64,000 nucleotides of DNA, taken from the NCBI GenBank assembly GCA_951406725.2, contig OX597815.1, positions 121,396,001 through 121,460,000 on the forward strand, in the 5' to 3' direction. Positions 1 through 64,000 of the stretch are shown one piece after another. Below the pieces are notes generated by a model, which did not search any database, was not told the origin of the DNA, and was given only the letters and a program-made list of their open reading frames with translations. Within the stretch, counting starts at the first letter, position 1, and each line of letters begins with the position of its first letter. The translations under genes were made by a program, and so were the position numbers. This stretch comes from Octopus vulgaris (lineage: Eukaryota).

Positions 1-282
1 GAGTCTCATGAATGTCTTTTACTATAATGGATCCAAGCAAATATCTGAAATATATTCCTGCTGCTGTTTGTTGTATCTTGTATATTAAAGAGAATAATGA
101 CAACTTACTATCACCACTACTTGTATTGCCATTACTGTCATTTGTTAATCTTCAAGAATATCAATATCTTGCCAGCTTTTAATTATCATTATTGTTTGTG
201 TGATGAGATAATTGCTCACCTTGATTTATATTTCCAAATGAAGAAATTTGAATCACATTTTAGAAGTTACTTACTAGTTAGA

Positions 283-700
283 GAAGGTGTATGGCTTAGG
301 GATTAGATGTTTGACATATGATTATGGCCAGTCCCTCAGTTAGTTACAATGGTGAGTGTACTAGTTGATGCAATAAATGGAACAGCCTGCATGCATACCC
401 TTTACATAGTTCTCACGGAAATTCAGTGAAACACAGAATGTGACAAGGTTGGCCCTTTGAGTTACAGGTACAATTCATCTTTGCCACCTGAGTGGACTGG
501 AGCAATGTGGAATAAAGTGTCTAGCCAGGAATTGAGCTCTCAACCTTATGATTGTGAGTCAAATACCCTAACTACTAAGCCATGCACCATCACTTCTTAT
601 GATCCTAAGGTCATAGATTCAGTTCTTGGACGCGATAGCATATTGTATCCTAGTACAAAACATTTCATTCCATATGGCTCCAGGCTACTCAACTGAAATG
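283..700 (+). mobile_element. Decayed tRNA-derived SINE (family S3), interrupted by a second copy
   Basis: Head GAAGGTGTATGGCTTAGGGATTAG resembles the intact copy at 12493; similarity resumes at ~598 (TAAGGTCATAGATTCAGTTC...GCTCCAGGCTACTCAACTG). Confidence 0.55.
323..597 (-). mobile_element. tRNA-derived SINE (family S3), minus strand
   Basis: Reverse complement GGTGCATGGCTTAGTAGTTAGGG...TGCTCCAGTCCACTCAGGTGGCAAA...CCTTGTCACA aligns with 12493-12816; flanked by TATGAT at 317-322 and 598-603. Confidence 0.8.
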
Positions 701-1756
701 ATTAGCAGCCAGATGGCAGTGCAGCCCTCTCTTCTTCCAGCCATCACATCCTGAATATTCTGCTGAATCAAAACTGAAGAAGGAAAGGAGTCTATAGTCT
801 GCCAGCAATTGCATATCTATCTAAAAACAATTAGTAAAAGCATGATACATCCTACTTAGTTACACTCACTCACTTACAAATAACAGCTGGTTGTAATTTT
901 AATTACTAATAACTGAAGGAAAGAAAGATCCAAAATTTACAAAATTTATTAGTATTAATATAATGCAATGGAATAAATTACAAATTGCACATTTGTATTA
1001 ATGTTTAAATGAAACTGTGTTCATCTAGTTCACATTGATATGCTCTTTCTATACTGGTCTTGTTCTCTGGATCACATTTTAAAACTAAAGAAGTACAACA
1101 GTATATTTTTTTACAGGAATAGGAAAACAAAAGATTAAAACTTAAGTCTGTAGACATATTTGTCATTTTAACAAATGTACAAACATGACTGTGAGATTAG
1201 GATGTTCACTTTGCAATTATTGGTCCTGGGCTTGCTCCCATTGCATAGTACCTTAGTCTAGTGAGACCATAAAACTGCATCTGGAAAGTCTTGCTTTGAT
1301 CTCACTGGCAGAGAAGCATCTGCTGTGACTGTTGAGACTCTCATTAGAGTGACAGCCCTTGTTAGAGTTACATCATATGAAGGTGTTGTATGTCAGTCTT
1401 GTCTGAGTATGATTTTACCATAAATTTGGTTTTTTCATCACAAGCTTCAGTCTCTCCTCTCATCTTTTTTAACTTGGCCAGTATCCAGTGGGACCCCCTT
1501 CTTCCCTATATATGCTGTTGAGGCCAGCAAGTTGTTGGCACGATGGCCACAAGTAGGTGAAAGCATTACTGCAAAGCAGCCTCTTTGTAATCATTTGACA
1601 AGCAAGAAATAGTAGCCAAATATCCTTCAAATCATAGTATACTAGGAATCATTAGATGATGTAGTTCTACATACACTTAAAAAGATAGGGTGGTCATGGG
1701 CAGAATGCATTCCTGTTACACAACAACTATGGACTATGTACTAAATCACTCTGTAA

Positions 1757-2010
1757 CACAGACACACACATGAGCATACAGACACACACATACACACATA
1801 TATATATATATATATACATGCACACACATCATACATACATATACATACATACCTACATACATACATGCATTCACTCATATTTACATGCACACTCATACTC
1901 ATACATACACACACACTCATGTATGTGCATATATGTGTGTGTGTGTGTGTGCGTGTATTGTATTATGTATGTATGTGTGTATGTATGTATGTATGTATGT
2001 ATGTGTATAA
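1757..2010. repeat. Compound microsatellite (CA)n/(TA)n/(TACA)n/(TG)n/(TATG)n
   Basis: Directly visible; explains ORFs 1770-2045 and 1963-2163. Confidence 0.95.
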
Positions 2011-2056
2011 ACACACAAATATGGTACACAGTAGGTAGTAAATAGTAGATAATACA

Positions 2057-2747
2057 TAACTTGATAAATAAAAATTATTAACTTCAAATATTAAAACATC
2101 TGAAGAAGCCGGGAGAAAGATTAGAAAAGCTGCACAGAAGAAATCATATGACGTCTTCATCAAATTTCAGGAGAGAACTATAGAAAAACAAATTTAATCA
2201 GAAACAAAATTGAAAAAATAAAATGATTCAAAAATCAAAATTTTCATTAAAAATAAACATAAGAAAACTTATAAAACAAATAATAATCATAGATAATGAG
2301 AAATAAAAACAAATTTAAAAGAACTTCGATAAAATAACGGACATACAATGTCAAACTAACAAATATAGTTGGACAGACATTTTCTTTCGTTCAGCTACAA
2401 TTCACTTATGCAAGAGAGAAAAAAATATTGACAATGTATGTCCATTTTTTATCAAAGATTTTTATTTTATCAACCATTATCTATGATTGTGGTATTATTT
2501 TTTTCTGTTTTAGTTTTCTTTATGATTCATTTTTAACGAGTCATAAAACTTTTTTTTTTTATTTTTGCTTCTGATTTTTAAACATTTTTTTTCTATAGCT
2601 TTCTTCTGATGTTGATGAAGATATTACATGATTTCTTAGTGTAGATCATGTTTTTTTTAATGCTCCCCCCCCCACACACACACACCTTCTCCAACGTCTT
2701 CTGATGCATAAATATTTGAAGATGATATTTTTATTCCTTATCAAACT
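2057..2747. repeat. Old inverted repeat (foldback), arms ~2057-2355 and ~2425-2747
   Basis: CTTCAAATATT/AATATTTGAAG, AAGAAATCAT/ATGATTTCTT, AATCATAGATAATG/CATTATCTATGATT and GGACATACA/TGTATGTCC occur in mirrored order. Confidence 0.7.
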
Positions 2748-2750
2748 ATA

Positions 2751-3237
2751 TGAGGTTTGATCAAAATGTTTCAGGACTGGTGCTATAAAAAGAAAACTGC
2801 AACATATTTCAATTCGGCATTTAATCTCCTTCAGAGTAACCCCATATTGAAACCACTTACTTTATCCAGCATCTTTCCGTAAATGGAAGCATTCCTGAAA
2901 CTCCTTTTTGGGGACAGTGGGCAGTTGCCTTGTTGGATATCTTCTATACCTACAAATCTTATTCCTTTCAAGTGGTATTTGATTTTTACTTTGGTTTAGG
3001 GATCTTAACCATAGACATACTATTTGTCACCAGTTATGACCCTCTTCAAAAGGAGATCCTGAACAACTGAAACCAAATCTTCTTTTTGAGATTATCACAC
3101 TCTATACACTTTACTTCCAAGCAATGCTATAAGCAACAGAAGTAAGTGAGAACAAAACTTAGTGTGCATGGCTTCACTATGTGTACTTTAGTTCCATTAC
3201 CATAGCAACAGTCCTGGTACTTTTTGATCAGCCCATG
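2751..3237 (-). mobile_element. Mariner-like internally deleted DNA transposon
   Basis: TIRs TGAGGTTTGATCAAAATGTTTCAGGACTG / CAGTCCTGGTACTTTTTGATCAGCCCATG, TA on both flanks; minus strand near 2820-2880 reads like a mariner C-terminus (RCWIK...GYSEGD*). Confidence 0.75.
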
Positions 3238-3384
3238 TATATTATTCTACTAATGGAGAAACAAGGTTTTGAAAGAATTTCATTATATAACTATTAACAA
3301 AGATATTTCAGTCAACTGTTTCTTGTATTGAACACTTTTATAGTAACTGCAGCTTTATTTGTAATACCTTTACAGATTGGCTTA

Positions 3385-3514
3385 GGCATGCCATGTAGTT
3401 TTTGGTTCAATTCCACTTTGCAACACCTTGGGGAAGTATTTTCAATCTGCTATAGCTCCAGGACAACCAATGTCTTGTGAGTGAATTTAGGTGGAAATTA
3501 TGTGAAAGCCTATC

Positions 3515-3567
<53 letters not shown>

Positions 3568-4005
3568 CTCGTTTTTCCAGCATTCATAATCTTCACATCG
3601 TCTTGACTTAACATCCCTCACCGTTTGTCTTTACTGTTTTGTTCTCACTGTCCTGTTTTTGTTACCACTTTCACTCCCCACAAAAAAATCTCAAATTTTA
3701 TTTAATTTGCTTTGCGGGAAGGACTGTTTCAACGTCATTACCTTCGAAACACAGAGTAGAAAAAACAGGGGACAACTGATGATGGTAATGTTCTTTATGT
3801 TGCATGTCTTGTTTCTCTGATCGTTTTTTTTTCGTTGTTCGAAAAAAGGTTCGTTTTCTATGTTTTTGATTTTTATGTTTTCATTTCTCATTGTGTCTAC
3901 GCTTTTTTGATTTCCTGTATCCATACGTGCATGTATATATACATACATATGTAGGTATGTACATATATGTATGAATGTATGCATATATCTATATATTATT
4001 TATAT

Positions 4006-4050
<45 letters not shown>

Positions 4051-4275
4051 CATACATATGTATGCGTTTCTTTTTGTTTGTCACCTTCCCCCACTACTTG
4101 ACAGCAAGGGTTGGTTTGTTTACATCTCCATAACCTAGAAATTCCATAAAAATGACCAATAGAATAAGTGACAGACTTAGATAATAAGTACTGAACTCGA
4201 TTTGTATGACTAAAATACTTCAAGGTCATGCCCCAGTAAGGCCGCAGTCCAATGACTGAAACAAGTAGAAGCTAA
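3385..4275 (+). mobile_element. Decayed SINE (family S1) with an insertion in its internal (TA)n
   Basis: 5' part ends GAAAGCCTATCGTATATA as at 22010; 3' part (4060-4275) ends GCCGCAGTCCAATGACTGAAACAAGTAGAAG as at 22310-22345. Confidence 0.7.
3565..3950 (+). mobile_element. (TA)n-anchored non-coding element (family A) with partial rearranged hammerhead motif
   Basis: Colinear with the reverse complement of 10960-11330 and with 19830-20150; ends TCCTGTATCCATACGTGCATGTATATA; contains CCTTCGAAACAC...GGACAACTGATGA. Confidence 0.7.
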
Positions 4276-4984
4276 AAGTTGCTACATATATTTAAAAGCT
4301 TTTTTCCCCTACATGCACACACACACAAACACACACGCAAACATACACACACGCACACACACACACACACACACACATACACTTGCTCACATAATAGGAT
4401 GATACATTCTGGGCCCCTAAACTCATAAAATCAGTACCAGCTGAACACTGAGATCAATGTAATCAACTTAAGCCTCCTCCGAAGTTGTTGACCTTGCGCC
4501 AAGATTTGAAGCCATTACTAAAACATTTAAAGAGCCGATGTTTACATGGGAATATGATCTTGTTTCTCCATTTAAGTAATCCATTATCAATTCTAAATAT
4601 TTTAAGTCCATCTATCATAAAAAGCTTGTACTCTTTTCTATTTGCCGTGTCTGTAAATAGAGATTACATTGGTTCTACCTCAGATTTGCTTAAATGTCGT
4701 ATTATGCAGAGCCAAACATTTAATAAGTAAAATATTTTGTAAGACAATAATATATATCGAGTTTAAAATCTGAAAATACTAGTTTTAAACTACAATGCCC
4801 CTGCATACAAGTGAAATAAGAAGAGTGCAGGTTTTGTACAATAGAGAGGTAACTTGAAATATTTTTAGCCGATGATAGATAACGTAATCTGAGAAACAAG
4901 AGCGTATCCTATAGGATTTAAAGGATATAAATTGAATACTGAAACGCAGCTAACGAGGCAGTGTTATCTAGTCTCCGAAAGAGA

Positions 4985-5570
4985 AGCTGAGGCTGCCTAA
5001 CCTCGCTGGGTTATTTGTGCTAGGTGCCCTTAAAAACGTTCGTACCATCACAATTCGTGTAGAGGGATGATGGTTTGGCAGTCTCAAGCTTTATGATCGC
5101 CACCCTAAGGATAAGTTCAGGAATAATCTTAGAATCATCTTCAGAGAATTTGGCCTTATTGTTATTGCTGCCACTCACTTAACAAAGGTTGACTATCTGG
5201 ACGTAATACCATACTTCAAGACAGGTTAAAAATATCTCTACAGTAAGCCCAACGAGAAAGCTTTATGTCTATAGACAATCTAGTCATGACCCCGGCTGCA
5301 GAAATCCGAAATAGGTATCAGTGGAAGAATCTCCAATCTATTTGCGAACAAAGATCTTCAACAGAGTCACATCTCACTAATATGAGGCATTAGAGAGGAG
5401 TAGCTTTACTGCTAAGTTAATGCAATTGGACAACCCCCATCCTACCCCCAAATCTGAAAAACATTTAGAAAAAGAAAGGTATGGTTTAATCCTCTATGCA
5501 ATATAAATATTTCTACAAGTACAGCTCGGAGCTTCCTGACGCTCATTAAAAAGCATCTTCCAAGAATCAC
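4985..5570 (+). pseudogene. Penelope-like element RT/thumb remnant (YRDDGL/WFNPP type)
   Basis: Frameshifted motifs in order: RDDGLAV, FREFGL, KVDYLDV, YSKPNE, SSHDP, RISNL, YEALERSSF, VWFNPL, FLTLIKKHLP. Confidence 0.75.
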
Positions 5571-5849
5571 TTCCTTCCCTGAACGTCAGCTCCCACCAAT
5601 TCCGTCTCTGCCTATATCTCTCCTGCACATGCTGACTCACGAAGATTCCAAGAGGAATATTAATAGCAACAATCTCACCCGCCTAGGGACACTGCATCTA
5701 CTTCCTTCTAGACCCAGAAAGTAAAAAAAAAAAGAAATTCTTTTTAGCTCAGCTGATTATTTACAGCTTTTACTACAAATTTTATATAAGAATTTCTTTT
5801 CAATAATATGGAATTGAGAAGCAATGGTATATGACATTTGTTACATCAT

Positions 5850-7830
5850 TGATAGAAACATGTTCTTTCGAATGGTAGGAATCTATTATTAGCTTGCAAC
5901 CTTGAGAGACTAACATGAACAATCTTAGAAAGACACTCGATTACAAGTTGAATATTTGATGAGATCATTAATATCTATAGGGTTTCCTTTTCCGCATCAG
6001 GTTTCAGATTTGAATGTTTAATACATCTCCCTTTAAAATGCTTAACAACATTGAATATATCTAACGCCATGATGCACTATCAGTTGCATTTTCCCATCTT
6101 TCTACACGAATAATATTTTTCTATATTTTCATCAAATTAAAGGCAGTCTTTGTATCTCAACTTCGATTTGTGCAGAAGCGTTCTTTTCCCAGAACATACT
6201 TCTCCATAGAATAGATGTTTTAGAATTCTTGTATCTTCCGTACAAACTATATTGTCTTTTCACCTCAGTCTGCTACTTGCATTAGAACTTCTGTGATTAC
6301 AGTATTTGCGAACTCCAAAACTCCAACGTCACTTTCATAATCCCACTTTATTATGCTAAATTTGTCGAAGAGACTTTTACTGTAAACGATTCAACTATTA
6401 AGCATGTTTAGAATGTATAATAAATGTTTCACTGTCATACTCTGCACGTTTTGAAAATAGATATTTTACTTTTGTTTTTTTAAATATAAATCGTGAAGAT
6501 TGCAATATTTCAAAAAGATATCTATGACTTAATTCTGTTTGCAATGTCGCCATCAAGATTTGCCTCCCTGTTTAACATGCAGTCTTTATTTTCAAGTTTT
6601 ACCGCAATGCTATTAATTTAGGTTTCTCACGAGGTTTTCCAGTGCTGTCCTAATAAAGAATAACAGTTTTATCAAGATTTATTATGGCTTGATATATTAC
6701 ATGCCGAGGAAATTTAATCCGTAAGAATTTAAAGATCCTTTTTGCTTTATTTTTGTAGGTAATGATTTCACTGTCGTCAGCATAAAAGGTCTCTTTTTAG
6801 AGATTGAAAAGTTAAAGTATGTGATTTAGAATTAAACCATTAAGTAAGTCGCGAATATACCTTATATATACTTAGCTGTTACTTAAGATTAGCCTGTGAA
6901 AGCGATTGATTTATACTTTTGTGAAGTACATACGTAGTAAATCAAGTAAGAGCAGTAATATTACTGTGTTATACCACCACTAATTGAAAATGAGTTTGAG
7001 TATTTCTCTATATATAAAAGAGACACTCTCATTTCAACATGAAAAAATTCCATGTTTGTGAATTTATCAAGGCAACCGATTTTCTGAGAATCTCCCATAA
7101 TGCATCTCGATTCACTGAATCGAAAACTTGAGTGAGATCAGAAGTAATTATAGATTGCAAGTCTCTCTGCTCAATGAATTTTTATTGTAACTGACGAGCT
7201 GAAAATAGTCATGTCATTGGTCCCTCGTGCAGCGTGAAAAAGATTATTAAGACTCGAGAAGGCATATACCAGTGTGTTGAATGAACTCGTGAATAATAAT
7301 TCTACTCAATATTTTGCCTACAAGTTTGGGGATGGAAATGCCTCATCTTACTCGCTTTTTTGTTTGTGCAACACTTTCAACAACGGATCTCTCCAAATCT
7401 TGAGAAAATGTATAATCTTATCCAAGATTTTGCAGAAGATCCAGCATCATATTTTCCACTGCTTTGAGCACTTCTGCAGAAATCATATCAATGCCAAGAG
7501 CACCATCTCTTATTTTTCCATTGACAATAGATAATTCATCAAGGAAGTGATTATAGGAGTTTGCTGAATGAATTCTCAACAAAAAATGGAGTAGCAACCA
7601 ATGTTAGATGAATAATTTAGCAGATCACTAGTTGCCATCGTTGAAGCATTCTATTTAATTTTGTAATAAATGTTTCACCATTCTTAGGTCTAATGGTGTC
7701 CCAGAAAATTGAGCGAGAATCTTAAACTTGATATAGAGAGTAAAGCTCTTTGGTATTCTTTTTGTTGCATACTTCTGCACTTCCATCTCTTATTTTTCAT
7801 GCTTCTGATTCCTTTCTCAATCTTTAACTT
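5850..7830 (-). pseudogene. Decayed RTE-clade LINE reverse transcriptase
   Basis: Minus-strand motifs GIDMISAEVLK, GKILSRII, ARGTNDM, FDSVNRDALWEIL, YADD (~6770-6785), LNREANLDGDIANRI; many stops and frameshifts. Confidence 0.8.
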
Positions 7831-7905
7831 AGTAGTTTTATATTAGGACAGTAAATTTTCGTTTTGACGGAGTAGTTTATTTAGATCCCTTTGCCAGGAT
7901 AATAA

Positions 7906-8123
7906 CTGTTTGAATTTTGGGCTAAAGGTTAGTAATTTTAGTTGAAGGAAGTAAGTCGATTACATTGAACCCAATGCTCAGCTGTTACTTATTTTATCAA
8001 TCTAGAAAGAATGAAAGGCAAAGTCAACATCGGCAGAAATTGAACTGAGACAGTAATTAGCCTGAAGAAATGTAGTTAAGCATTTTGTCCAACATGCTAA
8101 CGATTCTTTCAGTTTGCTACCTC
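7906..8123 (-). mobile_element. SINE family S2 (Nin/Deu-domain-like), decayed
   Basis: Reverse complement aligns to 26803-27010 (TTTGCCTTTCATTCTTTCTAGATTGATAAAATAAG); approximate TSD TGCCAGnAnAATAA. Confidence 0.75.
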
Positions 8124-8159
8124 TGCCAGAACAATAATAAGCCTTGTACTATGTGCTAT

Positions 8160-8420
8160 CGTCAAATTAATTCTTGCTTCTGGACTTTGTAACTCGTAAT
8201 ACTTCTTTAAAACTCGGTAAGCCTTGTTTATGAAAACTTCTTACTTTGTAGTTGTCGGTGTGTGTCGTCATTCATTTACGCAGTGGTAATATGATTTGTC
8301 CGATTTAGTTTGCCAGACATTTGTAACAAGTTATTGCCTACAATGTAAACAATTTTGTAATAGTAGGGTTGGGAATTTGTTTACTTAAAAATATTTTCTT
8401 CAATGTCTTAGGATGTCTTT
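8160..8420 (-). pseudogene. Penelope-like GIY-YIG endonuclease remnant
   Basis: Minus strand reads ITCYKCLAN*IGQIILPLRK*MTTH, matching the PLE pattern I-x-C-x2-C-x3-YIGQT-x3-LR-x-RM-x2-H. Confidence 0.55.
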
Positions 8421-8659
8421 TGCTTTTGATGATTTGTAACTTTTCCAAAACATTTTCATTTTTCGTTCTTCATATATAATAAATAAGATAGGTTTTTACA
8501 AATATGCAAAAATATTTCGGTATTTCTAGAGTTCAAGACAAATATAAATAGCAAAATTTTTTCTCCGTTTCACTGTTTATTCTCTTCTCTTTTTCCTCGC
8601 CCTCTTCATTCCATTCGTAATTAGACAAAGTGGAACTGTTCTTTGAACAAGTATGTTTT

Positions 8660-8746
8660 CCTCTTCATCCAGCTTTTTTTTTCTGCTCGTCCAGCTTTTT
8701 TTTTTTGCTCGTCCAGCATTTCTTTTTCTGCTCGTCCAATTTTTTT
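8660..8746. repeat. Short tandem repeat (CTGCTCGTCCAGC T-run) x3-4
   Basis: Directly visible. Confidence 0.8.
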
Positions 8747-8777
8747 AATCATATTTTGTAGGATTATTTACTACTAC

Positions 8778-8812
8778 TTTGCCAGGTTGAATGGAATGTG
8801 TTTTTAGATAAG

Positions 8813-8843
<31 letters not shown>

Positions 8844-9080
8844 TGTATGTATGTATGTATGTATGTATGTATGTATGTATGTTTGCATGTATGAGTACAT
8901 GCGTGTATAAATGTATATAAGTATATTTGTGTATGTGTGTGTGTCTTTGTCCGGGTGTGTGTCTTTGTCTCTCTGTGTGTGTGTCTTTGTCCGTGTGTGC
9001 GTGCTTTTGTGTATATATGTGTGTATGTATGTATCTATGTAATAATATACATAAACTCTTCGAATCAATAAAATCCATAT
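8778..9080 (+). repeat. Microsatellite-rich ~300 bp repeat, second copy at 12430-13035
   Basis: Shared ends TTGCCAGGTTGAATGGAATGT and ATAAACTCTTCGAATCAATAAAAT. Confidence 0.75.
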
Positions 9081-9204
9081 TCATGTCTCACACAAGTGTA
9101 ATAAAACGCCAGTTGCCAGAGTATTTATATTAAGATGTTCGGGCACAGTATGTTATACGATAAAATTCGTAATGAATGAGTGAAAGAAAAAAACATTCCA
9201 GTAG

Positions 9205-9992
9205 AATCGCTGACGACTCACAGAGAAGAGGGAAAATATTAAAGAAAGTAAGAATTAACTTTTTAAAACTTAATTCTTATGCTTAAGTAAAAGTTTGTTA
9301 ATAAGGATAGTTACAGTAACGAAAATGTTCCGGTATTACTAAATTTCGTCAGTGTAGCACTCAGCACGAGCCTGTCTGATATATATGATTGGTAGGCTTT
9401 GCACAGTAGTTAAAAAAACCATGGTTTTGTGCTCAAGGCCAGCACTATGGACAAAGCAAGCCATGTGATTACCCAAGTTGCTTAAATTTGTGGGCACTAC
9501 ACAAATTCCGAACTAAGACAGAACTTCTTAATATAACTAAAAGTAGGGATTTTCTAAAAATATAAAAAGGAAACAAAGAAAAAGTAACACACACACACAC
9601 ACACACACACATGTATACACACATACTGGGTGAAGAAGACACACTTTTAGGAATAGCCTTGAGCGCTGAGTTCTCAAGCGTTGACCCTGTTTGTGATCAG
9701 CCGTTATTTGTATAATATTTAACAAAGTGAGTTAAGGGTATCACTGTAAGAAGCCAGCCGCATAGATTAAGATAAATCAAGCAGATATATATGGAATATT
9801 AATATATTAATATATTGAAATTACTCTATTTGTAGAAAAGAGAAACGCTTGACAAATAAGACTGTTGTTTGTATATATGTGTGTGAGAGGGAGTGTAAAT
9901 TTTCTATTAAGTGTAAAAATTAATTTTTTTAAAAATTAACTTTTACTTTCTTGAATTTATTTTACCTTTTCGTTGAGCATCGCCAACGATTG
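9205..9992. mobile_element. Element bounded by decayed ~70 bp inverted repeats
   Basis: AATCGCTGACGA...AAGAAAGTAAGAATTAACTTTTTAAAA (9205-9275) mirrors 9918-9992. Confidence 0.45.
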
Positions 9993-10623
9993 CAGTTAGA
10001 TGTTTGCTTTCTTTATTCAAAAAGCTAATTTCAACATATTAGGATATACTTTATTTATTTATTTATTTATTTATTTATTGCTTGTGACATTCGGTACACC
10101 AACACCTACCACATTTACTTTTATCTATTTATCTATCGGTATCATTGACATATTTGAAATATTTCCCCAAGCTCGCTATTGTTGGATATTTATTACATTT
10201 GTTTACAATTAAATAATCGAAGTAACCTCTAAATGGTGTGATTAAACTTTTTGGCTTTTGATTAAAATGAAAATATTCAGACTGTTATCTTTAACCCTTT
10301 TTTCAGTAAACATTTCCTTGTATTTTTCATATGAATGCATTAGTTTACCCTTTTCACAATATGAAACACATCTAAACATTTTCCCATAAAATGAATAGAA
10401 TGAGGATGTCTTATTAATCTACTCATAAGTAGAAAGTAGAAAACAGAACGGTTTTTGATGAGTTGAAGCAGAGAATGAGGGAGAAAATTTGTCAGGCATA
10501 TTACACGACGTATGTGCAAATTACCCCTTTGAATACAATATCTCAAATTTCAAAATGTAGCGGTACGTCAGTATTCAGTTTTCCGCAACAATTCTGATCA
10601 CACAGGTGCTTTTCTTTCTCCTC

Positions 10624-10657
10624 TTTCTGATGAACAGCGTTGCTCGAAACGTTATGC
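10624..10657 (+). ncRNA. Minimal type I hammerhead-like motif (PLE pseudo-LTR type)
   Basis: TTT CTGATGA A CAGC GTT GCTC GAAACGTT A; lies in a ~230 bp unit (10540-10770) ending in (TA)n. Confidence 0.6.
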
Positions 10658-10775
10658 ACCCACCCTTATTTCTATTTTATACTGAGCGTCATGCTAATAC
10701 ATCCCACGTGTATGTCATTTTGACTTTTGTTATTTTGTTATTTGTTATTTTTAATTTTAGATTTACATATATATA

Positions 10776-10823
<48 letters not shown>

Positions 10824-10959
10824 TACTTGGAGGAAACGAAACGACGCAAGGACGCTCAGTCATACAATAATTTAATAAATAAAATATATGCATACATACA
10901 TACATATATGTACGTACCTACATCTACATGTATATATACATGCATATATAAATATATAT

Positions 10960-11480
10960 ACGTGAGTACAGGACACCACAAATAGACGTAGATTTCAACG
11001 AGAAACGAAAACGTAAAAACAAACATGGAAACGGACCTTTTTTTAACAACGAAAAAACGGAGTACAAGACAAACAACACAAGGAAAATTCCCCTTCATCA
11101 GCTGTCCCTAGTTCGACTCCATGCGTGTTTCGAAGGTGAGGACAGAACACGACTCGTCGAACTAACCCTTCCTGCGAAAGAATTAAATAAAATTCCTTTG
11201 CAGAGGAGTAAAAACAAGGAAAGAAAAAAATGTGACAAAAACAGGACGTAAAAACGATACAAATAAAATAACAAAATAAAATACAAAATAAAAATACAAT
11301 TACAAAAAAATACAGTACAAGAAATAAAAACAAACAATGAGGGCCTATTTTGGCCTAGACGAGGAAAGATTTTTAAGAGCGCAGGAAAAAAGCATGTTCA
11401 CTTGTAGGAGGCCGCAAGCGAAAGGAAGTGGTCGCCCGGCTGTGAGAGAGAGAGAGATGGGGTTGACTCTGTCTGTCATT
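10960..11480 (-). mobile_element. (TA)n-anchored non-coding element (family A)
   Basis: Homologous to 3565-3950 and 19130-19640; runs from a (GA)n end to GTCCTGTACTCACGTATATA on the minus strand. Confidence 0.75.
11088..11164 (-). ncRNA. Candidate hammerhead ribozyme with rearranged strand order
   Basis: Minus strand: TAGTTCGAC gagt CGTGT T CTGTCC tcaccttc GAA ACACG catgga GTCGAACTA g GGACAG CTGATGA aggggaa; core intact, helix III 5 bp, helix I 6 bp, added helix 9 bp. Confidence 0.65.
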
Positions 11481-11494
11481 GGAGCTGTGTTCTT

Positions 11495-12030
11495 TTTTGT
11501 TTGTTTGTGCGCATATGTGTGCGCCACTATGTATGTGTATACATACATGTATGTATGTATGTATGTATGTATGTATGTATGTATGTATGTATGTATGTAT
11601 GCATGTATGTAAGTATGCATGTATGTATGTATGTATGCATGTATGTATGTATGTGTGTATGTATGAATGTATGTATTATGTGTGTATGCATCTATATGTA
11701 TGCGTGTGTGTACATTTCTATGTATGTATTCTGCATATTCATGTATTTGTGTGTTCACGTTTGTGTTCGTATGTGTGTGAAGTGTGCGTATGTGTATATG
11801 GTCGTATGTTTCAGTCTTCTTTTGTGTATGTGTTTATGTATGTGTGTGTGTGTGTGCTTGCCTGTCCATATTACCTATGTACCCCCCTATCTACATATCT
11901 ATCTGTTTACTTACTTATTCATTTACCTACTTATAGAAATATATATGTGTGTCTGTTTGTGTGGTGTCTGTGTGTGTATGTGTGTGCGCGTGTGTGTGTG
12001 TGTGTGTGTTTGTGTGTGTATATCTACCTG
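11495..12030. repeat. Long compound (TATG)n/(TG)n microsatellite
   Basis: Directly visible; explains ORFs 11479-12183 and 11501-12097. Confidence 0.95.
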
Positions 12031-12049
12031 TATAAACTGTGGGTATTGG

Positions 12050-13735
12050 AGTATCACTACCTTCTACGTATATTTAGTACTGGCGATGTTTATCTGAGTG
12101 CTGGGTCTTCCGGGTGCTTTGATAAAATGTGGATATCAAGTCGACCCAGTGTGCTTCCATGCTGGTCTTTGGTATGTTGGTAGAGTATGGAGGACTGCTT
12201 TTTGTCGTCATATTGTCTCAAATGTTCGTTTAGTCTCTCCGCAATACTTCTAGATGTCCCCACAGTGTATGTCATGTTCTTGTCTTTACAGGTACCCCCT
12301 ATGCACCTTATCCTGCAGACTACATTTCTAATTTTCTAGTTCTACAGTTAATGGCAGGGTTAATCTTACATATCAGGTAATCCTCAATGGTGCATCTAGC
12401 ATTCTTTACTACTTCTGCGCAAATTCGGTTTGCCAGGTTGAATGGAATGTTTGGCTTTGTGTGTTTAGATATGTATGTATGTATCTATGTAGTGAAGGCG
12501 CGTGGCTTAGTGGTTAGGGCATTCAGCTCACGATTGTAAGGTCGTGAGTTCGATTCCCGGCGACGCGTTGTGTCCTTGAGCAAGACACTTTATTTCACGT
12601 TGCTCCAGTCCACTCAGCTGGCAAATATGTGTTGTACCTGTATTTCAAAGGGCCGGCCTTGTCACACTCTGTATCAAGCTGAATCTCCCTGAGAACTACG
12701 TTAGGGGTACCTGTGTCTGTGGATTGCTCAGTCACTTGCACGTTAATTTCCCGAGCAGGCTGTTCCGTTGATCGTATCAGCTGGGACCCTCGTCATCGTA
12801 ACCGACAGAGTGCTCCTACGTATGTATGTATGTTATGTATTCTAGGCTATCAGATGTATGTATGTATGTATGCGTACATGCATGTAAGTATATATGTATA
12901 TTTGTGTGTGCGTGTGTGTATGCCTTTGTCCGTGTGTGCGTGCTTTGTGTATATATGTGTGTATGTGTGTGCATGTGTATGTATGTATCTATGTAATAAT
13001 ATAGATATAAACTCTTCGAATCAATAAAATACATAATTATGATCTGATGGAGCTCCCTGGCTTTTCAATGTTGAGTTTGGCCTCCTTCAGAGTTTTCCTA
13101 AATCTTCGGACTAGTTCTCCATGGGCTGTGTCCTCTACAAACATCACTCCTTGATATTTGTCGGCCTTGTACCATGTGTTCACCTTGATTGCTTTGTCAC
13201 AAACTCTCTATATCCTATTCCAGTCTCTACTTCTATATCTAGGGCAGGTTTCATTACATATAATGCTATCTAAGTTCATTCTAGCTCCCCTGTATACTGG
13301 AAGCCTATCTTTCTGGTCATATCCAGAGAATTGTATGCGGTGCATGAAGTTCTCTACATGTTCCTTTGTCTCGTAACGGTCGCATAGGGAGGACACGTTG
13401 TTCATTATCCTAATTAATTTTGCTATTAGTATGTTGATTTTCATGTTATGTGACAAAGCTGAGTTTTTGTGAACAACATATTTAGAAGGTATGGGTCTCA
13501 TGTAATAGGAGTGGAGGAGCTGCACTCTGTTGTTCACAGTCTCTAACCAAAGTTTAGTATCAAGGACAGGGAGCCTATTATTAAGCTGCCTAGTGGGGTA
13601 ATCTACAGTTACCTTGATACTTTGGTGGATGGAGTTAGCTATGTGCTGGATGCTCTCCATTATGCTCCTCTCAGTTTCTACACCACAGTTACTAGACTTT
13701 GTCCTAACTAGAATATCAATGTCATACCACACTTA
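12050..13735 (-). pseudogene. Penelope-like element 3' part (RT thumb, Cys-rich linker, GIY-YIG), interrupted at ~12425-13035
   Basis: ORF 13208-13732 (VTVDYP...RLPVLD...YYMRP...NSALS...FSGY); 13040-13180 WYKADKYQGVMFV; 12090-12400 C-x4-Y-x2-C-x7-CRTR, then YTVGTSRSIAERLNEH...ILYQH. Confidence 0.85.
12493..12816 (+). mobile_element. tRNA-derived SINE (family S3), well preserved
   Basis: A box TGGCTTAGTGG, B box GTTCGATTCC, then TGTGTCCTTGAGCAAGACACTT conserved SINE body motif. Confidence 0.9.
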
Positions 13736-14414
13736 CAGTAAAGCAAATCACTTGTGGATTGTTCAGCTAAGGATTGTTTAGGTTTTCTCTCCCACATATA
13801 TAAAACATACAAGGGTGTATTTTTCCCCTCTGAAGATATTATGTTCAGGATATATGAATTTAATATTTAATTAATTAACTGAGTATTAATTGAAACAGCT
13901 GTAAGAGATGATGATTGATTTGTTCTTAATAATAAAAATTATAACTTTCCAATCTCCATTTTCATTTCTTCTCTTTTATATATATGTGTATGTGTGTGTG
14001 TGTGTATGTGTGTGTGTGTGTGTGTGTGAACATCCATTGACTAAGTTGCACAAGCAACGAAAATTTTGGAAATTTTTCGGTGGGGGAGAAAAAATATAAA
14101 TAACAAATAAGTGGAAATTGAACAGGTGAGTGTCAGAATTAAAGCAGTATGAATCTCCCAGGACAACAATACACACACACACACACACACACACACGCGC
14201 GCACACATAATTGAAATAGGTTTTTAAGGAAAAAAAAAAGAGCATACGTTGTGTAATTAAGTAATTGCACTGTTGAAAGGTACGCTGGTGTGGTTTTTGT
14301 TTGAAAAGAAAATCTCTTCGCGGACATGTTGAGATAGAAACAGAAGCATTGCAGTCGATGTAATCGATAAGTCCAGGCTTTGTGTCTGTAAGTGGAAAGG
14401 ATTATTTAGCAATA

Positions 14415-14835
14415 GGATCTTTTCGGTTTGACCGGCAGTTTTTTCTAGCGGCGTCATATGAAATTGTCACCCATAATTATGACCCTAGTATCGATCTAAT
14501 GCATTTCAATCTGTCTTAGGGTTAGAGTTAGGGTTAGGGATGGGGGGAAGGGTATCTTTTTTTCTTTAGAAATGTAAATAAACCCAATCTATTTCTTAAA
14601 CGAGGGACATATTCATACGGCACAGAATGTTTTCACCTCAATAGACGTCATTGATTGGTTGAAATTGCAGAAATTGAAGAAAAAAACAACAAATATCTTT
14701 CAAACTATAGAATTTTCTCAATAAAGCCAAGAGAAAAAGATGTTTTATAAACACATTCTACCAGTATACGAAGTTTAAAAGTGTTTAGTTACGTGGAAAT
14801 TATTTGAAAAAACTGCCGGTCAAAGTGAAAAAACC
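14415..14835 (+). mobile_element. MITE with ~30 bp TIRs and internal TTAGGG repeats
   Basis: GGATCTTTTCGGTTTGACCGGCAGTTTTTT / AAAAAACTGCCGGTCAAAGTGAAAAAACC; TA on both flanks; second copy 39565-40010. Confidence 0.85.
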
Positions 14836-15119
14836 TAGAAATACATTTGAATTTTAGCAACCTCGTAATATTATTTTCTAAATTCTCAACGCTTTAAAAA
14901 AAATTACTAATCAGAACGTGTGTGTGTGTGTGTGTGCGTGTATGTATGCACGTACACAATCTTCTTCCTTCGAAGCTAGTCTTCTTAACATGGTTGTATC
15001 CTTAGTATCTATATTATTTCTTTTCCGATGATATGAGTCATGGGGAAAGAAGGAAAACGTGAGTACCACAACGTTCAACTCTTATGAGGCCTAAGTAGCT
15101 ATATTATTACTTCGCTAGA

Positions 15120-15480
15120 TTGTCGGTAATGACTTCTGAAGTGTGTAGCTTTAACCATTTGTAACGAAGAAATCAGTATGTTAGAAATGGCTGAAAGACT
15201 GGTTCTGTAATCAACTTAGATATAACAGTGAATAACTTTGCTCTCGGCATTCCATTTCTTATAGCTTCCAGTGTTGATATAAGTACATGGCATTTTCTGC
15301 GTTTAGTTTTGCTAAGACCTTTCGAGTCAATGCAATGTAATTCATCTGCTATTGCAACAATAGCACCAAACTAACTCAGTCTGTTGGATCAGTGACCTTC
15401 TTTATGCACTTTTCGTTCTTAGTCTTTTTATTTTCCACCTTCTATTCATCACAGCAACTGAACACGCTGTAGATATTCTG
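15120..15480 (-). pseudogene. Gypsy-type RT N-terminal remnant
   Basis: Minus strand reads IKKVTDPTD*VS, CIDSKGL, STLEAI...PRAKLFTV, RYKWLKL. Confidence 0.5.
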
Positions 15481-15518
15481 TCTGAGGTGTGCTATTAGAA
15501 CGATAGTATATTAGTATA

Positions 15519-15600
<82 letters not shown>

Positions 15601-15784
15601 CTAAATCAACGTTCTTCTCATTTCGTGGAATGACTATTGCAGTTCTTTGTTGTTGTTGGCAGACTAAAGTGAAATGTTCTCGCTTCTTACAGATGTAACG
15701 TGTCTAATTGAACCATACACATACATACACATTAACACCCATATTCTTTTCCACACGCATATATATATTCTCCCCCACTCTCTT

Positions 15785-15844
<60 letters not shown>

Positions 15845-16010
15845 ACAAGATTTTTCATTTAACATCACTAACACATGTCCAGTGTCCTGATCCATACAAA
15901 ATATCTGTACAAAGTTACACGTTTACATACATATAGACATGTGAGTACATGTATAGGTGTGTGTGTATGCAAATATAAATGTATGTGTGCATGTGCTTGT
16001 ACGTATATGC

Positions 16011-16041
<31 letters not shown>

Positions 16042-17039
16042 TGTATGTATGTATGTATAGATAAAGTTGGTCTGTCAAATTCAACATTGAAGAAATGCTT
16101 TTATTAGTTTTCGTTTACTTTTAATTTGATATAAATTATTTAAAAAGAGCTATTTATATCTCTGATATTCCTTTTATATTTTACTCATTTTTTGCTTTAA
16201 ATCACCAACAGCACAGCTAGCTTTTCACCCACCGAATAATAATTTCCCCCCTTCTCTGGTTATGAATGAATTTGTAAGAATTCCTACCAGTTATTTTGTG
16301 AAGACTAATTCAAAGCATACAGTTTATCTTGTAAAATTTGTAGCAAAAAAAAATCTTTTTCACTTGAGAATATTTATTGAAATGTCGTAGGACATTGACC
16401 GGATTCGTGTTTTATCATTAAATTCTATTTTCCATATTTCACATGTTTGAAATTATGCACTATAAGTATCATTAAATCAACATTTAAAATGCTGAAGCTT
16501 TCAGGTTTAAAAGTTGTTAAAGATAATCTGTGTCATAACTCAAGGACGTAGCGATGATTTCGACCAGTGTGGCGGGTACGTATGTTCTAAATTAAATTGG
16601 ATCCACTTTTAAGCTGCCTAATTTACGAAAAACGCTGAGCTAAAAATATATCAGATGATATATTTACACAGAGCTGCGGTGGTGGTGGCAACAGTGACGT
16701 TAAGTTGTCCGAACTTGTTGACCCCCAGGCTCCGAGGGTGCAATTTAAAGTCACTGAGTAGTTTTGTTGCAAATGAAATTGTTTCCGAATTCGGTGTAAC
16801 CTCAAACAATCTTATTACCACAACATATTAATTTTCTGCTGCAGACTAGTACAATATTAGTCACAGTTTTTTTTCTTTTTTTGTCTCTTGTTTTTCTCTT
16901 TTACGTTAGTTAAATATGACCCTGGCACATATCTCCATTTTGTCTCCACGATATATAATTTTCTTTTCTTTATTTTATCATTAGCAGCTTGTAAGGTTTG
17001 TTTACAACTTGTAAAGTTTCAGCACTCACACATATTATA

Positions 17040-17094
<55 letters not shown>

Positions 17095-17095
<1 letters not shown>

Positions 17096-17590
17096 GGTAT
17101 GTAGAAAAATACAACATGGACAAGAACGTATAACTCTTAGAAGACGATACAATAAACACGGACAGGACATTCGAAACCCTCAGTCTTCAGTCAAGAACCG
17201 GATCATCGTAGTAATTTCGGCTGATTAATCTTGAGATTACTAGATCACGGCCAGCCCTCCAAGAAAAACTAAGCAACGAGCATTAGAAAAACTAAGCTGG
17301 GAGCGTAGATTTCCTGGAAGAAGGATCGAATGCATACGGACACCAGGACAGCAAAAGGGACGAATATAAAAAAACAAAAAATAATGGAATACAGAAACAT
17401 GAAATACAGAAGCATTAACGGTGAAAACAACAACAAGTGTCTTACGACTGATAACAAGCAAACAAATTTTTTCTCTGGCGCAAGGAAAGGAGCCTTATCG
17501 GCGATGCCTATAGCGGCGGACGAAAAACAACGATGTTAACACGACGCTGGTCAGAAGCTGAAAGGCAGATTTCGGCCAGCAGTCACTATG
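17095..17590 (-). mobile_element. (TA)n-anchored non-coding element (family B)
   Basis: Lies between (TA)n and (TG)n; 17095-17220 is homologous to the arms of 61940-62195. Confidence 0.7.
17180..17252 (-). ncRNA. Candidate hammerhead ribozyme with rearranged strand order (family B)
   Basis: Minus strand: GGCCG t GATC TAGTAAT C TCAAGA ttaa TCAG cc GAA ATTACTA cgat GATC CGGT TCTTGA CTGAAGA CTGA. Confidence 0.65.
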
Positions 17591-17593
17591 TGC

Positions 17594-17629
<36 letters not shown>

Positions 17630-17706
17630 ATTTTATCTATATATCTAAATATCTATATACCTATATATCAACCTATATAGTGTATGTGTGTGTGTATATT
17701 TGTATA

Positions 17707-17749
<43 letters not shown>

Positions 17750-17788
17750 TAATATAGATAATATTATATGTATGTATGTATGTATGTA

Positions 17789-18835
17789 TGTATTTAGTGG
17801 ACCCTTAGTGAAATCCTTTCTCTCTGACATATATAACATAAATACGGACGTAGCAGATAACAGTTAACCTTCGGCCGCTTGGACCCTGTTCTGTCCACTA
17901 CTTTGATTGGTTGGTTTTGGTGCAGTTTGTCTCTTGCTTTATTTCGCGACAATGTGCGACTCAACCAATCGCAACCTTCCGATAAGGTCCCGTGACACTT
18001 TTTCTAAAGCTCTGTTTGAGCCTATAATTGGTTATAAAACCCAGCGATTCATCGAATCGAGAGTCTTTGGTTCTAGTCCTTCTAAAGACTAACCTCCGAT
18101 CACAGAGCATCCAGCGACACACAGCCAGTTCTAGCGACAACACCAACACCAGCAGTATTTCAGGATCTTCACCACTGTCGACTTCAACTTAACGTCGCCT
18201 TCAATCTTAACGTCATCTCCACCACCGTAGCTTTCATCTTATCGACGCCAACATTCGCCTAGGTTTAACTTCACGCTGTTTGTGAATATTTCACCATGGT
18301 TAACAGCAAGCTCTACCTGCAAGAATTTCCTGTATCAAGTAACCCGGCACAGCATAGAAGCCACAACCACTTACTCGACATGAGTTTCAACCGGCTCTGC
18401 AATTTGTAGCCTCAACTTCTTGTACAGAACTAACTATTGTGTAACTTACTACGAACTAGTATCTATATTTACCTTGTGTCTGAACATTCATCTAGCGTTC
18501 TGTTATAGACTCTTTCTATTGCTCTGTATTTTATCTCACACGCATAACCCTTGTTTGTACACACATACACATTATTGTATGCTTGACGGCCAGTCTATTA
18601 TTATTACTATTATGTATGTACTTATGTCGCACTCACGGACACACGTTGCTACCCACATGCCAACATCTAAATAAAACCTTTCTCTTAAATATATTACGGT
18701 TGTGTCGTCTTCTCCTTATTCCTTTCTGGCACCTGTATTCATTTATCCATGTTTTGGTTTTATTGTAAGGCGACCGTGTGGTGTTTAAAGGAGTCAGTCA
18801 TTCATCACCTCTTCTTTTCGCACGGTCGTTCTACA
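17789..18835 (+). mobile_element. Probable solo LTR inserted in a microsatellite
   Basis: TGTA...TACA termini, TATAAAA near 18033, AATAAA near 18670, no ORF; TSD not resolvable. Confidence 0.45.
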
Positions 18836-18843
18836 CATACACA

Positions 18844-18946
<103 letters not shown>

Positions 18947-18947
18947 T

Positions 18948-19051
18948 TTATTTAAAAGCAGCAGAAATATAAGAAAAGCTGTTATCCAGAGTTTCATGTT
19001 CATGAAACTCTGAGTAACAGCTTTTGCTATATTTCTGCTGCTTTTAAATAA
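18948..19051. repeat. Near-perfect ~50 bp-arm palindrome beside (TA)n
   Basis: TTATTTAAAAGCAGCAGAAATATA...AGAGTTTCATG tt CATGAAACTCT...TATATTTCTGCTGCTTTTAAATAA. Confidence 0.9.
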
Positions 19052-19129
19052 CGCATATTACTCTACCTCTGGTATTTGAGTACTCTTTTTTCCACCTTGT
19101 TTCACATTCATGTACTTACTCCGGTATCA

Positions 19130-20147
19130 ATGAGAGACAGAATGGAAAACAAGACAAATAAACAAAGAGAACGACCCTCCATCAGTTGTCGGCTGTCTGA
19201 GAATTCAACGACAATATGAGTCTTCAAAGACAGTTGCTCTCAAAAATTCCGAAATAAAATTTAGGATTTATGGAGGGTCAAAGTTGGGAACAAAAACAGA
19301 ACAGTGGAGACATACAAGGAAACCGAACGAAAACAAACATGGAGGGTTGTTAGACCAGAATGCGAAGAAAATAGTGAACGCTGGGAGAAATATTTTCTAT
19401 GAAAAGAGAAAAGATAGAAGAGAGAGAGAAAGAAAACGTCCAGCCCTTTGAATGTCCGTGCAGGAAAAGAAAGATGGTCACGCGAGGAAAAGAAAGATGG
19501 TCGATGGTCACGTGTGAGCAACGAGAGAGAGAAAAAGAGAAAGAGGGGGAGAGAGAGAGACAGGTAGAAAACGCTGAAGAGGAGAAAAAGGGAATTAGAG
19601 AAATATGGGAGGAAACAGTACAGAGTAGAGTCACATGAAAAAGGTTAAGATAAACTGACTAGAAAATGGATGCGTTCAATCAAATAATAATATACAAATA
19701 ATATATATCATCCATCTTTCTTTTCCTGCACAGACGTTCAAAGGCCTTGACGTTTTCTTTCTCTCTTTTCTATCGTTTCTCTTTTCAAAGAAAATATTTC
19801 TCCCATGTTCACTATTTTCCTCTCGTTCTGGTCTAACGACCCTCCATGTTTGTTTTCATTCGGTTTCCTTGTATCTCTCCACTGTCCTGTTTTTGTTCCC
19901 AACTTTGACCCTCTGTAAATCCCAAATCTTATTTTAGAGTTTATGGGAGCAACTGTCTTTGATGACTCATATCGTCGTTGAATGCTCCAAATGAGGAGTA
20001 GATAGACAGCCGACAACTGATGGAGGATCGTTCGCTGAGTTTACTTGTCCTGTTTTCCATTTTTTCTCTCGTTGTTAGAGTATTTAACTCGTTTGTTTTT
20101 CGTATTTCATGTTGTTTACACAGTTGATGACGTCCTGTACCCATATA

Positions 20148-20150
<3 letters not shown>
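19130..20150. mobile_element. Inverted pair of family A elements (arms ~19141-19477 and ~19712-20062)
   Basis: Arms are clearly colinear reverse complements; right copy ends GTCCTGTACCCATATATGCA(TA)n. Confidence 0.85.
19953..20033 (+). ncRNA. Rearranged hammerhead motif, core mutated
   Basis: CTGTCT ttgatga CTCAT A TCGTCG ttgaatgctc CAA ATGAG gagtagat AGACAG c CGACAA CTGATGG; left-arm copy has TTGTCG, giving a perfect helix I. Confidence 0.55.
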
Positions 20151-20213
<63 letters not shown>

Positions 20214-20229
20214 AAATGAGAAAATGGAG

Positions 20230-20277
<48 letters not shown>

Positions 20278-20344
20278 ATGAATTATTTATATTGTTATTT
20301 AATTGAACTCCACCCATCCATTTCCAAGTAAGTTTATATATATA

Positions 20345-20705
20345 TACGAGCAAAACGCCCCCTGTCCAATGAACGGTGCTGAGTTGTCAAACATTTACAC
20401 CAAATTTTCTCAAAACAACTTGTCCGACCGTCCCATAGGCCTCCACTTCGAGAAACAATGATTTAACCTAAATTTGAGACACCAGCAAAAGAAGAAATAA
20501 AGATAGACAAATGCACGTTCCCACGGCTTTATCGATCGCATTCTCACCTGGAATCGATTTTTGTAATTTTTTCAAGACTTATACACGCCCTGATACCGCC
20601 AGTATCTACACATCAAATTTGAGCGCAATCGGATGGAGAATGCCCGAGATCCTAGAAGACACACACACATACACATAGACAGAACAGATTTTATATAATA
20701 TATAT
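20345..20705 (-). mobile_element. Non-autonomous Helitron-like element
   Basis: Minus strand begins TATATAAAATCTGTTCTGTCTATGTGT...CATCCGATTGCGCTCAAATTTG, the same layout as 62580-62951; 3' end degenerate (GCTCGT). Confidence 0.55.
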
Positions 20706-21883
20706 ATATATGTATACATACATACATACATACATACATACATACATACATACATACATACATACATACATACATACATACATGTATATATGTATGTATA
20801 TACGTGTGTGTGTGTTTGTATATATCGGACGTCGGACGGAGTCAGTTAAAACAGATTTTCTATGGTTGGATGACTTTCCTGTCGCTAACCCTCACCTGTT
20901 CCTAAGCAAGGTAACATCGTCCCTGGTATGTTTTCGCAGAATATTGTTGTATAACAGTGATGCCCAATTACAACTATCATTCAATGTCAAGACAAGGAGG
21001 CACAAACATAACCTACTCTCTCTCCCTCACTTACATGCACACATACACACACGCACATACATATACATGCTTGTACATAAACGCACACATATACACACAT
21101 ACACACATTCACACACACACGCTCATACATATACATACTTGTACATAAACACACACACAAACACATATCGAAGTTATTCAGTTATGTTTATATTTGCATA
21201 GAGGCTTGTTCTGAGAATGTGTGATTGAAACGGAAATAATTACATTGGGAGAAGAGACATTTTAGGCATTTGAGGACATAAAATAACTGTTATATTCCCA
21301 TTTCATTTATCTCTTAATAGTTTCAGAACTGAAGTTCACAATATTTCGTACACTCTAAGTGTTTGAATGTGATATAGTTTCTGTCTTTCTTTCGTCTTCT
21401 GCTAAATGTAAATTCGTAATGATATTTAAGATAACACCATTCTTGATCCAGTTCGTGAAAACCTCTCAATTCGTTGGAATTCACTTTAATCCTCTAGTCA
21501 TTTGTGTTTAATGAACCACCGTAGGCCAATTATACTTAGTGCGTTTTAGTTTCACAACAAAAGCCAAAACACTTGAGTAAGACAGCGAAATCTAGTTGAG
21601 GGGAAATACTTCATATTTACAAGATTTAAATAGGCCAATTTTCTGGTATTTAGCAAATTGCGTCTATATTGATATATATATGGTCAAAATATAATTCTCT
21701 GAAACTAGCGAGAAAAATTATTCTTCGTGTAAATATTTTGGTAGTTCGATTAAATTTTTCATTCAGCTGTTTATGATTTAATATCAGAAGATCAGTATCA
21801 AGAATTATGGCCTGTAAGATTTAAAACGTGGGATTCGTCGGTTCGGAGCGGAAGAGTCAAAGAGAAGCCCGTGAATAAATTCA

Positions 21884-22082
21884 GGCGCAGGAGTGGCTGT
21901 GTGGTAAGTAGCTTGCTTACCAACCACATGCTTCCGGGTTCATTCCCACTGCGTGGCACCTGGGTAAGTGTCTTCTACTGTGAGTGGATTTGGTAGACGG
22001 AAACTGGAGGAAGCCCGTCGTATATATATACATATGTATGTATGTGTGAGTCTGTGTATATATACATATATATATATGTATG

Positions 22083-22126
<44 letters not shown>

Positions 22127-22355
22127 TGTGTGTGTATATGTTTGTGTCTATGGTTGTCCCCACCACCACCATCGCTTGACAACCGATGCTGGTGTGTTTA
22201 CGTCCCCGTAAGTTAGCGGTTCGGCAAAAGAGACCGATAGAATAAGTACTAGGCTTACAAAGAATAAGTCCTGGGGGCGATTTGCTCGACTAAAGGCGGT
22301 GCTCCAGCATGGCTGCAGTCAAATGACTGAAACAAGTAAAAGAGTAAAAAGAGTA
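21884..22355 (+). mobile_element. tRNA-derived SINE (family S1) with internal microsatellite
   Basis: A box GTGGCTGTGTGG, B-box-like GGTTCATTCCC, internal (TA)n/(TG)n, tail GACTGAAACAAGTAAAAGAGTAAAAAGAG; matches 52949-53338. Confidence 0.9.
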
Positions 22356-22699
22356 TCGTTCTTGAATTTTAAGAGGCGATTTCTCTCCCATGGGGCCTGA
22401 AAAATCTCTCAGCGAAATTTCTCTGGGAATCTCTGTCGAAAACGGGTGGGGATAGCGGTAGTGTAACTAGATAGGGGGCGGATTTGCTGTAAATACCTCT
22501 AAGGGCTTATGAGTCCGGGGCATGGTAAACTCCAGGGCTGCCCTGAGCGGCACTTACCCTAGCTACGTTTGTGGGAGATTGTATTGTTTTCAAATCTTAA
22601 TTTTTGTCAAACACTTCCTAAAGCAGCCCTTGTTTAGAATCCCTCCAATAATTCAGTCTTCTCCATTCGTATTAAATTCCTGTTTGTTTTTATTAGTAT

Positions 22700-24170
22700 A
22701 ATACAGAAGTTAGCAAGCATGTTTCGGAACTATAAAATGTACTTGCCAATCACGCAATAAAACAGGAAAGTATATTCTGTTTATTTGAAAAATCGACTTA
22801 AGAGGGTTAACTTAAAATCTGTAGATAATAGTTGGTAAATAAATATATAAGAACATACTTACATACTATACTGGTAAATACTATACCGTTTGTCCATTCA
22901 AATTATTAATGCTTCATGGAACGACTCTTCTTTACTTTAGTCCCATTGGTAATTTTAAAGAAAATCTCTATATTATATTAAAGCAGCATGCTATATTTAA
23001 ATTCCCCAGTCATTTAGTTCTTTTGTCTTTAAATTAAGATGTTGATACTCAGTAACTGGAACAAATGTAACCTACTGCCTTACGTAGGTTTAACTTTAAG
23101 ATGTCTATATTAATTATTCATTTACTTAAATGGTATGAGTTTAAAAAAAACGACCTTGTAATTGGCTCAAGCCTAATGGTTTCGAGAAATCTCTGATTTC
23201 CTCAAAATGATGACAACAAACAGTGTTTGGTGTCAGTTCAACATGAAAAGAAACAGTTACTGTTTGATTGTTTCAAGTAGCTATTTCTTGCTACCAACGC
23301 AAGTCACTGATTGTGATTAACTGTCTTGTTTCAAAACAATCTGGCTGCAGCCAATAATATGTTAACACATGGCTCCCTGTGGATATCTTGTCAGAAAGAA
23401 ATCTATTTATCTTCTTGGCTTTGTAGTTTGAAACGGTTTGCTTAATGCAAGCACTGAACCGGCCAGAATATCACTAAGCATGACGCTGCTATACATATGT
23501 TCACACAGCGATTGTATTACTATTTTATTTGTCTATGTGCCAAACTACTTTGAAGATGGGTTGAAAGATAAATTATCTCTTCTTTTTGAATTAATCTTGA
23601 GTAGATTCCTCTCGTGATATTCGCTGACTTCTGTGCTAAAATCATTGACTTATTGGTCTTGACTTATATCACATATATAAATGAAAATAAGTAGAAGCTT
23701 TCTGAGTCTTTTTATATTCTTGGCCTTGCATACTCACCGTGACAGTACAACATACTTTAAAATCACTTTAAAATCACCATAAGATGAACCACATACACAG
23801 ATATTTCTACTGAGTTGTGCGTCCAGCTGATAGAGGTGATAACGATGCTCTCGTTAAGTGCAAGAGAAAGGATTTCATTTTCCACAATAAGAATAGTGCT
23901 GTTTGTCAGTGTTACAAGAGATGAAAGATCTTTAATGTTATATATTTTTCATAAACTGCTATCAGAGACACTCAACGAACGGTTTAAGGTGGTTTAGTCT
24001 AAGCTGAGACAACAATACTCAACAATCGAACTCCTATTTAACTGATTTCGTAATAGTATCGAAATACTTAGACATACAAAAACAAAAAGTATACCAAAAA
24101 TATGTTCAGGAAAAAATATTTTTCATGCGTTAATGCAGGCATTATAAAACCCAGCTTTGTATACAGAAAC
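22700..24170 (-). pseudogene. Highly decayed hAT (SPIN/Charlie-like) transposase
   Basis: Minus-strand remnants LSLALNES (cf. FSLALDES), IHREP and SLAHRQ in the expected order. Confidence 0.45.
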
Positions 24171-24344
24171 TGGGGTGACATTTTAAAAGATTTTGGAGAT
24201 AAATTGGTACGTCTTGTATGTCATCAAATACAATAATTAAGAGGAGATGAGGAGGAAGGGCACAGTCAATCTAGGAATAGAGCTACCATTCTAAGCTGCT
24301 CGAATACAGTAGTTACATACGGATTTAACCCACCTGTAACAGAA

Positions 24345-24880
24345 AAGAGCAAAGGGTGCTCTTTTGATATGTGATCTACAAGAGAGATTACTTTAGGTTA
24401 CATTTTTACTTTTCACTTTCTAAAAACCCGTAAGATGTTGGCTAAAGATTTTTACAATGTGATCAGCGACGAGAAGGCAGTTGCATTTTTACAAGAAACT
24501 AGAAGGCAGTTGTATTTTTACAAAAAACTAGAAGACAGTTGCATTTTTACAAAAAACTAGCATTAAATTCACATCATTTCTTAAGAAAAAGAAACGTGCC
24601 ACTTTGACGTGTGATCTACAATTTAAATAGGAGATTACTTTAGATTACTTTTTAGTTTACTTTGTGTTAGTGCTACTTTGCGTGTGATCTACGTGAGCAA
24701 ATTTTCTTTGGCAGGTGATCTATGCGCTTATTTTTAATTATTAAATGGTTTTCTTATCAAAATAGTAAGAATTTTGAAAAAATACAATTACAATGCTAAG
24801 TATGTACAAAATGATTTAAAAAGTAACGTAATCTCCCTTGTAGATCATACGCTAAAGGAGGGCCGAGTAAAAACCAAAAG
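24345..24880 (+). mobile_element. DNA transposon remnant with repeated GTGATCTAC motifs and a 30 bp x3 tandem repeat
   Basis: GTGATCTA at ~24372, 24612, 24684, 24715 and inverted near 24840; tandem AGAAGGCAGTTGCATTTTTACAAGAAACT at 24472-24560. Confidence 0.45.
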
Positions 24881-26802
24881 GACTTGAAAGGCATCAACAT
24901 TTTCTCAGTACTTACTGAGCATACAACAACGGTTGGTTTACCACTGATATTACTATACAATGGTTTGAAAAGTATTTTGAGACAAAACCAGAGGATATGG
25001 CGTATCTGTTGACCACTCATAAACTTATAAAATCCTTTAAATTTTGAAAACTATTAAACTTACTCCAGAGTTGAAGTCCTGTATAAGAACAATATTTTTA
25101 CTGTGTATTTATCATCAAACTGTACAATTCTTATTCAACCACACATTCAAATGATATTGCAACCTACGATAGCGAAATATCGCTCACTTTTTTCAAACGT
25201 ATGATAGATGTGATAAATAACGATAATCTTATAAGGACATTTGTTAAGGAAGTTCTCCAGTTTGTTGCTTGTAGCTGGGGTAATGTGAAATATCAACACT
25301 AAAGTATGAATGGTATTAATTGTGGCCTACCGTGGGGTTTGAGAATGCGCCTGTAACGACGAAGTTTGCTGTGAAGATTCATCAGAAAAAAGGTCAGTTA
25401 CAAGGACAATGAAGTTTAACATCAAGATGCACAGGAAAAATGAATAAGAAAAATATTTGCTTGATTATCAATGTGACCGTTTATTAAGCTGATTATAATA
25501 TTAGTCGTTATAATATACAAAAAACATACAACTTCGTCAAGTTGTTTGTGTGTACATAATTTGTTCGTAGATCTCCATTTTGCATAATATTTAGTTGGTT
25601 TGATCTGTGTGACTGCTAGGGAGAAAGGCAAAATAAAAGGAATGTATGCAGAGAGAAACGATTAGAGGTCTACCTTCTCACGCATTAATCAACATAATTC
25701 TTTGACCTGAGACGGGTCGACCACAAAAATAAAGGAAAAGCTTACTCTTCAGCCAGACGCCGGATGACCAAAAGAGAGCGACTGATATTTACTTGTGTAT
25801 TTATAATCTTGCTAACTAAAGTAGATCGAGCTAAAACACTAGGGTTCTTCGTTCCTAATCTGACCTGAGAATGTCTCGAGAAAAGTCTCGAGAAAAGTCT
25901 GAGGTCAGTTTTTTCTCATCGATGCAACTGGTGAAGACAACAGCCTGAGAACTTATTTGACAATGTGGAAAAATGTGGATTCGTCTTCGAATCTTAGCTA
26001 AGGTATTCTTTAGCTGTTTGTTACACACCTGATGAAAATGGTGACAATAGTTTAAAATATTTCATGATCATTGGAGAAAGAAATTGTAAATAAGTCGTTT
26101 GAAAATGTCAATATGGCAGCAGATCTGATGCCATGGAAATAATTAGTAGCTTAATGAAGAAAATCTTTCGGTGGATAAATATCGATGAAGAAACATTTAT
26201 TGTATATCACTGTACTAACTCTGCAATTATAAATATGGTTGTTAATTCTGGTGAAAACAATCAAAATTAAATGATCGTCAAGTTGATGAAAATGAAGCAG
26301 CTGTAGCTGAAAGCTTAATTAATATTGACAAGATATTGGGAGAAGGGACTAAAGGGGTTGATTGGCGTTCTTTGATGATGGTATAAGGTGTAATAAATAA
26401 TTTGACGCATGAAAAATTACACACAGAACGATCTAAATATGTGAAACAACCTCGTTGGGATTAAATGTTTAGAAATATAACCAGGAAGAATGTATTAATG
26501 ATGTATTAAGAATTCCCATTTCAAATATTCCGGATATTTCTTCTGCAAGTTCACAAATCTATAGAGGAGCGATCATCTACGAAACAGTCACTAATTCTTA
26601 CAGCCTCCAACCCAGACTTTTGTGATTAGCTCTACACTGCCTGCTTTATTTCATTAAATGATTTAATTCTGTTAAATTTGCATTAACTGCAGCTTTTCAT
26701 TTAATTGATAATCCAGTTTCACTGATACAATTTGTATAAATAAGCTTGTAATATGTATAATCGTGTATTTCAATTCAATAATTTAATATTTGCTTAATTC
26801 AC

Positions 26803-27010
26803 GGCGGCGAGCTAGCAGAAACGTTAGCACTCCGGGCGAAATACTTAGCAGTATTTCGTCTGTCTTTACGTCCTGAGTTCAAATTCCTCCGAGGTCCACT
26901 TTGCCTTTCATCCGTTCAGGGTCGATAAATTAAGTACCAGTTACGTACTGGGGTCGATCTTATCGACTGGGCCCCTCCCCAAAAATTTCGGGCCTTGAGT
27001 AAAAAAGAAT
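26803..27010 (+). mobile_element. SINE family S2 (Nin/Deu-domain-like)
   Basis: GGCGGCGAGCTAGCAGAA head, B box GTTCAAATTCC, GCCTTTCATCCGTTCAGGGTCGATAAATTAAGTACCAG core; TSD-like AATATTTnnTTAATTC. Confidence 0.9.
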
Positions 27011-27910
27011 ATTTCTTTAATTCCAATTTCTAGCAGTGCATGGTGTTTTAGAGACAAAGTAGTATTGTGAAATTATTACGTGGCCTTAATTGGTCCGTAG
27101 AAACTAATAATGGGGAAAGGTTTTGAACCAAGGGTTCCAAGAATAGATGCAGTACCTATATAATCCTAAACTTAGTTCGTCATGAATATAATTTACAAGA
27201 GTAAATAAACTATAACAAAATTAGTCAAAAAACAAAAACATGTACACATCGCCTCAGTTGTGTCCTGAAACAGTGAATGTAGGTATTTCCATCTAAAAAT
27301 AAAGGAAACCCAAAATACTAGCAGCATTACAATGGAGGATCACGAGACTGGGGTACCGGAATAGCTAAGTGCTCTCACAAACATCACTTCGGTAAGACGA
27401 GACGCAAACGATGACAAAAAGACTTCGTTGTTAGCTGTCTGGTCCCCACAAACGTCTCAAATATGATCTAGTTACGATATTTCAGGATCCCGTGTCCTAC
27501 GAACACAGAAGCCCCCATTTCTGATGCTGTATTTAAAATGTGTGATGGAGCAAAAGAATCTCTAATATCAGTCCTATATGAAACACCTACCTCTAACTTA
27601 AGAGCAAAAGCTAAGTCCCCTCGAGTCTTTTTCCATCGTCCCTGAACAATCCCACTGGCTTTAGAATTGAGGGTATATTTACTCTGGTTAGGGCCTGTCT
27701 TATAATTAAATTTATCCCAGTCTGGTAAATTTAGTGACCAGCACTCAGTCGAAATGAAAATCATTGAAGAGCAACCCCTAAAAAAAGATTGAGGAACTCA
27801 TCACGTCGACACATCATCATGTACTCCAACTTTAAGAGCAATGGAAATGCGTAGCTCATTCGGCATGAGTAAACCACAAATATTGTCAAAAAACTAGCGC
27901 TTGCAAGACG

Positions 27911-28117
27911 CAGTGGTGCAGCTAGGAGGCTGGGCGATGGGTCCACCACGGGTGACACTTTTAGGGGTGGGGTGGCACTTTTAGGGGTGGGGTGGCACTT
28001 TTAGGGGTGGGGTGGCACTTTTGGGTCTGTTGGGTAAGCCTGAATGTGAGGCGAGGCGGAATGGGGCAGCAAGCTCAAGAGCAGCTCCGGGTAGCACACA
28101 TTCTAGCTACCCCGTTG
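27911..28117. mobile_element. hAT-like MITE with G-rich 20 bp tandem repeat
   Basis: Imperfect TIRs CAGTGGTGCAGCTAG / CTAGCTACCCCGTTG; (CACTTTTAGGGGTGGGGTGG)3 at 27956-28022. Confidence 0.6.
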
Positions 28118-28474
28118 ACAAAAAGTAAACGATATGATGAACGGTGATCAGATTAATCAAAAACAAAGTTGAAAATATGTTTCGACAGTAAATTGTCTCA
28201 AACGCTCAATGTCAATTTAGCCTCCTCTGGAACTAACAATCGAAGCTTCCCCCCATCCATACTAGTGAAGCGTCAGCCACTACCCGTTTGAAACAGCTCA
28301 AGTTGAAAAGGGGAGAATGTGGCTCACAAAGGAGGAAGAGTATGAACTGGGGAAAGGAAATAAGAGATACAGAGAAGAACATTTGTGTTAATCTAGACTC
28401 CGAAACGTCCGCGAAACGCAGCCTAATGAAGGATTCTGAACCAAGTTTAACATTGATCACTCGTTCGAGTTTCT

Positions 28475-28871
28475 TGTAACGTTACCCAAGAAGCCAGCGC
28501 CATTTTGTGCGAGATCTCACCGGCAGCCATTACCATGTCCGGGTCAAGAGCAAGATCTCGTCTACAACCATGTTTGCCATGCGCGAGACCACAGCGAGGC
28601 TCACGTGGACAACATCTATTTAAGGTGATTCTCTCTCTTGCGTTCACGCTCACGCTGAGCAACACTACAAACTGGCAGCTCACAGCAGATTCTTGTCCCA
28701 TTATCTCCAGACGTAACGTACCTCACGTGAACGGAGCTAAAACGAACTACGTGCTGCCGTACAGATGATTGCCGGGAGCGAACCCCATGGTTGAGAACTA
28801 AATAAACAGCCATTGAATTGCATCTGCTTGTAAGCTTCTTCTTCTTTCGAGTTCCAGATCCTAAGACTACA
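28475..28871 (+). mobile_element. Possible solo LTR
   Basis: TGTAAC...ACTACA termini, TATTTAA and AATAAA signals; no TSD found. Confidence 0.35.
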
Positions 28872-29221
28872 GAAAATAATTATAATGCGAGAAGGAGATA
28901 CTCCGCAGGTATCATGAACCTTCCAGTCCCATTATATTCTTATGAATTCTTATGAATTAAGTCGTCAAAAAGTTACAAAAATGTTTAATCCGAATGAGGA
29001 GCTAAGGATCGACAAAATAATTCTTATGAATAAAGAAAATAATTCTTCACGGTCTCAATTACATCAAAGTTTTCAAGTAATTTTTGAAGGCTTAACATCT
29101 CCGAAAGCAAGTTCAGGAATTAAAATTTCCTAGGATCTTTTGTAGGGGCACCTTACCGATTGAGAACGGGAGTGTGACAGAGGGAAAGAATTTTATGAAT
29201 ATACACACCATAACTTAATAT

Positions 29222-29433
29222 TGATCTCAAATTTTGACATAAGGCAAGCAATTTTGGAGAAGGGGCTAAGTCGAATACATTGCCCTCAGTGTTCAACTGG
29301 TACTTATTTTATCAACCCCGAAAGGATGAAAGGCAAAGTCGCTCTCGGTGTAATTTGAACTCAGAACGTAAAGATGGACGAAATGCCGCTAAGCATTTTT
29401 CCGGCGTGCTAATGACTCGCCAGCTCAACGCTT
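29222..29433 (-). mobile_element. SINE family S2
   Basis: Reverse complement of the 26803/36884 family. Confidence 0.85.
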
Positions 29434-29449
29434 TACCGTAACTTAATAT

Positions 29450-29664
29450 TGGTTTCAAATTCTAGCATAGGGCCGCCAATTTCGGGGGATGCGGTAAGTT
29501 GATTAAATGAACCCCAGCGTTCAACTGGTACTTATTTTATTGATTCTGAAAGGATGAAGGGCAAAGTCAATCTTGGCTGAATTTGAACTCGGAACGTAAA
29601 GACGGACGAAATGCTGGTAAGCATTTCACCCGGCGTGTCAATAATTCTGGTAGTTCGTCGCCTT
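29450..29664 (-). mobile_element. SINE family S2 (tandem with previous copy)
   Basis: Reverse complement of the 26803/36884 family. Confidence 0.85.
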
Positions 29665-29989
29665 GTCGTAACTTGATATTCCAAGAACGATTGATTAACT
29701 CTTTACTTGTCCTGTATATCATATGTGATAAACAAGACATACTTCTTTGGCATGTAATCATCATATATAATGCACAATCCGAAATTTTTTCAACTCCAAG
29801 AGTTGGGATTTATGAAAGGAAAGCTATATACTGCTCAGAACGTATGAAACAAGGGCTAACTACAAGTCTATTATTTAAATGCTTTGGGCAGGCAAAAAGT
29901 TAAGTATCATAAGTTCATAAATAGAACCGTCAATTTGAAAACCCTGTCCCCATGATCAGAGTCCCTAGTCATCTTCAACTTCGGTGTAG

Positions 29990-30250
29990 TAAGAGTCCAT
30001 CTAACCCACCAAAAATATGCATCATCAAGGTACCAAACATTCAGATTCAACTTAGGCTCGATTCTGTCAGTAGTATCAATATCCAGCGCAAACAGTGCAG
30101 GAAGAAAGAAATAGTCACCGACGTAAAACACACATTTTACCCAGTAACAGATTTGAATACATGCCAACACAAGTGCCTCACTCGACCTGCAAGAAATAGC
30201 AGCCAAATCTCACCCAGATCACACCTGCTAACTTTGGAAAGGAAATAACA
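29990..30250 (-). pseudogene. Non-LTR RT fragment (CRE-like)
   Basis: ORF 29907-30206: PALFALDI...LNLNVWYLDDA. Confidence 0.55.
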
Positions 30251-30719
30251 AGCCAGATGATGTAGATGGGATGATCACGACTGGAATGCTCATGATCATA
30301 GGTCTGTTCAATCAGGGTTGACTTGAATCGAAACAACAATAGCAGCAGCATTCAAGACTTTTTGATATTTGAATGTGTAGACATATTGAACAACTTGGTT
30401 TAATTTTAAAAACACCGAGTCCAGACAAAGCTATTTCACTGTCCATTAGCTTACACCGTATGAGATCCTGTCATGTTTTCTGTAGGTCAACTGATGAAAG
30501 TTAAAATGATGTTCCTTGCCAAAAACTCTTCGTGCAGCTGTCTCACCAGTAGCATGACATTTCGTACCCACATCTTTAATTCAAATATTCAAACCTTCCC
30601 ATCCATTCTATCTGTTTCAACTCTTGTCCTGCTTTTCTTTGACTTTTACCACCTCCATTATATCTGGCACTGTCCCAATACAGCTATAACTAAATAGTTT
30701 ACATTAAAAGCGTGTGGGC

Positions 30720-31055
30720 GCGCACATACACACATACACACACACACACACACGTACGCACGTTCACATAGGTAGTAACCTCCGTCACCGTCACACACAC
30801 TGCACACACACACTGCACACACACACTGCACACACACACACACATGTATATATATATATATATACATATACACATGCATACACTTATATGTCTAATATAC
30901 ATATATATTCATACACATAAAAATGCATACACACATATCCATACACACACACACACATATATATGCATAAATATATATACATATAATACATATGTATACA
31001 TATATATAGATATATGTATATGCATATATATACACATACACAGATACATAGTATC

Positions 31056-31088
<33 letters not shown>

Positions 31089-31200
31089 TCATACGTACAT
31101 GCATATATAAATATATATATACACATATATATATATACACTTATATAGGTAGACACATATGTATATGTATATGTATATATATGCATGTGTACACTCACAT
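30720..31200. repeat. Compound (CA)n/(TA)n microsatellite
   Basis: Directly visible. Confidence 0.95.
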
Positions 31201-32699
31201 ATGTGAGTGATAAAAAGGAAATGTGAAAAAAGTCTTTGTGTATGTATCAGAAAGGCAGAGAGAGGGGAGAGAGAGAAGAAAGAGAGAGACAAACAGGACA
31301 AACAGTCAATCAAAGCAGATAGAGAAAGGAAAGAAGAGTAACTTTCAATAAACAATGTGTCACTTGCTCTTCTTTTGAACAGATTCATAAATGGAATTTG
31401 CTTCATAAAAAAAAAACTTTTTTTAGATTATCAATGCCTGCAGAGAAAGCTCTTCAAAAATGGAGAGTTTTAACTGCATCGAACTAGTTTAATCTATTAA
31501 TGTTTATTATCATGCACGATGGGCCTGTAAGCGGGACATGTAGGGTATATAATGTATACGGGTCTATGTATTTCTGGGATCTCTGAAAATATGTATTTTG
31601 TATCCCCTGATAAAATTCCACTCGGCGGCCCTGTAGATTCATGTATAGTACGTATGTACAAACACACATACATATTCCTTATGTAGAAATGAAAGTAATA
31701 GGAAAAACAGAGAAATCTATCAAATCGATACTATAAGTCATACTCAAGAAAATACCTCGCTGTGACCACTGCAAAGGGTGCACAACTAGTCCAAAAATAA
31801 AATGGCAAAACTAGAGACGTTGAGTGCCATATGAGATGCATTGAGAGGTGATATAAGAACACTACCACAGCATACACAGGAGAGACATCGCGTAGCTTAA
31901 ATGAAAAAATTGCTGTACACTGAAGAGAGTACAATGAAAAGAAACAAACATACATACTCTACCATCGAGTAATGCAATGGTTTAATAAAGACGTTAAAGT
32001 AAAATATTTTTCCAGACTTCCAGAAGATCTAACTTTACGATAGACTCCGAAAGCTATACAATTAAAAGAGACAGACCCACATACACCCACTAATATGAAG
32101 AACGAGTGGAGTAACAATGCCGCTTCCCGTCAAGCACAACCCACCACCACAATAATCTTTCTTTTTAACAGCCGATATAAATGCTGGTAGGCTGGTTAGT
32201 TGGTTAGTTGGTTGATTTCTCCAGGCACGTATTTCCATCATATAAGAGAGGGGAAGAGTGTAAAAAAAAAGAAGAGTGCATATACTAGGTTTGGTGATAG
32301 GCAGTGAGTAAAGGAAGGCTACACAATGGGGAAGAAAGAATCAGCGACAGAAGAAGTGGAAGAGAGAGTGCAAATGTCCCAACAATATTCTTTTTAGAAT
32401 TGGTATTCATCTCATCATTTTGTGCAGGCACCAAGAAATTTGAGAAAAAATGAATTATAATTATTGTACACATGCAATATTTCCTAGTACTCATGGTGGA
32501 AAAAATATAACAAGTAACACAAATAATGTTGAAATAAATCCAAAAGGGACTGGAGTCACCCAATATGGGCATACATGCAGTGGTGGACTGGGTCCAAAAA
32601 TATTGATTGCCAGGAGACTAAGGAAGCCCACCCGCAACTACAATGCTATCATTTAATTTTTTTTTCTCGATAGTGCGTCACGTCAATGGCTAACCTTTT

Positions 32700-33345
32700 C
32701 CAGTTTTCCGCTACTTGTATCGCTTTCCTATTTCGTGTGTGCTCGGGACAGGATAGATCAATTGGCACCTGTTGCAACTCTCCACTATCCTCCGAACCTT
32801 CTCCCTGTTGACATTGGGTTCGATCGTCCTAGCCAACTCCCATGTGGTGCATGTTGTGCATCCTCTTTAGTTCTGTGCCCTGCAGCCAACAAACCGCTGC
32901 TACCCCACTCAGAATATCCTCTACTGTTTCCAACCGATACTTTTTCACTCTGGTCAGAACGTCCGCCTTATTCTTTTCCGAGGGCACAAACACCACATGC
33001 AACTCCAGGTCGAACTCGGCAGCTAGCTCCTTCAGGATTCCCAGGCAATGCTTAATTACCATTTCTGCAGCCTCTTTCGTACGAATCCTCTTCTGGTTGG
33101 TGATCACTGATTCCACCCACCTTCACACTGTGGCACAATCAGTCTGGACCTCGATGGTTCACAGTCCCCATCTCAATGCTAAGTTGACGGCCTTCAGCAC
33201 AACATCCAGTTCGGCTACATTGATATGGTTATAATCGTCCTTCTTACTAAGCCACGCTGCATCTTCCGCCTCGATACCTCCTATTTCCAGCGTGACTCCC
33301 AATACTATGCTGCTTGCGTCGCACCACACGTTCCCCAGGCATGTA
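32700..33345 (-). pseudogene. LTR retrotransposon (Gypsy-like) RNase H and integrase N-terminus remnant
   Basis: Minus strand: VWCDASS...EDAAWL...HINVAELD...TDCAT...FVPSEKNKADVLTR...HNMHHMGV. Confidence 0.75.
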
Positions 33346-33634
33346 CCAGCTGTCCTCCACTGGATCTTCTACTCGCACTCTCTCCAAGACCTCTCGCATC
33401 ATCACCATCATCTCTCTCACTTTATCGCCCCGGTGAACGGTCTCAACACATCACTACCGATTCTGACTTTTGTGGTCATTGCAAAAAGAAACAAAAAACA
33501 GGAAGAACAAAAGCAACAGAAAAGTATAAAAAATCCACATCTCAGACATGTCCTCGCAGATGGTAACAACGTGCCGAAATAGCTTCGTGAAGGCTCGAAA
33601 ATAAAGTTCTTAGATCGACTTACAATAGGGTATC

Positions 33635-35286
33635 GCCGGCAGGCGAAATTTTTTTCCCACTAGAGTTTCGGACTCCAGTAATGAACTCATTTGCATACAA
33701 CCAATCAGAGCTCACCTTGACCTTGTTTTCAAGTTAACAAAGGTTGGCGTTCAAAATGGCGACCCCCGATTACCATGCGAATCTTGTATTGAACAACGCA
33801 AAAGATGAATCTCATTGTGCTGACCGTGACGATGACTGCATGGAGTCGAACGATCAGAAAAATGAAAATGATGGAGTTGACTGCGAGGATCTGGAGATTT
33901 CAGACAGTGAACGCGATGATGTGACAAATACACGGCTAGAAAATTTACACTTGCAACGCTCTCTTCAAAATAAATTGATACACGGCACAATTTAGGGAAT
34001 TGGGATCTATTCCATCTCAATCACAGATTTTTTAATTAATTTTTTTAAACTAATTTTTTAAAACTAGACAGTTTGAAACTTCGAATACTGGTAGTATTTC
34101 TCATGTAGAACACGGTTTACTCTGAACGTTTTTGACAAAATATCGTATTTTAGAAGTTATTTCGTATTAAAGTTGTTGTATTTGGGTAATTTCAACCAAT
34201 CAACGACGTGTATTCGGTTGAAGAAAGCTACTGCCGTTTGCGATATTAATCAAAGAGGAACAACTTCTGAGTCATCTCAACTAAATGTTACCACTTTGTT
34301 CGAAGAATCAACGCCATCGAAGAATCAACACCAAGAAGGACACGCGGTTGCACATCAAAATCAAGTGCTGAGAATGGAAGTGACCCAATAATCAATGGGC
34401 TAAACAAAGCTGTTTTTTCTTTACAGCAAAGTTATGTTCAAGACAAAGAATTCCTTGGGGGACCAGGGAAAAAATTCATCAAGCAACTTCCGGAACAGAT
34501 ACTGCGTTAGCTTCCACGCTTCATTGCTTTGTTCGATATTCTGGTGTGACACATGTTCTTGGCAAGAAAAAACGAAAATCTCTAGTAATAGTGCGATTTT
34601 CCCCCCACAAAACGAATATTTCTAGTCAGTATGAAGACAATTGATGTGCAACCAACTGCAGCATCCAGGAGAAAGATGGTTGGTGGTGGCAGAAATTGCA
34701 TTGGTGCTGGCAGACCGTTGAAGGATTGTATGAAAAGTATGAAAGGAAGGGTTCCGTTCAGCTCTCAAATTATGTCTAGACGCAAAGCCCAACAAAACAT
34801 TCATGAATTGTTAAAAACAACCAGTTTCTTGAAAAAACACACTCTATCAAGTAAACTCAAGACGAAGAACGGTGCTGTAAGTCGACCGATCGCCAAGTTA
34901 TGCCTGATTTTAGGAGACAAGTAATTAAATAGATTTGAATCTATACCTATTATCGGATTTTGTTAGGGCCCCATATGGTAAAGATGTGGATGGGGAAAAT
35001 GTGGGTAGAGGGTGATGTGCTTGTAACCCTCTCCCCTTACTGTTTTACAAAGTAAACAACAACACAAATAACTATGCAGAGGTAGCCATGGTTGAAACAA
35101 GAACAACAACCATTATTAAAATAGAAAAAAGCATGGTCATTCCTTACCCAAATGACCTTATCTTATCGTCCATCACTTGTTATGTGCTCATAAATTAGTT
35201 TGATAGTTGAGCTCTGATTGGCTGTATGCAAATGAGTTCATAACTGGGGTCCGGAACTCTCGTCAGAAAACAATTTCGCCGCCGGC
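33635..35286 (+). mobile_element. DNA transposon derivative with ~80 bp TIRs
   Basis: 33635-33714 mirrors 35208-35286; acidic short ORF 33744-33995; PFSSQIMSRRK in ORF 34631-34924 is weakly piggyBac-like; superfamily unresolved. Confidence 0.75.
34001..34230 (-). mobile_element. Fragment of a MITE related to 14415-14835, nested in the TIR element
   Basis: Minus strand shares ACGTCnTTGATTGGTTGAAATT and CTACCAGTATnCGAAGTTT; ends in GGGATCT. Confidence 0.55.
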
Positions 35287-35560
35287 AGATTGTTCAATTG
35301 TTAACACGTGTTGCCACGACCTCTCTTCATCACGTCTAGCCTCTACCGCTCACGGCATGAAAAAAGAGCAAAACTTTTCTTCTCACTCGCCGACATGACG
35401 TCATCTCTCCCCTATTCCCAAACACACACACGCACTTTCTATCTTCCTTCTATCACAGACTCTGCCCAAATATAACAATATTTTGACACAAAATCTCGAC
35501 ACAGTTTCAGATCAAAATTCTTGGAACACAAATAGTTTGTGTATGTGTGTGTGTGTGAGT

Positions 35561-35591
<31 letters not shown>

Positions 35592-35705
35592 TGAGAGAGA
35601 GAGAGAAAGTGAGAGAGAGAGAGTGCGCTCGCATATGTAAACTTCCATGCATTGGGTTGGGGCTAATCTTCTTAATTTTTAACTAAAAAACTTTTTTCAC
35701 GCACG

Positions 35706-35749
<44 letters not shown>

Positions 35750-36883
35750 CACACATGTATTTAGAGGATTACAACTAAACACATATATTATCGAGCGTAT
35801 CACTCAGGCTTGCGAGGAAGGGATGGCCTCCCTTTGCAAATACTCCAAGGACACAGATATTGTGTCTAGAGCCAGCTAGAGACGAAGATCTCTTGGGGGC
35901 TATAAAGCCACAGTAACACCCCCTCCCCAATGTGGTTAGCCATGATAAGATGGCTTCTATACTTTACATTATCGAGCGATTACTGTTTCAATCTCATTCT
36001 GAGATTTAATTATACATATATTATCATTTATTACATTACATTCAATACGTCATACGTTATTCGTTTCGTTATCCATTATCTTTTCTTTCACATTTCAGAT
36101 ATAACGAAGACCCATTTTTATCATTGCTTCAATCTACGTAAATAAAGTGTTTGTTGAAAGTACAAAGAGATGTCAGACTTATTTATGACAAAAAAAAAAG
36201 GGTCTTCACTATACCTGAAATGTGAAGGATAAGATAAGATGACAGATAACGATACGAATAATGTATGGCGAATTGAATGTAATGTAAAAAATCATCATAT
36301 ATGTGTATTTAGTTGTAATCTTCTAGTATTCCTGATGTGCCATGCTCAGAGGCGTTGGACGATCACAGACGTCTACACACAGCAAGTTTCTGTAGCCAAC
36401 TGATAAGCTCATCGAAAATTCTTTTTGTCTGTCTGTCTATCAGCCTCTCCCCGCCTCTCTCTCTCTCTCTCTTTCTCTTTCTCTCTCGTTGCCAGGTTCT
36501 TCCTTTCGGTTATGTAGTTCTCCATCCAGTGTTCAAGGTTTTTTGTCTCCTCGTATAAAGTTTAATGAACTTAGCCTGTTGCTTCTTCTTTATTTTAAGT
36601 TTCTTGGTGCTTTATATTCGTCTCAGGACTTCACTGTTATTCTATCTGTATAAGATGTATTCAGTATTCAGTCAAGGAACCACATCTACTGCATCATTCA
36701 TGAGCCTTTACACTTGTTTTCCTTTCTTTCTTTTTCTTTCTCTTTCTTTCTTTTCTCTCTCTCTCTCTTTTTTTTTTTTTTTTTTGATGTTTGAATTCAC
36801 ACAGCCACTTGAAAATATATACGTTTGATCTCACAGACAGAACTTCGACCTAGCCAATCATTGACTTAATTAGGTATTTTTCC

Positions 36884-37097
36884 AAGGTGGCGAGCTGACA
36901 GAAACGTTAGCACGTCGGGCGAAATGCTTAGCAGTATTTCGTCTGTCTTTACGTTCTGAATTCAAATTCCTCCGAGGTCCACTTTGCCTTTCATCCTTTC
37001 GGGGTCGATAAATTAAGTACAAGTTGCATACTGGGGTCGATCTAATCGACTGGCCCCCTCCCCCAGAATTTCGGGCCTTGTGCCTCGAGTAGAAAAG
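36884..37097 (+). mobile_element. SINE family S2
   Basis: Full length, 16 bp TSD AATTAGGT(A/G)TTTTTCC at 36868-36883 and 37098-37113. Confidence 0.92.
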
Positions 37098-37481
37098 AAT
37101 TAGGTGTTTTTCCCATCTGATGTGACGATAATTCCTAAATATTGCAAGACAACGACTTGTCTCAAAGTTGCTCCAATAATTCATATGTTGCAAATTGATG
37201 GTATTTGATTTTTTTCCTTTTTTGGGTCTATCTTTTCACTCTTATCATTAATGTGCTAACTCATGATAACAGAACTTCTTCTGATATTGTCCTTCCTACA
37301 TGTATATATGTGTAGTGGATCTTGCATGCATGAAGTAGATTCGATCCACGATATCCAAATTTAAATTAACACTGCTACAGAACTTTTCCCACAGTGGAAC
37401 AATGGTTTTCCTGTGACAGCAGTTTTACATTCGCCAGATTGCTTTTAGCTAGGCCGAAATAATGTCTTCACCACTTGACCC

Positions 37482-38098
37482 TTATAACCTCTTCTACTTC
37501 ACCAAAAGTTAGATTAGAGATAACAAGACCACCAACTAAATCTAGTGTTCTCAGTAATATGTCTATCTTTCTGGATAGTTATAAAAACAAGAACACCCCA
37601 AGCAAAAATCAGTCACTTCGGTGACGACTCAATGAGTTAGCCACTACAGTGATAACTCAGTGAGAACGAAGTCTGACTGACCAGCTAGGGCCTTGGTCAG
37701 AGGGAGAACTGAAGTTTACTGTCAGCAACAGTGAGACAACGTCCCACAACTCTACAACTCTCACTAGCTCTAATTCTGTTCTCTTACAACATCATTCTAT
37801 CTCTCTAATTACTACTAAACAATGAAGAGAACACAAACACAAACTTCGCATGCTTTTGGATTTATCATAACCTGCCCGTCGAGGTAAGGTAATTGTAATG
37901 TAACGGTGAATAAACATTTCCTTAAAACTTCATGCATTGTTCATCTTTCACATCTTACAACTTGCCGTTATAACAACAAATTATTATCGTTTCAACTGCT
38001 GACCCCGACATTTCATATTATTGTGTACCTAATCAATCTTATCCGTTGGTAACTACACTAATTAAAACCTAACCGTTACAATTGGTGACCCTCGACTT
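37482..38098 (+). mobile_element. LTR with tRNA-Trp-like primer binding site
   Basis: Ends CCGTTACA (38080), then AT TGGTGACCCTCGAC (cf. TGGTGACCCCGAC); 37675-38035 matches 63045-63400; 5' boundary uncertain. Confidence 0.75.
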
Positions 38099-38128
38099 CA
38101 ACTAAAAACGTTATCATTACATATGTAT

Positions 38129-38205
<77 letters not shown>

Positions 38206-38221
38206 CGTGTGCGTCTGTGTG

Positions 38222-39246
38222 TGTAACAAATAAATTAGAGTAAGAAAAGTAACGGCTTTGTTTCATTGTTACAAAATAAGAAACAGCTTCGAGTTGTACA
38301 AAGTATTAGTTTTAGTCCAGTAGTCCATTTCGTAGATAGTTAAGTTTATCTGGGAGTGACAGCTAGAAGACGGTTGGAAGAAAGAAAGAGAAAGAGTAAA
38401 AGAATTTACCTCTCTGGACTGACAGGTAGACAGGTTAAAAGTTGTGTAGTTACGCACTGACGATTCATACCAAAGTGCCCCTTTTGTCCAAGGAGCCAAG
38501 CAAAAACTGTAGAACCGAATTTGGCCTAGATCGGGTTAAACAAAAGATTTTTCGTTTGTTATCTGCCTTGATCCAAGTTTGACTTGAAATAGTCACAGTT
38601 TAACAGCTGACTCGCATAAATCTTTTGTTAATATTGAAGAAAACTTTATACTGGGTTTCGAATCTTGGTTAAAAATCTAAGAAGCAATTCGGTACATCCC
38701 TCTTTCATTTAGTGAGTTTGTCGAAAAATGAAAGAAAGAAAATAACAACAATAGGAAAAAATTGCAGATTTGTGCATTATGCGACAATTAAACAATATTC
38801 TGAATTGTGAATGCCGAGTGTATAGGGTTCACAAGGCCAGAAAGATCGTAGGTATCAGGAGAGAGAATGAGGCGATGTATGCGGGAGAGTAGGTACTTAT
38901 TTCAGTGGGTCCCAATAGAGTACAATGCCACTTGTGTCAGAACTTGCAATCTGAGCTTCGTGCAGTCTCGGTTTAGGGGCAATGTTGAATGAGCGTGCGC
39001 GTGATTCAGTAGCATCCTTTCGTTCTGAGCAGCAATTGGAATTAATTAGAATGGAGTGTGGAAAACCATCGGGACCGCAATCCACTGTTCCTGAAATTGA
39101 AATCCTCAACGATGAATCAATCTTGGAGGAATCCTAGAATAACACCAAATTAGCTGAATCACGAGACAAGATTCTTCAGTGGTTGGCATGGCGTTATGAA
39201 TTTATACACGTGCGAAAATTGTAATTCACCATGTTACCTTACTACA
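38222..39246. mobile_element. LTR-like repeat; part recurs at 47135-47280
   Basis: TGTAAC...ACTACA bounds; shared AGTTGTACAAAG...AAGAATTTACCTCTCTGG block. Confidence 0.45.
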
Positions 39247-39415
39247 GATAACTCACACTTACCGGATCTTTTCGGTTTGAACGGCAGTTTTTAACATAAT
39301 TTCTAGGTAACTAAAAAATTTTAAACTTCGTATACTGGTAGAATGTATTTATAAAACATCTTTTTCTCTTTGCTTTATTGAGAAAATTCTATAGCTTGTA
39401 AGATATTTGTTGTTG
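39245..39415 (-). repeat. Perfect 171 bp inverted duplicate of 39859-40029
   Basis: Base-by-base comparison by eye found no mismatch. Confidence 0.9.
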
Positions 39416-39564
39416 ACTTGCCTTTTTTTTACTAGTTATCTCCCCCTTAAATTTTATTTACTTTTTTAATATCCCTAAGCTGAACAATTATCACATGCTG
39501 GTGTGTTGAGACAGGTAAACTTTATATATACTGTGATCAAACTGAGGTCGCATGGAGGTAAATG

Positions 39565-40010
39565 GGATCTTTTCGGTTTGAACGGCAGTTTTTTTTTTTT
39601 AGCTGTGTCATATGAAATTGTCACCCATAGTTATGACCCTAGTATCGATCTATTGCATTTCATTCTGTTTTAGGGTTAGGGTTAGTTAGGGTTAGGGTTA
39701 GGGTTAGGGGTGGGGGAAGGGTTAGGGATTTTTTTTCTTCACAAATGTAAATAAACCCAATTTGTTTCTTAAACGAGGGAATATTCATACGGCACAGAAT
39801 GTTTTTACCTCAATAGACGTCAGTGATTGGTTGAAATTGCAGAAATTGAAGAAAAAAACAACAACAAATATCTTACAAGCTATAGAATTTTCTCAATAAA
39901 GCAAAGAGAAAAAGATGTTTTATAAATACATTCTACCAGTATACGAAGTTTAAAATTTTTTAGTTACCTAGAAATTATGTTAAAAACTGCCGTTCAAACC
40001 GAAAAGATCC
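39565..40010 (+). mobile_element. MITE with TIRs and internal TTAGGG array (same family as 14415)
   Basis: GGATCTTTTCGGTTTGAACGGCAGTTTTT / AAAAACTGCCGTTCAAACCGAAAAGATCC; TTAGGG repeats 39670-39727. Confidence 0.9.
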
Positions 40011-41073
40011 GGTAAGTGTGAGTTATCTGGAAGCAAGGGCGCAGAAAGTATGGTCTATGTTACATAATTCAAAAAGACATCCGACGTGCGCTGAGTCGGG
40101 AAAAGAGAGCTAAGTAGACAGAGATACGGAAACAAATCAATGAAAGCATGAATATTAGGGTGCATGTGTATAGCTAGATGTAGGCATGCGTGTATGCATG
40201 TATTTATGTATGAACATTGCTTTTTTTAAAAATATAGAATAGCGCAGCAAGGATTAATTAACCCTGCGAAAAATTGCAAATATTTACGAGAAAACATGTA
40301 ACGAAATCCGTGCAAAATGAACAGAGTACGATACGTGTGCATGAAAAATATGCTATGCAAGCTGCCAGAGAAAATGAGACATCATAAAGAAATGTATGCA
40401 CGTGAATTACTCGTTTTCGCAGAATGAATGCCGCTTTAAAATTGAACATAATTGTGTTGTTGGGTAACGAACGTGCCATCATGTAAACAAATAAAAGTTT
40501 GTGTGACGGAAATTATAATTAACAGAACGAAATGAAAAGTAAACAAAAGAAGGAAATAAGGAACGACAAATTTGAATAGATGGAGTGTTCAATGCTTCTC
40601 ATGTGAAACAAAAATCAAGCATGTGTCAAGAAAGAGATTTTTGAGAGTCTATAAGATTCTATTCGCAGAAGGGTCCGTGTAGAATTGTGGAGAAAATTAA
40701 AGATCTGAACTTCGGGACTCGGCTGTCGAAAATGTCGCTTGCAGGTCTCCATAGTTTCTGCTGCGATGTACTTCTGTACAAGACAGGTATTTGTTGGTGC
40801 AGATTCTAAGTGTGGGTTCAAGGGAGATGTAGGCTTGCAGAAATGCAGTCTGGTCGTTCTGCGAGGTGCATCGCTATCGGCCGCATTTTTCAATTTTTAA
40901 TTTTTTTTCGTTGGTAGAACATGTATTGTCGCCTGCTGGAAGCTGAACTCCGGAATTTCGATGAGTAACTGCATTTTTTTTTCCTTACTGATTCACGGAT
41001 TGTAGCCTTGTAGAGACTGTTACAGCAAGTAAAAGGATGCATATACATTTCTTCACGGCAGGATTTAAGGCGA

Positions 41074-41179
41074 AGGTAAAGAATACGCACACTTGGTGTT
41101 TAGGGTTAGGTTCAGGGTTGGGGTTAGGGTTTAGGGTTAGGGTTACGCCGAAAACAGGTGGTGTGCGTATTCTTTACCT
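41074..41179. mobile_element. 106 bp element: 19 bp perfect inverted repeats around degenerate TTAGGG repeats
   Basis: AGGTAAAGAATACGCACAC / GTGTGCGTATTCTTTACCT. Confidence 0.75.
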
Positions 41180-41770
41180 CCACCAGAATTTAATAGGTTA
41201 AAGACTACGGAGTCACGGGGAATGTACTAGAGATATTTTGCTGAAACATGCAGTTCAAACGTCGGGTCCAGTAGTTCAGTTCCCGTCTCCAATCGCTGGA
41301 AGCTGCAGTGATCTCTTATGAATGCAATATTTGGTAGAGAAGGCTGCCGTTCTTGAGTCAGAAGATCACCAAGTATGTAACAATGATATACAGCGAATAA
41401 ATGAACCGAAGAAAAATAATAATAATTGCTATGGCTTTCATTTTATCATTACAATGGTATGTAGCGAGACCAATTTCTATTATGCTGAAACATATTGGAG
41501 TCGACTAGCCTTTTATAGGCTCACCGTGTTGATCTGTAATAATTGGTCGTCTTGCCTATCATGTGAGTTTGGAACATTAGTTGAGCTCTGTACTTTGATT
41601 GGTCGAAGATCCAATCACGTTGTGTGTACTACATTCTCAAACAGCTAATCTGAATCTGCGAGGGGTTAGCGATTGTCATGAAGGCAAGTCATGTTATTTA
41701 CCTACCGTTATAATGAAGCACGTGCGACCAACGACGGCCTGAACTGAATTATCCAAACGATAGATGAACT

Positions 41771-43055
41771 TGTAGCAATCATGTTCGCTCTTGACCTTTA
41801 AATATCCCAATTTGCCTCTTTACTTTTAGGTACCTATTTTAGCTTATCATGTGATGGTCGCGTCCATTTAGCTTTATGCAGGGCGCCCACCAATTAATGT
41901 GATAGACTAACCAAGCGCGCCAACATCAACTATTTAGAGGAAGCTATTCCCGCTAATTCCTCAGTGTGGTGGGTCGTCAGAAGGGGCACATGGAAAAGGA
42001 GTTCCCCCAAAGCACACCTGAACCAAGAATGGAGGAAGAGATCCCGTCAGAGAAAAGCGGAGTAGAACCAACAGAGGCCAAGGGAGAGTTCCCCCAAGTT
42101 ACCAGCAAAAGAGGTAAGGGTAACTCGTCCCCGAAAGCTTCCAAAAAGAGGAGGAAAATACCCCAAACATAGCAGAGACAGGAAGCGACACAACACAGCA
42201 AAGCAACAGAGAGACTCCCAGCGTGCAGAAAAAGAAAGAAGAGCAGACCACTGAATGGAAAGAAAAAAACATATAATATTGTATATATCAAATGAAGCGA
42301 TTGAGAGAACCATAGAAAGATTTAAAATCGAAATTAGAGTGAAGCTACCTGGGTCCAAAGATAAATCCATCTTGGTTGACACAAAGAAGTTTGATTTTTT
42401 TGAAAAAATATCATGGAGAAATTTTACATTTTACCCCAGAGAGGGTGAAGTATAAATATTTGCCCCTAGTGGTAAAATATGAGGATATAAACTTGGCTAT
42501 GATAACATGGATTTCAGACTGATATCATTAATTGAATTGTAAAGAACAGTAAACGCGATTGCTTGAGAGTGGGGCTCAAGCAAGGACGTCCATTCTCATT
42601 TTTGTACGTTTCTCATTTTTTCATTCATTGTTGTATGTTTTATGTCCCCACTCGTACCGTTTTGTCTGTCCTTGCATCGTCGTTCTCTGTATTTTGGAGC
42701 CTCGTGTCTAATAAAGAATCAGTTTGGTGGGTCGTCACGAACGAGTTCGGATCGTTGGATTGTGAGCAGTTTTATTCCGCTTTGCAGCTTCAGTGAAGAG
42801 AGAATTGTCAGGAGATTTTCTTGTCGTCATGCTTTGTGTTATTCCCGCGCACATTAACATGATCCTATGTATTTTGATTAGCAAAAGAATCCATGTATAC
42901 CAGTTGCTGTATTTTCTTTTAGCGGCGAAATAAATGTGGCAGTCAAATTTAACTTGTCTTCGTATTTCTTAATGTTCTTTATACTGACTCTTATTAAACC
43001 CGAAGATATAATATTACCAGGGCTTTAGCCATACACTCTTTTTCACAACGCTAAA
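41771..43055 (+). mobile_element. Solo LTR nested in the Gypsy 5' LTR
   Basis: TGTAGC...GCTAAA, 4 bp TSD AACT; homologous to 47983-48522. Confidence 0.75.
41980..42726 (+). mobile_element. Internally deleted non-LTR element (Tx1/L1-like) nested in the solo LTR
   Basis: Flanked by the direct repeat TGGTGGGTCGTCA; ORF1-like charged fragments; 3' end AATAAAGAATCAGT. Confidence 0.5.
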
Positions 43056-43224
43056 AACTATACAACTACCAGAATCCATGATGTGTTTATTTTGTCCACT
43101 GAATTATTTAACGAAAGAATACAGTCTCGCTGTTATTTTCTTGTGTTATTTCCTCGGGTAAACACGCAACAAGTAGTTTCTCGTAGGTAAAATTAGAGGG
43201 GCTGCTGCTTCAGAAAATGTTTAG

Positions 43225-43667
43225 CCGTTTTAATATTGTGTAAAAGGAAAGAAACATACACAAAGAATATTTATACATAAACTTGATCGGTTCGTGTTTT
43301 AGCCACTGCCGAGTACTGAGTTTAATTTGTTCACTTAACACTGCCGCGAATTCCCCCTTGTTTTTCAAAAGTCTCCTGTAAATCACAAAATAAGTGGGGA
43401 AAATCTGCCCTATTTTTCAAATCCTGGCAGCAACACTGAAGCTGGAAGCAGGATAATAATCTAATTCTACACTTTATCACATTGAAGAATATAAATACGT
43501 TTTTAAGCACAACACACGCGAAGTAAAAAAAAAAACACAGTGCTCTCTCTCCCTTGTGTGAAGCTTCCTATCTCGGACATGTGAGCATGCGCACAACAGC
43601 CAATCACCGCATCGCTGGAACTGTGAAGCGCACAGTTTTAGTCAAGGATTCTTGTATCTTTTTCATG
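43225..43667 (+). repeat. ~450 bp interspersed repeat, second copy 51828-52281
   Basis: Long near-identical blocks, e.g. TTTAATTTGTTCACTTAACACTGCCGCGAATTCCCCTTG. Confidence 0.85.
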
Positions 43668-44329
43668 AAGTAGCGGATGGCTACTGACATTAAGCTTAAG
43701 GATTATATAATATACAAATATTAAGAAAGAATTAAAGAAAGAAGGACTCATTATATTGAATGTTATCGATAGTACCGAGTGGAAATAGGAGATGCTGCAG
43801 TTCCTATACACGAGCTGCCACTACACGCAACAGTTGTTATATAATGGTGTGCAAGATTCCGTAGTAAAACCAAGGGAGACGTTATGCCAACACTGCTAAA
43901 ACTGGTTACCCTGAACAAATGAACATTGAACGAGCATATCAACCGATTACTTGGCTCGACAGCCATCTTACATAAGGATAGAGTGCCGTATAAAGAGTGA
44001 AGTTCAAATACATTTTCCATGGGCGGACTTTCTGGAAATCCTGAGATTTCGCTGTTGCCGAAACTGCTATTTCAAGCCAAACGAAGTGACGCTTTGAAGT
44101 CCACAACAGTAGCAGGAGGCGGTAATACCTGAACGTTGGAGACTCGCGCACTCAAAATAATTGAAAGTATAAAATCTGCTGTAAAAGTTCTGTATTTAAA
44201 TTCCTCCTTGGAAGTATTGCCGCCTCCTGCTACTATTGTGGACTTCAAAGCGTCACATCGTTTGGCTTGAAATAGCAGTTAAATCTGCCAGCAGGACATT
44301 TCGAGTCGAGTATTTGCCAGTTCTTCTTC

Positions 44330-44860
44330 GGTTCCTTCCATTCCTTCTGACATGCTTGCTACCATCCCAATGCAGGCACCTGTATCCTTTGTTTTCCTAC
44401 TATTCACAGGAGATCCGGCTATTTGATTTTCTCAGCTTGAAGCTAATTTTGCGGCTAACAGCATTACTTCCGACACTAGACAATTTCACTGGTTAGTTAC
44501 CGTATTACCACCTGCCTTAAGTGGTAAGGATAATGACTACACCACAGCTTATGCGCACCAGCCATCATATCTATATATGAAGACAGAAATTCTGAGGCGC
44601 ACCGCCACATCGAAGCAAAAACGATTTCATCAGCTCCTTCATAAAGAAATTTTAGGGAATAAACACCCGTCACAATTACTTCGACGTATGCGTGATTTAG
44701 CAAGGAGTGATCCTTTGGACGAAGACATATTACAGCAACTTTTCTTTCTTGCCTTCCCACTAATGTGCAAGCAATTTTCACTACTGTAAGGGAACATAGT
44801 TCCATTCAATAGCTTACAGACTTTGCTGATGATATAATCGACATCTCTGCTTCGACTTCA
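44330..44860 (+). pseudogene. Gypsy gag remnant
   Basis: FSQLEANFA...IT; EILRRT...QLLHKEILGNKHPSQLLRRMRDLA. Confidence 0.8.
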
Positions 44861-45329
44861 AGTGGTACAGAAAATTTGTTCTGTAGTCGAAACCAGGAAA
44901 ATATTTGACATTTGGATTTCATTTTACACTCACTGTTGATATTCAGTATATCAATGGCACTGATAATTCTGCAGCTGATACCTTATCTCGCGTACATATT
45001 AATGCTTTACATGCTCCAAATTCCATTGCTTTGCAGCAAAATGAATTTTTAGCATCTTCAATAGTTGGATTCACCTTCTTTAGACCTCCGTCTACTATCA
45101 CTACATTCTACAGATTCTTCTATTTCGTGTAATGTTTCTACCAGTTTTTCTAGACCTTACGTTCCTAAGTTTCATAAACGAACAGTTTTTTTTCGGTTCT
45201 TCATAATCTATCTCATCCCGCTTTTTCGGCAACAGCGAAATTAATTTCCAGTCGCTTCGTGTGTCCCTGTATGCAAAAAGACATTCGTAATTGGACACGC
45301 ACTTGTATATCGAGCCAGAAAGTTCAACG

Positions 45330-46120
45330 CCACTTTTGCTACTCCAGACGCGCGTTTTAAACATATTCACATAGATATTGTGGGTCCCTTACCACCAGTT
45401 CAAGATAATATATATTTGTTGACGTATACAGATCGTTTTTCGAGATGGCCTGAAGCCATACCCATCAAGAACATTTCCTCTCGCACGATTGCAAAGGCTC
45501 TTGTGACTGGGTAGATTTCACATTCTGGAGCTCCCCTCGCTATAACTACTGATAGAGATCGACAATTTCATTTAAATCTCTTTGTTGAACTTTTAAACTT
45601 GCAGGGTACTCGACAGATCCATACCACTACATACCACCCATGTCTAACGAGATGAAAGAGCGTTTGCATCGTCAATTTAAAGCAACGGCAAGTGCTTATT
45701 CCGAGTCAGATGTTTAGTTAGAAGTATTACCAATTGTTTTATTGGCTCTTCGATTGGTTGTCAAGGACGACCTAGGTTTTCCACTGGCGAAATTACTTTA
45801 TATTTCGTGGTGAGATGATCACAGACACAAATGCAGCTAACCGAAATTTCGATCCAGCAGGTTATGTTCATCGATTGCGAAAATACATGATGGAATTACC
45901 CCTGTTGGTAACCAGATCACAATCAATCAAGTTTTTGTTTCACCGGATATTCATAAATGGACTCTTGTCTTCATACGTAACGACGTAGTCAAGCACCCAC
46001 TACAGCAGTCTAATACCGGTCTGTATCGAGTGTTAAAGGTAAAACTCAAATTCATGGTTTTAGACATTCAAGGGAAACATCAAACTATTAGCATAGATCG
46101 CGTGAAACAGGCTTTTATTG
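45330..46120 (+). pseudogene. Gypsy integrase remnant
   Basis: RFKHIHIDIVGPLP...DRFSRWPEAIP...ITTDRDRQF...TTTYHP...ERLHRQFKA; GPY-like region near 46015. Confidence 0.9.
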
Positions 46121-47689
46121 ATTCAGTTTCAGAGCAACAGCACCCCCACTTCTCCACCCATACCTACATCTATGTATCCTATGCACACCTCTGACACATC
46201 TAGTCATACACCAGTTATTATAGCCCCGCCAGCTAATGTTACCAACAGCGGTAGAAAAGTCCATTGGCCAGTTTGATATGCTCATACATACTATTTTTGA
46301 TTACTTTATGAATTCTAAAGACTTACATGCTGAACTGTCTTACATTGATTTATCTTTCCAGTTTTACGAACTTTCCTTTCTGCTTGTTCTTGCACCATTT
46401 AGTGTTTGCGAACTCTAATTATTGACAAGGTTGTTCTTATTTTTCCCCCTTGTATTCATTTTTGTACGTTCTTTGGTTATTACACTTATTGTAAATTTTA
46501 CTGAACTATTTGTATTTCGTGTTTTTCTCTCGCGAAAATCTCATGGTCCCAAAGTAAAATAGCGAGACCTATTTCTATTATGGCATACAGGAGTCCACTA
46601 GTCTTTTATAAGCTCACCATGTTAATCTTTAATGATTGGTCGTCTTACCAATCATATGAGTTTGGAACATTGGTTGAATCCTGTGCTTTGATTGGTCGAT
46701 TATTGCGCGGGACATGGATCGAAAATCCAATCACATCATGCGTACTACGTTCTCAAACAACGAATCTGAATCTGCACTGGAATCTACCTCTGTCTATATA
46801 TAGGTTTGACAAAGCATCTATGACAGAGGGGTGAGCGATTTTCATGAAGACGAGTCATGCTATTTTCTTGCCGTTATAATGAAGCACATTTAACGAACGA
46901 CAGCCAGACCAGAATTATCCAAAAGATAGATGAACTATTCAACCACCATAATCCATGATGTGTTTGTTTTGTCCGCTGTATTATTTAAGGTAGGAATAAA
47001 GTCTCGTTGTTATTTTTAAAAAGTTTGTTTCTTGTATTATTTCACGAGTAAACACGCAACAGATGTTAAAGAATGATATGTAAGATTCCGTAGTAAAACC
47101 AAGAGAGACTTTGTACCAACACCTAAAGTACGATACAGCTTTTTCAAGTTGTACAAAGATTAGTTTTAGTTCTGTACTCCATTTTGTAGGTAGGTAAGTT
47201 CATTTATGAGTGACTGCAAGAAGATAGACAGAAAAAGGAGAGAGAAAAAGTAAAAGAATTTACCTCTCTGGGTTGACAAGCAGAGATCGCGAGTGCAACA
47301 CCCTAATCACTAAGCATGTGTGTATGTATGTGTGTGTGTGTGCGTGTGTGCGTGCGTGTGTGTGTGCGTGCGTGTAATGTGAGGACGCATAATAGTTGAG
47401 AGGATAAATGAGGTCATCATAAAGAAACATCTGTGGATTATAGTGATAAACATTTGTACAATACGAATACCAATCTCTCAGTGTCCGTGATTAGTACTTT
47501 GTGACAGGTCAAAGCAAGATGACTAATAATCACCGGAAACTGTAGGTTTTACATCCGCGTCCTTCTAGAAGGATGCTGTGATAACAGCTGGGGGGGGGGG
47601 GGGGGTCCCTCACTTACTGCGCACCCTGGCACCAACCAAGGGTATTTCTTCGCTCCGCGCGCAGATGGAATGTCATTAAATATGATAGC

Positions 47690-49000
47690 TAACCCATAGC
47701 TGGGACGCTGACAGGTGTAGACCTGGAAACAATAGTGGCTAAGAGGTGGTATCGTACTCCTCAAAACCCTAGAACACCTGAATCAGAAATCCTTCGCGAT
47801 CCAGGAACAGGAGGTGGCTACTAAATAATTGATAAACAAGAGGGAGAAAGATACCACCAAACCTCCATGTTGTGATTTTAAAAAATGTCGGCTCTGCTAT
47901 ACCAGTGCGGAAGACATCATCCACATCATCAGCAGCTGCTCCAAAATGTCTACAAGATATTACCAGTCCTGAAACAGGATATTGACGCAAGCATATTCAC
48001 AGTTTGGCTCTTTACCATTGAGTACCCACGTTTTGGCTCATCACCATTGTTTTCTGCAAGCGGTCACACGACCATACCCATTCGTGTTGATTGTTTGCTT
48101 TAAGTCATCCAATCAGACTACTTGCCAAACCAGGAAAGTGTGGTCCTTTTTGAGCCTACACTTAGCTATTTAAGGATGCCTGTTCCCGCTATTTTCTTCA
48201 GTGAGGCGGGTTGAACGATGGAGTTTAGATTTTCGGCAAAGAGCAAGCTTTATTCCGCTACGCATTGCCAGAGAGAAGAGAAGAGAACCGTCAGCAGAGA
48301 TTTTTGTTGCCGTGTTTTGTGTTTTTCCCGCGCACATGTTCAAGCTGCACGAGGAACCAATCTATTTTTAGCAACAAAATTATTCATATTGTACCTGTTT
48401 GCTGAATCTTCTATAACCTGTCTTCGTATTTCTTCATGCTCTTTATCAAGACTCGTTTGAAACCAGAAGATTATAAATATTATCAGGGCCTTAGCCATAC
48501 GTCAACTTTTTACTTCGCTAAAATATGATTGCAAAAAATATTTACAATGCCATCGGCTAGAAGAACTGCCTTGACGTGTACATCAAAGATATGTCAGAAC
48601 CATCAGGTATTCACACCTTTGAAAACAAGAAATACTGGTGGAACACCCCAATAAAAATATCAACTTGATGCAAGCAAAACAGACCTGATATTGTTCTGTG
48701 GGACAGGGAACAAAATTTATACCCTGATGTACAGGCCAGCTTCCAGCGGGTGTGATCGTACAATCAAAAGTCCAGGAAAAAGAGAACATTTAAGGTGAAT
48801 TAATGCGGAACTTACAGCTCTTGTAGCCTGACTATGAATTCTCATTTGTACCTATCGTCATAGGTTCATTAGATTATGTACCAACGAATTTGCACAAAAA
48901 CTTAGAAATACTGGGTTTCACGGAGAAAGGGGAAAAGAACCTGGAGCGGATTCTCCAAATCTATTAGTGGCACAGTAAGACACTCCCAAAATTCTCCATC
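47690..49000 (+). pseudogene. R4/Dong-like non-LTR element C-terminus (CCHC knuckle and restriction-like endonuclease), interrupted
   Basis: FAIQEQEVAT, CRLC...EDIIHIISSC, YWWNTPI, NRPDIVLWD, KENI*GEL, VPIVIGSL. Confidence 0.8.
47983..48522 (+). mobile_element. Solo LTR (family of 41771-43055)
   Basis: TGACGC...GCTAAA, 4 bp TSD ATAT; removing it restores the LKQDMIAK frame of the host LINE. Confidence 0.75.
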
Positions 49001-49042
49001 TGAGATTTTCATGTGATATCGATGCACACACTAAGGTGTATG

Positions 49043-49448
49043 CAGCGCTGGATTAACCTTTAAGCAAAATAAGCACGTGCTTAGGGCATCAAAAGAAGGA
49101 AGTGGGGCACCACAGAAATGGTAAATTGTTTACAGGACAAAAGAAATTACTTTAAACTTGCTAAAATAATATTCGGGATGCCTTTATCTCTACTAAATAT
49201 AGATGCAGATGTGTTAGCTACGATTAATTTTGAGGATCTGATCAAAGACTTTGCAATTCTAAAAAGTAGGAGGAAACTTTTCAAATATAAATAAAGTGGA
49301 AGTATAGAAAAATAAACATTATTTTCCCTCTTACTGTTTTGTTTCGTTTTGAAAAGAAAAAAATTATTTTATAGTTAGTTATTGTTTATATTTTGAATTA
49401 CATAATCTTTTATGGGGTCACCAAAATCTATGTCTTAATCCGGCCCTG
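49043..49448 (+). mobile_element. Non-autonomous hAT element
   Basis: TIRs CAGCGCTGGATTAA / TTAATCCGGCCCTG, 8 bp TSD GGT(G/T)TATG, C-terminal remnant LSLLNIDADVLATINFEDLIKDFAILKSRRK. Confidence 0.85.
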
Positions 49449-49565
49449 GGTTTATGCATCGACAGATCAACCAACACTCCAACTCAACCGCATATTTACA
49501 AACAGCGGAACTCTCTCAACTCAAAAAGTCTTGTCGCTTTGTGAGTGACCCGTTTGAACTCTACA

Positions 49566-49643
<78 letters not shown>

Positions 49644-49753
49644 TACATACATACATACATACATACATACATACATACATAAAGCTAACTAGATAGATAA
49701 ATAGACAAATGTTCACAGTGAAAAATTCCATTTCATATGCCGCAAGTATTTAT

Positions 49754-49784
<31 letters not shown>

Positions 49785-50086
49785 ATACATAAATACACAC
49801 ACGCATACACACGTACGTAGGTACGTATTTATGTATGGATGTGTGTGTCGAGATTATAGTTTTTCAACTTGTTAAATACTTTGATCTTTGCTAAAATGCC
49901 GAGAATCAGCCTTTTGGCTAAGAAGAAAGTGTAGCTTTTGAAATTCTTAACATTTATCCGAGTTTCCGTAAAAAGCGAAATTACAGACCGTATCTCAAAA
50001 TTAGTGGTTATACTTTACAATTCTCGTAAATCCTGTAATCTGAGAGAGCCGTAACACGAGGAAGCATGCATGCATGTATCTCTCTT

Positions 50087-50140
<54 letters not shown>

Positions 50141-50168
50141 TACATACATACATACATACATACATACA

Positions 50169-50204
<36 letters not shown>

Positions 50205-50206
50205 TA

Positions 50207-50513
50207 TGGGGGGGAAGCAGTTGCCAGCAACCGTGGAGATTGGCGACGTACCGTAAAAGAGGGAATACAAAGGAGTGACAGAGAGAGAGATGAGAAATGG
50301 AATGACAAGAAAGGACGTCAACAAGAAACTATGACATTGCAACCAGCCAGGAACAGTCTTCGCTACATTTGCGGCACCTGCCAGAGGGAGTGTTTGTCCA
50401 GGATAGGACTACACATCCACAGCAGGAAATGTATTAGGACATGAAATGTAAAAGCCGGACTAGATTATTTTATGCGCAACTCCATTGTCTCCCGAGACAA
50501 AAAGGATGCCAAC
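50207..50513 (+). mobile_element. 3' end of an RTE LINE
   Basis: EAVASNRGDWRRTVKEG...YICGTCQRECLSRIGLHIHSRKC*; tail CCATTGTCTCCCGAGACAAAAAGGATGCC. Confidence 0.85.
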
Positions 50514-50559
50514 ATATATATATATATGTGGCGACTACGGCACTGATATATATATATAT

Positions 50560-51790
50560 CAGTGGCGACTCCGGTACTCGGGCTGTTCGAGCTTAACCCA
50601 AGTATAGATTTGGTAAAGTGAACGTGTATTTGCAAGCTGATTTAATTTCTGCCAACATCGACTTCAAGTGTGTAATTGTAACCAATAAGTGGGGCTCCTT
50701 CTACGGAGCCTAATCGTAGTTCATTTATTTTCATTCAGCGTCTGGTGATCGTCTTAGATGTACCCAGTTGCAAAAAATATCATTCATTGTAGATGTTCTT
50801 TCGACATCGTTCACACGCACCTGACTCGGGCTCGGAAGTTACAGCCCTAATTCTTATCTATAATCGTAAAAATTAAAAGTAATTCAAATTCAATGTTTTC
50901 TTCAAACGATAAATTTCTCCTGGGGTTACGATTTAAATTCTAATCTATGAAAAGTTTCTGTTCTATAACATTCTTAAGAAAACGACAAATTATCCAGCAA
51001 CTCGAGCTAATACGAACGAGCCTGATAGATGTAAAAGACTAACTGGCATTTCTTGTCAAGAGTTCAGGCGACAGTTAGATTGCTGATGTTCGTTGTGCAC
51101 TCAGCTGTCACTATTTGGTTGCTGTTATTCTGTGCACCTGTGTGTAAAGATCAGTTGTGTTTTGCAGGGCTGCTTTATGTTTACCCGTAACGTAGAAAAA
51201 GAGGACATAGTGATAAATGTAAAAAAATAAGCCATTTGGAGCTAGAAATATCGCGAAAAAAAATCTTTCAGCAGGCACACCGACTCCTTCATTGAAAGCT
51301 AAAGTTGGAACTCGAACATTCCAGATGAAATGGTATGGACAAATTGATTGGCTTTGTGAAAGTTTACTGCTGGCCATGTTTGTTGTTTCAACCAAAAGCT
51401 AATCAGTCGTAGAGAGATGGAAGCGTTAATAATTATAAAAACATCCTGAGTGACTGTAAACATCACAGTAAAACAGTGAGTCGTCTAAGTAGTTATAAAA
51501 GCTTGAAAACTTTCGGACTGTACGGTATTGTGACAGCTATTAGTGAATCTGCCAAACTGGAAAAAGAACGGCATAACAAAGCAATTGAAGAAAATAAGCA
51601 ATATCTAAAGCAATTAACAAACGCAGTGTTATACCTGTGAAAACAAGAGTTGCCTTTAAGTGAACATGATGAAGGAAGTGACATCTTTAATAGAAGAAAT
51701 TACCATGTACTATTGCAGTTCGACAGCGTGTTTGCTTCAAGACTAGAGAGGAGTCGAAATAGTTTTCAGAAGTCTCAAACACAATATGAA
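50560..51790 (+). mobile_element. 5' fragment of a hAT element (ZMYM1/DUF4371-type transposase)
   Basis: Terminus CAGTGG; 50848-51045 is the reverse complement of 58312-58510; KQELPLSEHDEGSDIFNRRNY. Confidence 0.75.
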
Positions 51791-52298
51791 ATTACCTAAT
51801 ACAAGCTTCAGAAAATTTACAGCTGCTGTTTTAATATTGTGTAAAAGATAACAAACATATGAAAATAATATTTATACATAAACTTGATTGGTTCGCGTCT
51901 TAGCCACTGCCGAGTACTGTGTTTAATTTGTTCACTTAACACTGCCGCGAATTCCCCCTTGTTTTTCAAAAATCCCCTCCAAATCACAAAATAAGTGGGG
52001 AAAATCTGCCCTATTTTTCAAACAACACCGAAGCTGGAAGCAGGATAACAATCTAATTCTACACTTTATCCCATTGAAGAATATAAACACGTTTAAGCAC
52101 AACACGCGGAGTCAAAAAGAAACACTACCTTTCACAAGCATTGCGTGAACGACAATGCTGTCTCTCCCAAGCATTAAGCTTCCTATCTCGGACATGTGAG
52201 CATGCGCACAACAGCCAAACACCGCATCGCTGGAACTGTGAAGCGCACAGTTTTAGACAAGGATTCTTGTATTTTTTTCATTTATATATATATATAAA

Positions 52299-52352
<54 letters not shown>

Positions 52353-52539
52353 TTGAATAAAGTTAAAACATGGACTGGTTTTCACGGTTTTTATTATGGT
52401 ATTTTCACATTGAAAAAATATTTTGTAATGCTCATAAAGTTAAATTAGCGTTTTCATGCATAGTGTAATCATCAGATTTCAAATGTGTTTAACTGACAGA
52501 TGAGTTCTTGACGACTTTAGTACCTCTTACAGACAAACA

Positions 52540-52562
52540 GATAGACAGGCAGGCAAGCAGGC

Positions 52563-52618
<56 letters not shown>

Positions 52619-52700
52619 GGATGGATGGATGGATGGATGGATGGATGGATGGATGGATGGATGGATGGATAGATAGATAGATAGATAGATAGATAGGCAG
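52540..52700. repeat. (GATA)n/(GATG)n microsatellite
   Basis: Directly visible. Confidence 0.95.
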
Positions 52701-52715
52701 GTATATATTTATGTA

Positions 52716-55133
52716 CCACATATACTCGACTATAAAACGTCTTGCGCCCCGACTTAAAGGTTCAAATCGGGAATTTTTATGATTGACCCGACTATAAGTC
52801 GCAGCGGCCTTTTTGATGTTGGAGAGCAAAGTTCGATTAGGAATCGCGCCGACATAGTTGTTATTCGGCAACCGAGCTTTCAGTAAGCTGAAGGTGATTT
52901 ACAACAACTGTTTGCCCATTAAGTCCATGCATTTTAGAAACCGTTACACTTTTACCCTTTTACTTGTTTCAGTCATTTGACTGTGGCCATGCTGGAGCAC
53001 TGCCTTTTAGTCGAGCAAATCGATCCAAGGACTTATTCTTTGTAAGCCTAGTGCTTATTCTATCGGTCGTTTTTGCCGAACCGCTAAGTTACGGGGACGT
53101 AAACACAGACACACAAACATATACACACACGCATACATACATACATACACCCCCCCCACACACACACATACATACGACAGGCTTCTTTCAGTTTCCGTCT
53201 ACCAATTCCACTCACAAGGTTTTGGTCGGCCCGAAGCCATAGTAGAAGACACTTTCCCAATGTGCCATGCAGTAGGACTGAACCCATAACCATGTGGTTC
53301 GTAAGCAAGCTACTTACCACGCAGTCACTCCTACGCCTATAATGTTCATAATTTTATCCTTGATTACGCTAGTTGACTTGTTTATTTTATTGCGACTAAC
53401 TGCCTCGATACTTTCCCTTTACTGTTTGCTTTATGTCTTTCATTATAAGGACATTTTTGCAGCAACTGACACACAAAACCATGCAGTCATACATGCTACG
53501 ATTGGAAAAAATACAATAAACTGTTTTAAATTGTAAGGAAGTGTATGATACATTGTGACAAAAACCGGAAGAATAAACGAAGGAAGAATCGAATTATACT
53601 AATCACCACTTTCATCGCCACTTTCACCATATAACTAGTAAAACTCCCCTATTGTGATGGTCTCGTTGTCTGATCTTCATTAACTGATGAAGCACTGGGC
53701 CTAACATTTCTTGCACGGGCGAAGCCATTATATAGTTCGTCGTCTTCCGTACCATCCATGGAATTTGAGATCCCACACTTCAAAACTGATTTAATCACAA
53801 ATTTACTCAGTATTTCAGCTCATGAATCTGACTTAAGGCAAGGGCGTTTAAAGTTCCCAGCTTTTGTCATTTTCTTGCCACCATTAATCATCCATTCATT
53901 CCACTTGGCATTCATGTTCACTTTAAAGGCTTGTTCACCGACACGTCGAGTGGCTAAAGTACAGATGTTCATCCACCTGGAATCACAGCTTTGTAGTCCC
54001 ATACAAGAAGCAATTTTGAATTAGGCATAGCCCCTGGGCGCTTGAAGCACACGTCGTTTAACTAGTTTATCAATGCGGTTTCATCCACCCACCCTTTCTC
54101 TTGAACATACACCACTGTGCTCTTCGGAAACTTCTCTTTTGAGAAAGTCTTTCTTTTGAAAACAATAGCCGAGGTAAGTTTCGTGCCGTCAGCCATACAA
54201 GCCAAAATTGCGGTGAAGTGGGCCTTGTCGCTCCCCGTAGTTTTTACTGCTGACTGTCCGAGTTTCAACTACATCGAAAAGAAAAAGGGGGTGTTTTGAC
54301 CATATTACAGATTGCTTCCAAGGCAAACTCGTGGCTCTTTCGTACGTCTATTACAGACCGATGGAAAGAATCAATTTTGCCCTCTACGTCGGCGGGTAAT
54401 TTCTGCGCGATATGAGCCCTCTGTCTCAGTGTAAGATTGTGGTGTTTCATAAACCTCGTACACCAACCAGGGGATGCTTTAAAGTCGGATATACCATGTT
54501 CTTTAGTAACTTGGGGAGCCCGCAATCTAACGATGTTTCTCGTGGCGACAAGTCCATTCGTGCGTAGTTCAGTCACCCAAACTCTCAAAATCGTCTCCAT
54601 CTCATTGGGACTCATTTCTATCCTAATTTTGTTTAATGATTTGATGTCAACGGATTTCTTTTTCTCTTCTTTCAAACGCCAATCTCCGACCATTTTTTCT
54701 GAGACCCTATATTCTCTTTCTGCAGCTCGATTCGAATGCGACTTCGCGTATTCAACAACTTTCAGCTTGAAAGTGATATCGTACGAATTCCTCTTACTCG
54801 TCATGTTAACAAATAACAGGGCGTCGAATTAAAAGAAAGACAGGTACGGTACAAGCATTAAACTCACTTTTTAAAAATTAATTGTTCATTTCCTACTAAC
54901 AAAAGTAAAAAAATATATAAAGAAATATCTAAAGATCGTCTTCCGTGTACGACTCGGCTTCGGAATTAGAGATTCGGATTTTTTCGGTTATTCCAAGTGT
55001 CGGAAATTCAGACGTGGCTTGTACCCAGAAAATATCTGAAGATACTTTTATAAGATGCGCTAATAAGTCGCACCTCCAACTTTAAATGAAAATTTCAGGA
55101 AAAAAAGTGCGATTTATAGCCGGGTATATACGG
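52716..55133 (-). mobile_element. pogo-superfamily transposon (POGK-like: Brinker DBD, CENP-B HTH, DDE), decayed
   Basis: ORF 54265-54804 (KRNSYDITFKLKVVEYA...NRAAERE...FKASPGWCTRFMK); KTTGSDKAHFTAILACMADGTKL; KWNEWM...TKAGNFKRP; TIRs CCACATATACTCGACTATAA / TTATAGCCGGGTATATACGG. Confidence 0.9.
52949..53338 (-). mobile_element. SINE family S1 nested in the pogo element
   Basis: Reverse complement of 21884-22355. Confidence 0.9.
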
Positions 55134-56329
55134 CTTGTATTTGTGTGTGTATGTGTGTGTGGGGTGGTGGTGGATGGGGATGGGTGCGCGTGCAAACGTA
55201 AAACATTTTGATTTCTGTAAAATAAATTTGACATTAGTGTATCAAAAATAAACGCATCATTCTTAAATCTATATCTGGAGACCGTAATTTACAATTTGTA
55301 TATATTTTTCATCACTAGATTATTCTACTTTGCTAATCTCTGTAATCACTTGCATTACTTAACTTGTCAATTACAATATTAATTGAGTGCGTTCAACATG
55401 ATAGATAAACAATCTTCGGCTCTGTAGACACGTAAAACTTATATTGGTATAAAATGCATAGTTACATTGCTAACTTTAGAAATAAAGTGAAAACGCATGT
55501 ACGTGTGTGTGTATGGACGTTTGTGTAAGCGCGTGTATATGTGTGTAAATATATATGTGTATGTGATATATATCATAAATATACGCATACATATGTGCAT
55601 ACATTTTTATCTATTTATCTATCCATCAACCCCTACCATTTTCTACATATATATATAGATGCATGTACGTATGCATGTTCATACATATATATCACACATC
55701 CATCCATCCATCCATCCATACATACATACATACATACATACATACATACATACATACATACATACATACATACATACATACATACATACATACATGTAAG
55801 CACTTTAAATTATAATTAACCGAAGAAAGATTTCTATACACGATGTAGAGTTTATTATCAATTTCAGGTTAGTGACAGTGACTCCGAAATCATTACTATC
55901 TTTTTAGTATATGTTGCGTCTGTCGATATGCTTCCGTGAAAGGAGGACAAACAGTATGAACTCCTTTTGAATCACCCCTCCCCTCTCTTCTGAGGATGGT
56001 GTGTTTTTGTATTCTGTGCCCCTTACGATGACGAAGATAGGCTCTAGTATGGTCAAAACAAAACCTTCATTTCCAGGACAAAGACAGTGCTTCAATGGAA
56101 GACGCAACTGCACAGGTGAACTTACTCACATCTGCAACTGGTTCTGCCTATACTGCTCGCTCCGTGTGCCCTAATCGTGGTATTTCATTTTCAGAGAAGC
56201 ACATGCTATTCCAGTTAAAAGGTCTACTGTTTTCTGGAAACTTTGAATAGTCGAGTCTTGATTAGAGCTCGGAAAAGAGAAACAGAAAAAATAAATGAAA
56301 AGCTGGAGCGCAAAAGTATACCTACATCA

Positions 56330-56447
56330 AATATTTTTTCCTATTCTAGGCACAAGACCCGAAATTTTGGTGGGAGAGGGCCAGTCAATTAAATCAACCA
56401 CAGAACGCAACTAGTACTTGATTTATCGATCCTGAAAGGATGACAGG
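56330..56447 (-). mobile_element. 3' fragment of SINE family S2
   Basis: TTCTAGGCACAAGACCCGAAATTTT...TTTATCGATCCTGAAAGGATGA. Confidence 0.7.
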
Positions 56448-56449
56448 GA

Positions 56450-58522
56450 GACTTATATGTGCACTGATAATTTAACAATAAGACAGAAATATTACTCACT
56501 TCATTTATACATGAACCCCAGACGTCTTGGTTTGATGGCGAACTCTAGCAACCTGTCATGCAGCTCCTTCTTTCTTGTTCTCCTAGTCGTTCAAAATACT
56601 TTTCTCAACGGAAATACGAGCCAGTGAAGACAGCCTTTCTTGGGCCATTGTGCCTCTCAGATATATGAGAATTCTATCCAACGTTGAGAAACTTCTCTTA
56701 TTTGTGACTGATGATAAGGGGATGGTCAGCACTAACTTAATTAGTTGAATGGATTCCTATATAGCGGAAGTCAAGTTCATTTTTATACAGTAATTCTAAA
56801 ATGGAGTTGATTGATTTACACTTTTTGAAATCATTGTCATCAATATGCATATATTTTTAGCTCGTTCACTAAGCTCTTACAGTCAAAAATACAGGGATAC
56901 TTGTTTTCTAGAGAGTCCATATGTTGCATAGGAAATGAGTCAGCAAACTCCTTCAACATATTAACGTCTAGTAATTCAGAAAAATGCATATGTCAGAAAA
57001 TCTCTCTCGTAAGGACATTAGAATGTAATCGATTATTTCAAAATAGGTAGTTTTGTAATTGATATGTGCATCTCTGACTATTTTTCTAGGCAGAGGTCCG
57101 GACTCTTCTGCCTGTTCAATGACAACAGCTGTATCGCGCAGAATATTTTCCTAATGTTCGTCCTCACGATAACCTTCAACACAGTGAATGAAGACATTTA
57201 ATTTACTCTAACCATGCTTTATGTCGACTAGCTTACACTGTAGGATATCAAAGACTTTTCCTGTCTGAGCGAGTATGTTATGAAAGCAATTGATGAAAAA
57301 TATGGATGTGAAATCATTCAACTTTTACGGATGATACAGTTCTTGATCTATAGCACCATCTTGTTTCTCACAGCGATGAAATACTGACATTAAACTGCCT
57401 GAAAACGCTTTCCGCTTGGTACTGGAAGAAGTAAATTTACTAAATGCGCTTAAAGAGAAAAAACAAAACATTTTTACTGCACTCACCTTCTCGGCACATT
57501 TACTCAAGATTGAGTTAAGTTTATGCGCAAAGTAATGAATGAAGTTCGCGTGTTTAAATCCTTTATCCCTTAGCTTGCTCTGTACTCCGTTTAGCGTTCC
57601 TGTCATTACAGCTGCTCCGTCGTAAGTCTGGCTCATTAATTTATCTGTAGCGTCACTGAAGGGGTTCGAAAACAGTTGCGATCACATCAGCCAGTCTTGT
57701 AGCACTTTTATCATCACTGGCTTCATAGAATCCAAGAAATCGTTCATATGTTTTGCCTTTATATACATATCTTATTGTGATAGACAGTTGGGCATGCATT
57801 GCACAGGCTGTAGTTTCTTCGGCTTGTACAGACATAAATGGAGCTTTATCAACTGAGGTTCTAATTTCATCAGAGATGACATTTCCAATCGCTTGTATTA
57901 GGTTATTTTATATTGTGCTTGAGACTCCTGAAAACTGTTTCGACCCCTCTCTTGTCTAGAAGCAAACACGCTGTCGGTTTCAGCAAAGCGCTGCAATAGT
58001 TCCTGGCAATTTCTTCTATTAAGGCTGTTACTTCCTTCATCATGTCCACAGCTTTGACACTGCATTTGTTAACTGCTTTAAATAATATAAACTTTAGGTT
58101 TCAATGACGGAGTTGGTATGCCTGCTCGAAAAATTTCACGTTTTTCTGCAATATTTCTAGCCCCAGGTGGTATATTATTTTTTTCTATCTAGCACTATGT
58201 CTTTCACAATTTCTGCATTAAGGGTAAAAATAAAACAACTCTGCTAAACGCAACTCATCTTTATACACAGATGCACGCAATAACAGCAATCAAATTACAA
58301 CTGTGGAGATACTAGTTAGTCTTTTACACCTACCAGGCTCGTTCGTATTCGCCCGAGTTGCTGGATAATTTTTCGTTCTTTTAAGAATATTGTAGAACAG
58401 AAACTTTGCATAGATTGGAATTTAAATCATAATCTCTATAGAAATTTATTGTTTGAAGGAAACATTGAATTTGAATTACTTTTAATTTTTACGATTATAG
58501 ATAAGAATTAGAACTACCACTG
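56450..58522 (-). mobile_element. Decayed hAT transposon (ZMYM1/DUF4371-type)
   Basis: GHDEGSNSLNRRN, FMSVQAEETT...QLSITIRYV...ERFLGF, QTYDGAAVM...IHYFAHKLN, LTIPLSSVTNKRSFSTL...TMAQERLSSLA; terminus CAGTGG. Confidence 0.9.
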
Positions 58523-58618
58523 AAGTCATTCTTTCCCTTTTTCAAATACACCTAATTGAACCAAGGTCTCACACATTTTCCAGTATATATATACATATGT
58601 GTGTGTGTATATATCGGA

Positions 58619-59909
58619 TCATTAGTATATATATTTAAAAGAAAAGGTGTTTCTCTGTGTGTTCTGTTACGCATGCCCAGTGGTACACATTAACTGGTTA
58701 TAACGTTTTCCACAGTGTCCACAGGTGGACACTGTGGACAACCTTACGACCGCTGTTTTTTTCCGATCTGCACATAAACTACCAAAACCTGAACTGGCTG
58801 TGCGAAAGTGCCATATTAGCTCCCAAAAACACATTTGTTGCGAAACTCAATGAAGACCTACTGCGAAGCCTTCCTGGAAACCTTCACACCTACAAGTCTG
58901 TGGACACTGTTGTGGACCAAGAAGAGGCCGTTTATTTTCCCACAGAATTCCTCAATTCCTTGGACCCCCTCCGGACTACCGCCTCATCAGCTGCACCTCA
59001 GAATTGGGGCTCTGGTCATGCCGCTGAGTAACCTGGAGCCACCACGTCTGTGCAACAGAACGTGGTTAGTGGTAAAAGAATGCGCTGCCTCATATTATTG
59101 AAGCAACAATTCTTACGGGTTGCGGCATCGGAGACGTCTTTATACTCAGGATACCTCGTACTCTATCAGCGAAGCAATGCCCCTGTCTCTTGCGTCGACT
59201 TCAGTTCCATGTCCATCAACAAGTCCCAAGGCCAAACACTAACATCGACAAGCTTCCATTTAGGCCAACCATGCTTCTCGCACGGCCAATTATACGTCGG
59301 ATGTTCAAGAGTCCGATAACAAAAACAAAAAAAAAAACCTTTTCGTGTTTGCCCCGAAAGCCAAAACGGAAAATGTCGTCTACCATGAGGTACTGTAGGC
59401 CGTCCAACATGACACAGCTTCCCTGCCGAACCGGTTTATGGTGAGTGAGTACTATTGTTGCCATTCTTTCAAAATTACCTGTTTTTCTTAAGTCTTTTTT
59501 TTTTATTTTGTCCTGTACAGCTTCTCAATCTCCTTGCAGATGACTTGAGTTTTGGCATCACTGCACCCACTGCTTTTCATGTGAACGAAAAAGGACGCTT
59601 ATACCTGTGAACAGTTTACAATCCTTTTCAGGGCTATTGTGAGAACGATAACACGGCCCTTTTCAGGGTCACTTTACATTCAATTGTTGCACTCCCTGTG
59701 AATCTCTTGTAGCCTCTCCAAGGCTTTTTACCTTGTTGTTACTACTTTATTTATGGTCTATGGGAAAAATCACTTCGTTCTCAATGTCAATGTTTGTAAC
59801 TTAACGCAAAAAATATTCAAAGAGATGTACAACAAAAAAAAAATGGTAGAACCTATTAAGACCCTTGCTGAGTATTTAATAGCCGAGCAATGCCGGGTAC
59901 TGCTGCTAG
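58619..59909 (+). mobile_element. Internally deleted Helitron with PIF1-like helicase remnant
   Basis: AILAPKN...FPTEFLNSL, GLPPHQL, LCNRT, SINKSQGQTL, FSHGQLYVGCSRV; 3' hairpin CCGAGCAATGCCGG and CTAG|T; 5' boundary approximate. Confidence 0.85.
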
Positions 59910-59998
59910 TTAGTAATATATTTATGTATTTCATCCACAAAATCCTGGGTTACTATATTTCACAAGGGTTTTTGTGGTTTCTTTACATTATATGTGTG

Positions 59999-60030
<32 letters not shown>

Positions 60031-60054
60031 TGTATGTATGTATGTATGTATGTA

Positions 60055-60179
<125 letters not shown>

Positions 60180-60439
60180 AGCAATTGCAGCTTCGAAGGA
60201 AAACAAAAAAAAACCGTTAGATTCACTTCAAATATTTTGACACAAATTAAGTTTAAATGTTGAAGTGAATCTAACGGTTTTTTGCGTGTTCTTAAATGGC
60301 TTACAATCATCTTACGCGCTGCAATTGTTTTTGTTTCAGCACACGATCTGAGATCAAGTTACTTGCTGTGCAAGTTCAACTCCGTAATTTAATTTTCATT
60401 TGTGTCAGAATATTCGTTGCTCGACCGGTATTACAGACG

Positions 60440-61530
60440 AACTTTATTCGGGACAGACCAGATTTAACTGACAGAATATTTCATATGAAACTTAGGGATC
60501 GCTTACATGATAATGTTTTGGGAGAGGTTGCAGGGTACATGTGGACTATAGAATTTCAAAAAAGTGGACAACCCCATTGTTATATGTTGCTCATATTGAA
60601 AAAAGATCCAGAACATTTTGATAAGTTTGTTTATGCAGAACTTCCAAATCCACAAACACAACCAATTCTGTTTGAACATGTCACCAAAATCATGCTATTT
60701 GGTCCATGTGGAAGAGATAAACACAATGCAACATGTATGGTGGATGGGAAATATAAAAAACATTTCCCAAGAGACTTTCAGGAAATATTTTACACAGTTA
60801 TAATGGCTATCCATTTTACCCAGGTCGAAAGAATTGTTTTACATTTGCAAAGTCTAATGTTGAATTAGATAATTGTTCAGTAGTACCATATTCCCCCTTC
60901 TTTTTAGTTAAATATGGAGGTCATTGTAATGTAGAGATATGTGCATCTATAAAATCAGTTAAATATATTAGCATATATATTCATAAAGGTCATGATCGGG
61001 TGACAATCAATATTAGCGGACAAACCAATGCACAACAACACACAAAGATAAAATTGAAGATTATATTAACGGTCGTAATGTATCCTCACCAGAAGCAGTC
61101 CGGGGGATTTTAGGGTTCAAATTACATGGCTCATATCCTGCAGTCAAACAGCTTACAGTTCATTTACCCCAACAGCAATACATTTATTTTAATGACAATG
61201 ATGATATTGAACATGTTATCCACACACATGACAGGTCCACTCTCATGAATGGAAAGCGAGTTAACCGGGAATCACCAGCTAACTCATCTGCACATACATT
61301 ACTCTATACTGATTTCCTTGAATTTTACACATGAGATAATAATGAGAAAATGTGCCATCTCAGAAAAAGTAATACACACTCAATTGGGGGTATCAACTTT
61401 GTATCACTAAAGGAACAAGAGCAATTCTGCGAGCTTTGCTATATAATATTCCTGGAGCTACATCATTGGAGGCTGCAATGAAACTGGGTTTAGCACACGA
61501 TGACCGTGAATACTATCGGACAATGGAGTT
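60440..61530 (+). pseudogene. Helitron Rep (HUH) domain remnant
   Basis: DRPDLTDRIF, TIEFQKSGQPHCYMLL, AELPNP, GPCG; next frame GHCNVEICASIKSVKYISIYIHKGHDR. Confidence 0.9.
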
Positions 61531-61681
61531 TGCAAATATTTCAGCTTATATATATATATATATATACAAAAAGCAATAAAGATTCAAGTTAATTTAAATG
61601 AATTTACTTGAATATGGTACCTAACTTAGATGCACCCAAAAAAAACTATACTGATTTAACAATACAGTAATGTGGGGTGAT

Positions 61682-61782
61682 TATAAGCGAGAATGAAGCA
61701 ACAAGAATGGATAGGTTTTTAGTGTTTTTGAAACGATTGTACTAAAAACCTATCCATTCTTGTTGCTTCATTCTCGCTTATA
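61682..61782. repeat. Perfect 42 bp-arm hairpin, 17 nt loop
   Basis: 61682-61723 is the exact reverse complement of 61741-61782. Confidence 0.92.
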
Positions 61783-61859
61783 TATATATATATATATATT
61801 ACACAAATATATGATACAATGTAAAATATGCTATCTTAAAGATAGCGTGTTCGCACTAG

Positions 61860-61924
<65 letters not shown>

Positions 61925-61939
61925 ATGTGTATGTATGTA

Positions 61940-62195
61940 TATAATACAAAAATGGGACAAGAACGCAAAACATCCGGACAGTTAGGTGATACAAAAATGG
62001 GACAACAAAACATCCAGAAAGACAATACACAGAAAACAAAGACGGGTCAATCGAAGTTTTTTTTTCCTCAGTCAAGTACCAGATTATCTTCGCAATTTCG
62101 GGTGATACTTGACTGAAGAAAGAAAACCTCGAATGACCCGTCCTTGTTTTCTTTGTATCGTCCATCTGGATGTTTTGTTGTCCCAATTTTGTATT
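61940..62195. mobile_element. Foldback of a family-B-like element between (TA)n tracts
   Basis: Arms ~61990-62081 and 62103-62194; partial duplication at 61944-61980; GAAATTGC...ACTTGACTGAAGA as at 17180-17220. Confidence 0.8.
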
Positions 62196-62255
<60 letters not shown>

Positions 62256-62287
62256 TTATATATAGCGGCGTACGTACACTCTAGTCT

Positions 62288-62370
<83 letters not shown>

Positions 62371-62579
62371 ACCGCATGTGTATCGTTGGCGATTTTCTTT
62401 CTCCGTCTTCCCTTCCTTGAACCATTCCTTTTTCTATGTTTCTGACGAAGTGCTCCGCTCGAAACGTTAAATCCTCCTTCTTTCTTTCCTTTCATGAGCG
62501 TCTAATAATACTTATACTTGTTCCACATCCTCGCGTTGTTGTGTGATTTCTCTTTGTTCATGATTGGATAAACTTTATA
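62371..62579 (+). mobile_element. ~210 bp PLE pseudo-LTR-like unit with minimal hammerhead (62438-62472)
   Basis: GTTT CTGACGA A GTGC TCC GCTC GAAACGTT AAAT; near-identical copy at 63615-63820. Confidence 0.75.
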
Positions 62580-62951
62580 TCTCTCTATATATAAACGGCA
62601 GTTTGTCTGTGTGTGTTTCTGTGTGTCTGTCAGGTTGTACCCTCACCCTGACCACGGCTTTCAACCGATTCTGATGAAACTTGACACACACATAGCCCAA
62701 TGTCATAATTCCAAACTAACGCAGCGAAAATTTTGAAAAGTTCCCCCAGTTCTGAAAAACATCGATAAATTCGACATGGAGTCGAGAATCAGAAACACAA
62801 ACCACAGACTGTCTAGGGGACGCAACTCGACCTTTTTAACTAAAAAAAAATTTACCATAATTTTTTTTTCCATTTTTTGGCTATAACTCTCTAAAAATGC
62901 TTTATAGTTATTTCCCTTACAAACCCGAGCAACGCCGGGCGATACTGCTAG
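62580..62951 (+). mobile_element. Non-autonomous Helitron
   Basis: A|TC 5' end with TATATATAAA, 3' hairpin CCCGAGCAACGCCGGG then CTAG|T. Confidence 0.9.
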
Positions 62952-63019
62952 TACATATATATATATAAATCTTTTGGTAAATATATTCAATAAGAATTAT
63001 TATATACTGAATTTATATT

Positions 63020-63432
63020 GAGTGCTCCATTGTATAAAAATAGTCTGGCTGACCAGCTTGAACATTGCTCAGAGGGAGAAATGAAGTTTACTGTCAGCAA
63101 CTGTGAGACAACGTCCCACACCCTACAACTCTCACTAGCTCTAATTCTGTTATCTTACAACATCATTCTATCTCACTCTGTATTTACTACTAAACAATGA
63201 AGAGGACACAAGCACAAACTTTACTTCGCATGCTTTTGGGTTTATCATAACCTGCCCGTCGAGGTAACGTAACGGTAAATACTTTCTTAAAACTTCATGT
63301 CTTGTCCATCTTTCACATCCTACAGTATGCAATTATAACAACAAAATTTTTATCGCCACAACTGCTGACTCCGACATTTCATATTACTGTTTACAAATCA
63401 TTATATTGTGTAACTAATAATTTTCCCGTTAC

Positions 63433-63433
<1 letters not shown>
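63020..63433 (+). mobile_element. 5'-truncated LTR (family of 37482-38080)
   Basis: Colinear with 37675-38080; ends CCGTTACA. Confidence 0.8.
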
Positions 63434-63528
<95 letters not shown>

Positions 63529-63614
63529 AATTTATAAGTAAGGGCAAAAGAAAAAAATTCTGATGCCAAAATATGCCGAAAATGGACACAACGTCAATAA
63601 CCATGTAATATATC

Positions 63615-63820
63615 CGCATGTGTATCGTTGGCGATTTTCTTTCTCCGTTTTCCCTTCCTTGGACCTTTCCTTTTTCTATGTTTCTGGCGAAGTGCTCCGC
63701 TCGAAACATTAAATCCTCCTTCTTTCTTTCCTTTCATGAGCGTCCAATAATACTTATACTTGTTCCACATCCTCGCGTTGTTGTGTGATTTCTCTTTGTT
63801 CATGATTGGATAAACTTTAT
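63615..63820 (+). mobile_element. Second pseudo-LTR-like unit, hammerhead core mutated
   Basis: CTGGCGA...GAAACATT at 63684-63710. Confidence 0.75.
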
Positions 63821-64000
63821 ATATATATAAAGCGAGCACTAAGCCACTTCTCTCACTTTACAAGAGCTTTTCGTTTCGAATCGCACGTGTCTCGAGGTGT
63901 GCTAGAGAATTTCTATTTTGAATATATTTGGAGTACTTAGTTGTGCTCGTGGCTTAGTGCTCGCTTCTTCCATGAGTATGAGTAAGTATTTCACTTATTT

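What the first reader, a model, noticed from the sequence alone, without database searches (positions are those of the whole stretch)
17180..17252. Second sequence family with the same rearranged hammerhead architecture
Seen (minus strand): GGCCG t GATC TAGTAAT-C17-TCAAGA ttaa TCAG cc GAA-ATTACTA cgat GATC CGGT TCTTGA-CTGAAGA-CTGA. Helix III is 7 bp, helix I 6 bp, helix II 4 bp (again with a YC offset before GAAA), with an extension helix and an AUC triplet (cut predicted between 17235 and 17234). The helix sequences differ almost entirely from the 11088 copy while core, order and spacing are kept. Inference: this covariation points to selection on structure.
Basis: partly seen in the sequence, partly recalled or inferred. 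Interest (0 to 1): 0.85.

Follow-up and report, generated by a model that had tools for sequence, protein, structure and literature searches.

The report
Four-piece rearranged hammerhead in animal retrotransposons
This is a scrambled-order hammerhead RNA motif in a young, high-copy, non-coding mobile element of an animal genome; it is predicted to cut itself using a helix strand supplied from upstream, a layout my literature searches did not find, and the same fold appears at the 3' end of Naiad retrotransposons that were reported to lack such ribozymes.

Summary
Confirmed: window 17180-17252 (minus strand) holds all hammerhead core motifs in the non-circular order cleavage site, GAAA, CUGANGA (type SGC). 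The chance rate is 0.01 per shuffled window.

In 10 of 11 subfamilies in this genome, the five bases before GAAA pair Watson-Crick, from G10.1-C11.1, with a segment X upstream of the cleavage block (17256-17252), with compensatory changes. The core would thus be open between A9 and G10.1, a four-block layout that the published permutation scheme assumes away.

The motif sits in a young non-coding element (family F1): ~855-nt head-to-tail units, fixed 3' end, variable 5' truncation, inserted in (TA)n. These are Penelope-type retrozyme traits.

By eye, 10 published Naiad consensus records from several animal phyla carry the same fold with unrelated helix sequences. One of these Naiad motifs has 192 exact matches in this genome.

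Cleavage, circular RNA and the mobilising enzyme are untested. Verdict: a new hammerhead topology, likely the ribozyme reported missing from Naiads.

The parts
17092..17586 (-). 5'-truncated copy of family F1, a non-coding retrozyme-like element (full unit ~855 nt); its fixed 3' end is at 17092, 143 nt after the predicted cut
17252..17256 (-). Segment X (GGCTG): proposed 5' strand of helix II, starting at G10.1; lies upstream of the cleavage block
17243..17251 (-). 5' strand of the extension helix; would tie the distal ends of helices I and II to the distal end of helix III
   Evidence: pairing kept with changed letters, read from the alignments, not counted by tool
17236..17242 (-). Helix III 3' strand (ends in U16.1)
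17234..17235 (-). Predicted cleavage between C17 (17235) and 17234, AUC triplet
   Evidence: by analogy to the hammerhead core; untested
17229..17234 (-). Helix I 3' strand (TCAAGA)
17219..17223 (-). Helix II 3' strand (CAGCC, ends in C11.1, directly before GAAA)
17209..17218 (-). GAAA core (G12-A15.1) and helix III 5' strand
17197..17204 (-). 3' strand of the extension helix
17184..17196 (-). Helix I 5' strand (17196-17191) and CUGAAGA core (17190-17184)
17180..17183 (-).
17032..17091 (.). (TA)n microsatellite abutting the element's 3' end (insertion target)
11095..11171 (-). Same four-block motif in family F2 (X = GAAGG at 11171-11167, U17 at 11146, CUGAUGA at 11101-11095), inside an element at about 10810-11451

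Best explanation
The motif has hammerhead core motifs in four blocks (X, cleavage site, GAAA, CUGANGA), with helix II likely completed by the upstream segment X, and is predicted to self-cleave after AUC inside a non-coding retrozyme that a Penelope-type (likely Naiad-type) reverse transcriptase would copy into (TA)n repeats. Shown: the order of blocks, the pairings and their compensatory changes, the ~855-nt seamless tandem units, the fixed 3' end, the variable 5' truncation and the (TA)n flanks. Read by eye in a published file: the same fold in Naiad 3' UTRs. Inferred: helices I, II and the extension pack side by side as in type-SGC ribozymes, while A9 still forms its sheared pair with G12 although it is no longer linked to G10.1. 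G12 and the G8 2'-OH would then catalyse cleavage, cutting tandem transcripts into unit RNAs (possibly ligated into circles by RtcB). The enzyme would nick (TA)n and prime at a fixed internal site 143 nt downstream of the cut, giving fixed 3' ends, 5'-truncated copies and partial tandems.
For: Order and chance. Upstream X is the lowest-energy partner of the pre-GAAA strand in 12 of 12 representative copies (11 subfamilies); it is 5 bp or longer at offset 0 in 11 of 12. Over 94 distinct intact-skeleton copies (related, not independent), 67 have a 5-bp Watson-Crick X and 5 have a 4-bp Watson-Crick downstream partner; a shuffled upstream window gives 3.2%. The X idea was noted before subfamilies F4 and F5 were fetched; their consensus then showed GAGCA/TGCTC in place of GAAGG/CCTTC, 3 of 5 pairs changed on both sides with G10.1-C11.1 invariant. 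Whole structure: 98% and 96% of cells paired, 0 of 500 shuffles as high (7 hand-picked rows each). Ten Naiad records in the supplement of PMC8557442 show the fold by eye with unrelated helix letters. One such motif has 192 exact matches here and 0 in the reversed control; 4 of 6 fetched copies keep a 6-bp X. Element: 40 of 40 scored F1 hits are 100% identical over 161 nt, from 1411 candidates. Of 25 insertions, 10 are tandem and all end at or within ~6 nt of one site next to TA-rich repeats; 18 of 25 have a dinucleotide repeat at the 5' flank. F2 shows an optional ~50-nt 3' tail in 9 of 23 insertions, the Penelope tail signature described in PMC11167929 and PMC8557442.
Against: No cleavage data exist for any member, and I found no precedent for an active core opened between A9 and G10.1 (search: 0 papers). 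X is invariant within the F1 superfamily, so helix II covariation rests on one change set (F2 versus F4/F5) plus unalignable families. F3 has only 3-4 bp of X with a mismatch at 10.1-11.1 (0 of 4 reach 5 bp). In the F2 superfamily a conventional downstream helix II with one inserted A also pairs in 100% of cells, though largely by G-U. F1 itself and 2 of the 10 Naiad records can also form a downstream helix with a 2-nt offset (by eye). 5' truncation points do not pile up sharply at the cut: 14 of 103 bystander matches start within -3 to +25 nt and only L136 starts at it. No Naiad reverse transcriptase was found upstream of 10 of 10 probed motif copies, and PMC8557442 calls cephalopod Naiads long inactive, whereas F1 and F1c are very young. 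The young, intact 781-aa Penelope-type family seen here carries a different, type-I-like motif and shares no sequence with F1 or F2.
Confidence: 0.62

Rival explanations
1. It is a plain type-SGC hammerhead: helix II uses the strand that follows CUGANGA (the reader's CTGA/TCAG with a YC offset, an inserted A in F2-like families, or GGCT after a 5-nt insert). X is then a competing strand that holds the ribozyme off until refolding.
For: A downstream partner of 4 bp or more (G-U allowed) exists in 53 of 94 copies, in F1 itself and in all 7 rows of the F2-superfamily alignment. A GGCT-like tetramer 5 nt after the core recurs in F1b, F1c and F1e. Type SGC is proven active (PMC10085705).
Against: The register differs from family to family. 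It is absent at 0-2 nt in the young F1c and wholly absent in F1d; the 5-nt-insert register pairs in only 64% of cells; it is always weaker than X. X starts exactly at C11.1 with an invariant G-C and never covers GAAA, which is the geometry of helix II rather than of a blocker (inference).
Confidence: 0.15
2. The fold is real but no longer (or only with protein or a partner RNA) catalytic. It serves mainly as the recognition or pause structure for the element's reverse transcriptase, or works only as a strand-swapped dimer.
For: A Penelope hammerhead cleaved only with its protein and was dispensable for insertion in vitro (PMC11167929). Eight of 9 predicted frog retrozyme dimers did not cleave (bioRxiv 10.64898/2026.07.22.740005). 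Linkers at the helix junctions are 0-2 nt, which is tight for a monomer. There is no sharp truncation peak at the cut.
Against: CUGANGA, GAAA, U16.1-A15.1 and a non-G at position 17 are kept across 11 subfamilies (GAAA is shortened in many old F2c copies) and across phyla. That is the catalytic set, which a mere binding site would not need (inference).
Confidence: 0.2
3. Chance pairing in a repeat family, with no selected structure.
For: The MFE z-score is 0.36; copies within a family are near-identical, so copy counts carry no information.
Against: There were 0 skeleton hits in 40 shuffles of 464 kb; compensatory changes appear in three helices; the fold recurs in unrelated Naiad sequences.
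Confidence: 0.02

Closest known systems
Type-SGC hammerhead ribozymes (HRIMA-1 and variants; Eckert et al. 2023, PMC10085705)
   Same: Site-GAAA-CUGANGA order, double pseudoknot, short linker from helix I to helix II, an extra helix joining the distal ends of I and II, full core.
   Different: There, helix II's 5' strand follows CUGANGA, which is the paper's stated 'block C' assumption. Here it lies at the 5' end, so the RNA is opened between A9 and G10.1. Theirs came from metatranscriptomes and none from genomes of known organisms; this one is in thousands of chromosomal copies in an animal mobile element.
Animal non-LTR retrozymes (Cervera and de la Pena 2020, PMC7229834; Li et al. 2026 preprint)
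   Same: Non-coding head-to-tail units with one hammerhead each, unit length within the reported 51-972 bp range, dispersed monomers and dimers, proposed dependence on Penelope-like elements.
   Different: Those are defined by a type I hammerhead with short helix III. This one has the rearranged motif with a 5-7 bp helix III; circular RNA is not shown here.
Naiad clade of Penelope-like elements (Craig et al. 2021, PMC8557442)
   Same: (TA)n targeting, partial tandems, inverted 5' copies, optional 3' tail, and (by eye) the same four-block motif near the 3' end of 10 consensus records.
   Different: F1 has no reverse transcriptase or endonuclease ORF. The authors reported no canonical hammerhead, only 'core' or 'half core' marks. 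Nematode Naiads seen in the same file have CUGANGA before GAAA instead.
[quoted passage not shown]
   Same: Location near the 3' end of a Penelope-type element; an unpaired base after A9 is tolerated.
   Different: Circular order C-G-S, almost no helix III, dimer-dependent; here the order is non-circular with complete helices.

Membership tests
Hammerhead ribozyme | Core CUGANGA, GAAA, NUH with U16.1-A15.1 | tested here: met
   (AUC; CUGAAGA; GAAA)
Hammerhead ribozyme | Helices I, II, III with R10.1-Y11.1 closing pair | tested here: met
   I 6 bp, III 7 bp, II 5-6 bp via X with G-C at 10.1-11.1; covariation
Hammerhead ribozyme | A9 covalently followed (0-2 nt) by helix II 5' strand | tested here: inconclusive
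   possible in F1 only with a 2-nt offset; absent in F1b, F1c, F1d; the conserved strand is upstream
Hammerhead ribozyme | Site-specific self-cleavage | not testable with these tools
   no raw RNA reads available
Hammerhead ribozyme | Match to Rfam hammerhead models | tested here: not met
   0 hits at gathering threshold; expected for a non-circular order
Type-SGC hammerhead | Block order S, G, C | tested here: met
Type-SGC hammerhead | Intact block C (helix I strand, CUGANGA, helix II strand in a row) | tested here: not met
   not conserved across subfamilies; so it works like SGC but is not filed as SGC
Type-SGC hammerhead | Extra helix joining the far ends of helices I and II | tested here: met
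   the extension helix occupies that place in all 11 subfamilies (read from alignments; not counted by tool)
Non-LTR retrozyme | Non-coding head-to-tail units, one ribozyme per unit | tested here: met
   unit 839-863 nt (one 738), no ATG-started ORF over 50 aa on the ribozyme strand
Non-LTR retrozyme | Type I hammerhead | tested here: not met
Non-LTR retrozyme | Expressed unit-length linear and circular RNA | tested here: inconclusive
   only contigs of runs guessed to be RNA; they cannot show ends, strand or circles
Non-autonomous Penelope-like (Naiad-type) element | Fixed 3' end, 5' truncation, partial tandems, (TA)n targets, optional tail | tested here: met
   (tail counted in F2, 9 of 23; not seen in F1)
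Non-autonomous Penelope-like (Naiad-type) element | 3' sequence similarity to an autonomous partner in the same genome | tested here: inconclusive
   shared fold with Naiad 3' UTRs but no primary-sequence link tested; no match to the 781-aa family; no intact Naiad found

The most novel reading that the evidence does not exclude
A seventh, four-block hammerhead topology whose catalytic core is opened between A9 and G10.1 is an active, ancient and widespread ribozyme of Naiad retrotransposons, from ctenophores and cnidarians to molluscs and crustaceans. [quoted passage not shown]
Probability: 0.55. Interest if true: 0.9.

Novelty: new variant of a known kind. Interest (0 to 1): 0.82.

Why it matters
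The hammerhead is among the most studied ribozymes. Its permutations were enumerated as six on the assumption that CUGANGA cannot be separated from helix II (PMC10085705). A natural, covarying form that breaks this assumption would change how ribozymes are searched for and engineered, since the RNA could end right after the core. It would move non-circular RNA permutations from uncultured metatranscriptomes into animal chromosomes, in very high copy. It would also offer a concrete answer to why Naiads seemed to be the Penelope clade without a hammerhead (PMC8557442). The claim is testable with a 110-nt transcript and three mutants.

Tried and rejected
Rfam scan: nothing. The repeat finder on the window was swamped by microsatellites. 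A fuzzy-regex script timed out.

Classic type I, II or III pairing at this locus: the six-order descriptor found only S-G-C here. In 400 kb of arbitrary genome stretches that strict descriptor found 4 type I and 0 strict SGC hits, although the looser skeleton found 2 and BLAST found about a dozen decayed relatives.

Splicing to join A9 to X was considered because F2 has a splice-acceptor-like CAG before X. It was rejected because F2b and F2c have CGG there.

The 781-aa C-terminal GIY-YIG Penelope family as the direct parent: no shared sequence. It stays a possible trans partner.

An F1-specific gapped pattern gave 1 viral and 20 metagenome matches; 0 of 21 had helices I and III, so they are chance. 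This tests one helix-II sequence only.

Expression: no RNA holder listed. The four laid runs are contigs only guessed to be RNA. Depth jumps 20- to 60-fold at the bin starting at the predicted cut and loose ends begin 0-10 nt after it, but contigs cannot show RNA ends and truncated genomic copies explain this, so it is not counted as evidence.

One search used a structure string that I mis-indexed; one search is the corrected count. Probes 1.25-1.4 kb upstream of 10 Naiad-motif copies found no RT. Earlier scan findings: nothing relevant. PMC10162972 and PMC2632901 passages gave nothing usable.

Full report
OBSERVATION. A descriptor for the order cleavage site (S), GAAA (G), CUGANGA (C) finds 2 hits in the window, here and at 11088-11165, against 0.01 per window in 100 block shuffles. 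A scan for all six orders finds only S-G-C at these places. Rfam has no match. S-G-C is the non-circular type SGC of Eckert et al. 2023 (PMC10085705; I read parts 1 and 3-6 of 8 and supplement passages). They showed it to cleave and found it only in metatranscriptomes, in no genome of a known organism.

THE ELEMENT. The window lies in a 2.8-Gb, 227-contig genome. The 161 nt around the motif gave 1411 candidates, and 40 of 40 scored are 100% identical. The 11088 family (F2) gave 2674 candidates. The 30 fetched F1 loci are 25 separate insertions. Ten are head-to-tail arrays with a unit of 839-863 nt (one of 738) and seamless joints. All end at or within about 6 nt of one site, 143 nt after the predicted cut, next to TA-rich repeats. 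The 5' ends vary (spans 222-1912 nt), and 18 of 25 abut a dinucleotide repeat. The ribozyme strand has no ATG-started ORF over 50 aa. The window copy spans 17586-17092. F2 has the same build, with an optional ~50-nt 3' tail in 9 of 23 insertions (13 short, 1 other). Fixed internal 3' ends, tails, partial tandems and AT-rich targets are Penelope-type signatures (PMC11167929, parts 1-2 of 4 read; PMC8557442 passages).

SUBFAMILIES AND THE HELIX II PROBLEM. Bystander copies led to 11 subfamilies: F1, F1b-e, F2, F2b, F2c, F3, F4 and F5. F1c is also very young (13 of 40 scored hits are 100% identical). Helices I and III persist with compensatory changes. In the F2 superfamily the YC-offset register pairs in 46% of cells, equal to shuffles. 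Instead, the five bases before GAAA pair Watson-Crick, with no offset and a G10.1-C11.1 first pair, with a segment X 21-26 nt upstream of the cut: GGCTG/CAGCC in F1 and F1b-e, and GAAGG/CCTTC in F2, F2b and F2c. I noted this before fetching F4 and F5. Their consensus has GAGCA/TGCTC, three double-sided changes. On 7 chosen F2-superfamily rows, helices I, II(X) and III pair in 98% of cells with 11 of 16 pairs changed on both sides. On 7 F1-side rows including F3 the figures are 96% and 7 of 14. In both, 0 of 500 shuffles reach the value, and slid controls fall to 12-55%. X is the most stable partner in 12 of 12 representatives. Among 94 distinct but related copies, 67 have a 5-bp Watson-Crick X and 5 have a 4-bp Watson-Crick downstream partner, with a 3.2% chance rate for X.

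AGAINST THIS READING. F3 reaches only 3-4 bp with a mismatch at 10.1-11.1. X does not vary among F1 and F1b-e. A G-U-rich downstream helix with one inserted A pairs in all 7 F2-superfamily rows (17 of 500 shuffles as high), and 53 of 94 copies have some 4-bp downstream option. A GGCT-like tetramer 5 nt after the core recurs but pairs in only 64% of cells.

TOPOLOGY. The order is X, S, G, C. It equals a type-SGC ribozyme whose 3' tail (helix II strand plus the strand of the helix that joins I and II) has been moved to the 5' end, so the chain is open between A9 and G10.1. Eckert et al. assumed that this link cannot be broken, so their six-order search could not return it. In a crystal structure the backbone turns sharply between G8 and A9, and A9 pairs with G12 next to the G10.1-C11.1 pair (PMC11300833 passages). 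Penelope hammerheads tolerate an unpaired base after A9 (PMC4209133, part 1 of 4). That a full break is tolerated is my inference. AUC is rare in natural hammerheads but catalytically good (PMC1636495 passages).

LINK TO NAIADS. Craig et al. 2021 report that Naiad Penelope elements target (TA)n, lack canonical hammerheads, and in eight cases have half-cores 35-50 nt apart (metadata). Reading their consensus file by eye (part 24 in full; passages for hits 1-17 of three core variants and hits 1-7 and 15-44 of the fourth), I found the X-S-G-C fold in 10 records, about 7 distinct sequences. These are Naiad_Ovul and the record before it, three Acropora records, and records in parts 8, 9, 12 (two) and 19, which by file order are ctenophore or hydrozoan, cubozoan or neighbouring, and crustacean entries. 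X is 4-6 bp from G10.1-C11.1. Helix I is only 2 bp in the part-8 record. Two of the ten could also form a downstream helix with a 2-nt offset. Nematode Naiads in the same passages have C before G. This was not computed and is not a complete count. The Naiad_Ovul-type motif has 192 exact matches in this genome and 0 in the reversed control. Four of 6 fetched copies keep a 6-bp X; one is rearranged and one truncated. None of 10 probes upstream showed reverse transcriptase, and the paper calls cephalopod Naiads long inactive, so the enzyme that moves the very young F1 is not identified. A young intact 781-aa RT plus GIY-YIG family that also ends at (TA)n exists. It has a different, type-I-like motif with U3-A8 and no similarity to F1 or F2.

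MECHANISM. Most likely, transcripts through tandem units fold the four-block core and cut after AUC, releasing unit RNAs whose ends are held together by helices II, III and the extension, which would favour ligation to circles. A Penelope-type enzyme would nick (TA)n and start copying at a fixed internal site, giving the fixed 3' end, the truncations and the tandems. Structure and genomic pattern are shown; cleavage, circles and the partner are inferred. In vivo cutting is not shown: 14 of 103 bystander matches start within -3 to +25 nt of the cut, one exactly at it, and no run on record as RNA holds the sequence.

NOVELTY. Searches of the held library (CC-licensed PMC and bioRxiv only) gave: hammerhead + type-SGC, 1 paper; hammerhead + 'between A9 and G10.1', 0; Naiad + hammerhead, 4 with 3 listed; hammerhead ribozyme + octopus, 5 with 4 listed; and two broader searches. 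None of the listings or passages I saw describes this layout or a non-circular hammerhead in an animal genome. A late-2026 paper still cites only Eckert et al. and two others for alternative forms (PMC13725137 passages). Lunse et al. 2017 on Penelope hammerhead variants was seen only as a reference, and subscription papers were not searched. Verdict: real feature, new variant of a known kind, interest 0.82.

Noticed in passing
window 19126-19479 (-) and 19712-20090 (+): Two decayed F4-type copies in inverted orientation (the 19199-19379 / 19807-19987 inverted repeat). The minus copy has lost its GAAA block and both have an altered core. The arrangement resembles the inverted 5' copies described for Penelope insertions.
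   Followed up: partly
window 61985-62194: Fold-back (hairpin) remnant of an F1d-type 3' end, with two CUGANGA motifs on opposite strands.
   Followed up: partly
window 3563-3867 (+): Decayed F2c-type copy that keeps X, GAAA and CUGAUGA but has lost the cleavage block.
   Followed up: partly
L141-L151 (e.g. G000:C16:20834001-20842000): Young Penelope-type family with an intact 781-aa RT plus C-terminal GIY-YIG ORF (L152 is a related 771-aa subfamily), ~98% identical copies, pseudo-LTRs, ending at (TA)n. The pseudo-LTR holds a type-I-like minimal hammerhead with U3-A8 in place of C3-G8.
   Followed up: partly
L108, L112, L132 (arbitrary 10-kb stretches), L092: Conventional type I hammerheads occur at about 1 per 100 kb (4 in 400 kb versus 0.1 in shuffles).
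   Followed up: no
L195-L208 (F2c): Many copies of this old subfamily read GAA instead of GAAA, so a core-defective lineage may have been amplified.
   Followed up: no
all subfamilies except F3: The base before X is always G and the one before it a purine; no role is known.
   Followed up: no
window 39245-39415 / 39859-40029: A perfect 171-nt inverted repeat around 443 nt that includes TTAGGG repeats (39670-39727); its arm also matches 14685-14811. Possibly a MITE.
   Followed up: no
L007 857-1711: The ribozyme strand of both units is very A-poor and U-rich (F1: 15% A, 43% T; F2: 18% A, 44% T).
   Followed up: no
L268 (G000:C9:16233059-16233208): An unrelated structured stretch ending in GGCC-GAAA shortly before (TA)n; perhaps another element end.
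   Followed up: no

Follow-up and report, generated by a model that had tools for sequence, protein, structure and literature searches.

The inverted repeat pair at 19125–20077 of the window (the whole 64,000-nt stretch of DNA analysed here) appears to be the 3′ end of a Penelope-like element (PLE), most likely of the Naiad type, whose typical member would carry a non-circularly permuted hammerhead built from four blocks; we put the probability of this reading, with the window copy dead, at about 0.68. The strands of the motif pair and covary between copies, the majority of the family has an intact core, and the window copy has decayed. In the proposed order the 5′ strand of helix II comes first, followed by the cleavage-site block (S), the GAAA block (G) and the CUGANGA block (C). 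The interaction helix, a hinge and helix III would form a central hairpin, whose loop of about 20 nt would contain the cut site and GAA together with a single strand from each of helices I and II. At the hairpin base, the flanking sequences would supply the missing strands, that of helix II on the 5′ side and that of helix I, together with CUGANGA, on the 3′ side, which would mean that the backbone is opened between A9 and G10.1.

Motif strands and the proposed detached helix II

The right-arm copy (copy D) and its strands are listed in Table 1. The first-pass annotation had placed a set of helix strands at 19953–20033, including a 1-nt spacer before helix I, and every one of them lies where it was placed, as does the helix I strand TTGTCG of the left arm. 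Block S contains U16.1–A17, and the cut is predicted after 19971. The hammerhead core is incomplete in both arms: the right arm carries G12C and A9G, and the left arm carries A9G and has lost GAAA through a 16-nt deletion between 19198 and 19199, seen in the arm alignment, which takes out AAA-ATGAG (the GAAA/helix III strand) and bears out the earlier remark that this strand is missing. Consensus hammerhead core positions include both G12 and A9 (PMC3088659), and pair 1.2–2.2 is also broken, in agreement with the view that two core substitutions have probably inactivated the copy. By its sequence, the two-armed copy at 19125–20077 is a dead, non-functional hammerhead.

Table 1. Coordinates of the arms, related copies and motif strands in the window
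Feature	Position	Strand	Remarks
Right arm, 5′-truncated copy of high-copy non-coding repeat (pLTR/3′ UTR-like)	19712..20077	+	
Left arm, inverted copy, 3′ end outward	19125..19477	-	CTGATGG at 19185-19179
Spacer, upstream continuation of left-arm unit; minus strand pyrimidine-rich	19478..19711	-	includes contig loose ends before 19712
Inverted copy of element tail within spacer, before left-arm continuation	19650-19708		
Tail ending CCAAGTAAGTTTA before (TA)n	20276..20337	+	
Copy A, other sequence family, intact core, four-block layout	17172..17260	-	G10.1 17256, C17 17235, G12 17218, C3 17190
Copy B, intact core with U17, four-block layout	11083..11175	-	G10.1 11171, U17 11146, G12 11131, C3 11101
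Copy C, related to B and D; lacks block S, retains blocks G and C plus the helix II strand upstream	3712..3795	+	
Copy D, proposed detached helix II 5′ strand GAGCA, G10.1 first	19947..19951	+	
Copy D, interaction helix 5′ strand CTGTCT ('extension' of the first-pass annotation)	19953..19958	+	
Copy D, block S	19966..19977	+	helix III 5′ strand CTCAT 19966-19970, A17 19971, helix I 5′ strand TCGTCG 19972-19977
Copy D, block G, with helix II 3′ strand TGCTC	19983..19995	+	CAAA 19988-19991 (G12C), overlapping ATGAG 19991-19995 (helix III 3′)
Copy D, interaction helix 3′ strand AGACAG, then 1-nt spacer (C)	20004..20009	+	
Copy D, block C	20011..20023	+	helix I 3′ strand CGACAA 20011-20016, CTGATGG 20017-20023 (A9G)
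Copy D, rival helix II 5′ strand, one extra A before	20025..20033	+	stability like that of the upstream strand only in family-majority sequence

A full-core scan over all block orders gave two matches in the window (A and B), both in the order S-G-C, and none in 40 shuffles; this order differs from the circularly permuted types I, II and III. With up to two core substitutions allowed, and with spacing limits chosen after the copies were known, three three-block matches were found in the window (D, 17235− and 11146−), all with a perfect upstream helix II, while 8 of 60 dinucleotide shuffles contained one three-block match and none of the 60 contained one that also had helix II. The five bases before GAAA pair perfectly upstream, G–C first (5 bp), in each of the four window copies where this strand survives: GGCTG/CAGCC in A (offset −38), GAAGG/CCTTC in B (−40) and in C (−28, a deleted copy), and GAGCA/TGCTC in D (−41). 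As background, a perfect 5-bp upstream partner is present at 5 of 154 C-GAAA sites, two of these being A and B themselves.

Pairing was counted over helices I, III and upstream helix II of A, B and D, the same window copies from which the structure was derived, and 47 of 48 cells are Watson–Crick; at least two pair types occur at 14 of the 16 positions (helix I 6/6, helix III 4/5, helix II 4/5), whereas controls slid by 1–3 nt gave only 8–19 Watson–Crick cells out of 48. These counts confirm the earlier suggestion of a third covarying set of helices. The helix II strand lies 0–1 nt before one strand of the so-called extension, and the other extension strand stops 0–1 nt before helix I, thus indicating that the extension connects helices I and II at their distal ends, as the type-SGC interaction helix does.

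We consider it unlikely that the motif is a plain type-SGC hammerhead, in which helix II would come right after CUGAUGA, an additional A occupying 9.1, and the complement found upstream would serve as a switch or anti-ribozyme strand that restrains it. In the family D majority, GGGU/GCUC plus four more pairs would give such a helix −5.2 kcal/mol, with one extra A needed, against −5.4 kcal/mol for the upstream helix; family D alone is thus not decisive on the choice of helix II. An extra nucleotide at 9.1 is also usual in PLE hammerheads (PMC4209133), and copy B permits GGGG/CUUC, although this contiguous helix is weak (0.0 versus −4.6 kcal/mol upstream). In copy A, however, the sequence 3′ of CUGAAGA offers no partner for the bases before GAAA, whether 0, 1 or 2 extra nucleotides are allowed.

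Two further pairings were considered and dropped, namely a helix II formed directly 3′ of A9, GAAA being preceded by a 2-nt YC bulge, which fits A, B and C, and pairing of G8/N9 into helix II, since G12 and A9 are restored in the family majority and the upstream partner fits all copies. Nested folding of five copies gave unremarkable stabilities (z −0.98 to +1.24), as expected for a pseudoknot, and other folds were preferred for A and D. No more copies were found within the window by nhmmer, and MAFFT misaligned copy A. A search of Rfam at E ≤ 5 gave no hammerhead family among 150 listed of 172 matches, which were microsatellite-driven. A metagenome pattern scan yielded 66 loci, of which none reaches 4 bp in both helix I and helix III, and three (two identical) have an upstream 5-bp partner; these loci are chance matches and serve as a negative control only.

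Core of the family majority

The first-pass annotation had proposed building a consensus of the subfamily and asking whether GAAA and CUGAUGA return, the contrary outcome being a consensus that also reads CAAA and CTGATGG. Contigs of four public sequencing runs (three organism labels, four studies) were aligned to 19700–20140 at a likeness of at least 80%, giving 8911, 8890, 4752 and 1326 matching contigs per run. With depth summed over contigs, which is not copy number, position 19988 is G in 553,198/596,622, 428,355/464,846, 38,151/40,288 and 12,415/13,004 depth units (92–95%), and position 20023 is A in 146,418/148,770, 218,978/221,927, 18,046/18,247 and 6,499/6,530 (98–99.5%). The pile-ups give alleles per site, not haplotypes, and on this basis the family majority regains GAAA and CUGAUGA in all four runs; the contrary outcome is absent. 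Position 19973, a C in the window copy, is T in 98–99% of depth in all four runs, which mends helix I pair 1.2–2.2. Among 40 listed of 47 rows, no variant site falls within helix III, the interaction helix, 19947–19951 or 19983–19987. The family is clearly abundant and has an intact majority core; the window copy is decayed.

The inverted pair and its carrier

The window is AT-rich (GC 0.30–0.44) DNA of animal type with many microsatellites, and presumably resembles octopod genomes. Self-comparison aligned the two arms over 369 columns at 84.8% identity (E 1e-118); the inverted pair with arms of about 340 bp reported earlier is thus real, with arms that are slightly longer (Table 1). The right-arm element extends past 20077 to GTCCTGTAC at ~20140, followed by (TA)n, and the 3′ ends of both arms face outward and abut (TA)n. 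Copy B is followed by the same ending as that of the tail downstream of the right arm, CCAAGTAAGTTTA(TA)n, at 10830(−). Just before (TA)n, the tail ends in CCAA/GTAAGT, a word like a 5′ splice site (20324–20333(+) and 10821–10830(−)); PLEs have introns in their pLTRs.

The arms mismatch at 42 of 358 aligned columns, including 23 transitions, 12 of them in CpG context. Of 25 family-majority sites, 17 show the majority allele in the left arm, 6 the right-arm allele, and 2 a gap or third base. Two right-arm alleles that are rare in the family (20023 and 20077) are common to both arms, which indicates that one template, already A9G, gave both arms, and thus that a template with a broken core was still copied.

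The shared rare alleles would also suit an inverted pair that arose as a MITE or by fold-back duplication at the locus. Instead of a Naiad, the carrier could then be, for instance, the Neptune-like element at 13732–12063 or a stand-alone retrozyme-like unit. Such origins seem rather unlikely to us, although less so than the plain type-SGC hammerhead. An ORF remnant of the Neptune-like element shares the strand of copy B and lies ~600 nt upstream of it, but microsatellites separate the two. None of six 9–12-nt motif words of the window copies occurs within the published Naiad hammerhead motifs consulted, a further point for a different carrier. The relatives B and C, however, are present as single arms, and outward 3′ ends on (TA)n, with one arm 5′-truncated relative to its partner, are as found in PLE insertions (PMC8557442). 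The question bears on the carrier and not on the layout of the ribozyme.

Naiads have (TA)n targets and often an inverted 5′-truncated copy plus tail (PMC8557442). A (TA)n target, 5′ truncation, an inverted adjacent copy and a tail are all present here, and these features are common to other EN+ PLEs too. According to the window ORF list, no ORF adjoins the arms. A tblastn search of the window with three PLE proteins gave no Naiad ORF or RT core match, only the Neptune-like remnant (12063–13732(−)), an RT thumb followed by GIY-YIG whose RT part is 39–43% identical to three ENA proteins. The remnant is broken at ~12500–12880 by an insert that resembles a tRNA-derived SINE. ARAGORN found no tRNA, and the PLE proteins had no Pfam annotation. 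The inverted pseudo-LTR arrangement put forward earlier fits published PLE insertions (PMC8557442, PMC4209133), but there is no ORF that would link the family to a particular PLE clade. We read the locus as an old inverted two-arm insertion of a PLE 3′ end (pseudo-LTR), most likely Naiad-type, where the Naiad assignment would follow from architecture and target rather than from homology.

Other inverted sequences occur in the window. Palindromic (self-complementary) elements lie at 18948–19051, 36007–36311, 44062–44280, 61686–61778, 61989–62194 and 2138–2637, and one palindromic element is 70 nt from the left arm. A 171-nt inverted repeat (39245–39415 / 39859–40029, 100% identity), related to 14411–14831 and 34042–34222, is a young insertion, in inverted form, from a different family. 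ORF fragments at 58639–60868(+) and 54265–54828(−) presumably resemble the Rep/helicase of Helitrons and a DNA-binding domain of pogo type.

The same layout in Naiad consensi

Naiad PLEs were reported to be without canonical hammerheads and stems, with a 'half core' in eight of them (annotated 'HHR_core' / 'HHR_half_core'; Craig et al. 2021, PMC8557442). We read the published consensi (PMC8557442, File S5) by eye and unscripted, a procedure that may miss words split between lines. It covered places 15–44 of 62 for CTGATGA, 4–33 of 43 for CTGAAGA, 2–16 of 23 for CTGACGA and 2–16 of 25 for CTGAGGA, plus the first two places of the first three words, so that the counts are lower bounds. At least 11 of the 54 consensi, from five phyla, have the S-G-C layout: Naiad_Obim, Ovul, Amil, Aacu, Anas, Plae, 2_Movir and EuTe, together with Beroe, Clytia and Euprymna, these last three (near parts 8, 9 and 25 of the file) named by file order. 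CUGANGA words in ostracod and spider Naiad 3′ ends gave no confident parse and were left out of the counts.

A perfect upstream helix II of 4–6 bp, G–C first, can be drawn by eye in 9 of these 11 consensi, for example GACACC/GGTGTC, GGCTCC/GGAGCC, GGCCCC/GGGGCC, GGGGA/TCCCC and GACGCC/GGCGTC; the exceptions are Aacu, with one mismatch, and Euprymna (by file order), with one mismatch and a G–U pair. In the Beroe consensus (by file order) helix I is only 2 bp. Four or more pairs after A9 were seen by eye in none of the 11, which argues further against the plain type-SGC hammerhead and for a helix II strand detached upstream. Both Naiad_Ovul and the Euprymna consensus (by file order), given as half_core in PMC8557442, show the layout of the window family by eye. 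Naiads further resemble the window family in the 3′ UTR location, the (TA)n targets, the inverted 5′-truncated copy, and core halves at an unusual distance and in an unusual order (PMC8557442). Some of the ribozymes that Naiads seemed to lack are probably explained by such a four-block hammerhead. At least six nematode consensi (File S5 near parts 13–16) contain, by eye, a complete type CSG hammerhead with contiguous helix II.

Proposed mechanism

Cleavage is predicted after H17, and transcripts of tandem elements would be processed, as has been proposed for other PLE hammerheads. In family D, the hinge (19959–19965 / 19996–20003) places AGUA opposite GAA, an arrangement that presumably resembles a loop E or bulged-G motif; the hinges of Naiad_Ovul and Naiad_Obim we take to resemble a canonical kink-turn. 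By eye, the hinge is 0–3 nt on one strand in several families (Acropora, Plae, Movir and EuTe); the flanks are attached through 0–3 nt, and arm length varies freely, helix III being 5–13 bp long. Because such short hinges make folding within one molecule look strained, the flanks of one copy may capture the loop of a second copy, to which we give about even odds. In the γ-shaped hammerhead fold, helix III is coaxial with helix II and points away from helices I and II (PMC4209133); a single molecule would thus need a sharp fold-back, which two copies would avoid. In such a two-copy enzyme, one pseudo-LTR would contribute the cut site and GAAA, and the other CUGANGA and the helix II strand. This model fits the dimers proposed for PLE hammerheads (PMC4209133).

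One could also imagine that the motif is a conserved non-cleaving 3′ signal derived from a hammerhead, acting for instance in the binding of reverse transcriptase or in the dimerisation of RNA. An A9G template gave both arms, the one-molecule geometry looks strained, and several Naiads have no such motif in the published consensi consulted. Moreover, hammerhead cleavage is dispensable for insertion by another PLE in vitro (PMC11167929), which fits the copying of the A9G template here. However, the core nucleotides, U16.1–A15.1, H17 and G10.1–C11.1 are kept while the helices turned over completely between families, a pattern expected of catalysis and not of a binding site, and we regard a non-cleaving signal as improbable, more so than any other alternative discussed here.

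The four-block hammerhead may extend well beyond the window family. Many Naiads, in ctenophores, cnidarians, acanthocephalans, crustaceans and cephalopods, might carry an active seventh layout, opened in block C at A9/G10.1, as a two-copy enzyme that would cut only tandem or paired transcripts and interconvert with the nematode CSG form by moved chain ends. We offer this generalization tentatively, its chances being somewhat below even.

Comparison with known hammerheads

Type-SGC hammerheads are known only from metatranscriptomes and cleave in vitro at 0.007–0.19 per minute (Eckert 2023, PMC10085705). No non-circular permutation is given there for known organisms' genomes, with the exception of one bacterial GCS candidate. 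The window family shares with type SGC (HRIMA-1 motif and variants) the order S, G, C, the full consensus core, and a fourth helix that links helices I and II at their distal ends (PMC10085705). This interaction helix is 4–10 bp in the window copies, and the linker between helices I and II is TTAAT, TCA or TTGAA (3–5 nt) versus typically 3 nt in type SGC (PMC10085705). In type SGC, helix II follows CUGAnGA, whereas in the window family the helix II 5′ strand and one interaction-helix strand would stand at the 5′ end. In strand order, the four-block layout is an SGC ribozyme circularised and reopened between A9 and G10.1. The window family is furthermore a high-copy repeat in an animal-type genome, whereas the cited work does not report type SGC from genomes of known organisms.

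Block C, that is, CUGAnGA with the adjacent helix I and II strands, was assumed to be indivisible (PMC10085705). This assumption appears to fail in the window copies: copy A has no pairing 3′ of CUGAAGA, and the upstream partner is found in A–D. In PLE hammerheads, an additional conserved nucleotide lies between 9 and 10.1 (PMC4209133), which suggests that the backbone can leave the core at this point. Within the mainly open-access literature consulted (including 10.64898/2026.07.22.740005, PMC13725137, PMC10162972 and PMC3088659), non-circular hammerheads are not reported in Naiads or animal genomes, and a helix II strand detached from CUGANGA is not described; the four-block hammerhead is thus apparently undescribed. 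If true, it would break the premise of the published six hammerhead permutations that CUGAnGA is inseparable from its flanking helix strands, and non-circular permutations, so far confined to anonymous metatranscriptome contigs, would be placed at high copy number in named animal genomes. Such a hammerhead would also explain why standard descriptors missed hammerheads in Naiads, which are among the most abundant invertebrate retroelement clades, and would imply that descriptor-based ribozyme surveys have overlooked a whole class.

The window also contains two conventional minimal type I motifs, at 10627–10655(+) and 62442–62470(+), each with CTGAYGA, an extra A, a short helix II and the GAAACGTTA palindrome; 62372–62595 is repeated at 63614–63831 with 94.6% identity. 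In canonical PLE pLTRs, minimal type I hammerheads were reportedly also the subject of Lunse et al. in 2017. With these canonical motifs (Cervera & de la Pena 2014, PMC4209133), the window family has in common the location in PLE terminal repeats, G10.1–C11.1 and the proposed dimers. Pairs of motifs on opposite strands are 100–700 bp apart in canonical PLEs versus ~800 bp here, and the canonical motifs are circularly permuted with a tiny palindromic helix III, whereas the window family has a pseudoknot and a long arm of helix III.

Type CSG, described in print from two metagenomic sequences (Eckert 2023, PMC10085705) and complete by eye in the nematode Naiads above, has the same cyclic order of blocks. 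Its chain opens outside the core, with helix II directly after CUGANGA, whereas that of the window family would open between A9 and G10.1.
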